From positions 113,933-177,932 of the forward strand of contig CAJXPQ010000007.1 of the NCBI GenBank assembly GCA_913058265.1: DNA of 64,000 bases. Direction: 5' to 3'. Shown here piece after piece: positions 1 through 64,000 of the stretch. This DNA comes from an uncultured Oligoflexia bacterium. Lineage in GTDB: Bacteria > Bdellovibrionota > Bacteriovoracia > Bacteriovoracales > Bacteriovoracaceae. A model generated the notes under the pieces. That model was not told the DNA's origin, ran no database searches, and worked only from the letters and a program-made list of their open reading frames with translations. The translations under genes and the position numbers were made by a program. Position 1 is the first letter of the stretch; every line of letters begins with the position of its first letter.

Positions 1-2582
1 TTGTACTCCTCAATATAAGCCTTGGCCTTTACTTTTAACGACTTATAGTCGACGTTCTTTTCTGAAAATAATGACTCGATAAAAAGATACTCTGCTCTCG
101 CTAAAATGTTCTTTAATTGCTTATTATCTTCTCTTCGTAAATCTCCAGCTATAGCAAGAACATTTTTTCTGAATTTTGCTGGTTTTGCTGTTTCATAAAG
201 CGACTCTAAATAATACTTCACTAATAATCGACTTTGCTCTGGTGATAATGAATTGTTTCTATTGGGAGTAACAAGAATAGACTCGAAACTCGTTACACTA
301 GAATTATATTCCTTCATTTGATAGGCAACAAGTCCTTTGTAAAATTTATAGTTTATATTAGAGTTCTTTTTATTCTGGTCAAGAAAAGTCCCTAGCCCCT
401 TATAATCTTTCTCTTGAAGGAACTTATTAAGTCTAAGCTCTAGCATTAGATCTTTTACCGCAATACTCTTATGAGGCTTTATCCATAATGGAAATGTTCT
501 CTTATATCCATCTTTCAGCTTGGCCATCTTTTCAAATGAGCGTTGAAATGATTTATATAGCGATAATTTGATATAGCTATCACTAACAAGAAAATGTACA
601 TAAGGATTCGATAGAACCTTATCTTCATATTTATTTTTGTATAGTTCCCATATTTTAACAGCTCGAGAGTACTCTTTATTTAAGTAAGCAGCTTGAATAA
701 CACCGAGAACAACTTCAGCTCCATCAGCATAGAATGACCTTTGATCAACTCGTCTCAAATTCTCTATGGGAAGTGCTGATAAGTAAGCTAATGCCTCTTC
801 GTGCTTGCCAGTGACAATCATCGACCTTAATCTTGTAAGCCATAATAATTTTCGCAAGCTAGGTGTAACGAAATTCTTCTCTGCTTCTGTTAAATTTAGA
901 AATGATATTGTTTCTTTATCTAAATTACTTATATTTTTATTTCTATTTACACGTAAGCCAACATATCGAATTTTAGCCTCAACTCTCGCCTCTAAATTAC
1001 TCGATTTATTTATAGCTGTTTCATAAAGCTTAATGACTTCCTTGTAAGGCTTATCTAATAAGTCATAACTTAATGCCATTCTCACTCTTGCATAAGAACT
1101 TTCTTTTAAATATGAGTAGCTAGATAAGAAGCGATCATAAAACTGTAACGCTTTCTTATACTTTGCTTCTCTAAAGTATGATTCTGCAGTATTAAAGATT
1201 ATTGATGGGTGAACAGGTTTAGAAAGTGACTTTTCTTCGACCTTATACCTAGCGATCATATCACTTGTCTTATTGTTCTCAACTTGAACATATGAAATAT
1301 AAGCTAATCCTTCTTGCTTTGGTAAAACCCTTAAGACGGCCTTATTACCTAAGAATGACTTCACTTTACCAAGCTGTCTCAAATTTGTAAGACTATTTAA
1401 AATAACTCTTGAACTATACACGATCATATCATCGTCAAAGTCTCCAGTTGATTTCACATAAAGTCGCTTAGCATAATCTAGAGCTTGGATATAGTCTTCT
1501 TCGTCCCTGCTGTGTTGAATAAGATATCTTAATATAGCTTTATTGAGCTCATAGTCTTTTGATAGATCAAGAACATTACTTAATATATTTCTTGCTGAAG
1601 CTTGTATGCCTTTCTTAGAAAAATCGTCTGCTGCAACGATCTCTCCGTTCTCATCAATTTTACTCAAATATTTTGGCTTTAAGTCTTCTTTTAATACATT
1701 TTTAAGCATTGATACTGCTTTCATATAGTCGTTTAAGTATCTATTTGAATCAGTCTTCCCATATTTATTCTCATAAATGCCAATAGACTTTGTCATTAGT
1801 CCCCACTTCTTTTTATTATAGAAGTTGATCGTTAACTGCATATGAGATTCTTTTTTATCTTCTAAGTATTCTCTATCTTTTATCTTAAAGAAGTAATCTG
1901 GTGTTTTCTCTTTTAAGCTTAGATCTCTTTCTAGTGGTGGTATTAATGCTTTATAGTCCCAAATAAATGCCCCGCCATATCTAAAGTCTCGAAATCCTTT
2001 ACCTGTAACAACACCGCTTATCTTGTCTGCATCTATAATGTTAAATTTCTCGCCTCGCTTAGGAGCAAGTAAAGTTCCAGGCTTTGCTGACACTTTTGAG
2101 CGATTTTTTACTTTTTTCTTTCTTGTATTAAGTGGTGCTATTTTTATTTTTTTTGGTTTTGCCGATAATGCCGAAGATTTTGTTTTCACTATATCTTGAT
2201 TAATCCAAAAATCTAATACATATTTCTTCGTTTTACTTTCATAAAAACTAAACAACTCAATAGAGTTATTCTTTAAATTTAATTCTAATTTAAAAGGTGA
2301 TCCCGAAACTTTTGGTTTAGTAAAAATATATTTATCATGGTATTTCTTATTTAAATTTAGTTTAGCGAAGTCTTCAGCAAAGCTCTCAAAGAAGTCTGCA
2401 TCGAGGCTTTGGATGAATATGCTATTTCCTTTTTTAGAAATATTCACTTGATCTTTGGAGGATTCAATCTTCCATCGTAAATGTGTTTTTTGATTTTCTT
2501 GTACAAGAACAGAGGCAGAAACTTCTACTACTGAAGCGACAATGAGCGAAATGAATGTCAAAACTTTGAATACTGACTTCAT
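1..2582 (-). CDS. Large secreted helical-repeat (TPR-like) protein; the C-terminus runs off the window and the ORF is absent from the track
   Basis: Hand translation of the minus strand gives ATG at 2582-2580, then MKSVFKVLTFISLIVASVVEVSA (signal peptide). I spot-checked the frame at 3-59 and 2100-2198 and found no in-frame stops; the last codons read ...KAYIEEY. The lack of any other minus-strand ORF of 60 aa or more in 1-2770 supports one long open frame. A Lys-rich linker (KPKKIKIAPLNTRKKKVKNRSK) is followed by long Y/L/K-rich helical repeats. The first ~100 mature residues weakly resemble an AMIN-type beta domain. Confidence 0.6.
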   Translation of the reverse strand, partial: MKSVFKVLTFISLIVASVVEVSASVLVQENQKTHLRWKIESSKDQVNISKKGNSIFIQSLDADFFESFAEDFAKLNLNKKYHDKYIFTKPKVSGSPFKLELNLKNNSIELFSFYESKTKKYVLDFWINQDIVKTKSSALSAKPKKIKIAPLNTRKKKVKNRSKVSAKPGTLLAPKRGEKFNIIDADKISGVVTGKGFRDFRYGGAFIWDYKALIPPLERDLSLKEKTPDYFFKIKDREYLEDKKESHMQLTINFYNKKKWGLMTKSIGIYENKYGKTDSNRYLNDYMKAVSMLKNVLKEDLKPKYLSKIDENGEIVAADDFSKKGIQASARNILSNVLDLSKDYELNKAILRYLIQHSRDEEDYIQALDYAKRLYVKSTGDFDDDMIVYSSRVILNSLTNLRQLGKVKSFLGNKAVLRVLPKQEGLAYISYVQVENNKTSDMIARYKVEEKSLSKPVHPSIIFNTAESYFREAKYKKALQFYDRFLSSYSYLKESSYARVRMALSYDLLDKPYKEVIKLYETAINKSSNLEARVEAKIRYVGLRVNRNKNISNLDKETISFLNLTEAEKNFVTPSLRKLLWLTRLRSMIVTGKHEEALAYLSALPIENLRRVDQRSFYADGAEVVLGVIQAAYLNKEYSRAVKIWELYKNKYEDKVLSNPYVHFLVSDSYIKLSLYKSFQRSFEKMAKLKDGYKRTFPLWIKPHKSIAVKDLMLELRLNKFLQEKDYKGLGTFLDQNKKNSNINYKFYKGLVAYQMKEYNSSVTSFESILVTPNRNNSLSPEQSRLLVKYYLESLYETAKPAKFRKNVLAIAGDLRREDNKQLKNILARAEYLFIESLFSEKNVDYKSLKVKAKAYIEEY

Positions 2583-2770
2583 TAAATTAAACTTCCTGTT
2601 TTTATTTGCTATGGCCCAACATCCTATCAAACCACTACTTACAATTATTGTACTATATATTTGAGCTGATAAAAGGAAAATTTTACTCCTAGGCAATTTT
2701 TTTCCTGTCAAAGTTCAAACATCAACATAAAATGTTGATATCTTTAGTACTTGACATTTTCACACCACCT

Positions 2771-3499
2771 CTAAAGAACTCTTACTTTTTCATCGAATAC
2801 ACCTGAAAGAATATCAAGTATGGGTTCATCTCTATTAATTTCTACAATTCTATTACTTTTATAATTTTGCAAAGCAAAACTACCATTATAGAGAATTAGG
2901 TTTAAATCTCTTAAAGGAATATACCAGTCGTAAAGAAAACCATCGACTTTATTTTGGTATCTAATCTTTACTGAGTAACTTGTTGGGTCATTGGAAAAGT
3001 ACCAATCTGCGAAGTGAGTCGTATTCATCGGAGTAATTTTATTAGATATTTGGTACTTTATAATAAATTCGCTATGCCGTGGAAGTGATGTAGGAATCTC
3101 TCCTACTGGAACACAGAAATGAGGAAAGCTATTTAAATAATTTAAAACATCTCCGTGAGATTCACAAACATATAGATAGATCTCATGCTCGTTTGAATAG
3201 TTTACAAGGTCTCTTAGCACTTTATTAAATACTTTTCCCTTGGGAAAATACAAATAGTAAGCATAAGCAAGTGGGAGCGATATTTCTCCTAGATCTGCAT
3301 GAATTAAATCTTCAGGCTTTTTTAGCATAGATTTAGAATGTAAAACTCTATCAGCGACAAACTCAATCCCAATACAGTTATTTTTCCCTAGTGCCTGAGA
3401 CAAGAAGACGCCTCTGCCATATCCGGCTCCCAAATCTACGAGAATCTCTCCATCAGGGATTTCCTCAAGCATATTCAAGTAATCCAGGTAAGAAGTCAT
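2771..3499 (-). CDS. Class I SAM-dependent methyltransferase-like protein with an unassigned C-terminal half
   Basis: LVDLGAGYGRG matches SAM-binding motif I near the N-terminus, followed by the acidic motif-II-like IGIEF. The C-terminal ~130 aa has no motif I recognise. Confidence 0.55.
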   Translation of the reverse strand: MTSYLDYLNMLEEIPDGEILVDLGAGYGRGVFLSQALGKNNCIGIEFVADRVLHSKSMLKKPEDLIHADLGEISLPLAYAYYLYFPKGKVFNKVLRDLVNYSNEHEIYLYVCESHGDVLNYLNSFPHFCVPVGEIPTSLPRHSEFIIKYQISNKITPMNTTHFADWYFSNDPTSYSVKIRYQNKVDGFLYDWYIPLRDLNLILYNGSFALQNYKSNRIVEINRDEPILDILSGVFDEKVRVL

Positions 3500-3563
3500 T
3501 AAGGCTTCTGATTCAAGCCCAATATAAGCATCGGAAGTGCCGCTTACGATTTTTTGTTCATTT

Positions 3564-3599
3564 AAATGAAAAGGGCCCAGAAAATTTTATCCAGGCCCT
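3564..3599 (-). terminator. Rho-independent terminator downstream of the sigma54 activator gene
   Basis: On the minus strand, AGGGCCUGGA-UAAAAUUU-UCUGGGCCCU forms a 10-bp stem (two G-U pairs) followed by UUUCAUUU. Confidence 0.6.
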
Positions 3600-3629
3600 T
3601 ATCCATTTCTATAATTAAATCTGTATTCA

Positions 3630-5171
3630 TTAAGTATGTAGAGACTTCTTCTTCATTTTTTCAATAAGAGTTGTCCTATTTAAATTTAAAAGCTTAGAAG
3701 CCTGATTCTTATTTCCTTCAGTAAAGCCTAGTGCTTGTAAAATCAAAGAGTCTTCGATATCAGACAAGACTTTCTTTAGGTCCACGCCATCTTTAGGTAG
3801 TTCAAAGATTTGCTTGTAATGGTCTGTCGCCAGAGGATTATGTCTATATATTTTAGCAGGAAGATCTTCTGGAAGAATTTCATTCCCTCCCCTTAAAATA
3901 ATTAATCTTTCAATAATATTTTCTAATTCTCGAACATTTCCTGGCCAGTCATAGTTAAGTAACATTTTTAGCGTTTCATTTGAAAAGCGAATCTCGTTTG
4001 AGCCGTCTGCTGATACAAAACGATTAACAAAATAAGAAAGTAATAAAGGTATATCTTCCTTTCTATCCTTAAGAGCAGGAATCTTGATAGGAATTACATT
4101 TAATCTATAATAAAGATCTTCTCTAAATGTATTCTCACTAACCATTAACTCAATATCTCTATGAGTAGCTGCAATGACTCTTGTATCAATATTTAATGTC
4201 TCATTAGACCCAATAGGCTCAATTGTTTTATTCTGTAGAACTCTTAAGAGTTTTACTTGTAAAAGTTGTGGCATGTCCCCAATTTCATCTAGAAAAATTG
4301 AACCGTTATTAGCTTGTTCAAATCTTCCTTTTCTATTGGATATGGCACCAGTAAAAGATCCTTTTGTATGACCAAAAAGTTCACTCTCTAAAAGCTCACC
4401 TGGGATTGCTCCACAATTAACCGAAACTTGATTAAATTTAGCTCTACTTGATAAATTGTGAATCGCGTTCGCAACCAACTCTTTTCCTGTCCCTGACGGG
4501 CCGGTAATAAAGACAGTTGACTCTGTTAAAGCGACTTTCTCGATACGCTCAAAGATATCCTTCATAGCTTGGGAGCGACCAATCATTCCACAAAAGAAAT
4601 CTTCTTCCTTTGGTGACTCTAGCCTTAGCTCTTTATTTTTACTTTTAGATGAGCCTGTCTTTGACTGTCTCATTTTGATCAAGCTTGTTTTAACTCCAAG
4701 CTTATTGCTAATCGCTTCAAGGACTAAGGTTTGCAAATTATCAAGCTCAAACGGTTTTGTTAGGTAGTGGTAAACACCTTTCTTAGTAGCAGCGATCGCC
4801 GTTTCAATTGAGGCAAATCCAGTCATTGCTATAGATACAAAATTAAATTTCTTTTCTTTTAAATTATCAATAAGAAGTAGCCCGTCTCCGCCGTGCTCTA
4901 GGCTTATATCTGTAATTAAACAGAAGGGTGACTTCACATTTGGCATATTTAATAAGTAGCTTAGACAATCCATCGAGTTCTCAAAGAGCTCGATTTCACA
5001 GTTAAGTGTTTTCATCAAATATTTCTTTAGGCTTAATCCGAAGATCTTATCATCTTCAACAATAATAATTTTGGGGTTCAGCCCAAAACCTTCTAATTCG
5101 TCATATTCACTTGACTCACTTCCTTTTGAATCTGGTTGGTATGACTGGTGTAAAAAGTTTAAATCATCCAT
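3630..5171 (-). CDS. Sigma54-dependent response regulator / transcriptional activator (NtrC family)
   Basis: There is an N-terminal receiver-like domain, then an AAA+ core with Walker A GPSGTGKE, the GAFTGA-loop variant ESELFGHTKGSFTGA and Walker B IFLDEIG. A C-terminal Fis-type HTH is present (NKNQASKLLNLNRTTLIEKMKK). Confidence 0.9.
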   Translation of the reverse strand: MDDLNFLHQSYQPDSKGSESSEYDELEGFGLNPKIIIVEDDKIFGLSLKKYLMKTLNCEIELFENSMDCLSYLLNMPNVKSPFCLITDISLEHGGDGLLLIDNLKEKKFNFVSIAMTGFASIETAIAATKKGVYHYLTKPFELDNLQTLVLEAISNKLGVKTSLIKMRQSKTGSSKSKNKELRLESPKEEDFFCGMIGRSQAMKDIFERIEKVALTESTVFITGPSGTGKELVANAIHNLSSRAKFNQVSVNCGAIPGELLESELFGHTKGSFTGAISNRKGRFEQANNGSIFLDEIGDMPQLLQVKLLRVLQNKTIEPIGSNETLNIDTRVIAATHRDIELMVSENTFREDLYYRLNVIPIKIPALKDRKEDIPLLLSYFVNRFVSADGSNEIRFSNETLKMLLNYDWPGNVRELENIIERLIILRGGNEILPEDLPAKIYRHNPLATDHYKQIFELPKDGVDLKKVLSDIEDSLILQALGFTEGNKNQASKLLNLNRTTLIEKMKKKSLHT

Positions 5172-5201
5172 AAACTACTCCTATTCTGTCTCTCGATTAA
5201 A

Positions 5202-5230
5202 ATGCTAGCTAACATCTGGAGTGGTGTCAA
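5202..5230 (-). promoter_or_regulatory. Candidate sigma70 promoter of the NtrC-family gene
   Basis: The minus strand reads TTGACA (5230-5225), a 17-nt spacer, then TAGCAT (5207-5202). An AGGAG Shine-Dalgarno sequence sits upstream of the ATG at 5171. Confidence 0.35.
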
Positions 5231-5295
5231 TTTTCAGACATGCAGAAAAATCTATCACTATCTTACTTTCGGGTATGCTTTCATGCTAGGGAGGT

Positions 5296-5559
5296 TTATC
5301 TGGTATAAAACCAAACAATATCAATGAGAAACTGTACAGACTTCTCAGGTCCGCCTAAGTACCAGTAGAAACAGGTGAGAATGAAAGAGATGCTGGTAAA
5401 AATGACACAAACAATCATTCGTTTCTTTTTCTTTCTAAGCCAGAAGACATAAGAAAACTCTGCACTAATCATAAAAATGGGCAATGACCAGAACGGAGTA
5501 TAACGAGTTAAGAAGTAAATAGTATCCATATGAAAATATTGTAAAGGTGCCAGGACCAT
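5296..5559 (-). CDS. Small integral membrane protein, hypothetical
   Basis: This is an 87-aa ORF with an ATG start, three hydrophobic segments and a KKKKR loop. No family was recognised. Confidence 0.4.
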   Translation of the reverse strand: MVLAPLQYFHMDTIYFLTRYTPFWSLPIFMISAEFSYVFWLRKKKKRMIVCVIFTSISFILTCFYWYLGGPEKSVQFLIDIVWFYTR

Positions 5560-5608
5560 TTGCGTACTTACGCCGCGTTATTTTGATCCTAACATTTAGA
5601 TATAGTAA

Positions 5609-6772
5609 TTAAAATCTAGATTTTAGCTCTTCAAGATAAGTTAGGTTCTCCCAAGTAAATCCATTTGTACTTGTTCTACCAAAATGACCGTATGCAGCTG
5701 TTTCAGCATAAATTGGTCTTAATAAGTCTAAGCGGTGAACAATCGCCTTAGGTCTCATATCAAAAATATCATTCACCGCTTGAGTGATTTTTGCATCATC
5801 AACTTTATTTGTTCCAAAAGTATCAACTAGGAATGACATAGGCTTTGAAACTCCGATTGCATAAGCAACCTGAACTAGTGCTCTGTCGGCTAGGCCTGCA
5901 GCAACAACGTGCTTTGCAACTTGTCTTGCAGCGTAAGCCGCCGATCTATCAACTTTTGATGGATCCTTTCCAGAGAATGCTCCACCACCGTGAGCACCAT
6001 GACCACCGTAAGTATCAACGATTATCTTTCTACCCGTAAGCCCTACATCACCCATCGGCCCACCGATGACAAATTTTCCAGTTGGGTTAATATAAATATT
6101 TGTGTCGTTATCAATTAGTTTCGGATCTACAATTTTATTAATTACTTCTTCACGAATTCCTTCCTGAAGCTGCTTCTGTGTAATATCTTCTGCATGTTGA
6201 GTTGAAACAACAATTGCATCTAAACGTGTGATAACCCCATCAACATACTGTGCTGAAACTTGCGTTTTACCATCAGCTCTTAGACCAGGAAGCACTTCCT
6301 TATGTCTTACTTCCGCAAGCTTCTGTGCAAGTTTGTGAGATAGATCAACTGTAAGTGGCATATGAGACTCTGTTTCATTTACAGCATAACCAAACATCAA
6401 TCCCTGATCACCAGCTCCTTGATCTAAATCAACACCCTCACCGACATTTACACCAGCTGCGATATCAACAGATTGTTTATCAAGGGAAACGTTTACACCA
6501 CATGTGTTTGCATCAAAACCCTTATCAGAGTGATCATAACCAATCTTACGAACGGTCTCACGAGCAATTTCATGGTAATCAATATTAGCACCGGTCGTAA
6601 TTTCGCCAGCAATCTGAATTAATCCAGTTGTAATGAGAGTTTCACATGCAACTCTAGAGTTAGGATCCTGCTTAAAAAGCGCATCTAAGATTGAATCTGA
6701 AATTTGATCTGCAATCTTATCTGGGTGTCCCTCGGTAACTGATTCTGATGTAAAAATATAGTCTTTAAGCAC
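5609..6772 (-). CDS. metK: S-adenosylmethionine synthetase
   Basis: MetK signatures [25 protein letters not shown] and [19 protein letters not shown] are present. The track start at 6784 is TTG. The GTG at 6772 lies 6 nt after GGAG and gives the usual N-terminal length. Confidence 0.95.
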
Positions 6773-6847
6773 GTTTAACTCCAATCAATATAAATAAATA
6801 ATACACTAGTGTGAATTTATACACTTTTATGCAAAGTTTAACAATTA

Positions 6848-8539
6848 TTATTTCTTAGAAAAATAAGCAAAAAGATGAGGGTTTCGATAATCAAAAAAGA
6901 CCGGTTTGCCTTTAATCCAACGCATTGAATAGGTCTTACCCTTAACTCTTACAACTGTGTATTCAAGCTTTCGAGCATCTAAAAAAGAATACAAGTACTG
7001 GTACTTGTCTGAAAGGTAGTACCTGGCCAGTTTACGTTGTCCTATAGACTCAAACCCCACCATTTCTGGCAGGCGAACGTAGTCAGTCCATACGGTCGAC
7101 ATATCAATTTTTCCAAGCATTGAAACTCGCGAGAAGTATCTAAATGCATTAAATGAGTTATTATGATTTTTCATCGCCTTAAGAGATAATTTAAGGTTAT
7201 CAGAACGTATTGATTTACCTCGAGGACTCATGTCGGGGCAAAATGTTTTAACGACAGCAGGTATATAATGATAAGTGAAAGAAAATTCTCCAATTTTAAA
7301 AAGTACGTTTAGCCATTTTTCTTTCGCTTTATCTACATCCTTAGAAATATAGTCATAAATCATTTGATCTTTTTCAAGTTCACTATAAAACTTGTCTTCA
7401 TAGCGGTTTAAAACTACCTCTGCAACACTTGTTCGCTCCAATCCAAACTTGCCATCAAGAACACCAACTTCATTAACTAAAATGGTTTCAAGACTAAACA
7501 GCGCCTTATGTAACTCGGACTTCTTCGCCCAAAAGTCATATACTTCTGCTTGTTTTTTATAAACGTATTCTTTCAATTTTTGAGAAGACTCATTTTCTTT
7601 TTTGACCAAGAAACGAGATTTATTTTTATTTTTAGTTTTGATAATTTCTTTATAAAATTCATAGTTGTTTTGAGTCCGATCTCTCCACTCTTCTAATCTT
7701 TGAATCTGAACTGCTCTTCCTCTATCAACAAGTCTCTCTAATCCACGTTCAATCCAGTCGAGATCATAGCGAACATTTTCAGAGATAAAATCTTTTTCCT
7801 TATGAATAGATAAGTAGAGAGTATCCAAAGTCGTTCGCAAATATTTATCAGGGCGAGTATGATTTTTATCATAAGCTCCATCCTCTAAGATTCTTCGTAA
7901 GAAAAAAGTATCGTTTGCCTTCCTCTTATTATATTCACCTTCCTTATCCTTGAAAGATTCATATTTTCTTCTATGTGCTAAATAATCGTTTGGAAAATTA
8001 TAACTTTTCAAGAAGAAGACTTGCTTCATAAATAAATCAAAATGCTTCTTTAGTCGAACCAACTCTTGATTAGATTCCACCATAATCTCTTTCTGCTTAT
8101 CTGCTCTGATTGATTGATGGTATTTCTTCTTTAATGATAAGAGGCGCTGAACAATCTTATCCAGCTCCACGTATAAAAGAGAAAAACGTGGATATTCTTT
8201 TTGTGACTTTAGCTTTGTAATTGTTCTTTCAATATAATTAATCTTTTTCCTAAAATGGTGAAGATTATTAATGATTGCTTTTCGATCAATATCATCCCCA
8301 AGTTTTGGTAAGTAAAATCCCTTTCCTCTATAGGCCCTCAAGAGCTTATAATACTCAGCTTCGACACCTGGGCGACACGAATTTTTAAAAAATTGACGAT
8401 GAACCTTCTCAAAGTCTTTAATCACTTTATAGATATTACCAGACCACTTAAGATGATCGTTATTCTTAGACTCTGCCTTTGCATGAACACTAAAAGCAAA
8501 AAAACTTATTAATAAAAGTTTAAGAAAGTTCAGTGACAA
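6848..8539 (-). CDS. Secreted protein; the C-terminal region (aa ~350-480) may be a SleB/CwlJ-like cell-wall hydrolase domain
   Basis: The signal peptide is MSLNFLKLLLISFFAFSVHA. The stretch NEVGVLDGKFGLERTSVAEVVLNRYED...FKIGEFSF resembles the Hydrolase_2 pattern (E...G...VA.VVLNR...QFS). Its start overlaps the mpl stop by 20 nt. Confidence 0.55.
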   Translation of the reverse strand: MSLNFLKLLLISFFAFSVHAKAESKNNDHLKWSGNIYKVIKDFEKVHRQFFKNSCRPGVEAEYYKLLRAYRGKGFYLPKLGDDIDRKAIINNLHHFRKKINYIERTITKLKSQKEYPRFSLLYVELDKIVQRLLSLKKKYHQSIRADKQKEIMVESNQELVRLKKHFDLFMKQVFFLKSYNFPNDYLAHRRKYESFKDKEGEYNKRKANDTFFLRRILEDGAYDKNHTRPDKYLRTTLDTLYLSIHKEKDFISENVRYDLDWIERGLERLVDRGRAVQIQRLEEWRDRTQNNYEFYKEIIKTKNKNKSRFLVKKENESSQKLKEYVYKKQAEVYDFWAKKSELHKALFSLETILVNEVGVLDGKFGLERTSVAEVVLNRYEDKFYSELEKDQMIYDYISKDVDKAKEKWLNVLFKIGEFSFTYHYIPAVVKTFCPDMSPRGKSIRSDNLKLSLKAMKNHNNSFNAFRYFSRVSMLGKIDMSTVWTDYVRLPEMVGFESIGQRKLARYYLSDKYQYLYSFLDARKLEYTVVRVKGKTYSMRWIKGKPVFFDYRNPHLFAYFSKK

Positions 8540-9956
8540 AGTCAGACTCCCATAAACCGAGGCATGTTCTATTACTTAAGATTAATAATAACGAAGTGTC
8601 ATTTACAGATGAATCAATCTTACTGACCAAATCTTCTAAGTTCTTAGCATTATATGCCGGAACGTCATTCTTCTTTAATTCCTCTACGATCAGATCGCAA
8701 TCTAAGTTAGAAGAGCTTTGTACTGTTGTTTGCAGTGGGTTTTGCGCCAAAATGACTTGATCTGACTTTTGTAAAGATATCATAAATTCATTTTGAAAGT
8801 GTGAACTACGTGCAGTCGCAGATATTGGCTCAAAAACAGTAATCACTCTTTTACCAGGATACTTTGCTTTGATTGCATCAAGAGTTAGAGTGATCGCCTT
8901 GGGATGATGTGCAAAGTCGTCTACAACTAGTGCCCCTTTATACTTTCCTCGTTCCTCTTGACGTCTCTTAACCATTCCAAGTTCTTTAACTGCAATCTTT
9001 AAATCTTCAGAGCTAAAACCTAGTTTATTTAAGAGAATTATACAGGAGCTAATATTAAGTATGTTGTGAACACCAACAATATTTGTTTCAAAAGAAACAT
9101 TTTCATCTTCAAGTTCTACAATAAAAGAACTTTTACCATTTTGAACTTGTATATCCGTCGGCCCAATATCGGATTTTTCTCCATAAAGAGTCCAAGTATT
9201 AGAGCGATACTCTTGGATCAATTCGAGAATCGCTGGGTAGTCATCATTAGCAAGAATCTCTCCAGTGAACTCAGGAAGAATGGCCCGAAATTCATCTTTA
9301 ATACTTTCAATATTATTAAAAATATCTGCATGATCAAACTCGAGAGATGTCAGGATCATATGGTTAAGTTCATAAAGTCTAAATTTAGAAATTTTTTGAA
9401 AGTAGGCACTATCATATTCATCGGATTCAATGACAAAGTACTTACTTTTACCATAACGTGAAGGTGGTCTATCGTTTATAATGCCACCAATAAAGTAACC
9501 GGTATCTTCGCCTAGACTCTCAAGCATTTGAGCAATAAAGTAAGTACTTGTTGTTTTTCCATGAGTTCCGGCCAGTCCAATGACCTCTTTATCCTTAAGG
9601 ATAAATTCACCTAAAAAACTTGGAAAAGAAGTAAAGGGAACTCCACTCTCTTCTACAAATTTTGCATACTCACTATTTCTTGGAACAGAGTTTCCAACGA
9701 CAATAAGATCAAACTCTTGCAATTGAACGTGAGTGAGATCATTTAAACTGAATAGAGGTATTTCTAGTGATTCAAGATAGGTACTCATAGGTGGAGAATA
9801 TGTCATGTCTGCACCGGATATCTCATATCCGGCTTCTTTCGCTAAACAAGCACAGGCACCCATTCCAGTTCCACATATTCTATAGAAGAAGATTTTTTTT
9901 ATATTATCTTTATATTTTGAGAGATCCTCTCCCACAATCATCTTATCTAAGTTCAT
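8520..9956 (-). CDS. mpl: UDP-N-acetylmuramate:L-Ala-gamma-D-Glu-meso-DAP ligase (murein peptide ligase)
   Basis: The N-terminus GTGMGACACLAKEAGYEISGADMTYSPPMS matches the Mpl-type YPPMS context. The Mur-ligase P-loop GTHGKTTST is present. A MurC paralogue cannot be fully excluded. Confidence 0.75.
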   Translation of the reverse strand: MNLDKMIVGEDLSKYKDNIKKIFFYRICGTGMGACACLAKEAGYEISGADMTYSPPMSTYLESLEIPLFSLNDLTHVQLQEFDLIVVGNSVPRNSEYAKFVEESGVPFTSFPSFLGEFILKDKEVIGLAGTHGKTTSTYFIAQMLESLGEDTGYFIGGIINDRPPSRYGKSKYFVIESDEYDSAYFQKISKFRLYELNHMILTSLEFDHADIFNNIESIKDEFRAILPEFTGEILANDDYPAILELIQEYRSNTWTLYGEKSDIGPTDIQVQNGKSSFIVELEDENVSFETNIVGVHNILNISSCIILLNKLGFSSEDLKIAVKELGMVKRRQEERGKYKGALVVDDFAHHPKAITLTLDAIKAKYPGKRVITVFEPISATARSSHFQNEFMISLQKSDQVILAQNPLQTTVQSSSNLDCDLIVEELKKNDVPAYNAKNLEDLVSKIDSSVNDTSLLLILSNRTCLGLWESDFVTELS

Positions 9957-10001
9957 TCGAAATCCTTTTCCGATGTCCTTATGATAATTGAGAATTAGGT
10001 T

Positions 10002-10775
10002 TTAGTCTACGTTTCGAGCTAAACAATAAGCTATTATCTTCATATTTACAGCTGCTGTTAATATTTCTAAATCCTCTGGTACAAGATAATTAAACTCTAA
10101 TACTTCTGTCGGACAATAGGCATATTTGGGAATGACACGATACATTTTTTTGATTTTAGTATTGATAATACTATTTGCAACAATTTCAACTTGATCGTAA
10201 TTCAGTCTTCCCTTCTTATATTCACTTACTGCGATATCGTAAGGAGTAAAGAATGACGTTACCCCTGCAGGCACTTCTCTATTAACAACATTATGAATAT
10301 AAATTTCTTCAACTCTGTCTGGATGTTTTTCGGAGATCTTTAGATACACTTCTTGATCAGCTTCTACATCGTCACCAATCAAAATTAACTTATCACTTCC
10401 TTTTGCGAGTACACTTTCGATTCGATTCATCTTGTAAGCTATTTTCTCTTCCGTAGCTAGAATATTTCTTGTAAAGATATCATCGTAGGAGATTTGATAT
10501 TTTTTTAGTAAAGCTTTAATAAAAGGCTTTATCACCTTAGGTGATGCAGATAAAACGTACAGGCCATTAATCTCGGACTCTAAACCATTGAGTAGTTCAG
10601 GCATTCCAGTATAAGACTTTCTCCATAAGATTGTGTTAGCAACTCCTCTAGGCCATATATTTGGTATATTTGACCTTTTAATAGTGTCATCAAAATCACT
10701 AATCACAGATACGCTTGACGCAGAGATATTCAGTGAAATAAAAACAGCAAAAAGAAGTGTTGATAAGATTCTCAT
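10002..10775 (-). CDS. Secreted HAD-like phosphatase, App1/DUF2183-like
   Basis: A signal peptide is followed by the DxDxT motif ISDFDDTIK and a later GDDVEADQEVY motif, as in App1-type phosphatidate phosphatases. Confidence 0.5.
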   Translation of the reverse strand: MRILSTLLFAVFISLNISASSVSVISDFDDTIKRSNIPNIWPRGVANTILWRKSYTGMPELLNGLESEINGLYVLSASPKVIKPFIKALLKKYQISYDDIFTRNILATEEKIAYKMNRIESVLAKGSDKLILIGDDVEADQEVYLKISEKHPDRVEEIYIHNVVNREVPAGVTSFFTPYDIAVSEYKKGRLNYDQVEIVANSIINTKIKKMYRVIPKYAYCPTEVLEFNYLVPEDLEILTAAVNMKIIAYCLARNVD

Positions 10776-10884
10776 AGTATTTTCCTTATTAATTTCTCAG
10801 CATGCTACACTAAATCAGCCACACATTGCACTGCACTGAACGTTTTACATAATATTTCATATTTAATAGCTTAAACCACTGATA

Positions 10885-11823
10885 TTAAATAGATTTATTC
10901 CAGATATACTGACCTAATTCTCTACGAAATTCATTTAAACGCTCTTTATGAAACCAAGACTTCTTCGTAGAGTTTGTTAAAATGATATGCCCAAGACCGC
11001 TACCTGGATCAATCCAAAAGGATGTTCCAGTAAAGCCAAGGTGGCCAAAGGTTTTCGTTGAACAACCTGCACCTGCTAATGTATTTATTGGATCCTCGAC
11101 AGTATCAAATCCATTAAAGAATCTTTGAGTCGTTTCAATATTCATTTTTTTCAGCAGGTCGTGCTTCTTCTGAAAATTTAAGAGTGTATTGCCCACAGAT
11201 TCGATGGTTCCAAACAATCCTGCATGTGAAGTGTAGCAATTTAAATTATAGGCATTAGGGTCATGGACTTTACCGATATTTGGCTTAAGGCGATAGAAGC
11301 CATTTTGGATACAAGTTTCACTACCGTTTAAATCTGTCCAAAATTTTAAATTTTCATCTAAGTTTTTAGAAACTAGAGATTTATAAGACTCACCAGTTTT
11401 CTTTTCAACTTCAAGCATAAATCTTAAGGCCGAAAAATCAGAGTATAATGTTGCTGAATCTTTTATATTATAGCTTAGGATTTGTTCTTTCCATCCATGC
11501 TTAGGAAGAAGTCCCCAAGCAGGTATACCGGCGCGATGATTTAGAAGTAAATCTAAATCCTTATCATCAAATTTTTCATTTAAATAAACCAATGAATTCA
11601 TAAGTGGCTTAGTAAGACTAGCAAGATCAAAGTAAACCATAGATTTCTCTTCTAAGCATTGGTCTTTATAAATTTCTATAAAGGTATGCTTGTCACTTTT
11701 GAAGTCTAATACTCCAATCGCAACTGCGTCTATATCTATACCAGATTCCTTATAATAATTTCTCGTCAGTTCTTTAATCTTATCCATGCTTGATTGCTGA
11801 TTGAGCCGCTGCAAGTCTTGCAA
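10885..11823 (-). CDS. Serine hydrolase, beta-lactamase / PBP-like family
   Basis: It carries the SxxK motif ASLTKP and the C-terminal motif GHLGFTGTSFWIDP. An alternative ATG at 11787 (MDKIKEL) would cut the overlap with ppdK from 44 nt to 8 nt. Confidence 0.7.
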   Translation of the reverse strand: MQDLQRLNQQSSMDKIKELTRNYYKESGIDIDAVAIGVLDFKSDKHTFIEIYKDQCLEEKSMVYFDLASLTKPLMNSLVYLNEKFDDKDLDLLLNHRAGIPAWGLLPKHGWKEQILSYNIKDSATLYSDFSALRFMLEVEKKTGESYKSLVSKNLDENLKFWTDLNGSETCIQNGFYRLKPNIGKVHDPNAYNLNCYTSHAGLFGTIESVGNTLLNFQKKHDLLKKMNIETTQRFFNGFDTVEDPINTLAGAGCSTKTFGHLGFTGTSFWIDPGSGLGHIILTNSTKKSWFHKERLNEFRRELGQYIWNKSI

Positions 11824-14446
11824 TAGGTACTCTAAAAGGTGAACAACTCACATAATCAAGTCCTACTCGATGACAGAAATCTATTGAAGCTGGCTCGCCG
11901 CCATGTTCTCCACAAATTCCACAGTGCAGATCTGGCTTTGACTTTTTGCCCTCGCGAACAGCATGTTCAACTAGGAAACCTACACCTTCTTGATCAAGGC
12001 TTACAAAGGGATCAATGGGATAGATTCCTTGGGCCTCATAGCTTGGAAGAAACTTTCCAGAATCATCCCGTGATAGGCCATATGTTGTTTGAGTTAAATC
12101 ATTAGTTCCAAAAGAAAAGAAATCCGCAGAATGCGCTATTTTTCCAGCTGTAATACAGGCCCTAGGTAATTCAAGCATGGTTCCAATTTTAAATTTGATT
12201 TCTGATTTTTGCTCAGAAAAAACCTTTTGTATCTCATCCCTTGCCTGCTCTACTAGTATCTCTAACTCTTTTTGATCACTTATCAGAGGAACCATTATTT
12301 CAGGTAGAACATTTATACCTTCTGACTTAACTTTCAAGGCAGCCTCAATAATCGCTCTAACTTGCATGCGATAAATTTCAGGATAAGTAACCCCTAGCCT
12401 ACAACCTCTATGACCAAGCATAGGATTAAACTCATGTAGGCTATCTTGCCTTTGATTTATAACTTTTGGATCTACTCCAATAACATCCGCCAATTCCTTT
12501 ATTTCAGATTCCTTATGTGGAAGAAATTCATGTAGAGGGGGGTCAAGCAGTCGAATATTTACTGGTAAGTTATTCATGACTTTAAAAATGCTTTCAAAGT
12601 CCTCACGCTGGAAAGGAAGAAGTTTATCTAGAGCCACTCTCCTTTCGTCTCGAGAGAGGGCAAAAATCATTTCTCTAACCGCAAGAATTCTCTCTGGAGC
12701 AAAGAACATATGTTCAGTCCGACAAAGACCGATACCTTCTGCGCCAAAATCTATAGCAATTTTTGTATCGTGAGGATTATCAGCATTAGTTCGAATTTTC
12801 ATTGTTCTAAACTTGTCTGCCCATTTCATAAAAACTTCAAAATTTTCAGAAATGACGGCATCAATAGTGGGAACAATCCCTTCATAAACCTCACCAGAAC
12901 TTCCATCAAAGGTAATATAATCCCCATCTTTAAATTCTTTTCCAGCAATCCTTAATGTTTTATCTTTTTCATTTATTTGAAGTGCTGTACAACCTGCAAC
13001 ACAGGGTTTCCCCATACCTCTAGCAACAACAGCAGCATGACTAGTCATACCACCTCTAGCTGTTAAAATGCCTTCGGCAACGTTCATTCCGCCGATATCC
13101 TCAGGAGAAGTCTCTTGTCTTACTAGGATTACTTTTTCACCGTGATCACATAATTCTTGTGCGACTTCAGAGTCAAAAACGATTTTACCACTGGCAGCTC
13201 CTGGTGAAGCTGGAAGTCCAACTGCAAGGAGTATCTTGTCTGCATCAGGGTCAAGTCTTGGGTGAAGTAAACGATCTAATTCATCCGGCGCAATTTTCAT
13301 AACTGCTTCTTTCTCAGTTAATGTTCCTTCTTCAACTAAATCTACCGCAATCTTTAAAGCAGCATTAATTGTTCTTTTACCATTTCTCGTTTGCAGTATA
13401 AAGAGCTTACCTTCTTCAATAGTAAATTCGATATCCTGCATATCTTTATAGTGTAGTTCTAGTTTTTGATAAATATCTACGAGTTCATCGTAAACAGTTC
13501 CGGAAACTTCTTTTAAAGTCTTTAAAACCTTGTTTGAATCATTCTTACTTGCATCATTGATTGGAGCAGGAGTTCTTATTCCGGCAACAACATCTTCTCC
13601 CTGAGCATTCATTAAATATTCGCCGAAGAAAATCTTTTCACCAGTTGATGGGTTTCTTGTAAAGCAAACACCTGTACCTGATGTTTCTCCAGTATTTCCA
13701 AATACCATCGACTGGACATTGACTGCCGTCCCCCACTTATCAGAGTAATTATTCATTTGACGATATTTTTTTGCTCTCGGATTATTCCATGATTCAAATA
13801 CAGCACCTACTGAAGCCCATAATTGCTTCATAGGGTCTTGCGGAAAGGTTTTCCCAAATTCTTCTGCCAGAACTTGCTTATACACATCCACTAACTCTTC
13901 TAAATCTTCTGCATCAAGCTCAGTGTCTTCTTTATACTCTCTCGCCTCTTTTAAATCTTCTAACTGAGATTCAAGTATCGAGGTATTAACGTTCATAACC
14001 ACATTGGCAAACATTTGAATAAATCTTCGATATGAATCCCAAGCAAACCGTGCATTTCCAGTTTTCTTTGCTAAGGCCACAACAGTCTCATCATTCATAC
14101 CTAGATTAAGAACCGTGTCCATCATTCCAGGCATTGAGATTCTCGCCCCCGACCTAACAGAGAAAAGTAACGGGTTATTCTTATCACCAAATTTCTTGCC
14201 CGTATCAGTTTCAACTCGACTTAAGGCATTCAAGATTTGTGTCTTAATCTCCTCAGAAAGTTTTTGGTCATGCTGATAAAAATCAAGACAGGCTTCAGTA
14301 GAAACAGTGAAGCCACCAGGAACAGGAAGCTTTAACTCACACATCTCTGCGAGGTTTGCCCCCTTACCACCGAGTAGGTTTTTCATTGTGCGATCACCTT
14401 CATTTAACGATGATCCAAAACTATAAATCCATTTGTGCTCAGTCAT
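11780..14446 (-). CDS. ppdK: Pyruvate, phosphate dikinase
   Basis: This 888-aa protein has the phosphohistidine loop GGMTSHAAVVARGMG and the PEP/pyruvate domain motif FFSFGTNDLTQ, with a typical N-terminal nucleotide-binding domain. Confidence 0.95.
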   Translation of the reverse strand: MTEHKWIYSFGSSLNEGDRTMKNLLGGKGANLAEMCELKLPVPGGFTVSTEACLDFYQHDQKLSEEIKTQILNALSRVETDTGKKFGDKNNPLLFSVRSGARISMPGMMDTVLNLGMNDETVVALAKKTGNARFAWDSYRRFIQMFANVVMNVNTSILESQLEDLKEAREYKEDTELDAEDLEELVDVYKQVLAEEFGKTFPQDPMKQLWASVGAVFESWNNPRAKKYRQMNNYSDKWGTAVNVQSMVFGNTGETSGTGVCFTRNPSTGEKIFFGEYLMNAQGEDVVAGIRTPAPINDASKNDSNKVLKTLKEVSGTVYDELVDIYQKLELHYKDMQDIEFTIEEGKLFILQTRNGKRTINAALKIAVDLVEEGTLTEKEAVMKIAPDELDRLLHPRLDPDADKILLAVGLPASPGAASGKIVFDSEVAQELCDHGEKVILVRQETSPEDIGGMNVAEGILTARGGMTSHAAVVARGMGKPCVAGCTALQINEKDKTLRIAGKEFKDGDYITFDGSSGEVYEGIVPTIDAVISENFEVFMKWADKFRTMKIRTNADNPHDTKIAIDFGAEGIGLCRTEHMFFAPERILAVREMIFALSRDERRVALDKLLPFQREDFESIFKVMNNLPVNIRLLDPPLHEFLPHKESEIKELADVIGVDPKVINQRQDSLHEFNPMLGHRGCRLGVTYPEIYRMQVRAIIEAALKVKSEGINVLPEIMVPLISDQKELEILVEQARDEIQKVFSEQKSEIKFKIGTMLELPRACITAGKIAHSADFFSFGTNDLTQTTYGLSRDDSGKFLPSYEAQGIYPIDPFVSLDQEGVGFLVEHAVREGKKSKPDLHCGICGEHGGEPASIDFCHRVGLDYVSCSPFRVPIARLAAAQSAIKHG

Positions 14447-14475
14447 ATACCATTCCTCTTCAAGTTAATGAAAAA

Positions 14476-15795
14476 TTAGAATCCAAATTTATTTAAAATA
14501 TAACTATCTATATCTGCTATCTTCACTCTATCTTGTGCCATTGAATCTCGATCTCTAATAGTTACGGCTTCGTCCTCAAGAGTATCGTAATCAATAGTAA
14601 TACAAAGTGGCGTCCCTATTTCATCTTGTCTTCTATAACGTTTTCCGATATTTCCAGCAAGATCATATTCACATTTATATTTTTTCTGTAGCGCCTCATA
14701 AATAGGTCTCGCCTTTTCAGTTAAAGGCTCTTTCTTCATTAAAGGTAGAACCGCGACTTTGATTGGCGCCATTGCTGGTTTAAACCCAAGAACAACTCTT
14801 TCATCCTTTTCTCCTGGATTTTCAACTCTAAACGCATCACAAAGTAGTGCTAAGATATGACGATCACAACCAACACTTGTTTCTAGGACATAAGGAAGGT
14901 ATTTCTTATTTCCATCGGCTTGATCTACATAGTTTAAATTTTTACCTGAATGCTCAGCATGTCTTCCTAAGTCGAAATCTGTACGTGAGTGAACACCTTC
15001 CATTTCATCCCAACCAATAGGAAATTCATATTCAATATCAAAAGCGGCATCTGCATAATGTGCCAGTTCAGTTCCATGATCATGAAAGCGGAGTTTTGCA
15101 GGGTCTAGACCCTGATCAATATGCCATTGCATACGAATCTCTTTCCATTTCTCCATCGCCTCCATTTGTGTACCTGGCTTAACAAAGTATTGCATTTCCA
15201 TTTGTTCAAACTCTCTTGTTCTAAAAATAAAGTTACCTGGAGTAATTTCATTTCTAAAAGCTTTACCAATTTGAGCAATTCCAAATGGAAGTTTTCTTCT
15301 CATTGTGCTTTGTACATTTAAAAAATTTGTAAAAATACCTTGTGCCGTCTCAGGTCGTAAGTAAACAACAGAGCCTGAATCTTTAACCGGCCCCATAGTC
15401 GTCTCAAACATTAAATTGAAATCTCTTGGTTCAGTAAAAGAATCTTTTGCCTTACAATTTGGACAATCTGCTGCCAAATCAATTTTATCAGCTCTAAATC
15501 TTGCGTTACATTCCTTACAGTCAACTAAAGGGTCAGAAAAACCATCAACATGTCCTGATGCTTTCCAAACTTGAGGATGCATAAGAATTGATGCATCAAC
15601 TCCGTCTACATCATCTCTATAGGTCATGGCCTTCCACCACGAGTCTTTAACATTTCTCTTTAGCTCAACACCAAGTGGGCCATAGTCCCAACAAGAACCA
15701 AGACCACCATAGATCTCAGAACTTTGAAAAATAAATCCTCTTCTCTTTGAGAGACTTACGATTTCTTGCATGTCTTCTAATTTTTTAACTTTCAT
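14476..15795 (-). CDS. glyQS: Glycine--tRNA ligase (homodimeric class II type)
   Basis: [25 protein letters not shown] matches the alpha2-type GlyRS N-terminus. Class II core motifs and a C-terminal anticodon-binding domain are present. Confidence 0.95.
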
Positions 15796-15816
15796 TTATG
15801 TCTCCAAATATTATTT

Positions 15817-16566
15817 TTAATCTAAATTATTAAATCCGCGGTATAGATCACTTATTTCAGAAGAAGATAGTGTTCGATTCCAAATTCCGAAGCTATCAAG
15901 ATTTCCATCTAATGGTGAGGCCCACCCGACAGTAGTACATAGAGTAAAAGTCGAATCATTTAAGTTACTACCTGTTGTATTAAATACAGTACTTCCTTGT
16001 TGTGAACCATTAACGAACGCTGTAACCCCTGTGTTTCTGTCTAAATTGAATACAACATGTTGCCATGATCCGGAACCTATAGTGGCTACATGAGTATTAC
16101 CATTAACCCAGAATGTAATACCTGATGATCCATCCAATGTAATATTAAATCCGCTTGAAAAGTCCGCAATATGGCTGCCACCAATATCCGAGGTAACATA
16201 AATCCAAAAACCAATCGCGAAGTTATTACCGGGAGCTGTACCAAAATTCATATTATTTGATGAATTCAGTGAAAAGCGGTTACTACCACTTAGATTACAA
16301 TCTATGGCATTTCCATTGATCCCTCCAGTCGAATTTATCGAGCCTTGATTATAAATAAGGTTATTGCTTCCTTGAATATCACTTCGATCTTGAGTTGATC
16401 CGCTTTCATCAAAGCGCCAAAAAGAAACGAGACCGTTCCATAATTCTTCATTATATTGACCGGCACCAAACCTATCATCCAAATCGGTTTCTCCATCTGT
16501 AATTGCTTTCAGTGCATTACATGAGACGAGTGTTGATAGTAAAAAAAGTAATCCTAACTTTTTCAT
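15817..16566 (-). CDS. LamG/concanavalin-like domain lipoprotein
   Basis: It has a lipobox (LVSC) and the WRFDESGS...D.SGSNN pattern typical of LamG-fold proteins. Its ATG overlaps the upstream ABC exporter stop as ATGA. Confidence 0.55.
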   Translation of the reverse strand: MKKLGLLFLLSTLVSCNALKAITDGETDLDDRFGAGQYNEELWNGLVSFWRFDESGSTQDRSDIQGSNNLIYNQGSINSTGGINGNAIDCNLSGSNRFSLNSSNNMNFGTAPGNNFAIGFWIYVTSDIGGSHIADFSSGFNITLDGSSGITFWVNGNTHVATIGSGSWQHVVFNLDRNTGVTAFVNGSQQGSTVFNTTGSNLNDSTFTLCTTVGWASPLDGNLDSFGIWNRTLSSSEISDLYRGFNNLD

Positions 16567-18281
16567 TGGCTCTCCATTTGAGTTAACTCATATAGTTTTT
16601 TATATTCATTCTTATTTGCAATAAGTTCTGCATGTTTTCCAGATTCAATCATGACTCCATCCTTCATCACAATAATTCGATCATAGTTTTGGATGGTTGA
16701 AAGTCTATGGGCGACAGCAATAACTGTTTTATGACTTGCCACTTGATCTAAGGCTTTCTGAACAACTTTCTCTGACTCATTATCAAGAGCACTGGTTGCT
16801 TCATCAAAAAGTAGTACCGGACAGTTTCTTAAGAAGGCCCTAGCAATAGTTAATCTTTGGCTTTGACCACCAGATAGTCTCGTTCCCCTATCACCGATAT
16901 GAGTGTTAAGTCCCTCTGGTAAATTTTGAATAAATTCATCTGCATAACTCACTTCAAGAGCATGCTTAATCTGTTCATCACTATATTCAAATCCAGCTTT
17001 TAAGTTCTCTTTTACCGTATCATTAAATAAAAATATATCTTGGGATACGAGAGCAAAAACATTTCGAATAGATTCAAGCTCATAGTCTTTAATATTGATG
17101 CCATCAATCAGGATTTCACCCTGTTCAATATCGTATAATCTAAGAAGTAGTGAAATTAAGGTCGACTTACCAGAGCCAGAAAGACCAACCAGTGCAACCT
17201 TATCGCCTTTCGAAATCTTTAAACTAAAATTCTTAATGACATCACTATTTCCGTAGGAGAAGGTTACGTCCAGAAACTCTATAGAGTCTTTAAACTCAGT
17301 AAACTTTGTTTTTCCAAGATTCACTTCTTCAGGCTCATCTAAAAGATGAAATATTCTATCTGCTGCGGCCCTTGCTTGGTTAAGTTTTGTATTCGCTTTT
17401 GAAAAACGTCTCACTGGATCCATAAACATAGCAAGTGCTGTAACAAATGAAATAAACTCTCCAGATGTTAAGCCTCCATCTCTTTGTCTATACCAAGCCA
17501 TGACAATAACTGTTGCAAAAGCAAATGCTCCAACAGTTTCAACCAGTGGATGTGAGTGCTCCTCTGCGGAGTTACTTTTCTTTTTATGTTTTAAGAACAA
17601 ATTTTGAGCGACTTCAAATCTCTTCGTCATATAATCTTGAAGATTAAAGGCTTTAATAATTTTTTGTCCTACTAACCCTTCTGCTGCATGATGAGTCATG
17701 TCTGCAGTATCTGCTTGTGATCTTGCAATATACCTTCTAATTCTTTTTCCTGTAACGCTAAAGATTACCAAGAAAAATGGAAGTACTATAAAGATAACAA
17801 GAGTTAATTTCCAATCGTGATAAAGAGCTACTGATAAAAGTAAGGCTGCCGTAATAGGTTCTCTGATAATATCTAGACCATGCATAAAAGCTTCTGCAAA
17901 AATTGCAGTGTCATTAATCATTACTGATAATAAATTTCCTTGTTTGGCTTTTGAATAATATGTTGCTGAGAGATTTTGAAATTTTTTATAAATAGCTTTT
18001 CTAATATCGCAAGTGGCCCTATCCACAACCATCCTCATTCCAAAGAAATGAATAAACCTAAAAGGGTAATTAACTAGCGCCAAACCAATTAAAATTCCTG
18101 CCAATTGAAATGCGTATTGTTCTGTTGAAGTAGGATCAAAGATCCCATCTATAACATTTTTTATAAAGTAGGCCTGATAAGCTTTTATCGCCGCAAGTGG
18201 TAGCGCACAGACAGTCGCTAAAATTGCTAATTTCATATAGGGCCGTATAAATGGAAGCATTTGCTTGATCAGTTGAAACAT
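16563..18281 (-). CDS. ABC exporter, fused permease/ATPase (MsbA-like)
   Basis: A six-TM exporter domain is fused to an NBD with Walker A GLSGSGKST, signature LSGGQSQR and Walker B LLFDEATSALD. Confidence 0.85.
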   Translation of the reverse strand: MFQLIKQMLPFIRPYMKLAILATVCALPLAAIKAYQAYFIKNVIDGIFDPTSTEQYAFQLAGILIGLALVNYPFRFIHFFGMRMVVDRATCDIRKAIYKKFQNLSATYYSKAKQGNLLSVMINDTAIFAEAFMHGLDIIREPITAALLLSVALYHDWKLTLVIFIVLPFFLVIFSVTGKRIRRYIARSQADTADMTHHAAEGLVGQKIIKAFNLQDYMTKRFEVAQNLFLKHKKKSNSAEEHSHPLVETVGAFAFATVIVMAWYRQRDGGLTSGEFISFVTALAMFMDPVRRFSKANTKLNQARAAADRIFHLLDEPEEVNLGKTKFTEFKDSIEFLDVTFSYGNSDVIKNFSLKISKGDKVALVGLSGSGKSTLISLLLRLYDIEQGEILIDGINIKDYELESIRNVFALVSQDIFLFNDTVKENLKAGFEYSDEQIKHALEVSYADEFIQNLPEGLNTHIGDRGTRLSGGQSQRLTIARAFLRNCPVLLFDEATSALDNESEKVVQKALDQVASHKTVIAVAHRLSTIQNYDRIIVMKDGVMIESGKHAELIANKNEYKKLYELTQMESQ

Positions 18282-18313
18282 TGAACAATTTTAGCGTTTT
18301 ATAGAGGTAATGC

Positions 18314-18340
18314 AAAGGAATTCAGAGAGGAAATTCCTTT
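18314..18340. promoter_or_regulatory. 9-bp perfect inverted repeat in the divergent ABC-exporter/gmhB control region
   Basis: AAAGGAATT (18314-18322), a 9-nt loop, then AATTCCTTT (18332-18340). A TTGACT hexamer at 18354-18359 lies 17 nt upstream of TTTAAT. Confidence 0.3.
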
Positions 18341-18413
18341 AAAAGCACACCTATTGACTCGTAGTGCCAGTTATTATTTAATAAAGTTAATTTTTAAAAA
18401 TATAAAGGTAACT

Positions 18414-18890
18414 ATGAGCTCTAAAGCAATTTTCTTTGATCGAGATGACACTCTTATCCATGATTCAAATTACATGTATAAAATTGAGCAACTGAACTTC
18501 ATTGATGGTGTTTTCAAGACTTTAAAGGAATTACAAGACAGGAACTATCTCCTATTTATTGTCACAAACCAATCTGGAATTGGACGTGGCTATTTTGAAG
18601 AGAAAGATATGCATAATTTTAATAATCATATGCTAGGGAAACTTCTTGAGCAGGGAATTAAAATAACTGATATCGCTTTTTGCCCACATGCTCCGGAAGA
18701 TAATTGTGAGTGTAGAAAGCCTAGTCCTAAAATGCTGAATGACCTTTGTAAAAAATATGACATAGACAAGTCTCAGAGTTATATGGTCGGAGATAAAAAC
18801 TCCGATATCAAGTCTGGTGAGAAGGCCGGTTTAAAAACGTTCAAAGTTTTAGGTGAAAAATCAATTAGAGAAATACTCAATCAGCTTTAA
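18414..18890 (+). CDS. gmhB: D-glycero-beta-D-manno-heptose-1,7-bisphosphate 7-phosphatase (HAD-IIIA)
   Basis: HAD-IIIA motifs FFDRDDTLI, VTNQSGIGRGYF and GDKNSD are present, along with the Zn-loop CPHAPEDNCECRKP. I prefer the ATG at 18414 over the TTG at 18354. Confidence 0.8.
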   Translation: MSSKAIFFDRDDTLIHDSNYMYKIEQLNFIDGVFKTLKELQDRNYLLFIVTNQSGIGRGYFEEKDMHNFNNHMLGKLLEQGIKITDIAFCPHAPEDNCECRKPSPKMLNDLCKKYDIDKSQSYMVGDKNSDIKSGEKAGLKTFKVLGEKSIREILNQL

Positions 18891-19323
18891 CAAAAATTGA
18901 TTCATTTATTTCTATATCATCGCTGCCGATTACTGACTCAAACTCTTGAGGACAGTTTTCTATTATGAACTTCACTATGTGCCTTGCAAACCAAAATTCT
19001 ATTTTCTCATCTTCATTCCAGCCAATTTTTTTTATCTCTTTTCCAATTTGATAAGCCTCATTAGGACTCCAAGTACACTGAATCAATTCCTCAAGCTCAA
19101 CTTCATCAATACGATTCTGATCCGAGAAAAGTTTAACAGAATCTACGATATTAAAAGTTAGCATAGAACTTTCTCCATTCCCTCCACCAAGAATCCATCG
19201 CCCCTTCCTTACCTCGATGTCAGATAGAATAACATCCTCAAGAACTTCATAAACAAAATAAAGCTTACCTGAAAGGTTACATTGTGCTCTGGGAATATGC
19301 TTTGTTGAGTCTATCTCTGACAT
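18877..19323 (-). CDS. Acidic cytoplasmic protein, hypothetical (immunity-protein candidate)
   Basis: This 148-aa protein has no signal peptide. By my count it has about 29 D/E versus 15 K/R. Its ATG shares a base with the upstream TAA (TAATG), and its 3' end overlaps convergent gmhB by 14 nt. Confidence 0.55.
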   Translation of the reverse strand: MSEIDSTKHIPRAQCNLSGKLYFVYEVLEDVILSDIEVRKGRWILGGGNGESSMLTFNIVDSVKLFSDQNRIDEVELEELIQCTWSPNEAYQIGKEIKKIGWNEDEKIEFWFARHIVKFIIENCPQEFESVIGSDDIEINESIFVKAD

Positions 19324-19751
19324 TATTTATTTTTAATTATTCGATTATATTGTGGCTTCGTTATGATACCCTCTTTTAGCATCTGTCTCAAGACACTCGT
19401 TGGGACTTTCTCCTTAACAACATCAACTGCTACATAGGAATGCCAACCGCCTTGCCCATCTGGCTGGAAAACAACAACTTTATCATCTTCAAAGTTATAT
19501 CTCTGTTTTTTATTCTTTCCAATATAAGATGAGTCTAACAATTCTTGTCCTCTATTTTGATTTTCTATAGGATTCTTACTTCCCCAACCGCCTTGTTCAT
19601 GCTTTCTAGAAGGTGAGTATGAGCCAATATTTCCCTGGGCTTCCATTCTCGATAAGCGTATCTCTGCTTGTTCAGGTGAAATACAGTTTTTTGCATGAAT
19701 CTCTCCAACGAATAAAAGTATGAAAAGTATAAAGCTATTTACAATGTACAT
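19323..19751 (-). CDS. Small Sec-exported basic protein, hypothetical (toxin/enzyme candidate)
   Basis: The signal peptide is MYIVNSFILFILLFVGEIHA. The mature part is ~120 aa and net basic, with two GGW motifs (HEQGGWGS and PDGQGGWHSY). It overlaps the upstream ORF by 13 nt. Confidence 0.55.
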   Translation of the reverse strand: MYIVNSFILFILLFVGEIHAKNCISPEQAEIRLSRMEAQGNIGSYSPSRKHEQGGWGSKNPIENQNRGQELLDSSYIGKNKKQRYNFEDDKVVVFQPDGQGGWHSYVAVDVVKEKVPTSVLRQMLKEGIITKPQYNRIIKNK

Positions 19752-20431
19752 ACTAGCCCTAACGTTTTTCTGACTTGATCACTCTTACCTCTTCGAATCA
19801 GATTTAATATCGAGTTCAAACCATTTTGAGAGAATTTACTAATCATTGAAATTGGTAAGTATGCATATGAAGCCAACCTCCCCAGTAAACCTAGTTTACT
19901 AACAATGGCCGCTACCGTTTGAGCTACTTTTCCAGCTCCTGCTCCGCCTGTAAGTACCGCAATTAAAACTGCCATCCCTACGCCCCCAATGATCGTGCAA
20001 ATTAGTTCAGATAATGCTTCCGCTGGTAATGCACTCAACAGATCTGATATCTCAGAAATTTTAGTGGTTATATTAGAGAAAAACTTAACTGTATTATCAA
20101 AACCTTCTTTTGCCTTCATTGCACATTCAATAGGTGACCATAAGCACTTGCCAACACTTGTAATAGCTCCACCAGAACTGGCCCAAGCACCTTTAAAAAT
20201 GCCTTTAACACATCCCCATGCTCCTCGCATTAATCCAGTAAGTGCAATAGTTGAAGTTCCCACAGGTTTAGGCGGAAGATTAATACTTCTCTCACAGCTA
20301 ACGTCTCCACTTATAACAGAAGTTCCCACTTCGAAATTAGCATTGCTGGCGTTTAACTTTGAACTCGGCAGTGTTAAGAACAGTAGATTAAAAGTTAAAA
20401 ATAATGATAAGAATCTGGCAATATTACTCAC
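19739..20431 (-). CDS. Sec-exported Gly/Ala-rich protein with a long hydrophobic segment, hypothetical
   Basis: It has a GTG start and a signal-peptide-like N-terminus, with Cys-containing Gly-rich repeats (GAWGCVKGIFKGAWASSGG). A ~40-aa uncharged stretch reads LICTIIGGVGMAVLIAVLTGGAGAGKVAQTVAAIV. Confidence 0.5.
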   Translation of the reverse strand: MSNIARFLSLFLTFNLLFLTLPSSKLNASNANFEVGTSVISGDVSCERSINLPPKPVGTSTIALTGLMRGAWGCVKGIFKGAWASSGGAITSVGKCLWSPIECAMKAKEGFDNTVKFFSNITTKISEISDLLSALPAEALSELICTIIGGVGMAVLIAVLTGGAGAGKVAQTVAAIVSKLGLLGRLASYAYLPISMISKFSQNGLNSILNLIRRGKSDQVRKTLGLVCTL

Positions 20432-20437
20432 CTATAT

Positions 20438-20466
20438 ATTGTAGATGAAAATATTATCTGGCTCAA
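20438..20466 (-). promoter_or_regulatory. Candidate sigma70 promoter of the three-gene cassette
   Basis: The minus strand reads TTGAGC (20466-20461), a 17-nt spacer, then TACAAT (20443-20438). The predicted start site falls at or next to the GTG at 20431, so the mRNA may be leaderless or have a very short leader. Confidence 0.4.
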
Positions 20467-20480
20467 TTAGGAAAAATCCT

Positions 20481-20954
20481 CTACCTGACTGAAATACTTT
20501 CAATCGTTTTAAGTATAGTTTTTTTATGTTTCTTAAATTCAACTTGTTTACTTTGAAACAGAATGTAATGGTATTGGCTTTTGTTAAGCTTAATGCACGT
20601 AAGCAGGCTGTATTTCATTGGGTTGAGGTATTCATTATAAGTACACTTAATATTCTGCTTTAAATTCATCTTGTCTAAAACTTTAAAGTCAGTGTATTTC
20701 TTTCCAAAATTTTTATTATCCTTAGTTAGAAACTCAAAAATATCTATTTTTGATAAATCTTTTTTATAAGTGAAGAATAATATCGAATTAGGGTTGCGAT
20801 TATGAATTACTTTTTCATGAACAATAGCATCTGTACCATACATTTTTTCACTAAAAGTCCACCCTTCAGGTACTGTTAGACTGTAGTAATTGCCCGAAAA
20901 AGCGATTACAGATGAAGGAAGCAATAATATCAAAAGAAGTATCTTATAATTCAT
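20481..20954 (-). CDS. Secreted protein, hypothetical (possibly PsbP/DUF1795-like fold)
   Basis: A signal peptide is followed by the early motif LTVPEGWTF. The family assignment is weak. Confidence 0.45.
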   Translation of the reverse strand: MNYKILLLILLLPSSVIAFSGNYYSLTVPEGWTFSEKMYGTDAIVHEKVIHNRNPNSILFFTYKKDLSKIDIFEFLTKDNKNFGKKYTDFKVLDKMNLKQNIKCTYNEYLNPMKYSLLTCIKLNKSQYHYILFQSKQVEFKKHKKTILKTIESISVR

Positions 20955-20966
20955 TATTTATTCTCG

Positions 20967-21788
20967 CTAAATATTGATCATCTTCCAAGTATTAAATTGA
21001 TCAGGTGTAAATCCAAGTTGATAATTAATATATTGAAACTCTGCTGCTGTTAACCCCTGAGTCATACCAGATAGAAGAGCATAATCTTTAAAAGGCAAAT
21101 GAAGAGCATTTTTTAAAGTTCGTCGTAAAAGTACTGAGTTTTGGTATTCATATTGAAGTGTTACATTTTCAGATACCGTCTCTCCTTGTTTTGACAGACA
21201 GTCGGCACAAATAAAGCCTCCATTCTGAGCATCAAAGGCAAACATATTTTGCTTCTCAAGGTCGGTGGCACAAAATAAGCAACTATCTGTATCAGGGTTA
21301 ATTCCTAACTGAACGGTGAGTTTAGATAAGAACATAAATAATTGAACATGAAGATTGAACTCCCCCTTACTTACAGAGCTATCTAAATAAAATAAAGCAT
21401 TACTTAAGACATTAAATAATCCTTCGTGGTCTGTAGCATGGACATCATCAATATTCTCACTGATGGCAATCTTACCTAAGTACTCAAAATAAAAAGTTGA
21501 AAGGTAGAAAGCTTGAAAGTCATCTCTAATTTTACGAGATGCCCAGATTAAATTATATTCTTTTGCAATTTGAACTTCGGTTTCTAGTTTCTTTTTTCGT
21601 GGTGCCAAAGTCACTGTAACCATAGCGCCTAAATCAAGAATAGATCCCTTTTGGCTTTTTCCGCCTCCCTGACCTCCATAGAAATAAACACTGAGTGTTT
21701 TTCCTGAACGCAGTAAGAGATTACAGATGAGATCTCTTTCTTTGTAGGGTGTTTTATGAATAACAATACCTTCAATATTCATATGCAT
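20967..21788 (-). CDS. recO: DNA repair protein RecO
   Basis: The N-terminal OB-fold pattern EGIVIHKTPYKERDLI and the C-terminal Cys4 pattern CLFCATD...FICADC are both present. Confidence 0.85.
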   Translation of the reverse strand: MHMNIEGIVIHKTPYKERDLICNLLLRSGKTLSVYFYGGQGGGKSQKGSILDLGAMVTVTLAPRKKKLETEVQIAKEYNLIWASRKIRDDFQAFYLSTFYFEYLGKIAISENIDDVHATDHEGLFNVLSNALFYLDSSVSKGEFNLHVQLFMFLSKLTVQLGINPDTDSCLFCATDLEKQNMFAFDAQNGGFICADCLSKQGETVSENVTLQYEYQNSVLLRRTLKNALHLPFKDYALLSGMTQGLTAAEFQYINYQLGFTPDQFNTWKMINI

Positions 21789-22815
21789 AATATAGTAGTT
21801 TATTTATCTTATTGCGAAGTCTTTTTACCATTACACTGCCAGTCCCTATAAATACCTGTAATTTTGAAAAATACGTATTTGATAAAGTATGAACTTCAAA
21901 GCTCTCCCCCTGTCTTCCTCCCCGTCCTATCATCTGAATATAGAAATCAAGATTTTGAACATTATAATTAAATATAATTTTCGATATATTTGGCAGATTT
22001 ACACCGTGACTAACAACGCTTGTGGCAACAATAAAATCCACATTCTCTGTGGAGTTTAACTTCAGAATAAAACTCGAAGCTTCACCACCAACACAATTTA
22101 GAACACAAAAACCCCGGTCTCTTAGTTTTTGACTAAGTTCTTTAACTTCACGTCTAAACTTGCAAAAAATTAAAGTACAACCAGGGTTTATGCCATATAA
22201 AACTTCATCATCGATCCATGAGCGAAGAAGCTTAGGGTAGTAAAAGATTCTCTTTGGATAATTTTTTAACTTTTGGTTGCCAAAATCGAGATGATATATG
22301 TTTTTATAATTGTACTTTAACTCTAACTCAAGGCGATGCTTAAGCTCATCACCTAAAGTTGCAGTTAAAAATACAATCGGAGCGCCAAATGAGGTCACTT
22401 CAAAATATAAGGCCTGCATTTTGTCTCGAAAAGAGTTTCCCCAGTAATAAAATAAGTGAAACTCATCTAGCACATAGATATATCCACTCAACTCCTTATT
22501 CAAAAGGATTTCTGGGGTACTTAATATTAACTTATAATCACGTATTTTTAAGAGTTCCAAATCTTTGGAGGATCGCAAGTTCAAGCAATCAATTCTAAAT
22601 TCTTGCGAACTCAAAAAGACTTCATCGCATAGTGCCCTTAGTGGAAAAATAAAGATGACTGATCGACTACACTCTTTAATTGCTTGTAGTATTTTATAGG
22701 TCTTTCCCCATCCGGGGGGCGCTGTAACTATAACAGCATCCTCAAAAGATAAATTTTCAATCACTTCTTTCATAATACTCAATCTTGCAAAGGTATCTGT
22801 AAAAAACCTAATCAT
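21772..22815 (-). CDS. RecQ-family SF2 helicase core only (no Zn/RQC/HRDC modules)
   Basis: SF2 motifs are I APPGWGKT, Ia FPLRALCDE, II LDEFHLFYYWGNSFR (RecQ-type DExH..WG..FR), III LTAT, V VATSVVSHGVNLP and VI QMIGRGGRQG. The protein is only 347 aa, and its stop overlaps recO by 17 nt. Confidence 0.75.
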   Translation of the reverse strand: MIRFFTDTFARLSIMKEVIENLSFEDAVIVTAPPGWGKTYKILQAIKECSRSVIFIFPLRALCDEVFLSSQEFRIDCLNLRSSKDLELLKIRDYKLILSTPEILLNKELSGYIYVLDEFHLFYYWGNSFRDKMQALYFEVTSFGAPIVFLTATLGDELKHRLELELKYNYKNIYHLDFGNQKLKNYPKRIFYYPKLLRSWIDDEVLYGINPGCTLIFCKFRREVKELSQKLRDRGFCVLNCVGGEASSFILKLNSTENVDFIVATSVVSHGVNLPNISKIIFNYNVQNLDFYIQMIGRGGRQGESFEVHTLSNTYFSKLQVFIGTGSVMVKRLRNKINKLLYYAYEY

Positions 22816-22929
22816 AAGTTACTGAAATTGCGGTGTGTTTAGCCTCGGTAATGGTAAGGAATGAAGCTTAAAAGTGACATTTTGTTCAAACTAACGTAAA
22901 AAAAGCTCAAAGATATACAAGGATACAAA

Positions 22930-23187
22930 ATGATTAACAGAATCGAAAAAGTTTTAGATGAGCAAATTAGACCCGCACTTGCTAGCCATGGTGGTGATAT
23001 TATTGTCGTTGATTTCGATAGCCAAAAGCTTTTTGTAAAACTTGAAGGTGGCTGCCAAGGCTGTTCATCATCAAAAGCAACCCTCAAAGACGGTATAGAA
23101 AAACTTTTGATTACTAAATTTCCAGGTATGGTTGAAGAAGTTGTTGATCTAACTGATCACGCTGCCGGTGATAAGCCCTTTATGTAG
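22930..23187 (+). CDS. NifU/Nfu C-terminal-domain Fe-S cluster carrier
   Basis: This 85-aa protein has IRPALASHGGDIIVV followed by the CxxC motif GGCQGCSSS. Confidence 0.85.
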   Translation: MINRIEKVLDEQIRPALASHGGDIIVVDFDSQKLFVKLEGGCQGCSSSKATLKDGIEKLLITKFPGMVEEVVDLTDHAAGDKPFM

Positions 23188-23986
23188 GGAGCTGTCTCGC
23201 GACATTCATTCTTGTACGTATTTTATTAAGCTTATCCATGCTCAACTCTGCACAAGCAAATCCCTCACCTTCTTCACAATTTGCAATGACCTCCCCCCAC
23301 GGATCAATAATCATTGAATGACCATAAGTAGATAACTTCTTATTATGTTGTCCCCACTGATCACAAGCAATAACATAGGCCTGATTTTCAATAGCACGAG
23401 CGCGCAGAAGAACTTCCCAATGTGCTTTTCCTGTAGGCACTGTAAAAGCTGAAGAGATACTAAGGATATCAACATTCTCTTTGTGATACTCTCTGTAAAG
23501 TTCTGGAAATCGAAGATCAAAACAAATGCTTAAGCCAATCTTAAAGTTATTCACATTGATCGTTTTTAAGTCATGGCCTTTACTATAAACATCCGCCTCA
23601 TCAATAATAGTATTCTTCTCAGTTCCTTTAAGGTTCACAGAAAAAAGATGAATCTTGTCATACGTCCCAATCAATTCTCCGGATGGTGAAAAGTTATAGT
23701 TTCTATTAATCACTTTATCTCCAACTTTTGTTGCTGCAGTTCCCCCTAAGACATAGAGGTTATGATTCATACTTATGGCCCTAATAATTTCAAAGTGCTC
23801 ATTTGTAGCTTCAACTAAATAAGGAGTTGGCTTGGTACCGTCACTCATTGAATAAAAGACCTCTGGTAAAAAGACCGCTTCTAAGCCGGGTTCTTCAGTT
23901 TTGGCCTTAATTATAAAACGATTGATCTTATCAATATTTTCAGAAGGGTTGAATGTTGAGCAAATTTGAATGAGAGCGACTTTCAT
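23180..23986 (-). CDS. Carbon-nitrogen hydrolase (nitrilase superfamily, Nit/omega-amidase-like)
   Basis: The E-K-C triad contexts LPEVF, KIHLF and SICFDLRFPE are present. Confidence 0.85.
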   Translation of the reverse strand: MKVALIQICSTFNPSENIDKINRFIIKAKTEEPGLEAVFLPEVFYSMSDGTKPTPYLVEATNEHFEIIRAISMNHNLYVLGGTAATKVGDKVINRNYNFSPSGELIGTYDKIHLFSVNLKGTEKNTIIDEADVYSKGHDLKTINVNNFKIGLSICFDLRFPELYREYHKENVDILSISSAFTVPTGKAHWEVLLRARAIENQAYVIACDQWGQHNKKLSTYGHSMIIDPWGEVIANCEEGEGFACAELSMDKLNKIRTRMNVARQLPT

Positions 23987-24029
23987 AATAATCCTATATT
24001 TTTACAATAATTAGGTTTATTATAGCTTA

Positions 24030-25007
24030 GTGTTAAAAAATATCGTAAAAAATATTATCAAATTTGGTATTGCCTTTGGTTTAATATACTGGCTCGTCGA
24101 GTCAGGTAAACTCGATTTCTCACTTTTGAAGCAGGTTTTTAGTTCACCACTTACTATCTTGGCGATAACCGCCTTAATGCTCACGGACCACTTTATTGTT
24201 GCTGTTCGTTTGAAGCTCATTTTAATGCGAAAAGCCTCTAAGAACTTATCCACATTTAAGATTTTTATTTCGAACTGGATTGGTATTTTCTTCAACGCTG
24301 TTCTTCCAGGATCAGTTACAGGTGACGTTATCAAAGTTTTCTATCTTCAAGATCTCGATGAAAAGTTAGATAAGAAATTTCTTCTTGTTGCTGTTTTTAT
24401 GGATAGAGTAATGGGGCTAATAGGTCTTGTAACTATTGGTGGTATTATATCAGGAATTAACTATAGTACCCTTTCATCACTTTCGAATGATGTTAAGATT
24501 CTGGTGCAAGTTAATTTATTTATTCTTTTATGTGTTGTTCTTACGCTATTAACTTTATTTTTCTATCAAAAGCTACCACATCAAATCGCGAAGCCATTTC
24601 GAGATATTAAAATATTAGGTAATATTATCAAAAAGCTTGAGGTTTTATGGAATGATCTATGCTTGTTTAGAAATAATATTATCAAGCTACTTGTTTTAAG
24701 TATATTTATACAAGCTTTTGCCATCATCATCTTTTGGTATATTGCTGAGCCTTACGCTGCGGGTGAATTCACCTTGGCCACCGCCTTTACTGTCTTGCCA
24801 GCAGGGATGATTAGCATAGCCATCCCTATAGCTCCAGGAGGACTTGGTGTCGGGCATGTTGTTTTTGAGAAATTATTAGCATTTTTTAATATAAGTAATG
24901 GTGCAGACCTTTTTAATATTTACTTCTTTTTTGTGCTTTTCACCAACTTAACGGGAGTCGTTCCCTATATGTTATATAGAAAAAAAAGTAAGGAAATTAA
25001 AAAGTAA
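24030..25007 (+). CDS. Polytopic membrane protein, UPF0104 / lysyl-PG-synthase TM ('flippase-like') family
   Basis: It has a GTG start and about 8 hydrophobic helices. The motif LPGSVTGDVIKVFYL is typical of this family. Confidence 0.55.
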   Translation: MLKNIVKNIIKFGIAFGLIYWLVESGKLDFSLLKQVFSSPLTILAITALMLTDHFIVAVRLKLILMRKASKNLSTFKIFISNWIGIFFNAVLPGSVTGDVIKVFYLQDLDEKLDKKFLLVAVFMDRVMGLIGLVTIGGIISGINYSTLSSLSNDVKILVQVNLFILLCVVLTLLTLFFYQKLPHQIAKPFRDIKILGNIIKKLEVLWNDLCLFRNNIIKLLVLSIFIQAFAIIIFWYIAEPYAAGEFTLATAFTVLPAGMISIAIPIAPGGLGVGHVVFEKLLAFFNISNGADLFNIYFFFVLFTNLTGVVPYMLYRKKSKEIKK

Positions 25008-25614
25008 AAATTTTATGAGATTCAATATGTCCATATTGAATAGACTTTGCTTTCAATCGCTCTAAATTTAAAAGAAACGACTCTTCTTCAAATTGGTTAT
25101 TTAGTTTACGTATTTTTTTCGACTCTTTTTTGAGGGGAGATAAAACCTCTCTAGGTAATGTACATATCCCATTTAAAAGATAATTTTTTTCTTTATAAGT
25201 TACAAAGCGTCCAAGAAAAAGGTCATTTTCAACCAAGGCCAGGATTCCATTATCTGTCGCGAGAGTAAACTTCTCTGAATGAAGAACATCCTTTATAATA
25301 ACCTGTTTTCTAAAATTTATTTTATGAAATAAAAACAATGAGTATTTTGTTGATAGAAGTGCCGCTTTCATTTCTTCATTATCATTATTTTTTTTAAAAT
25401 GATTTTCAATAATGCGACTTCCATCTTCTTTGCGGTAGTTGAAAACGAACCAATCGTTAAAACTATTCATCCGAGCTTCGTACTCTTCTGATTCTTCATC
25501 CATTTTACCCGTTTTAATAATAAAGATATCCATGGCTTTCTTTATTTCTTCGTAGCGAGAGCCTTCAGAGTATGTTTCAAGAATTTTGTCGACTTCAGAC
25601 TGGATAATATTCAC
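24997..25614 (-). CDS. Hypothetical cytoplasmic protein coupled to lepA
   Basis: This 205-aa ORF has a GTG start that shares one base with the lepA TAG stop. No family was recognised. Confidence 0.45.
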   Translation of the reverse strand: MNIIQSEVDKILETYSEGSRYEEIKKAMDIFIIKTGKMDEESEEYEARMNSFNDWFVFNYRKEDGSRIIENHFKKNNDNEEMKAALLSTKYSLFLFHKINFRKQVIIKDVLHSEKFTLATDNGILALVENDLFLGRFVTYKEKNYLLNGICTLPREVLSPLKKESKKIRKLNNQFEEESFLLNLERLKAKSIQYGHIESHKIFTF

Positions 25615-27413
25615 TAATCATCAACCTTTAGAACGGCCAAGAATGCTTCCTGAGGAATTTCTACATTTCCAACCATCTTCATTCTCTTTTTACCCTTTTT
25701 CTGCTTCTCAAGGAGTTTTCTTTTCCTTGAAATATCTCCACCATAACATTTCGCTAAAACGTTTTTACGTAAAGCTTTTACGGTTTCTCTAGATATAATC
25801 TTACTTCCAACGGCCGCTTGAATAGCAATATCAAACTGCTGTCTATCTATAATTGATCTAAGCTTACCAACTAAGCTCTTACCCTTGGTGTAAGAGCTTG
25901 CTTCATGACAAATTAATGAAAGTGCATCTACAGGCTCGCTATTCATTAAAATATCTAATTTTACGAGTTTTCCAATCATATAGTCTTTAAACTCATAGTC
26001 CATAGAGGCGTAACCCTTCGTTATTGATTTTAACTGATCATAAAAATCAAAAACCATCTCACTAAGCGGAAGATAGTATTTTACTTGGACTCTTTCACTC
26101 GTAATATAATTGATATCATGCTGAATCCCACGTCTTTTTTCACAAAGAGTAATGATTGAACCAACATATTCATTAGGAACATGGATTGAAATATCAACCA
26201 TTGGTTCTGCAATAGATTCAATATCACCGAGATCAGGCATGTCCGATGGATTAGAAACCATGAGTTCTTCACCGTCACTCTTTAAAACTTTATAGCTAAC
26301 ACTAGGTGCAGTAGAGATTAGATTTAAATCAAACTCTCTCTCAAGTCTTTCTTGAATAATAGACATATGGAGAAGGCCTAAAAAACCACAACGAAAACCA
26401 AGCCCAAGAGCACCTGATGTTTCTAAGTCGTATGTAAAAGATGAATCATTTAAGGCCAGTTTTTCAAAAGCTTCTTTAAGTTCTTCGTAGTCATCTGCTT
26501 CGACAGGGAAAATTCCACAAAAAACCATTGGCTTGATTTCTTCATAGCCGGCAAGAGGAGGAGTATCCTGCTTCTTTACTTCAACGATTGTATCGCCAAT
26601 TTTAATATCTCTAATAGTTTTAATTCCACATATAATAACGCCAACTTCGCCAGCTGCCAGCTCTTCAACTTCAGTATAGAAAGGTGTGTGAACCGCAAGA
26701 GTAAGTATCTCGTAACTCTTATCAGAGTGTTTAAAATATACCTTATCTCTTTTCTTCATTGTCCCTTCAAATACTCGAACAAGAACAACAACACCTCGAT
26801 AAGCGTCAAACCAAGAATCAAATATCAAGGCTTGTAATGGATTATCTACATTTCCCATAGGCGGTGGAACCAGCCTAACAATTTCCTCTAAGAGATTATC
26901 TACACCTAGGCCAGACTTTGCCGAAACCTGGGGTGCTTCAAGTGCCTCAATTCCTACTATGTCTTCAATTTCTTGAGCGACTCTATCCACATCAGCATGT
27001 GGAAGATCAATTTTATTTAATACTGGAAAAATTTCTAATTCGTTGTCCATCGCCATATAAACATTAGCTAGTGTTTGTGCTTCTACACCTTGAGAAGCGT
27101 CTACGACTAATAGCGCCGCTTCACAAGAAGCTAGTGACCTCGATACTTCATAGGTAAAATCAACATGACCTGGAGTATCGATGAGATTTAAATAGTATGT
27201 AAGTCCATCTTTGGCCTTATACTCTAGACGAACTGTTTGCGCCTTAATGGTAATACCACGCTCTTTTTCAATATCCATATTATCTAAAAGACGATCAGAC
27301 ATTTCGCGATCTGTGACTGAGTTCGTTTCTTGAATGAGGCGATCTGCAAGTGTAGATTTACCGTGATCAATATGAGCAATAATTGAGAAATTTCTGATTA
27401 GTTTCGTATCCAT
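25614..27413 (-). CDS. lepA: Translation elongation factor 4
   Basis: The GTPase motifs [17 protein letters not shown] and NKID are present. The 599-aa length and C-terminal domain are LepA-specific. Confidence 0.97.
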
Positions 27414-27502
27414 AATAGCCTGTTATACTAATCTTTTTCTCATAAAAGTACTAGAACCAATTACCTACTTACGTCGCGTTACAAGCTATAATCTAGGTAA
27501 CG

Positions 27503-28681
27503 CTATGCAAAGACATCCTCAGAAAGGACCATCATATAGTAATCAAGGGACGATTCTTTGGCCCTAATAGGAATAACATTCGCGTAGCCTTTGAAAATTT
27601 CTTGGTTTTCTTCTACCTCTTCTTTCTCACCAGCTTCATTTTCTACTTCTACCATGACCTTATGATCAATATGAATCTCTATATTTTCGATTTTCGACCT
27701 TCGCTTAAGAGCGAGTTCATAAGCATCCTTGATTGAAGCAGGAATAAGAGTATCCTCCATATTTTTATTTAGAACGCTTTCTGAATCAATATTTAATATT
27801 TTATACATTTGATTATTTAAGTAAATGAGCTCTCCCCTAGCGTTGGCAATTAAGACATTCCTCTTAATCATATTCGCCAAGATATCAAACTTACGATGCT
27901 CAACGGAGATTCGATCCTCCCTAAGTTCCTCAAATATTTTCATATTACGAATCATTTTATTCAATTCTTTGGCCAACTCTCCGATTTCATCATCTTGATT
28001 ATAGTAAATAGAGACATCAAAATTACAATCTTGTAACTCTCTAACAGCATCGTTAATCTTCTTAAATGGAAGTGAAATTTTTGCTGGGATAACAAGGCTT
28101 ATAACAATCGTTGTTAGGAAAGTAATAATCAGTGCCCACAACATATAACGTCGAGTTTCACCAATAACACTTTTAAGCTGCTTATCCTTTTCAAGGTTTT
28201 GGTGATATTGAATATCTTGAAAGTCTAGAAAGGACTCTAAAATCTTATCTGCTAATTCCCCTATGGCAGCAACGTTCCCTCTGTCTCTGTAATTAGATAA
28301 AGAAGTCTTACTTAATAACGTTTTAAGTGCATCGACATAACCAATCATTTTTGAGATGGTCGATTTAATTTCGGTTTCGGTATAGAAAGTATTCAACCTT
28401 TCCAACTGTGAGTGAAAGTTATCACATTCATTTTTCAACTCTTCTATATCTTCAGCACTTGCTCTGTAGGTTAAAACTTTCTTTTGCTTTTTAAGAATGG
28501 TGACTGCAGAAATACTTATTTCATCAGACAAATCTCCAATTATAGTTGAACTATTTGAAATTTGATCCACTTGATCGTTGAGTGAATTAAAAAAGTAAAA
28601 GACCGTAAAGCCAATAATTAGTGCCATTAAGTTAACTAAGGCAAAACTAATTCCAATTCTCTTTTTTAATGAAATATTCAT
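27503..28681 (-). CDS. Membrane sensor with HAMP and PAS-like domains, no recognisable output domain
   Basis: Two TM helices flank a ~150-aa periplasmic helical region. A HAMP domain follows (LPFKKINDAVRELQ...DEIGELAKELNKMIRNM), then a ~130-aa PAS-like C-terminus. I see no kinase, MCP or GGDEF motifs. Confidence 0.65.
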   Translation of the reverse strand: MNISLKKRIGISFALVNLMALIIGFTVFYFFNSLNDQVDQISNSSTIIGDLSDEISISAVTILKKQKKVLTYRASAEDIEELKNECDNFHSQLERLNTFYTETEIKSTISKMIGYVDALKTLLSKTSLSNYRDRGNVAAIGELADKILESFLDFQDIQYHQNLEKDKQLKSVIGETRRYMLWALIITFLTTIVISLVIPAKISLPFKKINDAVRELQDCNFDVSIYYNQDDEIGELAKELNKMIRNMKIFEELREDRISVEHRKFDILANMIKRNVLIANARGELIYLNNQMYKILNIDSESVLNKNMEDTLIPASIKDAYELALKRRSKIENIEIHIDHKVMVEVENEAGEKEEVEENQEIFKGYANVIPIRAKESSLDYYMMVLSEDVFA

Positions 28682-28690
28682 AATTATTTC

Positions 28691-29386
28691 CTAGTTATCT
28701 GCAATCTCTGCAAATAGTTTATTAAAATTACTTTCTGATCCTACAAGTACAACTATGTCATCTGCACTGATAATATCCATAGGAAGAGGGCTATCGTTTA
28801 TCTCAACCCTAAAGGCTGACTTTCCATCTTCTGTAATATAAGGTTTACGTTTCTGAAGCGCCACGATATTTAGCGAATAATTCTGCCTTATCTGCGATTC
28901 AACCAACGTTTTTCCTTCAAATTTTTTCCCTAACTTAATCTCTACGATTGAGTAACCTGCTGCAAAGTTGTATCGCTGTAAAACATGAGGTGCGACTATT
29001 TTTGATGCTACAATTTCCCCCATATCCTCCTCAACTTTTAAAATTTCTGAGGCTCCGATCTCTTTTAAAACATGTTCATGTAAATTATTTGTTGCTCTTG
29101 CAATAATTTTACCGACACCAAGCTTCCTTAACATTGCGACTGCCATAATACTCATTTCGATATTATCTCCGATTGCAACGATGGCAACATCTACTTCCGA
29201 TATATTTGTAGATCTAATCGCCCTTTCATCAGTAACATCGATGCAAATCCCATGTGTAACTCTATCTTTAATTTTATCAACTAACTCAGCTTCATAATCA
29301 ATAGCAATAACTTCAGCTCCTTTTTCAAAGAGTCGTGTTGCTGTTTTAGCCCCAAATGTACCTAATCCAATTACTGTTACAATCAT
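28691..29386 (-). CDS. ktrA: K+ uptake regulatory subunit (TrkA/KtrA, RCK domains)
   Basis: It has the Rossmann motif VIGLGTFG (TrkA-N) and a TrkA-C domain, and sits 3 nt downstream of the channel subunit. Confidence 0.85.
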   Translation of the reverse strand: MIVTVIGLGTFGAKTATRLFEKGAEVIAIDYEAELVDKIKDRVTHGICIDVTDERAIRSTNISEVDVAIVAIGDNIEMSIMAVAMLRKLGVGKIIARATNNLHEHVLKEIGASEILKVEEDMGEIVASKIVAPHVLQRYNFAAGYSIVEIKLGKKFEGKTLVESQIRQNYSLNIVALQKRKPYITEDGKSAFRVEINDSPLPMDIISADDIVVLVGSESNFNKLFAEIADN

Positions 29387-29389
29387 ATT

Positions 29390-31126
29390 TTATCCTATCA
29401 TTATCCTTCCTGTTGGATAATCGACTTTACCTGTTTCTTTTTTATTTTGACCTATAGCAAGTGTAAGAGTTAATGGTCCAACCCTTCCAATAAACATAAC
29501 AACGATTAAGACTAATTTACCAAAGACACCTAAGTACGGTGTAATCCCTAAAGACAATCCAACTGTTGCAAAAGCACTAATGACTTCGAAGAACAGTGAA
29601 AGGAAGTCATGCTCTGGTTCTAGTCTCATCATCAGTAATATAAAAAAACTAACCATTATAAGTGAAATAACAATAATTGATATCGCCCTAACAACAATCG
29701 CATTTGGAACTGTTCTATCAAAAAATTCAACTTTATCCTTTCCTTTGATTGTCGCTTTTACTGACTGAAAAAGAATCGCAAATGTTGTCGTCTTGATACC
29801 TCCACCGGTTGAACCGGGGCTGGCGCCTATAAACATAATCAGAGAGAAAAGATAAATTGTATGTGGATGCAGCACATTTAAAGGAATGGTACTAAATCCA
29901 GCTGTTCTAGTCGTAATCGATTGGAAAATAGAAATTTGTATTTTTTCAAATATTCCGTATGGAGCTAGTCCATGGAGAAATTCGCTAAAGAAGATATATA
30001 CCGCGAGCAGAACAACAAGAGTGATACTTGCAGTTAAAACAACTTTTGAATGCACACTGAGATTTATAATTTTCCCTCTTTTTAGAATGATATACTCCAT
30101 TTCCTTTATAACAATAAATCCAAGCCCCCCTAAAAAGATAAGTGCACTTACAGTTCCATGGATCATTGGATTTAAGGCAAAGTCTTCAAGTGAGTTATTG
30201 AATAGTGCAAAGCCTGCATTACAGAATGCCGAGATGCTATGGAAAACTCCAAAGTAAAGTGCTTCTCCAAACTCATGTCCCTTAAAGCTAAAACCAATAG
30301 TGAGAATAATGGCACCGGCCAGTTCGATCACAAGAGTATACTTGATGATATTTACAATCATTTGAATCAGGCCCTCTAATGAAGATATATCTAAAAGGTC
30401 TTGCATCAGTACTTGATCTCTAACTGCTAAAGACTTACCTAATAAAATGGTTATAGATGAGTACAAAGTCATATAACCAAGACCACCGATTTGAATAAGA
30501 ATTAATATAATTATTTGTCCCATAAAACTGAAATTATCTACAACTGAGAGTGTCGATAAACCAGTCACACAAGTAGCACTGGTGGCCATAAAAAAAGCAT
30601 CAATAAAGCTTATATACTTTCCGTCAGCGGCAGAAATAGGAAGTGCTAATAGTAATGTTCCTATTCCTATTAAAACAGAGAATGTTAAAATAATAATTTG
30701 AGCTGGCGCAAGCTTAATTCTCTCTAATAATGAGGTCGCCCTGGTAATTCTCTTCACTTGTTCTTGGGTACCTGATGACTCATAAAGCGAAAGAACTGAT
30801 GAAAATAAATGTACTGCGGTTAACCAGAAAGTAAATTGGAGGTCACCATAAGTTAAGAACATAGGAATGACACAGATAAGAGAAAAAATATATTTTCTAA
30901 GGAACTCTTCTGGGTTTCGATTACATTGGAAATAATATGAGACAACATTTATAAGAACAACAAAAGGTGCGGCGTATGTAAAAAAGCTTAGTACCAGCTC
31001 AATGACATCAGGACTAACCATAGATGTCTCTAATTTGTTCGCCGTATAAAATGAGTATAGAAAAATGAAAGATCCATTAAGAAACAATTCCAAGATAAAT
31101 GAGAATTTCTGATATACTTTATTCAT
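29390..31126 (-). CDS. ktrB: K+ transporter membrane subunit (TrkH/KtrB family) with a ~135-aa extra N-terminal TM region
   Basis: It has the repeated M1-P-M2 architecture and the family motif GASPGSTGGGIKTTTF. The canonical core begins near IKLAPAQIIILTFSVLIGIGTLLLALP at about aa 137. Confidence 0.85.
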   Translation of the reverse strand: MNKVYQKFSFILELFLNGSFIFLYSFYTANKLETSMVSPDVIELVLSFFTYAAPFVVLINVVSYYFQCNRNPEEFLRKYIFSLICVIPMFLTYGDLQFTFWLTAVHLFSSVLSLYESSGTQEQVKRITRATSLLERIKLAPAQIIILTFSVLIGIGTLLLALPISAADGKYISFIDAFFMATSATCVTGLSTLSVVDNFSFMGQIIILILIQIGGLGYMTLYSSITILLGKSLAVRDQVLMQDLLDISSLEGLIQMIVNIIKYTLVIELAGAIILTIGFSFKGHEFGEALYFGVFHSISAFCNAGFALFNNSLEDFALNPMIHGTVSALIFLGGLGFIVIKEMEYIILKRGKIINLSVHSKVVLTASITLVVLLAVYIFFSEFLHGLAPYGIFEKIQISIFQSITTRTAGFSTIPLNVLHPHTIYLFSLIMFIGASPGSTGGGIKTTTFAILFQSVKATIKGKDKVEFFDRTVPNAIVVRAISIIVISLIMVSFFILLMMRLEPEHDFLSLFFEVISAFATVGLSLGITPYLGVFGKLVLIVVMFIGRVGPLTLTLAIGQNKKETGKVDYPTGRIMIG

Positions 31127-31187
31127 AATAATATTTATATTTTACGTGATTTTTAATATATATCTATCTGAGCAAAATTGAACACTT

Positions 31188-32267
31188 ATGAATGAATTTT
31201 TAATTGACCATATTGATCCACTTGGACAGGGAGTTCACAAAGAAGATGAAAGTATCTTTTTTATTCCTAAAACCTTACCCGGTGAGTCTGGTACCTTTAA
31301 GATTCTTCAACGTAAAAAAGGTGTTCACTTCGGAACTGCTCTTGAAGTAACAAAAATCTCTGATATTCGCATTAATCCCGAATGTATTCATTTCAATGAA
31401 TGCCCTGGGTGCCAGTACCTTCATACCTCATATGAAAATGAACTAAATTTTAAAAAAGAAGCTTTCCACAGAACTTTCAAAAAGCTGATTTACAACAAGG
31501 ACGCTCTTTCAACCATTTATTCTGATAACAGACATCAATACAGGAATCGAATTCAATTACACTATGATAGAAGTATTCCTGTGATTGGTTTTAATGATGC
31601 TAGGAAGAAGCGAATTGTACCGGTTCCCAATTGTATTATTATGAATGATAGAGTTCAGAAATTCTATCAAGAGCTTCTAGGCTCCTGGCTTGAAGAGTCT
31701 TCAAGTCACCCCACTAAAGGTCATGTAGAGATTTATGATCACAAGGGTAAAGTCCATATCAACTGGAATAAAAGCTATGCTGCCACTGGATTTTCTCAAG
31801 TCAATATCCCTGTAAATCAACTTATGCTAAAAGAGATTAATTCACTATTTCCAAACAAATTAGCCCAGATTGTAGATTTATTTGCTGGGGCAGGTAATAT
31901 CACCAATGCTCTCAATTTTGAAAAACGTATATGCCTCGACATCTATCCACATACAGAAAACCCAGAAGAGTTTATCAACACTGATCTTTACAACAGTGAA
32001 ACTCTCCCTAAGTTCTTAAAAAACTTAAACTCTCAAGTAGAACTCCTAGTCCTTGACCCACCTAGAAGTGGCTTCAAAGAGTTGAATATGTGGATTAACG
32101 CCTTAAAGCCCAAAAATATTCTTTATATTTCCTGTAGTCCTGGCACACTGGCCAGAGATTTAGCTTTAATTGAGACAAGATTCGAAGTACAGAATCTCGC
32201 GTTAATCGATCTGTTCCCAGGAACTCACCACTTCGAAGTTATGACGCACATCAAAACATCTTTTTAG
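31188..32267 (+). CDS. RNA (uracil-5)-methyltransferase, RlmD/RumA/TrmA family
   Basis: The Cys cluster CIHFNECPGCQYLH...PNC is the RumA-type 4Fe-4S site. Motif I DLFAGAGN, DPPRSG and the nucleophile loop YISCSPGT are present. Confidence 0.8.
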   Translation: MNEFLIDHIDPLGQGVHKEDESIFFIPKTLPGESGTFKILQRKKGVHFGTALEVTKISDIRINPECIHFNECPGCQYLHTSYENELNFKKEAFHRTFKKLIYNKDALSTIYSDNRHQYRNRIQLHYDRSIPVIGFNDARKKRIVPVPNCIIMNDRVQKFYQELLGSWLEESSSHPTKGHVEIYDHKGKVHINWNKSYAATGFSQVNIPVNQLMLKEINSLFPNKLAQIVDLFAGAGNITNALNFEKRICLDIYPHTENPEEFINTDLYNSETLPKFLKNLNSQVELLVLDPPRSGFKELNMWINALKPKNILYISCSPGTLARDLALIETRFEVQNLALIDLFPGTHHFEVMTHIKTSF

Positions 32268-32351
32268 CCTTAGATCTTTCCTAACTTAAACTTTTCAATC
32301 CATAGCATTATTGAGTAGTATTATCCTATATATTTAATGGAGGATTGATTG

Positions 32352-33140
32352 ATGAAATTTATTTTGAGCACTTTAATCTTAGTGACACTTCTTTCATGTG
32401 CAACAAACAAAGATAAAGACCAAGAGTCTGCTACCGTAAAGAAGGCCAAGCTTTATTACAATAAAGGTACCGCAGATCTTTTGAATAAAGATTATACTAT
32501 CGCCCTTAAACACTTGTTGGATTCACATGCGTTGAATCCTAATGACAGCAAGACATTAAATAATCTAGGTATGGCGTATTACTTTAAAAAAAGGCCTCAA
32601 ACTGCCATCAGATTTATCAAAAAATCAATTGAAATTGATCCAAAAAATACAGATGCAAGAATGAACTTGGCGACTATTTATACTAACTCAAACGAGCTTA
32701 ATGAGGCTGAGAAGCAGTATATGACAGTGCTTGATGACCTTACTTATCAAGGCCAGTACAAGACATATTACAACCTGGCACTTCTGCACTTAAAAAAGAA
32801 TCAGAGAGCGAAAGCTCTTACATACTTTAAGCAATCACTTAATGAAAACTCTCAGTATTGTCCGGCCCATTACAAATTGGGAGAAATGTTCTTTAACAAA
32901 GGCCAATATAATCTCGCTTTAGACAAATTTAAATCTGCATCAGCAGGTGTTTGCTATGACAATCCAATGCCAGTTTATCACCAGGCCGTTACTTACATGA
33001 AACTGAAAGAGTTTGGTACTGCAAAATTAAAGCTTGAAGAAATCCTGGAAAGGTTCTCTCTCACGAAGTATGAGACAATGGCGAGGAAAAAACTGAAGGT
33101 TCTCTCAAACATTCAACAACGACAAATAAATCAATTTTAA
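32352..33140 (+). CDS. TPR-repeat lipoprotein, PilF/PilW-like
   Basis: It has a lipobox (LLSC) and 5-6 TPR units. The ATG at 32352 is preceded by GGAGG, whereas the track start at 32349 is TTG. Its position directly upstream of rodZ mirrors pilW-rodZ synteny. Confidence 0.55.
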   Translation: MKFILSTLILVTLLSCATNKDKDQESATVKKAKLYYNKGTADLLNKDYTIALKHLLDSHALNPNDSKTLNNLGMAYYFKKRPQTAIRFIKKSIEIDPKNTDARMNLATIYTNSNELNEAEKQYMTVLDDLTYQGQYKTYYNLALLHLKKNQRAKALTYFKQSLNENSQYCPAHYKLGEMFFNKGQYNLALDKFKSASAGVCYDNPMPVYHQAVTYMKLKEFGTAKLKLEEILERFSLTKYETMARKKLKVLSNIQQRQINQF

Positions 33141-33207
33141 ATAAAGTACTAGGAAGATATAGACACCTCCCTTTTATTTTTTTATTTTTGCTCTAAAATA
33201 CTGAAAT

Positions 33208-34443
33208 ATGGAAGAAAAAATATTAATTGGTACATTACTTAGAACTCAACGAGAACACTTAAAGTTCAGTGTTGAGGATATTGCAAACAAGACAAAAATC
33301 AATATTAATATATTGAAATCTCTTGAGGAAAGTAACCTCACAGCTCTTCCCAATAAAACTTACGTTAAAGGCTTTGTTAGAAGCTATGCAAAAACACTTG
33401 GTATCCTTGAAGCCGACGCTCTAGACTCACTTGAAGAAACTTATCACCAGCTACTTGGTGAACCTCGAGTGGCAGAAGAAAAAAGCCAAACTCTTGGTAG
33501 TCTTCAATCAGAAAATACAGATGAAGCCGAAAATGAAGAAATGAAAGAAACTTTTAATTCTATTATTCAAGGTTTCTTTAATAAAAAAATTCTCTTAGGC
33601 TTGGCCGCAATAATGGTTTTAGCTGTCATTGGTAAAGGTATTGGTACCTTTTTTAGTAATTTAAATGATGAAAAAGAAACAGTTACAGTTGTCTCAGAGC
33701 CTAACTCAGAGAATCCGGAACCAATGCTTAAACCTACTGACGCCAATATCTTAGAGATGGATGCATCTAAAAAACTTGCGAATGAAAATATCGAAGCAGA
33801 AGAAATCAAGAGAGAAGCAGTAGAGGCAGCAGAGAAAAAGAAAGCTGAGGTCGCAGAAGCAATCGCAATCGCTAACGAAAATAAAAGAAAAGAAGAAGAG
33901 GCAACGAAAGCCAAGGCCATTACTGCAGCAGCAGAGAAAAAGAAAGCCGAGATCGCAAAGGCTAAAGTAAAAGCAAAACCTTTACCGGCAGGAAAATTTC
34001 CTTTTAAAAAGTTCTATCCTGCTCCAGTAAAAATGTATGATGTAGTAGACAGTTCAGAAGATGCTAACAATCCAGCCATTCTTCCGCCTAATATAAAAGC
34101 TGCCATGATTAAAGGTAAACAAAATGTTTATATAGTCGCTACCAAGCAAGATACTTGGATTAGCTATCAAACTGACGATCAAGCCATCAAAAGATTTGTT
34201 TTAAAGCAAGGAAGAAGAGTTCTGATCAAAGGTGAGCGTATTTTACTCTTTATGGGGAACTTTAATGCTGCAAAGGTGTTTTTGAATAACAAACTTGTGA
34301 GTGCGAAGTCTAAAACAGGTGTAAAGAGTATGATCTTTCCACAAAGCCTAGCAAGTGAGTATGAATTACCGTTATTCCCTTCTTATAAAGGAGTTCCATA
34401 CAGTGCAAATGTTTATAAAGAAAATATGGTCGAAAACCAATAG
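33208..34443 (+). CDS. rodZ: Cytoskeleton/shape protein RodZ
   Basis: It has an N-terminal HTH (IGTLLRTQREHLKFSVEDIANKTKINI...YVKGFVRSYAKTLG) and a single TM (ILLGLAAIMVLAVIG). A K/A/E-rich linker leads to a C-terminal DUF4115-like domain. Confidence 0.75.
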   Translation: MEEKILIGTLLRTQREHLKFSVEDIANKTKININILKSLEESNLTALPNKTYVKGFVRSYAKTLGILEADALDSLEETYHQLLGEPRVAEEKSQTLGSLQSENTDEAENEEMKETFNSIIQGFFNKKILLGLAAIMVLAVIGKGIGTFFSNLNDEKETVTVVSEPNSENPEPMLKPTDANILEMDASKKLANENIEAEEIKREAVEAAEKKKAEVAEAIAIANENKRKEEEATKAKAITAAAEKKKAEIAKAKVKAKPLPAGKFPFKKFYPAPVKMYDVVDSSEDANNPAILPPNIKAAMIKGKQNVYIVATKQDTWISYQTDDQAIKRFVLKQGRRVLIKGERILLFMGNFNAAKVFLNNKLVSAKSKTGVKSMIFPQSLASEYELPLFPSYKGVPYSANVYKENMVENQ

Positions 34444-34449
34444 ATTAAT

Positions 34450-35592
34450 CTAACTTAACCAATCAATATTTTTATAATTCTTTATCCCAACACCTAACAG
34501 AAGCAGGTTTGGAATTACTACGCATAGAACGACAGGAAGCGTGTCATCCCTTGAGGCAGATACTATTGTGAAGTAGATCAAGTAATAACCAATTAAAATG
34601 ATGATCGCCTTACCACTAGAGTTTTTACTACGACCTCGGTTTCCCGTAACTCCAAGTCCAAACCCAACAAAAGTTAACAATAAACACAGAAGCGGAGTAT
34701 TAACACGATTCCAGAATTCATATTTTGCGTTTAAAAATTCTTTTTTATTAAAACCTTGTTTTTTTGCTTCTTCAAGTCCCCCATTAATAAATGAACTCAA
34801 TTCACTTCTATTCATCATAATTTCTTTAACCGAGGTTTGATAAGAAAATCTTTTTTCCGAAATTGGCAAAAGGTACTCTTCAAATAATATTTTTTCTAAG
34901 TCACTTCCCTGGGCGTCTTTATTAACAATATTTCCATCGTTTAATAGTAATTTAAAACTCTCCACACCTGATTTCTCATCTTTGCTATGCAGAACTTTTC
35001 CCTTTTCTGCCACAATAATTTTTTCCAATTGATTATTAGTATCGTAGATATGCAGAAAAATATCTGTCATCTCTTTAGTTTGTTCATTTACCTCAACAGG
35101 GAAAATAGTGACATTCGGAAGATTTGTAAAAAATTGTCCCGATTTAAGACCCTGGATAAGGCTCGTACTACTTATGATTTTAATTTTTGTTCTCACTTTA
35201 CGGTGAGCATTTGGAACTAGTTCCTGAGTTAATAAAAACACGCTTATAGATATAACAAAGGCCACAAGCATAAAAGGTGCAAGTATTTTATATTTTTCTA
35301 AACCGGCGGCCCTTAAAGCAACATATTCTGAGTCACCTGACATACGAGACAAGCAAAAGATAGATGAAAAGAAAATCGAAATTGGTATCGCCATGGGAAT
35401 TAAAGTCGTCATAACGTTGCCAATAAGACCAAGAATAAAAAAGAAAGAAATATCGTCAGATGAAACGAGAGACATTATCCGAAATAGCTCAAATGTCATA
35501 AGAAACGTCACAAAAAAGATCGTACTCACTAAGAAAGGAACGATAAAATTGACCGCTATATAGCTTGAATACAGTTTAGGTATGATTCTCAT
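34450..35592 (-). CDS. LPS export permease, LptF/LptG (YjgP/YjgQ) family
   Basis: The layout is 3 TM helices, a periplasmic domain, then 3 TM helices, in a 380-aa protein. Confidence 0.7.
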   Translation of the reverse strand: MRIIPKLYSSYIAVNFIVPFLVSTIFFVTFLMTFELFRIMSLVSSDDISFFFILGLIGNVMTTLIPMAIPISIFFSSIFCLSRMSGDSEYVALRAAGLEKYKILAPFMLVAFVISISVFLLTQELVPNAHRKVRTKIKIISSTSLIQGLKSGQFFTNLPNVTIFPVEVNEQTKEMTDIFLHIYDTNNQLEKIIVAEKGKVLHSKDEKSGVESFKLLLNDGNIVNKDAQGSDLEKILFEEYLLPISEKRFSYQTSVKEIMMNRSELSSFINGGLEEAKKQGFNKKEFLNAKYEFWNRVNTPLLCLLLTFVGFGLGVTGNRGRSKNSSGKAIIILIGYYLIYFTIVSASRDDTLPVVLCVVIPNLLLLGVGIKNYKNIDWLS

Positions 35593-35691
35593 TTAAATAG
35601 AGTACTAAATGCCAGATATTTAGACAATAAATTCCGATTCTGGTAGGTTTTCATAGTAATTAGTTACTAATAAATGACTCAAGGAGAATAT

Positions 35692-37191
35692 ATGAAATTA
35701 CATTTTGATTTTGAAACAAAACATCTGGATAACGCAGAGGTTAAAGTTTTAGCAGCATACTCTAAAAAAGATGGCGGAATATCTCAATCATGGACGCAAA
35801 AAGAGCTTTTAAAGCAATTTGCCATGGTTAAGTCATCGAAAAACTTCACAGCGGCCGCTGGAACAACATTTAGCTTCACATCGAGTACATTACAAACAGT
35901 AATTGTTGTTGGAATGGGTGAGAAGTCAAAAGCGAAAGCTGAAGGCATCAGAAAAGCTGCCGCAAATGCATTTAAAGCTGTTGCAGGTAAAAAGTTTGAT
36001 TCTGTTGTTATCGATGTTGCCTCATTTAATGCTATCAATAAATTACCAGATACAATGGGACTAATGTATGAAGCCATTGCCATGACGACTTATGCTTTTG
36101 ATAAACATCTTTCAAAGAAAACAGAGCATAGTTTCAAAGATATTTGTCTTTATGTTGCAGATAAAAAAGTTAAAAGAAATGCTGATAAAGTTCAAGAAAA
36201 AGCTGCAAATATTGCAAGTTCAGTAAACTACGCAAGAGACCTTGTAAATGAAGCTCCAAACATCCTTCACTCTGAAGAGTACTCTGACCGTATTGATAAA
36301 GATGTTAAAACAACTCTTAAGGGTAAAGGCGTAACATTCAAAGCTCTTGGGATGAAAGAACTTAAAAAAGAAAATATGAACTTATTTCTTTCAGTAAATG
36401 CAGGTTCTGCTTATGACCCAAGACTTGTTCATCTAACTTATACTCCAAAGAAAGTAACAAAAAACACAAAACATTATTGTCTAGTTGGTAAAGGATTAAC
36501 ATTTGATACAGGTGGATACTCTTTAAAGCCAGGTGCCTCAATGATGGGTATGAAATTTGATATGGGTGGTTCATCTACTGTTTATGGCGCATTTAGAGCG
36601 GCAGTATTAAATGGTTCTCCATATAAAATAACATGTATTCTAGGAATGACTGATAATGCAGTAAATGAAAGTGCAACGGTACCTGATTCAATTATAAAAG
36701 GTAGAAACGGAACAACTGTAGAAATCCTAAACACAGACGCAGAAGGAAGATTAGTTCTTGCAGACTGTCTAGACTATGCTTGTGATCAAAAACCAGACTA
36801 TATTATTGACGCTGCAACTTTAACAGGTGCTTGTCTAGTCGCTCTTGGAACTCAAGTTTGTGCGATTCTTGGAAACAATGACAAATTCACAAAAGAAGTT
36901 CTTGGATCTGCAAAAGCAAGTGATGAGTATATGTGGCAATTACCAATCATTCCTGAATGGCGTGAAGATATGAAGTCACAGATTGCTGACCTTAAAAATA
37001 TTGGTTCAACAAGATTTGCTGGAACTGCAACTGCAGCAGCGTTCTTAGAGAACTTTATTAAAAATGATATTAAGTGGGCACATCTTGATATCGCAGGTGT
37101 TTGTGATTCTCAATCTCACCTACCTTACTGTCCAGCTAAGGGTGGTTCAGGCTTAATCGTTAGATCGCTTCACCACCTACTTACAAAGTAG
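35692..37191 (+). CDS. pepA: Leucyl aminopeptidase (M17)
   Basis: The M17 signature NTDAEGRLVLAD and VGKGLTFDTGGYSLK are present. The ATG at 35692 lies 5 nt after GGAG, and the track start at 35674 is 6 codons upstream. Confidence 0.9.
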   Translation: MKLHFDFETKHLDNAEVKVLAAYSKKDGGISQSWTQKELLKQFAMVKSSKNFTAAAGTTFSFTSSTLQTVIVVGMGEKSKAKAEGIRKAAANAFKAVAGKKFDSVVIDVASFNAINKLPDTMGLMYEAIAMTTYAFDKHLSKKTEHSFKDICLYVADKKVKRNADKVQEKAANIASSVNYARDLVNEAPNILHSEEYSDRIDKDVKTTLKGKGVTFKALGMKELKKENMNLFLSVNAGSAYDPRLVHLTYTPKKVTKNTKHYCLVGKGLTFDTGGYSLKPGASMMGMKFDMGGSSTVYGAFRAAVLNGSPYKITCILGMTDNAVNESATVPDSIIKGRNGTTVEILNTDAEGRLVLADCLDYACDQKPDYIIDAATLTGACLVALGTQVCAILGNNDKFTKEVLGSAKASDEYMWQLPIIPEWREDMKSQIADLKNIGSTRFAGTATAAAFLENFIKNDIKWAHLDIAGVCDSQSHLPYCPAKGGSGLIVRSLHHLLTK

Positions 37192-37658
37192 TGAAACAAA
37201 AAAGTTTTAAAATCGTTTTATTTGCACCAGATATTCCCGGTAATACCGGGAGTATCGGTCGCACTTGTGTTGCCATGGGAATAGAGCTTATCCTTATTAA
37301 ACCTTATGGTTTTGATATATCAGAAAAAGCCGTAAGACGAGCAGGGCTCGACTACTGGAAGTACGTTCAGCTCACCGAATACGATTCCTTTGATGAATTT
37401 CTAGAAAAAGAAAATCCTGCTAGAGAAAAGCTCTTCATCTTAGAAAATAATGTTGATCAAAATTACTATGATGCAGGATACACCGAAGGTTGCTACTTAA
37501 TATTTGGCTCTGAAACAAAAGGAATGCCAAAAGAGTATTACGAAACTTACAAAGATCGCATGTTTCACATGCCAATGTATTCAGATAAAATCAGATCTCT
37601 AAATCTCTCAAATGCTGCAACGGCCGCGGCTTATGAGTGTTTACGCTGCTTAAATTAA
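37191..37658 (+). CDS. trmL: tRNA (cytidine/uridine-2'-O)-methyltransferase TrmL (SpoU family)
   Basis: GNTGSIGRTC and the C-terminal knot region LNLSNAAT are present. The GTG start overlaps the pepA TAG stop. Confidence 0.85.
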   Translation: MKQKSFKIVLFAPDIPGNTGSIGRTCVAMGIELILIKPYGFDISEKAVRRAGLDYWKYVQLTEYDSFDEFLEKENPAREKLFILENNVDQNYYDAGYTEGCYLIFGSETKGMPKEYYETYKDRMFHMPMYSDKIRSLNLSNAATAAAYECLRCLN

Positions 37659-38446
37659 TAAGACTCATTCTCTAGAGAAAACAAGTCATCATCAAAATGA
37701 TTAACAAGAGCAAAAGGTAAAACCTCAGCTTCAGCATTTAGTCTCTCTTCTTCATTTATAATTTTTGCTTGCCTCATCTTAAGTAAAATTGAACTGACCT
37801 GCTCTGAGGCAAAATCCGTTAGTCTGCCTTCATTATAGGACTGTGCATACCGTAGCGGACTTGGAAGCAACATTGCGAGGAACGCACCTTCTTTGGCAGA
37901 TAATGCTTGGGGGGCTTTTTTAAAATAATACTTACTTGCTTGTTTAATGCCATAAATATTCTTCCCTAGCTCAACAAGATTCAAATAGTGTTCTAAGATT
38001 TGATCCTTAGAGAGGTTTCTTTCTATTAATACTGTGTAAACGGCCTCGAAAGCTTTTCTAGTAATTGTTCTATCATTAGAGAGCATTAAATTCTTGGCCA
38101 CCTGCTGAGTGATTGTACTTGCCCCTCTAACTAGTCTACCTTCTTCAATACTTTCCTTGATAACATCTTCAATCTGATTAAAATCAAGTCCACTATGATC
38201 ATAGAAGGCCCAATCCTCACTAATAATAATCGCCCACTTTCCCACATGTGATATGTCATCTAGCTTCACCCAGAAGTTGGGTCTCTTTTTAACTAGCTCG
38301 TAGGATTTACTCTCCAACTTATAAACTGAGTAATGGGTGGTTAGTTTCGTAACTTGTACTTGCATATATATCCCGGCACCTAAACCGGATAAAGTCAGTA
38401 AAGTAAATGATATCAATAATATAGCTTTTAAATAATTTTTCTTCAT
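37655..38446 (-). CDS. mtgA: Monofunctional peptidoglycan glycosyltransferase
   Basis: GT51 motifs EDWAFYDHSGLD and RGASTITQQVAKN follow a single N-terminal TM helix. There is no transpeptidase domain. Confidence 0.85.
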   Translation of the reverse strand: MKKNYLKAILLISFTLLTLSGLGAGIYMQVQVTKLTTHYSVYKLESKSYELVKKRPNFWVKLDDISHVGKWAIIISEDWAFYDHSGLDFNQIEDVIKESIEEGRLVRGASTITQQVAKNLMLSNDRTITRKAFEAVYTVLIERNLSKDQILEHYLNLVELGKNIYGIKQASKYYFKKAPQALSAKEGAFLAMLLPSPLRYAQSYNEGRLTDFASEQVSSILLKMRQAKIINEEERLNAEAEVLPFALVNHFDDDLFSLENESY

Positions 38447-38520
38447 TTTGTATAATTTCAGTCTGTTAACTATTAAGTATTCCTCTTAAGTTCATCTTAT
38501 AAGATTCCGATTAGATAAGT

Positions 38521-38958
38521 ATGAAGATTACCAAAGTTGTAGTCATATTCACAATACTTTTGATCAGCACAAGCTGTGCCAGAAGATTTAATGTCGCAAG
38601 GATAGTTCCTGGCGTCACGTCTACGAATCAAGTTATAAAGTACCTTAACGAACCTCAGTATTTCGATAGATCTTCATTTAACGGTAGAGAGGAAGTACTC
38701 ATTTGGGATGATGTTACAGTCCAAACAGACGATGACACTGTTACAGCAGTACACAGAATGCCTGCAAGTCACGAAACATCACTACAGTTTTGGAGACAGC
38801 ACTATAAAAAATCAACACAGAATTTTAGTAAAGTTAGCTCTCGCATCGATAGCGGAGAACATATTTGGCAACTAAATCTTCCTCAGCACGGCATTAATGT
38901 CGTTTACGATGAAAATTTAGATCAAGTTATTAAGGTAATATACTACTATGTGGAGTAA
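38521..38958 (+). CDS. Small lipoprotein, hypothetical
   Basis: It has a lipobox (ISTSC) and overlaps the next ORF by 11 nt. Confidence 0.5.
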   Translation: MKITKVVVIFTILLISTSCARRFNVARIVPGVTSTNQVIKYLNEPQYFDRSSFNGREEVLIWDDVTVQTDDDTVTAVHRMPASHETSLQFWRQHYKKSTQNFSKVSSRIDSGEHIWQLNLPQHGINVVYDENLDQVIKVIYYYVE

Positions 38959-41596
38959 GAAGTATTGGCGAGTAAATTCTAAGATCGCCTGGAAGAAATT
39001 TCAAAAGCATCAGCATCACCTTATGGGTGTCGTTGCTATTTTTGCAATCGCTTTCGCTTCTCATGGACTCTATAAAAAACTAAGCGATCAATCACACCTC
39101 TCAACATTTACTGAGTGGAAAGTATACCAACAAAATCAAACTGACCGATCTCCTGCCTCAGCAAATACGATGCAATGTAATCTCAACTACGTCGGACTAG
39201 CTCAAGTAAAAGCAGAAATACTTGCTCTAGAAAAAAAGTATGATACCGGTACTGTTTTAGAAGGCGAGCTTTACGGCCTAAACTTTAAGAACTTAAAATC
39301 TATTGGATCACAGCTTGTGGCCGATAATAAGCACCTAATCGGTGATGCCACTGTTGAATATAACTTTGATTCATGTACGGATGTTCCTTGTATTTTAAAT
39401 AAGATTTATCAAGATGAAACACAAATGTCTGGAAATTTTATTTATTATTGGTATCTAAAAACAGGAACAATGATTTCTTCAACAAATATTATTCCTCACC
39501 AAGAATCACCAAAAGCTGGTTTCTACTCAGGAAGAAAGCATAATTATGAAGAATTCCTTTTCACCAAAGAAGAACTACAAAATTTTTATTTTTTAGCTAA
39601 GAGTTTACCCGAAAAATTAACATTTATACCTATCATGAAGTCTTTACATAAAGTTCCAAGAGCAGTACGAATTGAAGGTGCAAAAACGGCATGTTCAGTA
39701 GCTCTTCCCAATGGACAAATACTACTAGAACAAAGATGTTTACCACAAGATCATAAATCATTCTTTGTAAATGTAACAAGAGAAATTGCAAAGTATGTTG
39801 ACCGCCAAGAAGGTTTAAAAAAGAATCTTAGCAGTATCTCATCTTCAAAAAATTGGGTTGAGCAATCAGTTTGGTTTAAAGAAAGTTATTTTAATTCTTA
39901 TAATAAACAATTCCAGTACAGATGGAAATCTGACCTAGGGCAAGAGAACTTTGTAGACAAAAGAGCGATGGTCTCACCTGTTGAGCAGGTCTCATCTCTT
40001 ATTGCTTATTACAGATTTGACCCTGTTAAATTTACCAATAATACTCCTTCAGATATCGCACAATGGATTCAAAGTGAAATCTTTCACAATAAATCATTTG
40101 ATCCTTCTGGACTCTATAGTCAATATATCAATCAAGCTATTGACTCGTGGTCATACCAAGAAGTTGGTATTTGGAAAGACTGTATTGACGAGCATATTGA
40201 TATGGAAAATATTACTTCCACACACAGAGATATTGCTTCTAGTTTAGAGCACCCTCTCTTTAAATGTGTTGAGAGCAAGGTTCCCGCATTCATTAATTAT
40301 GTAAAAAGAAATATTTCAAAAGAAAACTTTGAAGGCTGCCAATTCTTTACTGACTCCAATCAGTACGGACATGTTTCAAAGAAATTTGACGATAGCATCC
40401 AAAGACATTTAGTCGAAAAAGTTTTACAGAGAAAAACAGAAATAAGAAAGCACGGAAATGAAGTTCTCATAGGCCAGCAAATCAAGCAAACATTCATTGA
40501 GAGTGTTGACCCACATGCTGTCTACATAGACTGTTTTTCTTATCCAAACAAAGCTCGATGCTATAAAGAAGAGATGACAACTAAATTATCTTCAATCATT
40601 AGCTCTCACTCAGACATATCTGAGTATTACCAAGGTATTGTAAAAGAAGACATTTTAGGACTCTTCCCTTTTGATAATATAAAAAAAGATACTAACGAGA
40701 TGACGAAGATGTTTCTTGCCCCTTACACGGCAAAACTTCACCAGGCCGCTAATAAAATGTGGGATTCATGTAAATTAGAGGGCATTGATCACTCAGAGCC
40801 ACTTAAGCTTCCTATGACATTTTCTGGTGGACGCCATTTTGTTAATGCTAAACTTATCAATTGTATAAATAGCTCTGTGAAAGATGAGCTTTTCAAGCTT
40901 GCTGAACTTAAAGCTTTCCACAAGATTGGAAATGACTATGTAGAATTCAAACTAAAAGATCAAGAACAAATATTTGCTCTAAGTTTTCTCGAAGGAAGAC
41001 TTCTACAAACATTAAATAATATTCTTGATCGCGAGTACTCATCAGAGCGAGTAAGACTCGAAGATTACTTCAATACAACAAAAACAAATGCGCTTGCTAA
41101 CTTCACTAAAGATAAAAAGTACTTCACAGATATCTTCTCTTTTGATCAAGTTAGCAATATGTGTAACGACGATATTAAAAAACTTTATCCTGAAAACTAC
41201 TTCTATCACTCAAAATCAGAAGTTGATAATAAGTACGGAAGAACAATTTGTTCAACCTTCACTGGCCTTCCAGATGTTAAGCAACGTCTCTCTGCCCAAG
41301 TTCGTGATCAATGGTTAAAAAACAGAAAAGTTGCCAAGAGCTACCTTGAAGAAAATTTTCAAGAATATGTGGATGACTGTAATGATGAGTATTCATCAGA
41401 TAGAAATTCTAGACGTTACTCTAAAGATAGACGACTTAGAAAAATATGTATTGAAGAATCATATGGGCAGGCCCTTTCAGATTCAATTGAGATGTGGCGT
41501 GATCATGAGCACTATGACTTCTTCGCTCAAAAAGAGAATGAACTCGTAAATTACTTCTATGGTCAAAAATCTCAAATCGTTAGAAAATCACTATAA
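38948..41596 (+). CDS. Large membrane-anchored, Cys-rich extracytoplasmic protein, hypothetical
   Basis: This 882-aa protein has an N-terminal anchor (LMGVVAIFAIAFASHGL). I counted 16 Cys spread through the extracytoplasmic part. No motif was recognised. Confidence 0.6.
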   Translation: MWSKKYWRVNSKIAWKKFQKHQHHLMGVVAIFAIAFASHGLYKKLSDQSHLSTFTEWKVYQQNQTDRSPASANTMQCNLNYVGLAQVKAEILALEKKYDTGTVLEGELYGLNFKNLKSIGSQLVADNKHLIGDATVEYNFDSCTDVPCILNKIYQDETQMSGNFIYYWYLKTGTMISSTNIIPHQESPKAGFYSGRKHNYEEFLFTKEELQNFYFLAKSLPEKLTFIPIMKSLHKVPRAVRIEGAKTACSVALPNGQILLEQRCLPQDHKSFFVNVTREIAKYVDRQEGLKKNLSSISSSKNWVEQSVWFKESYFNSYNKQFQYRWKSDLGQENFVDKRAMVSPVEQVSSLIAYYRFDPVKFTNNTPSDIAQWIQSEIFHNKSFDPSGLYSQYINQAIDSWSYQEVGIWKDCIDEHIDMENITSTHRDIASSLEHPLFKCVESKVPAFINYVKRNISKENFEGCQFFTDSNQYGHVSKKFDDSIQRHLVEKVLQRKTEIRKHGNEVLIGQQIKQTFIESVDPHAVYIDCFSYPNKARCYKEEMTTKLSSIISSHSDISEYYQGIVKEDILGLFPFDNIKKDTNEMTKMFLAPYTAKLHQAANKMWDSCKLEGIDHSEPLKLPMTFSGGRHFVNAKLINCINSSVKDELFKLAELKAFHKIGNDYVEFKLKDQEQIFALSFLEGRLLQTLNNILDREYSSERVRLEDYFNTTKTNALANFTKDKKYFTDIFSFDQVSNMCNDDIKKLYPENYFYHSKSEVDNKYGRTICSTFTGLPDVKQRLSAQVRDQWLKNRKVAKSYLEENFQEYVDDCNDEYSSDRNSRRYSKDRRLRKICIEESYGQALSDSIEMWRDHEHYDFFAQKENELVNYFYGQKSQIVRKSL

Positions 41597-41604
41597 AATA
41601 AAGT

Positions 41605-41630
41605 AAAAAAAAGCCTGGGTTTCCCCAGGC
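41605..41630 (-). terminator. Rho-independent terminator of the porin-like gene
   Basis: GCCTGGG-TTTC-CCCAGGC forms a 7-bp GC-rich stem (41613-41630). On the minus strand it is followed by an 8-U tract (A-tract 41605-41612 on plus). Confidence 0.7.
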
Positions 41631-41678
41631 CATATCGATCATCAAGTGATCTATTCAAACATCCTATTTGAATTCAAA

Positions 41679-42842
41679 TTAAAACTTGTAAGTCATAGAA
41701 ACTCTAGACATTAAAATGTCTGACCTAAGAGCTCCAGCCCCACCAGAAGTGTCATTACCGATTGAATCAGTACTATCACCGTCAGTCGTTTCTTCAACTC
41801 TAGAAGAGTTACCAATCATACCGTCAAACGAAAGGTCACCGAACACTAAAGTTGCACCAGCAGCTACAACAGTTGAATTAGCAATTGTCGCTTTATCACC
41901 GTCATCATCCTCATAAGTTCCCATAACATTACTTGTTACAGATCCTCTAAGAGTTAACCACTCTTTTGCCATTACTTCTAAAGCAATTGAAACAGGAAGA
42001 AATGTAAGTTTGTTTTCACCTGCAGCCGTACCAGCAGTAACGCCAGCTTTGTTTGCACAAACAGCATCAAATGTTGCAGCATCACACTCATAAGTGTTCA
42101 TATTGTATTCAGCTGAAGCCCACATTGTTGCCTTGTCATTTAATTTGTATGTCTTAGCGACTGCAACTTTAGTTTCGCTTCCTTTGATTTCATCACCGTC
42201 TTCGTCTTCTACAGCAGCAGTTTTAACTTTTACCATATAATCAACATCACCTTGACCATATGTAATACCGATATCCATTGATCCTTTACCTTCAGTTTCA
42301 CCACCAGCATCATCTTCAGACTTATTACCTAGACCAAAATCAAGAAAACCTTCGATATCTCCAGAGATAATCCCAAGTCTAATTCCCATTGAACTCGCAG
42401 AATCATCATTTGTTCCTTGCTCATTCTCATAATCTTCATAAGAGAGTCTTGCTCCCCATTGAACACCAGCATCTCCAGCAACAAAAAGATCTGTAGTATT
42501 TGACTCTGTTTGTGTCGATTTGTTTGCTCGTGCAATGTTTGAAAGGTTTGACTCATTACCAAAGTAGATTCCGTAAACCATATTTCCAGCAGCTTTAAAT
42601 AATCCACCTTCTGCTCTTGGAGTTGAAGCTTGATCACCAGTCTCTGATGTATCTCCCCACTCCAGAGTTACGAAATCTTTGTGGTAGTTAAGTACCGCAG
42701 GATTCATCATAACATTTCTTGAATCGTCTAAGAACATTGACCCTTCTCCGTCTTGTCCTAATGCTTCTAATCTTGCCTTAGAAGCTAATGCTCCTGTAGA
42801 AAGAACTGCTAATCCAATAGCAAGTGCAATTTGTTTTTTCAT
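41679..42842 (-). CDS. Outer-membrane beta-barrel, porin-like, acidic
   Basis: The signal peptide is MKKQIALAIGLAVLSTGALA. Alternating amphipathic strands and D/E/G/T-rich loops lead to a C-terminal ...MTYKF, a beta-barrel assembly signature. Confidence 0.65.
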   Translation of the reverse strand: MKKQIALAIGLAVLSTGALASKARLEALGQDGEGSMFLDDSRNVMMNPAVLNYHKDFVTLEWGDTSETGDQASTPRAEGGLFKAAGNMVYGIYFGNESNLSNIARANKSTQTESNTTDLFVAGDAGVQWGARLSYEDYENEQGTNDDSASSMGIRLGIISGDIEGFLDFGLGNKSEDDAGGETEGKGSMDIGITYGQGDVDYMVKVKTAAVEDEDGDEIKGSETKVAVAKTYKLNDKATMWASAEYNMNTYECDAATFDAVCANKAGVTAGTAAGENKLTFLPVSIALEVMAKEWLTLRGSVTSNVMGTYEDDDGDKATIANSTVVAAGATLVFGDLSFDGMIGNSSRVEETTDGDSTDSIGNDTSGGAGALRSDILMSRVSMTYKF

Positions 42843-42942
42843 TGAAAATCTCCTTGTTTATCTCTTATTGTATAAGAGGCAACTTTATTCAGTTAAAACT
42901 CATGTCTTTAATTACTTATCTAAATTAGAATTTTTTGAGTGA

Positions 42943-42957
42943 AGTTTGTCAAACTTG
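42943..42957. promoter_or_regulatory. Perfect 15-bp palindrome, candidate operator
   Basis: AAGTTTG-T-CAAACTT lies ~100 nt upstream of the porin-like ATG. It overlaps a TTGTCA hexamer on the plus strand. Confidence 0.3.
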
Positions 42958-42983
42958 TTTGGTTAAATTTAGAGTATTATTTA

Positions 42984-43130
42984 CGCGCAGCAACCGCCCC
43001 TATCAAACAAAACATGTGTGTTAACAACGACAAAACGCGAAGAAGACCTACAGTGGCTTCGCAAGAAACATTTGCCCCGACGGGAAAGCCATTGTACACG
43101 ATAAGCGTTGTTTTTTTGACGCGTTTTCTG
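42984..43130 (+). ncRNA. Candidate structured RNA (GC-rich island); strand and ends uncertain
   Basis: I counted 73 G+C in 42981-43140 (~46%) versus ~23% in the preceding 100 nt. There is a possible promoter (TTGTCA, 18 nt, TAGAGT at 42947-42976) and a weak hairpin plus U-tract at 43106-43130. Helices are listed in the corresponding finding. Confidence 0.25.
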
Positions 43131-43315
43131 TGCAAATACATTAAGTTTACTTCTTAGATTTTTAATAGAAAACTCATTTAATTAGCTATAAATGTGTTTT
43201 TTTATTTCCCTTTTCTAAAAAAATAAATACACTTACTATATAGAAAACTAATTAACTTTATTTAAGTTAACTTTAATAACAAAAAATTGTTTAACAAAAA
43301 CAAAGGATGTAAAAC

Positions 43316-43921
43316 ATGAAAAATTTATTAGTAGGAATTTTAGCACTTACGACTGCTACAGCAGCATTTGCTGACGGTCACTCAATGATTAAATTAGACG
43401 GTTGTCTTGATGACGGTAGATGTTCTAACTTAGACTTCAACATGGGTGGAGATGATACTGAAGATGCAGAAGCTGCTAATCAAACTATCGCTCTTAACTA
43501 CGCAATGGCATTTGCTGGTAACTATGGTGCTGGTATCACTTATGTTCAAGCTTCTGAAACAGCTGACGGAGATATTTCTGATGCAAACCAATCAGACAAC
43601 TTCAATACAATTGGATTATCTTTTTACTGGAACAAAGATGGATCATGGTCTAAATCTTGTTTCGCTGCTCTACACCACATGACAACTACTTACTCTGAAA
43701 GTGATCAAACAGACACTACTGGTAACGACGTTATGACTGATATCTCTTTAGAGTATGGTCACAGATATGCACTAGGTTCAGCAATGATGGGTGTAACTAT
43801 GAACTGGGTACCTTCAGTTTCTTACCACATGACTAAGACTTCAAAGCAAGATGAAGATGCTGATGATATTAACTCAACTGAGTTAAGATTAAACGTAGCT
43901 AATTTCGCAGCAACTTTCTAA
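43316..43921 (+). CDS. Small outer-membrane beta-barrel protein
   Basis: The signal peptide is MKNLLVGILALTTATAAFA. The protein is 201 aa, acidic, and ends ...NFAATF. Confidence 0.6.
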   Translation: MKNLLVGILALTTATAAFADGHSMIKLDGCLDDGRCSNLDFNMGGDDTEDAEAANQTIALNYAMAFAGNYGAGITYVQASETADGDISDANQSDNFNTIGLSFYWNKDGSWSKSCFAALHHMTTTYSESDQTDTTGNDVMTDISLEYGHRYALGSAMMGVTMNWVPSVSYHMTKTSKQDEDADDINSTELRLNVANFAATF

Positions 43922-43949
43922 TTTAAATTTTATTTAAATAAGATATTAA

Positions 43950-43978
43950 GGGGTCGCATTTATGCGGCCCTTTTTTTT
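43950..43978 (+). terminator. Rho-independent terminator
   Basis: GGGUCGCA-UUUA-UGCGGCCC forms an 8-bp stem followed by UUUUUUUU. The T-tract overlaps the stop of the convergent minus-strand gene. Confidence 0.75.
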
Positions 43979-44456
43979 ACCAAAGTTCCTTAATCTCAAT
44001 CGCCAAAGCTGTATTTTTTTTATTCAAACTAATATCCACTTCATCACTACAAAAATAAGGCTCGTTATTAGACGGCCAACGGTTTTTATTTATATCGATG
44101 AAGGTAATAACCGTATAATTGCCAGAGACTATGTCACGTAGATCCTCAGTTCCTTCACCGTTAGTGTAACTCTTAACAGAAGCAGTACAGATATCATCTT
44201 CGCAATCTATATTAGAGCCTCCTATGGCAAGCACAGGACTAAACTCACTGAAGTTATTGCAATAAGCAGTTGTATAAATTGTTATAAGAGTAAAATTTTC
44301 TGCTGATTCATTCACACACTTCATAGGCGTGATACATGTGACCTCTATATTTCTTAAATATGAGAGAGAGGTTGCGCGAGAATCATCACCATCAGGTGGC
44401 GTGATCAAACAGGACGTCAGTAAGTAAGAAACAAGAAGTAATTTTATTAGCATCAT
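43977..44456 (-). CDS. Lipoprotein, hypothetical, Cys-rich
   Basis: It has a lipobox (LLTSC), and AAGGAGAAG lies upstream of the ATG. No family was recognised. Confidence 0.5.
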   Translation of the reverse strand: MMLIKLLLVSYLLTSCLITPPDGDDSRATSLSYLRNIEVTCITPMKCVNESAENFTLITIYTTAYCNNFSEFSPVLAIGGSNIDCEDDICTASVKSYTNGEGTEDLRDIVSGNYTVITFIDINKNRWPSNNEPYFCSDEVDISLNKKNTALAIEIKELW

Positions 44457-44650
44457 AAACTTCTCCTTAGAGGAGTGGGGTGATCAAAAGAATCAGAACA
44501 GATATGATATAAAGTGAAATCTTCTTACATTTGAAATTGTTTCGTGACAGGCCAGTTTAAAATAACCTAGAATTTCAGTACAGCTTTAGTTAACCACGGA
44601 AGGTGCTTTTTGGGCAGGGATGCCTACCTTTTTTCTTACTAGTTTTTTAA

Positions 44651-45775
44651 CTAGAAATTACTTTTCATTATAGCATAATAAGCGCGAGAAAAATACTTAA
44701 AATCGTTCGAATCCCCCTTGTCTATTGGTGATGCGTGCCCACAAAACTTTACATGTTCCGATTGTAAGTCACTAAAAAGAGTGTCATCTACCCCTGTAAT
44801 ATCAAATTCATCAGAAAAACGTATCATTTGATCAACATTCTCCTCAGTGAATTCTGGTAGCACACGCTCAATAACTCTTCTCATGAGCTTAATCTTCTTT
44901 GCTAGGTCTTCTTCTTGAACATCGTCTTCTGATAAGAAAGTTACTGCTGTAAGCTCCTGAGTCGAATTTGTGGGGTTAAAAGGCTCAATATCTAATAGGA
45001 AGCTTCCCCATTCGTGAGTCATACTCTGTGGGATAATAAGACTTCCACTTTCTGGATACACTTCAGCTTTTGCTTTAAAATGAACAGCGATGGCGGAATG
45101 GTTCTCTATAGTTACACAGAACTTCTGAACGCTTTCTGGCAAACTATCTTTATTTGAAACGAGATTGAAAAATTTCTTAGGTGATTCACAGAAATAAAGA
45201 TTCTCGCAGGTAAAATTTTCATAATCACCGGTGTGTACTTTAAAATTTGTTTGATCAGCAAGATCTGTGTTCTCAATCATCTCAATACTTTTAATTAGCT
45301 TATGAGTTTGATTCTCAGACATAAGTTGATCAAAATTTTCTCTCTGTTCCGCTTTTAAAATTGCATTGGAATTAAAATTAAAATACGGAGCGATAAAAAA
45401 CTCTTCATTTGATTTGATATCGTGAGGTTTTGCTCTTCCACCGAATGGTTGAAACTTTGTATCTTTATAGAATTTAACTTTTGTTTGAGAGGGAGTTATT
45501 TCTAAGCTAGCATTAAGTCCATTTAGTTCATCGGCCACCGCTTGAGATCTGATTGAGTTAAGAGAAGTCTTCAGTTCATTCTCAAAGTCTTCTTTAAGGT
45601 AGGAATTATTTGTAATGAGTTTCACTTCACCTGGGTATTTTTCATTTAATTTTAAAAAAGTGAGAACACCATAAATATTTTCACCGTAAACAATATGCTT
45701 ACAATATTTTGTTGTCTCTATATGATCTTCTTGATTATGTGTTTTCTTTAAGGATCTTAAATCAAAACCGGACAT
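44651..45775 (-). CDS. Hypothetical cytoplasmic protein, possibly a degenerate FAD/NAD(P) Rossmann (amine-oxidase-like) fold
   Basis: The N-terminal HIVYGENIYGVLTFLKL sits where a GxGxxG dinucleotide motif would be, but the second Gly is missing. This assignment is weak. Confidence 0.45.
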   Translation of the reverse strand: MSGFDLRSLKKTHNQEDHIETTKYCKHIVYGENIYGVLTFLKLNEKYPGEVKLITNNSYLKEDFENELKTSLNSIRSQAVADELNGLNASLEITPSQTKVKFYKDTKFQPFGGRAKPHDIKSNEEFFIAPYFNFNSNAILKAEQRENFDQLMSENQTHKLIKSIEMIENTDLADQTNFKVHTGDYENFTCENLYFCESPKKFFNLVSNKDSLPESVQKFCVTIENHSAIAVHFKAKAEVYPESGSLIIPQSMTHEWGSFLLDIEPFNPTNSTQELTAVTFLSEDDVQEEDLAKKIKLMRRVIERVLPEFTEENVDQMIRFSDEFDITGVDDTLFSDLQSEHVKFCGHASPIDKGDSNDFKYFSRAYYAIMKSNF

Positions 45776-45884
45776 GAAACTCTCCTATCTAAGGCCCTAT
45801 CATATCCTATGACAGAGCTGATAGAAATAAATTTTTCATATAAACCAGAACTTTTTGAAGCTTTATGACGCAAGGTACTTTAAA

Positions 45885-47378
45885 TTATCTAATTGCTAAT
45901 TTATCACCTGGTAAAATCATTCTCTTTTTAACAAGTCTGTAGTTGGATCTAATAATAGTGTTGATATTGACACCAGTCGTTCGTGCAATATTCCAAAGTG
46001 TATCGCCTTTTTTAACAGTGTAAAATTGAGAAGGGGATCCAATGTTTTTCCCATTCCTTTTCCCTCTTTTAATCCATTTTTGATAAGCTCTTCTACGCAA
46101 GATACTCTTACGAGGCTTTTCATAAAGATCTGAGTAAAGTCTATTATCTTTTTGAGTATGATCATCTCTAAAAGGCAGTAAGACAGTCGTTTTTGGATAA
46201 AGCTTTTTATTTTCGGCGATACCATTGAGATCTGTCAGAGTTTTTAGGGGGACTTTGAACTTACGACTAACATTATAAAGGCTTGCATATCCTCTAAGAG
46301 AGTACTGCTTATAGTTTGTTGCTAATATATTTATATCATTGCGCTTTTCTTCCCAAACATCTTTTTTTCCTACTGGAACTCTCAATGTATAAGACTCACC
46401 TTTAGGTGGAGTTTGCCATCTCAAGATTTCTGGATTGTATTTTTTTACCGACTCAAAGCTTTCATCGATGACTTCTCCGACTTTATATAGGTCAGTATTA
46501 GCAGGAACTTGAATTTCTTCGAAGTCTAACGCTCTTTTAAACTCAACATTCGTAAATCCAAACTTAGATAAGTTTTTCCCTATGATCGCCAAGGCCATAA
46601 TTTTTGGAACGTAGTTTTTAGTCTCAGCGCGAAGATATCTTCCTTTTCTAATTTTCCAAAAGTCCTTTGTTTTATATCTTCTGATTGCTCTTGAAACCTT
46701 CCCCTCACCAGCATTATAGCTGGCCATAGCAAGTTCCCACGAACCAAACATTCCATATAGTTTTCTTAGATAGTCTGATGCTGCTACAGTTGCTTTTAAA
46801 GGATCTCGTCTTTCATCAAGATAGAATCCAACATCAAGTCCAAATCTCGTACCTGTCTTCGGCATGAATTGCCAAGGACCCACGGCCTTTGCCCATGAAC
46901 GAGCATGATTTTGAAAACCACTCTCGGCCATTGATAAATAGATAAGATCTCTTGGCATACCTTCATCATTTAAAATTTTAGAAAGTACTGGAGCATATCT
47001 TCCTGCCCGCTCAGCATACCTTTGAAAATGCTTGCCACCTCTATCACCAGAGAAGTACTTAATCCATTTTTTTACCGCAGCATTATAAACAACAGGAATA
47101 TCGTAATAATAATTTGTGAGGTTTAAGTGTTCAGCTCCATAGAGAAAATAGATTTTCTTACCAGATTTTTTAAGATCTGCATCGCCGATACTTCCAATAA
47201 TACAATCATCACAATTAGGAGAATTTTTATCAATAAGATGAGTCTGCACTCTCGCTTTGGCTTCTACTTCTGGTTCACTTTGATTTTGATCATCGCCCAC
47301 CTTAAAGCCTGCACATGATGTAAACAATAATGCTAATAGTATTGATAAAGATATTTTCGACTTAAACTTAAACACCAA
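45885..47378 (-). CDS. Membrane-bound lytic murein transglycosylase with LysM (MltD-like)
   Basis: It has a lipobox (LFTSC), the SLT catalytic region SMAESGF...GPWQFM and a C-terminal LysM domain (YTVKKGDTLWNIA). Confidence 0.85.
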   Translation of the reverse strand: MVFKFKSKISLSILLALLFTSCAGFKVGDDQNQSEPEVEAKARVQTHLIDKNSPNCDDCIIGSIGDADLKKSGKKIYFLYGAEHLNLTNYYYDIPVVYNAAVKKWIKYFSGDRGGKHFQRYAERAGRYAPVLSKILNDEGMPRDLIYLSMAESGFQNHARSWAKAVGPWQFMPKTGTRFGLDVGFYLDERRDPLKATVAASDYLRKLYGMFGSWELAMASYNAGEGKVSRAIRRYKTKDFWKIRKGRYLRAETKNYVPKIMALAIIGKNLSKFGFTNVEFKRALDFEEIQVPANTDLYKVGEVIDESFESVKKYNPEILRWQTPPKGESYTLRVPVGKKDVWEEKRNDINILATNYKQYSLRGYASLYNVSRKFKVPLKTLTDLNGIAENKKLYPKTTVLLPFRDDHTQKDNRLYSDLYEKPRKSILRRRAYQKWIKRGKRNGKNIGSPSQFYTVKKGDTLWNIARTTGVNINTIIRSNYRLVKKRMILPGDKLAIR

Positions 47379-47519
47379 AACTCTCCTAGTCTTATAAACT
47401 CAATTCGTCCGTCCATAAGCGAATTCACTTTCTTAATTATAACTTATTTTCAGTTACTACTTAGAACAGAAAAATCTACCCTAATGTAAATTCAAACACT
47501 TAAGCCTATAATATTTACT

Positions 47520-48092
47520 ATGGAACGAAGTGTAAACCTTATATTCTTAAACAAAATCCGCCTATATTGTATAAAAGGTGCGCTACTCATGTTCCTAGTA
47601 GGTCTAACAGGTCATTCAAGCGCTAAGGTTGATCCAAAGAATTATGACTTCTCTTTAGACAAATTTGAAATCTTCAAACCCGACTCAACCTTAAAGATAA
47701 TTCAGGCCAAATACCCTAAGGGCGTGGTGGCCTTTAAAAAGGGTCGACTCATTACTTACAAATATTATGTTGAGCACCTTAGATACAAATTTCCCGTCTT
47801 TGTTCAGTTTAAAGAAAATAAGGTTCTGGATTTTTATGCCAAACTTCCCTCTTATTTTTTACATAATATTTTTCATCAATCACTGATTAATCGCATAGGA
47901 AAGCAGGACAGTTTTAAAAGAGTTGAAGAGCAAGCTATTTATGTTTGGAAAAATAAAGACGGCAAAAGGCATATATACTTTGGTTCATGTACTATTACAT
48001 GTTTTCCGGTTTATTACTCCGTACAAAATATAAAAGAAAAAAATTACGAGACTCTTATTCAAAAATTTTCTAACTTTGAAGCTAAAGACTAG
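47520..48092 (+). CDS. Secreted protein, hypothetical
   Basis: A hydrophobic N-terminus ends in ...GHSSA. No family was recognised. Confidence 0.45.
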   Translation: MERSVNLIFLNKIRLYCIKGALLMFLVGLTGHSSAKVDPKNYDFSLDKFEIFKPDSTLKIIQAKYPKGVVAFKKGRLITYKYYVEHLRYKFPVFVQFKENKVLDFYAKLPSYFLHNIFHQSLINRIGKQDSFKRVEEQAIYVWKNKDGKRHIYFGSCTITCFPVYYSVQNIKEKNYETLIQKFSNFEAKD

Positions 48093-48889
48093 CTGGCTTC
48101 AGCATCATCGAATCTTGGCTTAAAGTTCTTTTCTGGATAAATAAAACCTGTAGCATACTGACAAAGATCTAATATGGTATTTCTAAGGGCGAATTCAAGA
48201 CCTGTATAGGATATATGGGTTGTATTCATCGTCAGAAAGCTTAGTAACTCTTCTTTAGACATTCGCTTCATTTCATTTCTAAGTATTGGGTCAAGTCTTA
48301 AGATTTGTAAATCAGAACTCAATGTTACGACACCATCATAAGTTATGAGAACATTCTTTTCTAAATCCACCAAGAATGACTCGTAGCTTGCCTCTTTTGG
48401 TGACATGACAACAAATCCTTCATCAACTGGAACTCCCCAGAATCCTACAATGCCTTGGCCTGCAAGAGCGAAGCTTAAAAATCTTGTGAGAATAACTCTT
48501 AAGGCGCTTTCATTATCTGTGGCCCTAAGCCCTAATTCCCAAAGATAATTTCCATCTCCAAGAATCATCATTCCTACATTTTTATATCTATAGACGCTAT
48601 AATTTCCCATCTGAGAAATACTCTCTGGCCCATAACTACCAAAACTATGATCGCTGCGATTAATTTGCTTACTTACTCTGGCGTTAGCACTTGTTACTTT
48701 TAAAACTTTTGTAAGTTGAGGTTGAAACGATATCGACTTCACCTCGTCTCTTTCAATTTTATCAAAGCCCATTAATTCAAGAGTGCTTACTAGGCCGTTC
48801 TCAAATTCAAAGTCCTCAAAGCGTAAATAGACTTGGTAGCCTAAATCTTTTTTGAATTGATAGTAACTAAATTTTTTATCGTCAGACAT
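48089..48889 (-). CDS. Hypothetical cytoplasmic protein
   Basis: This 266-aa protein has no signal peptide and no recognised motif. It overlaps the convergent upstream ORF by 4 nt. Confidence 0.5.
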   Translation of the reverse strand: MSDDKKFSYYQFKKDLGYQVYLRFEDFEFENGLVSTLELMGFDKIERDEVKSISFQPQLTKVLKVTSANARVSKQINRSDHSFGSYGPESISQMGNYSVYRYKNVGMMILGDGNYLWELGLRATDNESALRVILTRFLSFALAGQGIVGFWGVPVDEGFVVMSPKEASYESFLVDLEKNVLITYDGVVTLSSDLQILRLDPILRNEMKRMSKEELLSFLTMNTTHISYTGLEFALRNTILDLCQYATGFIYPEKNFKPRFDDAEAS

Positions 48890-48988
48890 AAATTATCCTT
48901 AAACGACTGTTCTTTCTCATACTTAATACTGATCGACCTTTTAAGGATTATGCTTTAGAATAATTAGTAAATATGGAGCAATAGAATT

Positions 48989-50200
48989 ATGAAATTTTCC
49001 TTTATTTTAGTCGTCCTTACATTTACCATAGTGCCCAACTCGGGTATAGCCAATAAACCAATCGAATTTGATAAGAAAGCGTTTATAGAAGTGCAAAGAA
49101 GTCAGGTAAGAGTTTCAGATCTAGCGCAAGAATTGGGTGAAGAATCTGACTCTGAAGTACAACAAACGGCCTATGGCCAGGTGGGATTTGATATCAATTT
49201 GTGGGGACACTCCATTGATTCAAATATCTTTTTCCGCCAGACCCAATCATATCTTCTAGAAAATGAATCTAACGTTACCAATTACTCTCTCTATCCCAAA
49301 AGAACTATTGCAAGAGATCTTTTCAAAATGGAGCATATCAATGAGACGGGGGAAGATAGAAGTGAGCTCGTTTTAAATGAATTCAGCTATGACTGGGGTG
49401 ACGATGAAGTTTGGTTTACTTTCGGAAGAATGCATATCGTTTATGGTGAAGGTGTTTTTTCAAACCCCATTAATCCTTTTAATTATAGTTCAGGCTTTGC
49501 CAACACTTACGGTATAAATCTAGCAAATGATGGTATGGAGTTTTTAATTGGAAAAAAAGACGATCTTAAACTACATATCTATCTTTTGGCGGATAGGTCC
49601 TTTAATAATTATGAAGATGAAAAGGTCGCAAGAACAATATTCTTAAGAGGTGAATGGGCAGTAAACCCGGCAACAAATATAAATTACGTTCTAGGTGAAG
49701 ACCAAAAGCGCCACAAGTATGGGGTTGAAGTTAGTAGAAAAATTACAGAACAGAGAAAAGGCTATTTGCAATTAGTGCGCTACTCACAAAGGTTAGATAA
49801 AGAAGAAGTCTACGCCAAGGGGCTAACACATTTCCTGCTAGGTTATCAGTTAGAACCAAACACTCGGCAAGCCTTTACAATTGAGTTTGGGAAGCAACAA
49901 AGGAATACTTTGGATCAAAGCTACGACCCTATAAATCATTTACCATTTGAAGGCTTTGCGGCGATTAGCTCACGGCTCAGTCATAGTGATAAATGGAGCT
50001 CTGAGTTAGGTTTTACTCAAGACACTGATTCTGACTATAGATTTTATAAAGTTTCAACGACTTATGATCTTGGAAAGTTCAATAATATTAGACTCTTTCA
50101 TACTGGGCCTTTGACAACTAGCACTAGCGAAGATCTAGACTACACGTCACAGCGCTATATCCCCACTGAAACAGGGATTGCCGTCAGGGCGCATTTCTAA
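48989..50200 (+). CDS. Outer-membrane beta-barrel protein, hypothetical (alginate-export/DUF1302-like pattern)
   Basis: A signal peptide is followed by the motif FTFGRMHIVYGEGVFSNPINPFN, which resembles the GRq.i.wG.g...p.d.f pattern. The C-terminus is ...AVRAHF. Confidence 0.5.
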   Translation: MKFSFILVVLTFTIVPNSGIANKPIEFDKKAFIEVQRSQVRVSDLAQELGEESDSEVQQTAYGQVGFDINLWGHSIDSNIFFRQTQSYLLENESNVTNYSLYPKRTIARDLFKMEHINETGEDRSELVLNEFSYDWGDDEVWFTFGRMHIVYGEGVFSNPINPFNYSSGFANTYGINLANDGMEFLIGKKDDLKLHIYLLADRSFNNYEDEKVARTIFLRGEWAVNPATNINYVLGEDQKRHKYGVEVSRKITEQRKGYLQLVRYSQRLDKEEVYAKGLTHFLLGYQLEPNTRQAFTIEFGKQQRNTLDQSYDPINHLPFEGFAAISSRLSHSDKWSSELGFTQDTDSDYRFYKVSTTYDLGKFNNIRLFHTGPLTTSTSEDLDYTSQRYIPTETGIAVRAHF

Positions 50201-50219
50201 ACAATTCTCTTATTTATCA

Positions 50220-50248
50220 TTGACATATAACCCTCAAGGCCATAAAAA
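50220..50248 (+). promoter_or_regulatory. Candidate sigma70 promoter of the rplU operon
   Basis: TTGACA (50220-50225), a 17-nt spacer, then TAAAAA (50243-50248). Confidence 0.35.
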
Positions 50249-50332
50249 CTAGAGTTCATTATATGATCTAGAATCTAGGGGTGAAAAGCAGAGCTTTTGC
50301 TCTCTCCTAGCTAGGCAGTTTAAGGAGAAAAT

Positions 50333-50638
50333 ATGTACGGTGTAGTAGAAATTAAAGGTCATCAGTACCGAGTTAAAGAGGGTGATGTCGTTGACGTTCA
50401 AAGAATGGATGCGGAAGTTGGTTCAAAAGTAGAACTAGATCAAGTTCTTTTTATTGGTGGAGATGCTCCAAAAGTTGGAACTCCAACAGTAAGTGGTGCA
50501 GTTGTTACAGCTGAAGTTGTAAGACAAGCAAGATCAAGAAAAATAATTATCATGAAAAGAAGTCCAGGTAAGTACAGAAAGAAAAATGGACATAGACAAC
50601 ATTACACAGCTTTAAAAATCACTGGAATTAAAGCTTAA
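50333..50638 (+). CDS. rplU: 50S ribosomal protein L21
   Basis: MYGVVEIKGHQYRVKEGD is a typical L21 N-terminus, and AAGGAGA lies upstream of the ATG. Confidence 0.97.
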   Translation: MYGVVEIKGHQYRVKEGDVVDVQRMDAEVGSKVELDQVLFIGGDAPKVGTPTVSGAVVTAEVVRQARSRKIIIMKRSPGKYRKKNGHRQHYTALKITGIKA

Positions 50639-50664
50639 TTAAAAGAAGAAGTTAGGAGAAATAT

Positions 50665-50919
50665 ATGGCTCACAAGAAATCAGGTGGTAGTACAAGTAAC
50701 GGTCGTGACTCTAACCCTAAAATGAGAGGTGTTAAGAAGTACGGTGGTGAAGTAGTTATCAACGGTAATATTATCGTTCGTCAAAAAGGAACTAAATTCC
50801 ACGCTGGACCAGGTGTAAAAATGGGTAGAGATTTTACTCTTTATGCAGTTGCAGACGGAAAAGTTAAATTTGGTCATTATAACAAAAAAATGAAATCAGT
50901 ATCTGTGGTTTCAGCTTAA
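50665..50919 (+). CDS. rpmA: 50S ribosomal protein L27
   Basis: [19 protein letters not shown]...[15 protein letters not shown] matches the L27 signature. Confidence 0.97.
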
Positions 50920-50949
50920 TTAAATAAGTAATTTTTACATTATACGTAA

Positions 50950-50977
50950 GGGAGTCAGACAATGACTCCCTTTTTTT
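50950..50977 (+). terminator. Rho-independent terminator or attenuator between rpmA and obg
   Basis: GGGAGUCA-GACAA-UGACUCCC forms an 8-bp stem followed by UUUUUUU. Confidence 0.8.
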
Positions 50978-50994
50978 ATATATAAAGACTTGAT

Positions 50995-52137
50995 ATGAAA
51001 TTTATTGATGAAGTTAAAATTCAATTAAAGAGTGGAAAAGGTGGCGATGGCCGCGTTGGATTCCGTCGTGAAAAATTTGTTCCCTATGGTGGACCAGATG
51101 GTGGAAACGGCGGGACCGGTGGAAGCATATACTTTGAAGGTGACGAGAATGTAAATACTCTCGTGAAATTCCGTGGAAGAAAAGTTTATCCCGCAGAAGA
51201 CGGAGAAGGCGGATCCGGGGGAGAAATGCACGGTAAAGCTGGCGAAGATTTAATTATCTACGTTCCAGTTGGAACTCTAGTCTTTAAAGATGAGCCGATT
51301 ATCGATGAAGATGCTTACCTCTATGAAGATCAAGACCCAGAAGAAGACGAAAAAGATGACGATAAGAAAAAGAAAGTTGTTTATGTAACTCCCATTTTTC
51401 CAGACTCACAACCAGGTGATTTACTTGTTGATATCACAGAGCACGGACAAAGAGTGCTCATCTCTCAAGGTGGCCGTGGTGGTCTAGGAAATACGAACTT
51501 CAAATCTTCTACTAACCAAGCTCCAAGACATGCACAAAGTGGTGAGCAAGGTGAAATGCTTCCCTTAAAGCTTGAGCTGAAGCTTATTGCAGACATAGCT
51601 CTGGTAGGTCTCCCAAATGCTGGAAAATCTACACTTATTGCGACTATATCATCGGCCAAACCTAAAATTGCAGACTATCCCTTCACAACTTTAACTCCCA
51701 ACCTTGGAGTTGTTAAGGTTGATCAGGATGACTCTATTGTTGTAGCAGATATTCCTGGATTAATTGAAGACGCAGCTGAAGGAAAGGGCCTTGGTATTCA
51801 ATTCTTAAAGCATATTGAAAGAACCTCTGCCCTAGTCCACCTCATTGACTGCTCAATGCTGCTAGAGCCTGCAGAAGCAATAGAAGACTATGCAACCGTA
51901 AGAGCGGAGCTTTTAAAATACTCAGATCGAATTGCCAAGAAACCTGAAATTATCTGCCTAACTAAGACAGATGCTATGACAGAGGAAGAGATTGATCGCT
52001 TTCAAGCTGAAATGGAAAACCAAACCGATAAAAAGGTTCTTGTCATCTCAAGTGTGACTGGCAAGAACCTTGATATATTGAAAAGACTTATGCTAAAGAC
52101 TAAGCAACAAAGATTAAAAGAGGAATCTAATGAGTAA
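50995..52137 (+). CDS. obg: GTPase Obg/CgtA, with a ~40-aa charged insertion in the Obg fold
   Basis: The Gly-rich N-domain reads GGDGRVGFRREKF and GGPDGGNGGTGG. GTPase motifs are G1 GLPNAGKST, G3 DIPGLIE and G4 TKTD. Confidence 0.95.
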   Translation: MKFIDEVKIQLKSGKGGDGRVGFRREKFVPYGGPDGGNGGTGGSIYFEGDENVNTLVKFRGRKVYPAEDGEGGSGGEMHGKAGEDLIIYVPVGTLVFKDEPIIDEDAYLYEDQDPEEDEKDDDKKKKVVYVTPIFPDSQPGDLLVDITEHGQRVLISQGGRGGLGNTNFKSSTNQAPRHAQSGEQGEMLPLKLELKLIADIALVGLPNAGKSTLIATISSAKPKIADYPFTTLTPNLGVVKVDQDDSIVVADIPGLIEDAAEGKGLGIQFLKHIERTSALVHLIDCSMLLEPAEAIEDYATVRAELLKYSDRIAKKPEIICLTKTDAMTEEEIDRFQAEMENQTDKKVLVISSVTGKNLDILKRLMLKTKQQRLKEESNE

Positions 52138-52588
52138 TCCATACGTACAAAAAGAAGTAAAAAAAGTTCTTGATAGCGCTGAGTATCCAACTAATATGGC
52201 CTTAGCAGCAGCTTGGATTGTGGCCCACTTTAAGGGTGTAAACATTAAGATTTATGATACAAAAGATCAAAGTTCGCTTTGTGACTTTAATATTATTGCA
52301 TCAGCAGAGAATACGACTCAAGCGAAATCAATGATCGATGAAATCATGTTTAATCTTAAGCAGAGTGGTGCTGATGTTCTTTCACTTGAAGGTTTAGCGG
52401 ATGGTGAGTGGATTCTCCTTGATATCGGAGATGTTATTGTTCATATTTTTCAAGATGTCTCGCGAGAGGTTTTTGACCTTGATAGCCTATGGCATGAATG
52501 TGATCAAGTAGAAATTCCTCAAGAATACTACTTCGGTGCACCAGAAGAAGCCGCCAAAGAAAAAGATACCACTGAAAACTACTTCTAA
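52130..52588 (+). CDS. rsfS: Ribosome silencing factor RsfS (iojap)
   Basis: DFNIIASAENTTQAKSM...EGLADGEWILLDIGDVIVHIFQ...REVFDLDSLW matches the RsfS pattern. The start overlaps the obg stop by 8 nt. Confidence 0.85.
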   Translation: MSNPYVQKEVKKVLDSAEYPTNMALAAAWIVAHFKGVNIKIYDTKDQSSLCDFNIIASAENTTQAKSMIDEIMFNLKQSGADVLSLEGLADGEWILLDIGDVIVHIFQDVSREVFDLDSLWHECDQVEIPQEYYFGAPEEAAKEKDTTENYF

Positions 52589-52600
52589 CCTCTATAGTTA

Positions 52601-53053
52601 ATGGCAAGTCTTCATCTTATTTGTGTTGGAAAACTTAAAGACAAAAGTCTTGAGAATATAGAACACGATTATTTGAAGCGTATTAAGAATCCCGAACTCA
52701 AAATCCATGAAGTTAAAGCAAAAGCAGAAAACAAAGATCTCGAAGCAAAAGAAATACTAAAAAAAATAAACTCTATTAGCACTAACTCATTCATTGTCGT
52801 TCTCACAGAGTTTGGAACAGAGTATGGCAGTCCTCAATTTTCAAAGTGGTTATATACAAATTTAGAAAATGGTAAGGATATTGCTCTAGTTATTTGCGGA
52901 GCCGAAGGTCCAGGCGATGAATTACTGCATGCAAGTCATGCAAAACTATCTCTAAGCCAACTCACCTACCCACACAAGCTTGCGAGAGTTCTTCTTATTG
53001 AGCAACTATACCGCGCTAAGACCATTCATGAAGGTCACCCCTATCATAATTAG
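52601..53053 (+). CDS. rlmH: 23S rRNA (pseudouridine1915-N3)-methyltransferase
   Basis: The SPOUT pattern is present: ICVGKLKD...LTEFGTEYGSPQFS...VICGAEGP...SLSQLTYPHKLARVLLIEQLYRA. Confidence 0.9.
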   Translation: MASLHLICVGKLKDKSLENIEHDYLKRIKNPELKIHEVKAKAENKDLEAKEILKKINSISTNSFIVVLTEFGTEYGSPQFSKWLYTNLENGKDIALVICGAEGPGDELLHASHAKLSLSQLTYPHKLARVLLIEQLYRAKTIHEGHPYHN

Positions 53054-53412
53054 TTTCTGTTAAAAAAACCTATAGGCCTTTCGTTCTCATCAAATTGAAT
53101 ATTACTTGGGTTAGAAATTATTGAATATCTATTATTAAAAGGACCTGCTTCACACTGATCTCTTTCTGTATATGAGATTGTTCCATTACATCGATAGTAC
53201 ATTTCCAAAAGTTTGCTGAATTCAATACCTTCAAAATGGCTAAGCATTCCTTGTTCTGTATAATAAATTACAGGTGAGTCACCGGTGAATTTTTTAAATT
53301 GTAATTGGTGAAAAGGTAGTCTTAGATGGATAAAGAGTTTATAAAAAAAGCCAGTAATAGATGAAGCTTGGGAGTATAACTTTACAAAGAAGTTAGAAAC
53401 AAAAGGTATCAA
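53050..53412 (-). CDS. Doubtful ORF, hypothetical
   Basis: It has a TTG start and no clear Shine-Dalgarno sequence. It overlaps the rlmH stop by 4 nt (convergent). No family was recognised. Confidence 0.25.
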   Translation of the reverse strand: MIPFVSNFFVKLYSQASSITGFFYKLFIHLRLPFHQLQFKKFTGDSPVIYYTEQGMLSHFEGIEFSKLLEMYYRCNGTISYTERDQCEAGPFNNRYSIISNPSNIQFDENERPIGFFNRN

Positions 53413-53428
53413 AGATTACAGATGTAAA

Positions 53429-53647
53429 GTGATTACAAAAATTTCTGAATACTATGACCAATACAATCAAGATAATGAGTACTGTAATATCTTTATAACC
53501 AATATGTATTATTGGGCACCAATCAGTATGTCTAACCTTGAGAATAAAGAGGTGCACTTAACAGAATGGAGTAACAGATTACTAAGAACTGCTACAAAAG
53601 ATGGATTTTGGTTCTCAAAGAAAATTTATAAGAAGCTTAAAGATTAA
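53429..53647 (+). CDS. Doubtful small ORF, hypothetical
   Basis: It has a GTG start and no clear Shine-Dalgarno sequence. A strong plus-strand terminator follows 14 nt downstream. Confidence 0.3.
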   Translation: MITKISEYYDQYNQDNEYCNIFITNMYYWAPISMSNLENKEVHLTEWSNRLLRTATKDGFWFSKKIYKKLKD

Positions 53648-53660
53648 TAATTCAATTACC

Positions 53661-53689
53661 GGGGGGCTTCAAGCCTCCCTTTTTCTTTT
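53661..53689 (+). terminator. Rho-independent terminator
   Basis: GGGGGGC-UUCAA-GCCUCCC forms a 7-bp stem followed by UUUUUCUUUU. Confidence 0.75.
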
Positions 53690-53735
53690 AAAATAACTCC
53701 TAAAGTGGTATTTTACTAATATAAAAGAGGTTGAT

Positions 53736-55265
53736 ATGTCACTATTTGGAAGTTCAAAACAAGTTTTACTATGCATTTGCGATGGCATGGGATTCTCAGA
53801 GAATACAGACCACAATGCAGTTCGTGATGCCAGCACTCCTAATCTAGATCGTTTTATAGCAGACTACCCTTTCACAACAATTATCCCTGGTGGTGAAGAT
53901 GTAGGATTACCAAAAGGTGTTGCAGGCAACTCAGAAGTAGGCCATATGAATATGGGGGCCGGTCGACCAGTAAGACAAGATCTGGTTAGAATTAATGAGG
54001 CGATTAAACAAGATACTTTTAAAGATTTAGAAAAATTTCGTGAACTTATTTTAGCTGCAAAAAATTCAAGTAAAAAGATTCATCTTTTTACCCTGCTTTC
54101 TGATGGTGGTGTTCACTCCCATATCGATCATTTAAAATCAGTACTCGATCTTTTAAAAACAGAATACGACCTTGAAATTTATCTCCATGCTTTTATGGAC
54201 GGTAGAGATACACAAAAAACAAATGGTATAAAGTATATAAAAGAAATTGAGGAGCATGGTGGTTTTCAATTTGCGAGTATCCAAGGACGCTCTATTGGAA
54301 TGGATAGAGATAGGCGTTGGGAAAAGATTGAACATGCTTATACCGTTATGACTGGGACTGGAAGTAAAACGAATCTTTCTGCAGAAGCCTATATTCAGAA
54401 TGAATATGACAATGATATATACGATGAATTTATTACTCCTGCACTTTTACTAGAGCAAGGAAAAATTGAGTCTGATGACTCCGTTTTCTTTTTAAATTTC
54501 AGACCCGATAGGGCCAAGCAGATAACGCTTGCATTTTGTGATCCAGATTTTTCTAGTTTTAAAAATCAAGTTAACCCTCATTATTTTTTATGTATGTCAC
54601 CATATGTTGATGAAGAATTGCCTCAAGTACCAATTCTCTTTAATAGAGAAAAAGTAAAAGGAACATTATGTGAGCAATTATCAAACCAAGGACTTAAGCA
54701 GTTAAAGATTGCAGAGACTGAAAAATATGCTCATGTAACATACTTCTTCAATGGTGGAGCAGAGAAACCATTCACGGGAGAAGAAAGAATTCTCGTGGAC
54801 TCTCCAAGGGATGTGGCCACTTATGATCTAAAACCCGAGATGAGTGCTCCTAAAGTCTTTGAAGAATTGGCAAAAAAATTAACTGATACCTCTTACTCCT
54901 TGTATGTTGTAAACTTTGCCAATCCAGACATGGTGGGACATACAGGAAACTACCAGGCAGCGATCAAGGCCATGGAGTGTATTGACTCATCTCTAAAGAA
55001 CCTAGAGACAATATGTCTAAAAAATAATATTTCAATGCTTGTAACAGCAGATCATGGAAATTGTGATGAAATGACTCATCCAGATGGAAGTCCTCACACC
55101 TCACATTCAGGAGCAGACGTTCCTTTCATACTAGTCAGTAATGACAAAAAAACAAACTCACCTCAAAAAAGCCAATTTGCCTTAAAAGATATAGCTCCTA
55201 CGATTCTTCACTTGTTGGGTATCGAAAAGAATGATCTAATTACCGGTGAACCAATATTTAAGTAG
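53736..55265 (+). CDS. gpmI: 2,3-bisphosphoglycerate-independent phosphoglycerate mutase
   Basis: The iPGM motifs LCICDGMG, NSEVGHMNMGAGR and TADHGNCDEM are present in a 509-aa protein. Confidence 0.95.
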   Translation: MSLFGSSKQVLLCICDGMGFSENTDHNAVRDASTPNLDRFIADYPFTTIIPGGEDVGLPKGVAGNSEVGHMNMGAGRPVRQDLVRINEAIKQDTFKDLEKFRELILAAKNSSKKIHLFTLLSDGGVHSHIDHLKSVLDLLKTEYDLEIYLHAFMDGRDTQKTNGIKYIKEIEEHGGFQFASIQGRSIGMDRDRRWEKIEHAYTVMTGTGSKTNLSAEAYIQNEYDNDIYDEFITPALLLEQGKIESDDSVFFLNFRPDRAKQITLAFCDPDFSSFKNQVNPHYFLCMSPYVDEELPQVPILFNREKVKGTLCEQLSNQGLKQLKIAETEKYAHVTYFFNGGAEKPFTGEERILVDSPRDVATYDLKPEMSAPKVFEELAKKLTDTSYSLYVVNFANPDMVGHTGNYQAAIKAMECIDSSLKNLETICLKNNISMLVTADHGNCDEMTHPDGSPHTSHSGADVPFILVSNDKKTNSPQKSQFALKDIAPTILHLLGIEKNDLITGEPIFK

Positions 55266-55271
55266 GTATTT

Positions 55272-56258
55272 ATGAATGCAAAAACAAAAATTACTTCTGT
55301 CGCAATTTTAACTTCAGGGGGAGATAGTCCAGGCATGAATTGTGTCATCAGATCAGTTGTAAGAACAGCTATTGGTAATGGCATAAAAGTCTATGGAATA
55401 AATAAAGGCTATGAGGGTCTACTTAATAACGATATGATTGAGATGAACGCATCTTCAGTTGGAAATATCATTCAAAGAGGTGGAACAATACTTCAATCAT
55501 CAAGATGCCCTGAATTCAGAGAGAAACATAATCGAGAAAAAGCTGCACAGATTTTAGAAGACAGAGGTATAAAAGCTCTTATTGTTATAGGTGGTGATGG
55601 ATCTTTTAAAGGAGCAATTGCTCTTAATCAAGAAATGGGTGTTCCAGTGATTGGAATTCCAGGTACGATTGATAATGATATTTCAGGAACCCAGTACACT
55701 ATTGGTTTCGACACTGCTGTCCAGACGGCGATAGAAGCAGTTGATAAAATTAGAGATACCGCCGCTTCTAGTAACAGAACATTCTTTATTGAAGTAATGG
55801 GAGCTAAGTCTTCTTCTATTGCCCTTAAGGTTGGAATCTGTACTGGTGCAGAAAATGTATTACTCTCCGATCAAAAAGTTGATTATCATAAAATAGCTGA
55901 TGCAATACGAAGAGGTATCCGTCGAGGGAAGGGATCATCAATTATAATTGTAGCTGAAGGTGATAAACCTGGACGTAGTTATGATATTGCCCACATTCTT
56001 AAAGACCTTCACGATATTTCCTCTAAAGTTTGTGTTCTAGGCCATATTCAAAGAGGTGGAAGTCCAACTTCCAATGATCGCTTCTTAGGCTCAATGATGG
56101 GACAAATGGCGATAGAAACTCTCATGGAAGGAAATACTCAGAATGCAATTGTGGTTAGAGATGACAGAGTTCAGTCCGTCCCACTTAGTGATTGTTCAGA
56201 GAAGAGTGACCATGCTATGAAAGCCTTCAAAGGTATTGCTGAAGAGTTGTCTATCTAG
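55272..56258 (+). CDS. pfkA: ATP-dependent 6-phosphofructokinase
   Basis: The motifs TSGGDSPGMN, IGGDGSF and GIPGTIDNDI are present. Confidence 0.95.
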   Translation: MNAKTKITSVAILTSGGDSPGMNCVIRSVVRTAIGNGIKVYGINKGYEGLLNNDMIEMNASSVGNIIQRGGTILQSSRCPEFREKHNREKAAQILEDRGIKALIVIGGDGSFKGAIALNQEMGVPVIGIPGTIDNDISGTQYTIGFDTAVQTAIEAVDKIRDTAASSNRTFFIEVMGAKSSSIALKVGICTGAENVLLSDQKVDYHKIADAIRRGIRRGKGSSIIIVAEGDKPGRSYDIAHILKDLHDISSKVCVLGHIQRGGSPTSNDRFLGSMMGQMAIETLMEGNTQNAIVVRDDRVQSVPLSDCSEKSDHAMKAFKGIAEELSI

Positions 56259-56276
56259 TTTATTTTATACGAGTTC

Positions 56277-56828
56277 TTAATTTGTAGAATCACTAAAAAA
56301 ATCTAATTTAAATTTTAACTCTGGTATATGCTCCAGCAGTAAATTTGTATCTATTGAATAGAAGTCATCCATCTGTGCTCCCTCAATTCCAACCAATTTT
56401 AGATTTTCCTTCTCTCCAGATTCAAACTCTTGCTTCATTAGAGATCTTAAATTCTCAGGTGTCTGCATATGGAAAATTTCTCCATTCGTTTTAAGCCATC
56501 CCGAACATAGGCAGTCGTCTAGTTTATTGATGGGGATAAGCCCACAAAGATACCAATAAACTAGGAGGAGTGGAAACTCAAGCCACTTTAAACTATGAAC
56601 GTGTTGATCCTTTAGCTCATTCAGATCAACACAAACTACAAAGCGTCTTAGGGGAACAGAGAGTTTTCGAATACGGGTCAGATAAATAATCTTCTCCTTA
56701 ATATTCTTAGATAGTTTACCTGCTCCATTGATTTCAAGAGAGGGAACACCTTTAGTTGCATAACCAAAGATTGTGACAAATTTAACACCTTGAGGGGTTC
56801 TGTAAAAAGCTTTGACTTGAGTTTCCAT
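56277..56828 (-). CDS. Stand-alone ChlI/YifB N-terminal (Lon-protease-like S5 fold) domain protein
   Basis: GYATKGVPSLEINGAGKLSKNIKEKIIYLTRIRKLSVPLRRFVVCVDLNELK resembles the N-terminal domain of YifB/ComM Mg-chelatase-like proteins. No AAA+ module follows. The ATG at 56828 lies 5 nt after GGAGG, whereas the track start at 56840 is GTG. Confidence 0.5.
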   Translation of the reverse strand: METQVKAFYRTPQGVKFVTIFGYATKGVPSLEINGAGKLSKNIKEKIIYLTRIRKLSVPLRRFVVCVDLNELKDQHVHSLKWLEFPLLLVYWYLCGLIPINKLDDCLCSGWLKTNGEIFHMQTPENLRSLMKQEFESGEKENLKLVGIEGAQMDDFYSIDTNLLLEHIPELKFKLDFFSDSTN

Positions 56829-56968
56829 TTTTACCTCCACCCGTTACTAAGCATGAATTAGGCCGGCCAAGTTAAGTGGTAAACTACTGAGTTTAATAAA
56901 TGAATTTTAATCTTAAGGAATTTTTTACTCTTTGAATGGAAACTTTAGGATAACAAGTAAGGTTAGGA

Positions 56969-57460
56969 TCATAGATTCAGTGAATTAAACTGATTATCAA
57001 AATAACAACTAAGAGTTTTTTTATCACTAGATAAAGATTGATGTGCAATTTTTAATCGCCTAGCAAGTTTCTCTTTAAATAAAAAGCAGCCGACCTCTTC
57101 ATCTTGGCAATATTTATCCGTTTTCCCTTCACACTGCCACTTTAAGATAACCCTCTTACCACTTTGGCATTCAACTTTTTTGTTTTTCTTTACGATAGCA
57201 CGAGTATAATAGGGATTGGCCGCCTCTTTCTCATCACAAAACTTTGAAATCTCCATTTTATCTCCCATGCAATCTAATGTTGAAATGGAGTGATATTCAA
57301 TTAAGGGTGACTTTCTTTTGGTGAGATAAAAACATACATCTGACCAGGAGTACTCTTTTTTACCACTTATGGTGTGGTCATCTCGAAGAATTTTAGCCGA
57401 AGTACTTTGAATAAAGAAAAAGCATGTCATAAGACATGCCCCTAATATTATTTTTTTCAT
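56969..57460 (-). CDS. Secreted Cys-rich protein, hypothetical
   Basis: It has a signal peptide and 8 Cys in the mature part. It starts 1 nt after the gdhA stop. Confidence 0.5.
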   Translation of the reverse strand: MKKIILGACLMTCFFFIQSTSAKILRDDHTISGKKEYSWSDVCFYLTKRKSPLIEYHSISTLDCMGDKMEISKFCDEKEAANPYYTRAIVKKNKKVECQSGKRVILKWQCEGKTDKYCQDEEVGCFLFKEKLARRLKIAHQSLSSDKKTLSCYFDNQFNSLNL

Positions 57461-57461
57461 T

Positions 57462-58730
57462 TTAACCTGGAAATAATCCTCTTAGTTTCATTGCTGCTTC
57501 AAGTTTTGCAAGTGCAGCACACATAGCGGCGGTTTTCATATCAACCTTATAATGCTCTGATTTTTTAACAACTTCAGCAAATGCATTTTTAAGTATACTA
57601 TGAAGAGTTTTATTAATTTGATCTTCATCCCAAAAAAAGTGTGCCAGTCCTTGTACCCACTCAAAGTAAGACACAATAACCCCTCCAGCATTACAAAGAA
57701 TATCTGGAATAATAAAGACACCCTTCTCAGACAAGTACTTTATCGCCTCCTTAGTAAGTGGTCCGTTTGCACCTTCTGCAATAATTTTTGCCTTAACCTG
57801 CTCCATATTTTCAATTGTAATGACTGAATCAATTGCAGCTGGGATCAGGACATCAACTTCAAGTGCTAATAAATCAGAGTTAGAAATATGTTCTACTCCA
57901 GCTCGAGTATAATCCTTTAATAAACCTTTCTCTTTACTACAGAACTCTTGAAGATCAAGAACATTTAAGCCTTGCTCACAGTAAACACCACCTGTGTGAT
58001 CAGAGACAGCGACAATTTTTGCTCCCTGTTCTGAAAGGTCAACTGCAGCTGGAACACCAACTTTACCAAAGCCATGAATAGCAACTGTAGTGCTATGATT
58101 AATTTCTTTATCCATCTTGTCGTAAGCAAAGTTAATACAATAAGCGACACCTTTACCAGTAGCTGCTTCTCTGCCAAGTGATCCACCAATTGAAATTGGT
58201 TTACCAGTAACAACACCATGAGCTGCATATCCTTGCACTTGAGAATATGTATCCATAAACCACGCCATTGTTTGTTTATCAGTTCCAATATCTGGTGCAG
58301 GTATATCTTTATCTGGGCCAACAAAAGGTCCAATCTCCATTGCATATCTTCGAGTTAAACCTTGAAGTTCTTGTCTCGATAAATCATTGGGATCAACTTT
58401 AACTCCACCCTTTGCTCCACCGAGAGGTAGTCCAACAAGAGCACATTTAAATGTCATAAGCATCGCCAATGCCGTAGTTTCTGATAAGTCGACGTGAGGG
58501 TGAAAACGAATTCCTCCCTTACCAGGTCCTAATGTTAAATTATGTTGAACACGGTAGCCTTCAAATGTTTTAACTGTTCCATCGTCAAGTCTAATAGGAA
58601 TAGAGACTTGAATAGCACGCTTAGGGTACTTCAGTCTTTCAACTATGTTTGGGTCAGCACTCATGGCTTCAGCAGCATTTTCAAGTTGTGCCAAAGAATC
58701 TTTGTATAATTGGCTGTGGTATAAAGGCAT
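57462..58730 (-). CDS. gdhA: Glutamate dehydrogenase (Glu/Leu/Phe/Val dehydrogenase family)
   Basis: The catalytic Lys motif GPGKGGIRFHP and the Rossmann motif HGFGKVG are present in a 422-aa protein. Confidence 0.93.
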   Translation of the reverse strand: MPLYHSQLYKDSLAQLENAAEAMSADPNIVERLKYPKRAIQVSIPIRLDDGTVKTFEGYRVQHNLTLGPGKGGIRFHPHVDLSETTALAMLMTFKCALVGLPLGGAKGGVKVDPNDLSRQELQGLTRRYAMEIGPFVGPDKDIPAPDIGTDKQTMAWFMDTYSQVQGYAAHGVVTGKPISIGGSLGREAATGKGVAYCINFAYDKMDKEINHSTTVAIHGFGKVGVPAAVDLSEQGAKIVAVSDHTGGVYCEQGLNVLDLQEFCSKEKGLLKDYTRAGVEHISNSDLLALEVDVLIPAAIDSVITIENMEQVKAKIIAEGANGPLTKEAIKYLSEKGVFIIPDILCNAGGVIVSYFEWVQGLAHFFWDEDQINKTLHSILKNAFAEVVKKSEHYKVDMKTAAMCAALAKLEAAMKLRGLFPG

Positions 58731-58839
58731 AATCGCTCCGTTTAATGGGTATATATTTATAATTAAATTATAGCCATTTTACGGATAAATTGAACCTTGG
58801 GAATAAAAATTGTAGTAGTTTTTTTGATGCAATGCCTAA

Positions 58840-59697
58840 CTAGAAGCCCATATGAAATTTTAATTGCAAAATATTATTCTCAGATACTCCTGAAGTCGTA
58901 ATTTCTTCAAAATCATCAAAATCCTTACTATGTGTCAGTCGAATTTTCCAATGTTGTGAAAGTGGCTGATCAGCAGCAGCAAGTAGTCTCGTCTCATCAA
59001 CATAGTAATTGGTAAAAAGCTTTGTTTTAGTCGCCTTGATAGTTCGCTCAACATTCAATTCTTGACTGCCGTTGATCCCAACCCATGCACGGGCATAAAA
59101 GTACTTTGATTTCACTGTAAATTTGGCCATACCGATCTCCGGTCTTGCTTGGAATCCAAATTTTAAATTATCTTTTCCAACTTTTACAGAACTTGTTGAT
59201 TTAAGAGCAGGTTTACCACTATTATTACGCGCCTTAACGAGTACTTTCTCATGGAGCTTAATGGCTTCAATGGCATCAATTTCATCATCTGCCGTCCACT
59301 CTTCCCAAGAGTTTTTAATTCCCCCGTTGGTAGCTTTCTCTAAATCTTTTGAAAGGAATCTTAAATAGTGCTTTTGCAAGAATTGTTCTTTTTGCTCGTT
59401 TGTAGGCAGATTCACAATTCCAGTTCCTTCTAACCCGTAATCTTCAGCGTATTGCTCTTGGCTTATCCAGTACTGAAGCTTCTTTTTAGCACTCTTCATC
59501 TTAGATTTATGCTTTTCATGGAAGTCATCCATGAAGTTTCGCTCTATTAGCATAGGAACAACTATCATATCATCGTCTGGTACAAAGTTAGCTGGCGCTC
59601 TAGCAACAAGAGAACCGCTCTCAGCAAAACAGCTGAAAGTGGCCAATATTTGGACACTTATAAGAAGATGCATATAATTTTTACATAATCTTTTCAT
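58840..59697 (-). CDS. Exported protein, possibly outer-membrane associated, hypothetical
   Basis: The N-terminus is hydrophobic (LLISVQILATFSCFA). The C-terminal third is beta-rich and ends ...LKFHMGF. Confidence 0.5.
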   Translation of the reverse strand: MKRLCKNYMHLLISVQILATFSCFAESGSLVARAPANFVPDDDMIVVPMLIERNFMDDFHEKHKSKMKSAKKKLQYWISQEQYAEDYGLEGTGIVNLPTNEQKEQFLQKHYLRFLSKDLEKATNGGIKNSWEEWTADDEIDAIEAIKLHEKVLVKARNNSGKPALKSTSSVKVGKDNLKFGFQARPEIGMAKFTVKSKYFYARAWVGINGSQELNVERTIKATKTKLFTNYYVDETRLLAAADQPLSQHWKIRLTHSKDFDDFEEITTSGVSENNILQLKFHMGF

Positions 59698-59801
59698 CTG
59701 GCTTCTATTTCCCTTGTTATTTTAACAACTTACAAGAAGTTATCGTTCTCTATACTATTAATAAAGCAAGGGGGATGCCAAAGCATATAATGTTGGATTA
59801 T

Positions 59802-60593
59802 TTAAGCAGGCTTGAGCGCCTCTTCGATTTTTTCAAGAATTTCGATTTGAATATCTGTAGCATCATCTAAGTCTGCATGCTCTTCAGGACGAAGAAAGTT
59901 TTTAACGTCTGTTCGCTCATAATTCAAGGCAATATTAGGCCCATCATTCAGAAACTCATATGGCCCTTGAGCAAGAAAGTTTAAATTTCTTTTTACATTC
60001 TGAGGGACAATATCGTTATCTGCACCAACGGAGTCTAATGTGACAAGTAAATCTATTTTTCTAAAACCATTATCAATTGTATTAAGTGTTTGAGCTATTT
60101 CCATAACACCGTCTCCGCCAAAACTATGCCCAACTAAAATTATAGGTTGATCAGATTTTCGCTTCTTTATATCTTCAATGATTTCCTCTTGTTCGTCCCA
60201 ATCAAAGTGCTTCGCCCCTTCAACTGCTTCGGCCATATCTTTGATTCCATCATAATTACCTTTGATAGATCCAGCACCAAACCAATTAAATCCACTTACA
60301 AAATAAATTCCTGGTTTTTCAAGATTACCAAATTTTTTGCCGTGAATTTTTTCTGCTTTTGATGACGCTGAAAGATCCTTAGCAATCTCACTGGCCAACT
60401 CTTTCTTGAGCTCTTTTGCCTTATCAGAAAGTTCGACTCTAGCTGCAACAGGAGTCTCTTTTTTCTCAACTTTAGACTCAGGTGCCTTAAAGCTATTGCT
60501 CTCTGTTTTTTCAGAAAGCTTAGAAGCCTTTTCGCTAGCGACTGATAGATCTGTAGAATAGAGAGATGCCGGATTAAAGGCCATACTTTTCAT
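59802..60593 (-). CDS. Alpha/beta-hydrolase (GxSxG lipase/esterase-like) with a ~90-aa low-complexity N-terminal region
   Basis: It has the nucleophile elbow ILVGHSFGGDG. The N-terminal S/K/E/A-rich region has no hydrophobic signal peptide and contains VELSDKAKEL. Confidence 0.6.
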   Translation of the reverse strand: MKSMAFNPASLYSTDLSVASEKASKLSEKTESNSFKAPESKVEKKETPVAARVELSDKAKELKKELASEIAKDLSASSKAEKIHGKKFGNLEKPGIYFVSGFNWFGAGSIKGNYDGIKDMAEAVEGAKHFDWDEQEEIIEDIKKRKSDQPIILVGHSFGGDGVMEIAQTLNTIDNGFRKIDLLVTLDSVGADNDIVPQNVKRNLNFLAQGPYEFLNDGPNIALNYERTDVKNFLRPEEHADLDDATDIQIEILEKIEEALKPA

Positions 60594-60644
60594 AGCTATA
60601 TTTTAGCAAAAAAGTAATTTAGTTTATACGAGGCAAAAAGTGTT

Positions 60645-63608
60645 TTACTCAACTTCCAAAGGAATATATACAAGCTCAGACGTCCCTTTATCTGTAAAAC
60701 ACTGGATACTATACTCATACTTATAACCATCAATAATCACTGGGTTAAGTGCTTTACAGTTTTCCGGAATATTTACATTAAAGCTGATAGGAGCATAAAT
60801 CTTATCATCCTTAAAAATTATCAAGTAAATATTTCGACTCGCAATTTGAGTAGAATCTACATATAAGGCAGGAATCTTCTTACCACCTTGAGAAAAGCTT
60901 ATTGGATAATGTTGTTCTCGAAAAAGCATACCTGGTAGAAAACTCGATACATGTACAGGATAAGAGTATTTTTCCTTCACCCCATCACTATGCTCAAGAT
61001 AAATTTTACTCGGAGTTAAATAGAATCTAAAGGTTCCTTCATCTGTCATAAATGTCTTAATAGGATACTCAAGTGTATTTGATATATCATCTTGCTCAAT
61101 TGAGACGTATTCAATTTTGTTTCTATCAGCTACTAAAGAGAATTCTTCCCAAGCAAGCCTTGATGACTTTTCGAATCCCACAAGAGTACGCTCAGTTGTC
61201 TGGGCATATACATCATCACCAGTTAAATCCATAGATCGTTCTGTAATAAACTCAGATAGATTTAAATTTATTCCGTCTAATTTTTTAATCAACCATTCTT
61301 TACTACTTATTGAATTGATTAAAAGGGTATAGTTTCGAGGTAATTTTCGTTCACTCTCGTGTGAGATAAGAATACTAAACTCTCCCTTATCAATATCTTC
61401 AAATGATTGCTTGTTAAACTTAACCATAAAGACTTGCTCGAATGGTCTGAAGCCAACTTTCATCTTAAAATCATCGATGAATCTATTTGTCATAAATGTT
61501 CTAGTGATAAAAGTTGGTTTTGCCTCAACAATGACAGGTTCATAATAGTAGATATTACTTGAAAAAACTCTTTTTCGTAATCTTGCAAAAGGATTTGGGC
61601 TACTGTCTGCTTCAGGGATATTTCCATAAGTTAAGTATGCTGGGACACTAATTTCACCAAAGTCTCCATATGTCATTTTCACCCATGCAAAGTCATTTAA
61701 ATCTTGTAGAATCACATTCTCAAACTTTAACTTAAAATGGGAATAGTCTACTCTCTGTTTCTTTCCGTCGACTTCTACTGTCTTAGAAAATAATGGTCGC
61801 AATCTTTCGGTTAAGTAAGAATACATAATTTCAGACGATTCTTCCCCTTCATCATTCTCTTTTAAAATAAGCGATCTAAGTACAATATCTGCAACTCCAT
61901 CACCATTGGCATCGATGCGATGAACAGATAATATTTCAGAAACACCTTTCTCAAGCATGACATTCCCAATATTACGAATGCTATCGCCAACCTTTGTGAA
62001 TAAAGCAAAAACCTTACCGGCTTTATTTTCATTCAGAAGGTAATAGTATGGAAAATCATAAGGTGCGTGATGATAATTCACTGTAGAGATACTTGATAAA
62101 TCTTTTGGATTTGCACCAATAATTTGAAAGCGCTTAGCATTAGAAAGATCGTTAAAATCGATATAGAAACGTTTTTGAAATTTAAAAGTATCTACCTTAC
62201 CACTATTTCTTACAACTAAGTACATATCTTGGATCAGATCAACATCAAGACTCTTAATATGTCCTGCTACAGTTAGCTTTTTGTTTTCAATTGTAAAAAG
62301 ATAGTCATCAAAAACTATATTTTCATTCGCAAGCAATGATATATCTAGCTTCTCTTTATCTATCTTATTCATTTGAAAGTCGATCTCAAAACGAAAATAC
62401 TTACTTTTCGCATCAACCTTAACTCTGTTAAAACCTTTAAAGCTTGGCCTTGCAATGCTCGAGCTTGCAGCAAGTGCCTGCTTAAAATTGATAATTGATC
62501 CGTTAGAGAATTTATTATTTATATCAAATGAATTACCTGTTCCATTTATGATTTTAGCCTTGATTTCTTCTGCTGTAAGACTTGGGTCTAAACCCTTAAT
62601 CGTTGCCGCCAAAGCAGAAACATAAGGTGTTGACTGACTTGTTCCCGACTTAACTTCATATCCAACAACATCAAAGAAAAGAGGTGTATTTGCAGTTGGA
62701 AAAGTACTTATAATATTATTACCCGGCGCAAGAACATCAACATGGGCTCCGTAATTAGAAAAGTCTGACATCTTTCCATCAGGGTCAGATGAACCTACAC
62801 ATAAAACTCCTGGATAAGCACAAGGCATGATTGGCTCAGAGTGATCATTATTCCCTGAAGCAGAGACAACAATCACACCGGCATCGATTGCTTTCTTTAC
62901 CGCTGCCTTTAAATGGCCTTTATCAAAAGAGAGTGGCCATCCAAGACTAAGGTTTATAATATCTGCTTTCATCTCAACAGCATAAAGAATAGCTTTCTCT
63001 AATCTGTCACTTGTCCCAAGCGCCTGTGAATCTTCATTATTGTTACTTAAAACTTTAATCGGTAATATTTTAATTCTATTAGAGACACCAGATATTCCGA
63101 TCTCGTTATTCTTTACAGCTGCGATAATACCAGCAATATGTGTTCCGTGCCCTACAAAGTCATCGGGTCTGTTTGATCCTAATTCTTTCTTCCCTGTAAA
63201 ATCCCAACCTTTACAGTCACCGGGATATATATTGCTATCCTTACTCTCTTCAGGCTCAAAAGGGATCTCTCCGTTTTCACATTCGATAGTGTTTACAAAT
63301 ATATTACTCTTGAGATCGGGATGATTATAATCGACACCGGTATCAATAACGGCCACTATAACATCACGCTTAAATTGATCATCAATCGTATTTATAAAAG
63401 GTATGGCAATATCAGCATTTTTATTTCCAACGATCAAGAGATTCTCAAGGTCGGATAATTCGTTATAAACTTTCTGCCCTTGAAAATCCATTCCCCACTG
63501 ATAGTTATAAAAGGGGTCACTGACTTTAGCGGTAGTAATATCCGCAGGTTCAATAGAAGCTAAAGTAAAATTTGAGACCAAAGTTGTAAGGAGTAATAGA
63601 TATTTCAT
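60645..63608 (-). CDS. Secreted subtilisin-like serine protease (S8) with a ~600-aa C-terminal extension
   Basis: A signal peptide is followed by the triad contexts VAVIDTGVDYNHPDL (Asp), HGTHIAGIIAA (His) and SGTSQSTPYVSALAA (Ser). The extension contains the FG-GAP/VCBS-like motif DANGDGVADIV. Confidence 0.9.
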   Translation of the reverse strand: MKYLLLLTTLVSNFTLASIEPADITTAKVSDPFYNYQWGMDFQGQKVYNELSDLENLLIVGNKNADIAIPFINTIDDQFKRDVIVAVIDTGVDYNHPDLKSNIFVNTIECENGEIPFEPEESKDSNIYPGDCKGWDFTGKKELGSNRPDDFVGHGTHIAGIIAAVKNNEIGISGVSNRIKILPIKVLSNNNEDSQALGTSDRLEKAILYAVEMKADIINLSLGWPLSFDKGHLKAAVKKAIDAGVIVVSASGNNDHSEPIMPCAYPGVLCVGSSDPDGKMSDFSNYGAHVDVLAPGNNIISTFPTANTPLFFDVVGYEVKSGTSQSTPYVSALAATIKGLDPSLTAEEIKAKIINGTGNSFDINNKFSNGSIINFKQALAASSSIARPSFKGFNRVKVDAKSKYFRFEIDFQMNKIDKEKLDISLLANENIVFDDYLFTIENKKLTVAGHIKSLDVDLIQDMYLVVRNSGKVDTFKFQKRFYIDFNDLSNAKRFQIIGANPKDLSSISTVNYHHAPYDFPYYYLLNENKAGKVFALFTKVGDSIRNIGNVMLEKGVSEILSVHRIDANGDGVADIVLRSLILKENDEGEESSEIMYSYLTERLRPLFSKTVEVDGKKQRVDYSHFKLKFENVILQDLNDFAWVKMTYGDFGEISVPAYLTYGNIPEADSSPNPFARLRKRVFSSNIYYYEPVIVEAKPTFITRTFMTNRFIDDFKMKVGFRPFEQVFMVKFNKQSFEDIDKGEFSILISHESERKLPRNYTLLINSISSKEWLIKKLDGINLNLSEFITERSMDLTGDDVYAQTTERTLVGFEKSSRLAWEEFSLVADRNKIEYVSIEQDDISNTLEYPIKTFMTDEGTFRFYLTPSKIYLEHSDGVKEKYSYPVHVSSFLPGMLFREQHYPISFSQGGKKIPALYVDSTQIASRNIYLIIFKDDKIYAPISFNVNIPENCKALNPVIIDGYKYEYSIQCFTDKGTSELVYIPLEVE

Positions 63609-63982
63609 TATTGTAATCTCCTTAAGAACCAGTAAGCACCTAATTCACCTTGTGAGATTTTTATTGCAGAACGAAGTGTCGCCATAATCCCGCCAGGCAT
63701 CTCTGATCCGTATTCGCCAATAGCATTTGAGATAAGAGCTTCTTCACCATTTTCAGTACCGGTTCTAAAACCTGTAATTGTTCCTTTTAAATAAAAATTC
63801 TCGTCTCCACCGACTATTTCTTGAAAAACATTAAATGGAAGCATTGATTCAATGACATCAATCAACGTTGTAATATTTGTGGATTTTTGATCTGGGCTCA
63901 TTAAGTTTTGATAGTCTGCCTGGAGGTCTGTATGTGCATTTCGAATTTTGCGAATAAGTTTTTTCCGCTTTCTTTCGTACAT
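63608..63982 (-). CDS. Hypothetical cytoplasmic protein coupled to the S8 protease gene
   Basis: This 124-aa protein has a basic N-terminus (MYERKRKKLIRKIRN) and no signal peptide. Its TAA stop shares a base with the protease ATG (TAATG). Confidence 0.5.
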   Translation of the reverse strand: MYERKRKKLIRKIRNAHTDLQADYQNLMSPDQKSTNITTLIDVIESMLPFNVFQEIVGGDENFYLKGTITGFRTGTENGEEALISNAIGEYGSEMPGGIMATLRSAIKISQGELGAYWFLRRLQ

Positions 63983-64000
63983 ATCTCTGAACCTATATGA

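Follow-up and report, generated by a model that had tools for sequence, protein, structure and literature searches.

A candidate stripped-down toxin–immunity module of the polymorphic-toxin kind in an uncultured marine Oligoflexia bacterium

Three adjacent minus-strand genes in an uncultured Oligoflexia bacterium probably form a stripped-down chromosomal toxin–immunity module of the polymorphic-toxin type. The genes, here called ORF1, ORF2 and ORF3, lie in the window, by which we mean the whole 64,000-nucleotide stretch of DNA that was analysed (Table 1). In the reading we prefer, ORF2 would be a minimal toxin, its toxin domain of about 100 residues preceded only by a Sec signal peptide and a short linker, and would kill by cutting RNA in the cytoplasm of a target cell as a metal-independent RNase of the Barnase/EndoU/Colicin/RelE (BECR) class. 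ORF3 would bind and block any toxin in the producer's own cytoplasm. ORF1 would be an exported, disulfide-capable and membrane-associated protein, and the most economical guess is that it helps to release, anchor or deliver the toxin.

Table 1. Features of the locus and of two comparison loci; coordinates are those of the window unless another locus is named
Feature	Position	Strand	Description
ORF1	19739..20431	minus	230 aa, GTG start; predicted exported membrane-associated protein, family not assigned
ORF1 predicted Sec signal peptide	20339..20431	minus	about residues 1-31 (ending ...LNASNA, before NFEV); hydropathy peak at residues 4-22, sequence-level call
ORF1 uncharged Gly/Ala-rich segment	19901..20020	minus	residues 138-177 (40 residues); KD19 maximum 2.49
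ORF2	19323..19751	minus	142 aa; predicted signal peptide, linker of ~22 aa and toxin domain
ORF2 predicted signal peptide	19692..19751	minus	residues 1-20 (ending ...EIHA, before KN); from hydropathy; pLDDT about 51
ORF2 toxin domain	19326..19625	minus	residues 43-142; uncurated polymorphic-toxin / NsnC C-terminal family; K50, H51, Q83, F95-Q96-P97-D98, W103-H104-x-Y106 and Y135 all present
ORF3	18877..19323	minus	148 aa, acidic, without signal peptide; candidate cognate immunity protein
p157	20481..20954	minus	157-aa exported protein 5' of the trio; weakly PsbP-like (Pfam PsbP E 0.0096, under cut-off)
Sigma-70-like promoter candidate	20438..20466	minus	TTGAGC-17 nt-TACAAT; 9/12 matches
ORF3 homologue	L075 10627-11115		directly 3' of the same toxin domain (Oligoflexia MAG)
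ORF3 homologue	L076 6770-7261		directly 3' of the same toxin domain (Oligoflexia MAG)

The three genes are tightly packed: ORF1 runs 13 nt into ORF2, a TAATG combines the stop of ORF2 with the start of ORF3, and ORF3 converges on gmhB with an overlap of 14 nt (18877-18890), a spacer of 49 nt (20432-20480) lying 5' of ORF1. The gene coordinates and overlaps given in the initial annotation were all reproduced. The neighbouring genes are recO, p157, gmhB and msbA. The start of p157 lies 12 nt past recO, and the gene is kept (dN/dS 0.157) in L062, a relative with 87% nucleotide identity; it is doubtful that it forms part of the module. The G+C content of the trio (0.35-0.40) resembles that of its surroundings, and a search of the locus for marks of mobile elements found neither a tRNA nor any meaningful flanking repeat. 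A RecO-based synteny scan of GTDB genomes returned no match. ORF1, ORF2 and ORF3 are all real genes and not chance open reading frames, because ORF2 has relatives, ORF3 has homologues and ORF1 has a telling pattern of codon changes, each described below. Word-index protein searches, in which all three genes appeared to be orphans, were misleading, since an exhaustive phmmer search gave 210 relatives of ORF2.

The initial annotation had also placed a promoter in front of ORF1 and regarded the three genes as an autonomous unit on that ground. The candidate site is present as described; the autonomy of the unit is not established by it, since promoter-like sites in the region occur at the level of chance (11 observed, against 11.5 +/- 3.2 in shuffles, hence no enrichment). 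Both hexamers are identical in L062, the spacer between them differing at 6 of 17 bases, which supports the site weakly (chance probability about 0.16). With the end of the -10 hexamer 6 nt from the GTG codon of ORF1, the predicted transcript would be leaderless or nearly so. This GTG is the only in-frame ORF1 start kept in L062, where the ATT at codon 4 of the window is replaced by ATA. Terminator prediction gave none on the minus strand, and read-through into the trio from recO-p157 is possible.

Of the 210 relatives of ORF2, 108 were found at E<=1e-10, and the size of the family, counted as clusters at 50% identity, is at least 210. In all of these relatives the part that aligns with ORF2 residues ~40-142 is the extreme C-terminus; the relatives are 68-3113 aa long and bear the N-terminal architectures TPS with Fil_haemagg_2 (CdiA-like), RHS repeats with PT-TG, PT-HINT, WXG100, and PrsW. 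The domain is thus found at the C-terminus behind many different N-termini, as expected of polymorphic toxins, and by homology it is a bona fide polymorphic-toxin C-terminal domain. It is absent from Pfam and NCBIfam, in keeping with the earlier description of an unassigned family; that description nevertheless needs amending, as the large family is already contained within the NsnC models of PADLOC. The NsnC model PDLC03898 matches ORF2 (E 2.9e-12) over model positions 179-261 of 263 only, and is matched by 35 of 37 family members; five further NsnC models match 13-16 members each, and the comparison of the toxin domain with the C-terminus of the PADLOC NsnC models gives a best E of 4e-27. 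A tblastn search of plasmids with the domain found no match.

Family-wide, H104 and Y106 are invariant and K50, H51, L72, Q83, F95, Q96, P97, I130 and Y135 are conserved at 90% or more, all of them being present in ORF2; R/K122 is conserved across the family as well. Two GGW motifs, noticed earlier in ORF2 by itself, prove to be conserved family-wide and adjoin the nearly invariant H51 and the invariant H104. The AF2 model of ORF2 (pLDDT 85.6, above 90 over the toxin domain) comprises a helix at residues 65-73, strands at 84-88, 91-97 and 102-107, and two C-terminal helices, the three strands comparing with four in the BECR core. When this model was searched with Foldseek, a check that the initial annotation had proposed, the best match was indeed a toxin: the four CdiA-CT toxin chains (E-H) of 5T87 head the PDB list, at modest scores (probability 0.51-0.97, E 0.09 to 0.83, target-normalised TM 0.57-0.66; the best match has probability 0.97, E 0.09 and TM 0.62-0.66). 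Toxins of the RelE/ParE/HigB type are found among unrelated folds in the weak tail of the Foldseek results (probability 0.05-0.23). A fold search of BFVD returned nothing, and a sequence search of the PDB with the toxin profile gave no link to any solved RNase. The invariant His/His/Lys/Tyr set is intact in ORF2, and the domain is therefore probably a BECR-type RNase, an activity deduced from the modelled fold together with the conserved residues. Li et al. 2025 (PMC12065111) classed most NsnC C-termini as BECR RNases and describe an H-R-H triad for the prevalent one, PB-BECR1.

The N-terminus of ORF2 resembles a hydrophobic, cleavable signal peptide, and the protein is predicted to be exported. 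Its n-region has no basic residue; in L062 the signal-peptide stretch carries 11 conservative hydrophobic substitutions and keeps the cleavage site, (V/I)-x-A followed by KNC. As judged from hydropathy and the comparison with L062, the only candidate secretion or trafficking module found in ORF2 is this signal-peptide-like N-terminus. The mature protein is basic (20 K/R vs 14 D/E, pI 9.5) and ORF3 is acidic (15 K/R vs 29 D/E, pI 4.5), the charges agreeing with the first counts. Taken together, the family architectures, the AF2 fold, the conserved residues and this N-terminus favour the original proposal that ORF2 is a secreted toxin and possibly a nuclease. As a periplasmic protein of 122 residues, ORF2 would still need a route out of a Gram-negative cell and into a target, which counts against the reading preferred here.

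In essentially all loci inspected the toxin domain is followed by an immunity-type gene, which at about 60 other loci belongs to a common family of ~170-230 aa with the motifs WG.F.LWV, FPLP, FDSDDDDEFD.W, HSW and IEI.WDN. ORF3 scores 0.5 bits against the HMM of this common family and reaches a probability of 0.3% or less in hhalign, also when a five-member-lineage ORF3 profile is used, and no member of the common family is present elsewhere in the window. A 45-residue local resemblance (phmmer E ~0.01, about 5,000 fragments) had suggested that ORF3 might be a diverged member; because it is lost in profile-profile comparison, this was rejected. Against the reading preferred here, the ORF2 toxin domain resembles the Oligoflexia versions less (45% identity) than those accompanied by the common immunity family (up to 57%).

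Homologues of ORF3 were recovered at pairwise E values of 3e-16, 8e-13 and 4e-17. The first two values belong to the homologues in two Oligoflexia MAGs (full-length identity 28% and 27%), which lie directly after toxins (1870-aa and 582-aa PT-HINT) with two different N-termini. A point against the immunity role is that other homologues stand alone in marine Bacteroidota in a non-toxin context. A Chondrinema homologue of ORF3 is the only match for ORF1 or ORF3 in plasmids, phages and viral contigs. Since the ORF3 homologues follow the same toxin behind two different N-termini and are unrelated to the common family, they appear to constitute a second, unnamed immunity family. That two other lineages keep the gene in this position behind the same toxin, together with the TAATG coupling, supports ORF3 as the cognate immunity protein, and it is the comparative position in the two Oligoflexia loci that speaks for the earlier suggestion of ORF3 as the inhibitor of ORF2. 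Sequence and profile searches of Pfam and the PDB with ORF3 found no match, nor was any signature of a DNA-binding or antitoxin family detected; its structural model has a pLDDT of 43.9, and the Foldseek hits of that model are meaningless.

ORF1 is under strong purifying selection. Between the window and L062 its codons show 68 synonymous vs 17 non-synonymous changes (dN/dS 0.052), and dN/dS is 0.016 over residues 106-229. The uncharged segment differs by a single change, V173I; with small-xxx-small periodicity from residues 150 to 174, it could form either a transmembrane helix or a hairpin. With 6 Cys, a Gly+Ala content of 20% and this 40-residue segment, ORF1 fits its initial description as Gly/Ala-rich and Cys-containing with a long uncharged stretch. 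It has nothing better than E 0.05 in Pfam, NCBIfam, PADLOC and PHROGs, a limit that holds for the pore-forming colicin and glycine-zipper families as well, and the word-index searches, which also missed the 210 relatives of ORF2, found no relative beyond L062; plasmids, phages and viral contigs contain no match. A relation of ORF1 to PT-TG or a pre-toxin region was considered and rejected, there being no HMM similarity and the weak matches being no better than shuffles (5/100 score as well). ORF1 may be an accessory or delivery partner of the toxin. The expectation that the trio would be kept as a unit in relatives failed outside the close lineage: in Oligoflexia the pair of ORF2 domain and ORF3 family is found without ORF1, and in marine Bacteroidota the ORF3 homologues occur by themselves.

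Several known systems resemble parts of this locus. The polymorphic toxin systems comprise CdiA-CT/CdiI, Rhs-CT/RhsI, PT-HINT and LXG/WXG100 toxins (Zhang et al. 2012, PMC3482391); ORF2 residues 43-142 are homologous to their C-terminal warhead, and a small immunity-type gene is directly next to it. Unlike them, ORF2 has a signal peptide in place of any N-terminal trafficking, repeat or pre-toxin domain, and the locus has the rarer second immunity family and an extra upstream partner gene. ORF2 is identical in two other strain assemblies (L002 and L003, mutually identical here), where ORF3 differs by one residue, so that among the three strains there is no warhead polymorphism and no variation of warhead and immunity behind a constant N-terminus; ORF2 has no constant N-terminal region to speak of. 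By HMM, ORF2 has the same domain as the Menshen effector NsnC, and its conserved His / Arg-or-Lys / His pattern agrees with the H-R-H triad described for PB-BECR1 (PMC12065111); judging from the prevalence of PB-BECR1, the ORF2 domain is probably this one. By contrast with NsnC, which is cytoplasmic, ORF2 is predicted to be exported and lacks inPIN, its residues 1-42 being taken up by signal peptide and linker; no NsnA or NsnB is found among the neighbours, and ORF1 has no DUF262 or ATPase match. Among solved folds, the ORF2 model comes closest to the CdiA-CT/CdiI complex of Cupriavidus taiwanensis (5T87), although that complex has no similarity to ORF2 at the sequence level, and no reported activity of its toxin was found in the literature searched. 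Barnase/barstar offers a similar layout, a small basic Sec-exported RNase with an acidic cytoplasmic inhibitor encoded nearby, and the BECR superfamily would include both toxins; it differs in having no detectable sequence or family relation, and the present locus adds translational coupling and a third gene. In the mafA-mafB-mafI cassettes of Neisseria and the sitB-sitA-sitI cassettes of Myxococcus, the order is exported accessory, Sec-exported polymorphic toxin and cytoplasmic immunity. The order of ORF1-ORF2-ORF3 would be the same, a likeness of organisation only, since neither ORF1 nor ORF2 has a lipobox. We know of no homology of ORF1 to MafA or SitB, and of no DUF1020 or SitA N-terminal region in ORF2.

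The same facts can be read differently. ORF2 and ORF3 might be a secreted housekeeping or feeding RNase and its intracellular inhibitor, following the logic of barnase/barstar, for scavenging or for digesting prey or extracellular RNA, and ORF1 an unrelated co-transcribed envelope protein. Such a role would suit an ORF2 free of delivery, receptor-binding or repeat domains, a location amid housekeeping genes, a native G+C content, the lack of mobile-element marks, and the near identity of both proteins in the two other strain assemblies, which is unlike the polymorphism typical of competition toxins. We consider it unlikely, however, because every other architecture of the domain is that of a conflict system (CDI, RHS, PT-HINT, WXG100 or Menshen), and the extreme constraint on ORF1 together with its overlap with ORF2 argues that ORF1 belongs with the pair.

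Two further readings seem much less probable. The trio could be a larger polymorphic toxin that has split or decayed on its way to loss, ORF1 deriving from the N-terminal or pre-toxin part and ORF2 from the C-terminal warhead: a Gly/Ala-rich hydrophobic segment is often found just ahead of the toxin domain in fused relatives, weak ORF1 alignments sit exactly at the pre-toxin position in three relatives, and loci of this sort commonly contain orphan toxin fragments (for example, L075 11587-11814). This is improbable given that the pre-toxin resemblance does not exceed composition and ORF1 is not PT-TG; moreover, ORF1 has a dN/dS of 0.05, and in ORF2 a separate hydrophobic N-terminus is conserved and the predicted catalytic residues are intact, so that both genes appear to be maintained. 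There is only a very slight chance that ORF2 acts inside the cell, as a defence or abortive-infection effector like NsnC or as a type II toxin–antitoxin, with its N-terminus serving as a membrane anchor. The domain common to NsnC effectors, the RelE/ParE-like folds in the weak Foldseek tail and the tightly coupled toxin-then-inhibitor order are compatible with this idea, against which stand the lack of an adjacent ParB-DUF262 (NsnA) or ABC-ATPase (NsnB) gene and of an inPIN domain, the AxA-type cleavage site kept in L062, and an ORF3 devoid of DNA-binding or antitoxin-family signatures.

If the locus is a stripped-down toxin–immunity module, as we propose, three "hypothetical" genes gain a name and a testable function. 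A large toxin family outside Pfam and NCBIfam links interbacterial toxins with Menshen anti-phage effectors, and two uncurated immunity families are defined for its toxin domain, one common and one rare; the rare ORF3 type has so far turned up in this marine bacterium and next to the toxin in Oligoflexia, and as stand-alone genes in marine Bacteroidota. A warhead made of a signal peptide plus a domain, behind an extremely constrained ORF1, would offer a small, tractable system for the exit of a toxin from a Gram-negative producer and its entry into the target. A bolder idea, which we hold with little confidence, is that ORF1 is a dedicated membrane-inserting translocator or release factor that together with the minimal Sec-exported RNase makes up a binary, AB-like antibacterial weapon guarded by the new immunity family; if true, the ORF1-ORF2 pair would represent a delivery route absent from the current catalogue of polymorphic-toxin trafficking modes.

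The trio of minus-strand genes ORF1, ORF2 and ORF3 lies exactly where the initial annotation placed it, and the charges, cysteines and GGW motifs reported there were borne out on recounting, as was ORF1's uncharged stretch of 40 residues. A 13-nt overlap joins ORF1 to ORF2 and a TAATG stop/start joins ORF2 to ORF3, which in turn overlaps the convergent gmhB gene by 14 nt. A marine-metagenome scaffold in ENA is identical to the window, and gene order is the same in two further assemblies of ~98.9% identity to it. The G+C content of the trio is that of its surroundings, no tRNAs or meaningful flanking repeats were found around it, and Pfam and NCBIfam recognize none of the three proteins.

Features of the window and of comparison loci (window coordinates unless a locus is named)
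Feature	Coordinates	Strand	Remarks
Laminin_G_3 protein	15817-16566	minus	249 aa
MsbA-like ABC exporter	16563-18281	minus	
gmhB-like HAD phosphatase ORF	18354-18890	plus	TTG start
ORF3	18877-19323	minus	148 aa
ORF2	19323-19751	minus	142 aa
GGW repeat copies	19443-19459, 19584-19600		17-nt direct repeat
ORF1	19739-20431	minus	230 aa, GTG start
p157	20481-20954	minus	157 aa, exported; start 12 nt past recO
recO	20967-21788	minus	
DEAD/Helicase_C-type gene	21772-22815	minus	347 aa
L005, common immunity family member	6312-6941		
L075 (Oligoflexia MAG), orphan toxin-domain fragment	11587-11814		E 3.7e-16
L076 (Oligoflexia MAG), second PT-HINT toxin	2821-4253		

Exhaustive phmmer searching identified 210 relatives of ORF2 (108 at E<=1e-10), with up to 57% identity, all missed by a word-index protein search that returned only ORF2 itself. 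In every relative, the match to ORF2 residues ~40-142 is at the extreme C-terminus of a protein of 68-3113 aa, preceded by such diverse parts as TPS domains and haemagglutinin repeats (CdiA-like), RHS repeats then PT-TG, PT-HINT, WXG100, or PrsW; NCBI names follow these N-terminal parts only, or are "hypothetical". The earlier reading of ORF2 was thus right: judged by its relatives and their architectures, it carries a C-terminal warhead of the polymorphic toxins (residues 43-142, hereafter the toxin domain). H104 and Y106 are invariant in the domain, and K50, H51, L72, Q83, F95, Q96, P97, I130 and Y135, each at least 90% conserved, are all kept in ORF2. Both GGW motifs are family-wide and adjoin the two conserved histidines. 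In the DNA these motifs (HEQGGW and DGQGGW) form a direct repeat, 88% identical, with one copy adjoining the nearly invariant H51 and the other the invariant H104, hinting at an internally repeated active-site element.

No sequence-related solved structure was found for ORF2 in the PDB. AF2, given 37 family members, yields a confident model (pLDDT 85.6, and >90 across the toxin domain) with only three strands, and the Foldseek comparison that the initial annotation had suggested places on top the four toxin chains of 5T87, the CdiA-CT/CdiI complex of Cupriavidus taiwanensis, which are nearest to ORF2 by fold and not by sequence (probability up to 0.97 and target-normalised TM 0.62-0.66, with a weak E of 0.09). 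RelE/ParE/HigB-type toxins appear lower in the list, among unrelated folds, at probabilities of only 0.05-0.23. The toxin domain also matches the C-terminal part of PADLOC models for NsnC, which is the Menshen anti-phage effector (ORF2 E 2.9e-12): PDLC03898 is matched by 35 of the 37 family members, and five other NsnC models by 13-16 members each. Most NsnC C-termini have been classed as BECR-fold RNases, the prevalent domain being PB-BECR1, with an H-R-H triad (Li et al. 2025, PMC12065111); the conserved H51, R/K122 and H104 of the ORF2 family fit the triad described. From the 5T87 fold match, the NsnC match and this fit, we infer a BECR-type RNase, probably PB-BECR1 itself or a close relative, the likeness to PB-BECR1 being one of description.

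In most other loci the toxin domain is followed by a different protein from ORF3. Among 57 fetched genome and metagenome loci, mostly from Bacillota and also from Gammaproteobacteria, Treponema, Segatella and Slackia, 55 have immediately after the domain a member of one ~170-230-aa family, the two exceptions having no room there or being truncated; six further loci agree. This family, present in ~60 loci of several phyla (L004-L060, L077-L084) and marked by the motifs WG.F.LWV, FPLP, FDSDDDDEFD.W, HSW and IEI.WDN, has no Pfam match and so appears to be an uncurated immunity family. ORF3 does not belong to it: the family's HMM gives it 0.5 bits and hhalign a probability of <=0.3%, and no gene of the family occurs in the window. 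ORF3 has no relatives that we could find in Pfam or PDB, and its predicted model (pLDDT 43.9) is too uncertain to give a fold. One of its groups of relatives is found in marine Bacteroidota, also on a Chondrinema litorale plasmid; these genes stand alone, in DinB-like/SDR/AraC surroundings with no toxin nearby. (The contig L067, from GCA_002729595.1, is labelled as a Thalassobius sp. MAG; it carries SusC/SusD genes and a protein that shares a 90%-identity cluster with one from the C. litorale (Bacteroidota) plasmid, so that the alphaproteobacterial label looks like a binning error.)

In two Oligoflexia MAGs, the toxin domain is succeeded at once by a gene for a full-length homologue of ORF3, behind a 1870-aa signal-peptide-bearing toxin in L075 (pairwise E 3e-16) and a 582-aa PT-HINT protein in L076 (8e-13); all begin MSEID..H. 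Since the same toxin domain is thus trailed by an ORF3-type protein behind three unrelated N-termini, guilt by association supports ORF3 as a candidate cognate immunity protein, in line with the inhibitor role first proposed for it. The warheads of ORF2 and the two Oligoflexia toxins have several changes in common: one residue is missing after K-H, one is inserted before the conserved VP (as also in one toxin paired with the common immunity family), position 84 is Arg, and the consensus Glu at 115 is lost. These changes are compatible with a different immunity interface. Both Oligoflexia loci look like typical polymorphic-toxin loci: past the immunity gene, L075 has an orphaned C-terminal piece of the same toxin domain, and just upstream in L076 is a second toxin, whose warhead differs and which is followed by a 163-aa gene of its own.

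The initial annotation asked whether the trio is conserved as a unit; outside the close lineage it is not. TARA Oceans contigs of 87% nucleotide identity keep the arrangement p157-ORF1-start of ORF2, and ORF1 there differs by 68 synonymous and 17 non-synonymous codon changes (dN/dS 0.052, and 0.016 over residues 106-229), which marks it as a real and important gene. ORF1 has a signal-peptide-like N-terminus, a predicted exported part with four cysteines, and a basic tail; its uncharged segment is Gly/Ala-rich with small-xxx-small periodicity. Gly/Ala-rich hydrophobic segments often stand just before the warhead in fused toxin relatives, and weak ORF1 alignments land there, with scores no better than those of shuffled sequence; ORF1 is not PT-TG either, and no relatives were found by any route tried, so a helper role is only a guess. 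Its orphan status is itself provisional, as it rests on the word-index search that missed all ORF2 relatives. The upstream neighbour p157, also kept in the TARA relative, is less constrained than ORF1 (dN/dS 0.157 versus 0.052) and has a near full-length, sub-threshold PsbP-like match (E 0.0096).

The region holds 11 promoter-like sites, counting the one upstream of the trio, where 11.5 would be expected. At the trio's site the 87% relative has the same two hexamers but differs at 6 of the 17 spacer bases, an outcome with a chance of about one in six. The GTG, the sole in-frame ORF1 start conserved there, is 6 nt past the -10 hexamer, so that the mRNA would be leaderless if the site fires. As no terminator is predicted, the trio may also be transcribed by read-through from recO-p157.

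Among the neighbouring genes, the helicase gene overlaps the recO start by 17 nt, which suggests a coupled pair. The exporter and Laminin_G_3 genes overlap by 4 nt, and the latter's protein has a weak Toxin_R_bind_N match in a sister strain; this coupling of an exporter with a LamG-fold protein could repay a closer look. The TTG start of the gmhB ORF comes from a mechanical ORF list; gene callers prefer ATG 18414 (158 aa), and the 20 N-terminal residues that the TTG start adds are probably untranslated.

Read from sequence comparison, the trio is probably a minimal toxin-immunity module of the polymorphic-toxin kind, with predicted Sec-dependent export. The kind of system is already known, and so, very probably, is the toxin fold. 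What is new is the signal-peptide-only toxin architecture, rare in a family where a few relatives have just an N-terminal hydrophobic segment and linker before the domain, together with a family of ORF3-type immunity proteins and the conserved partner gene ORF1.
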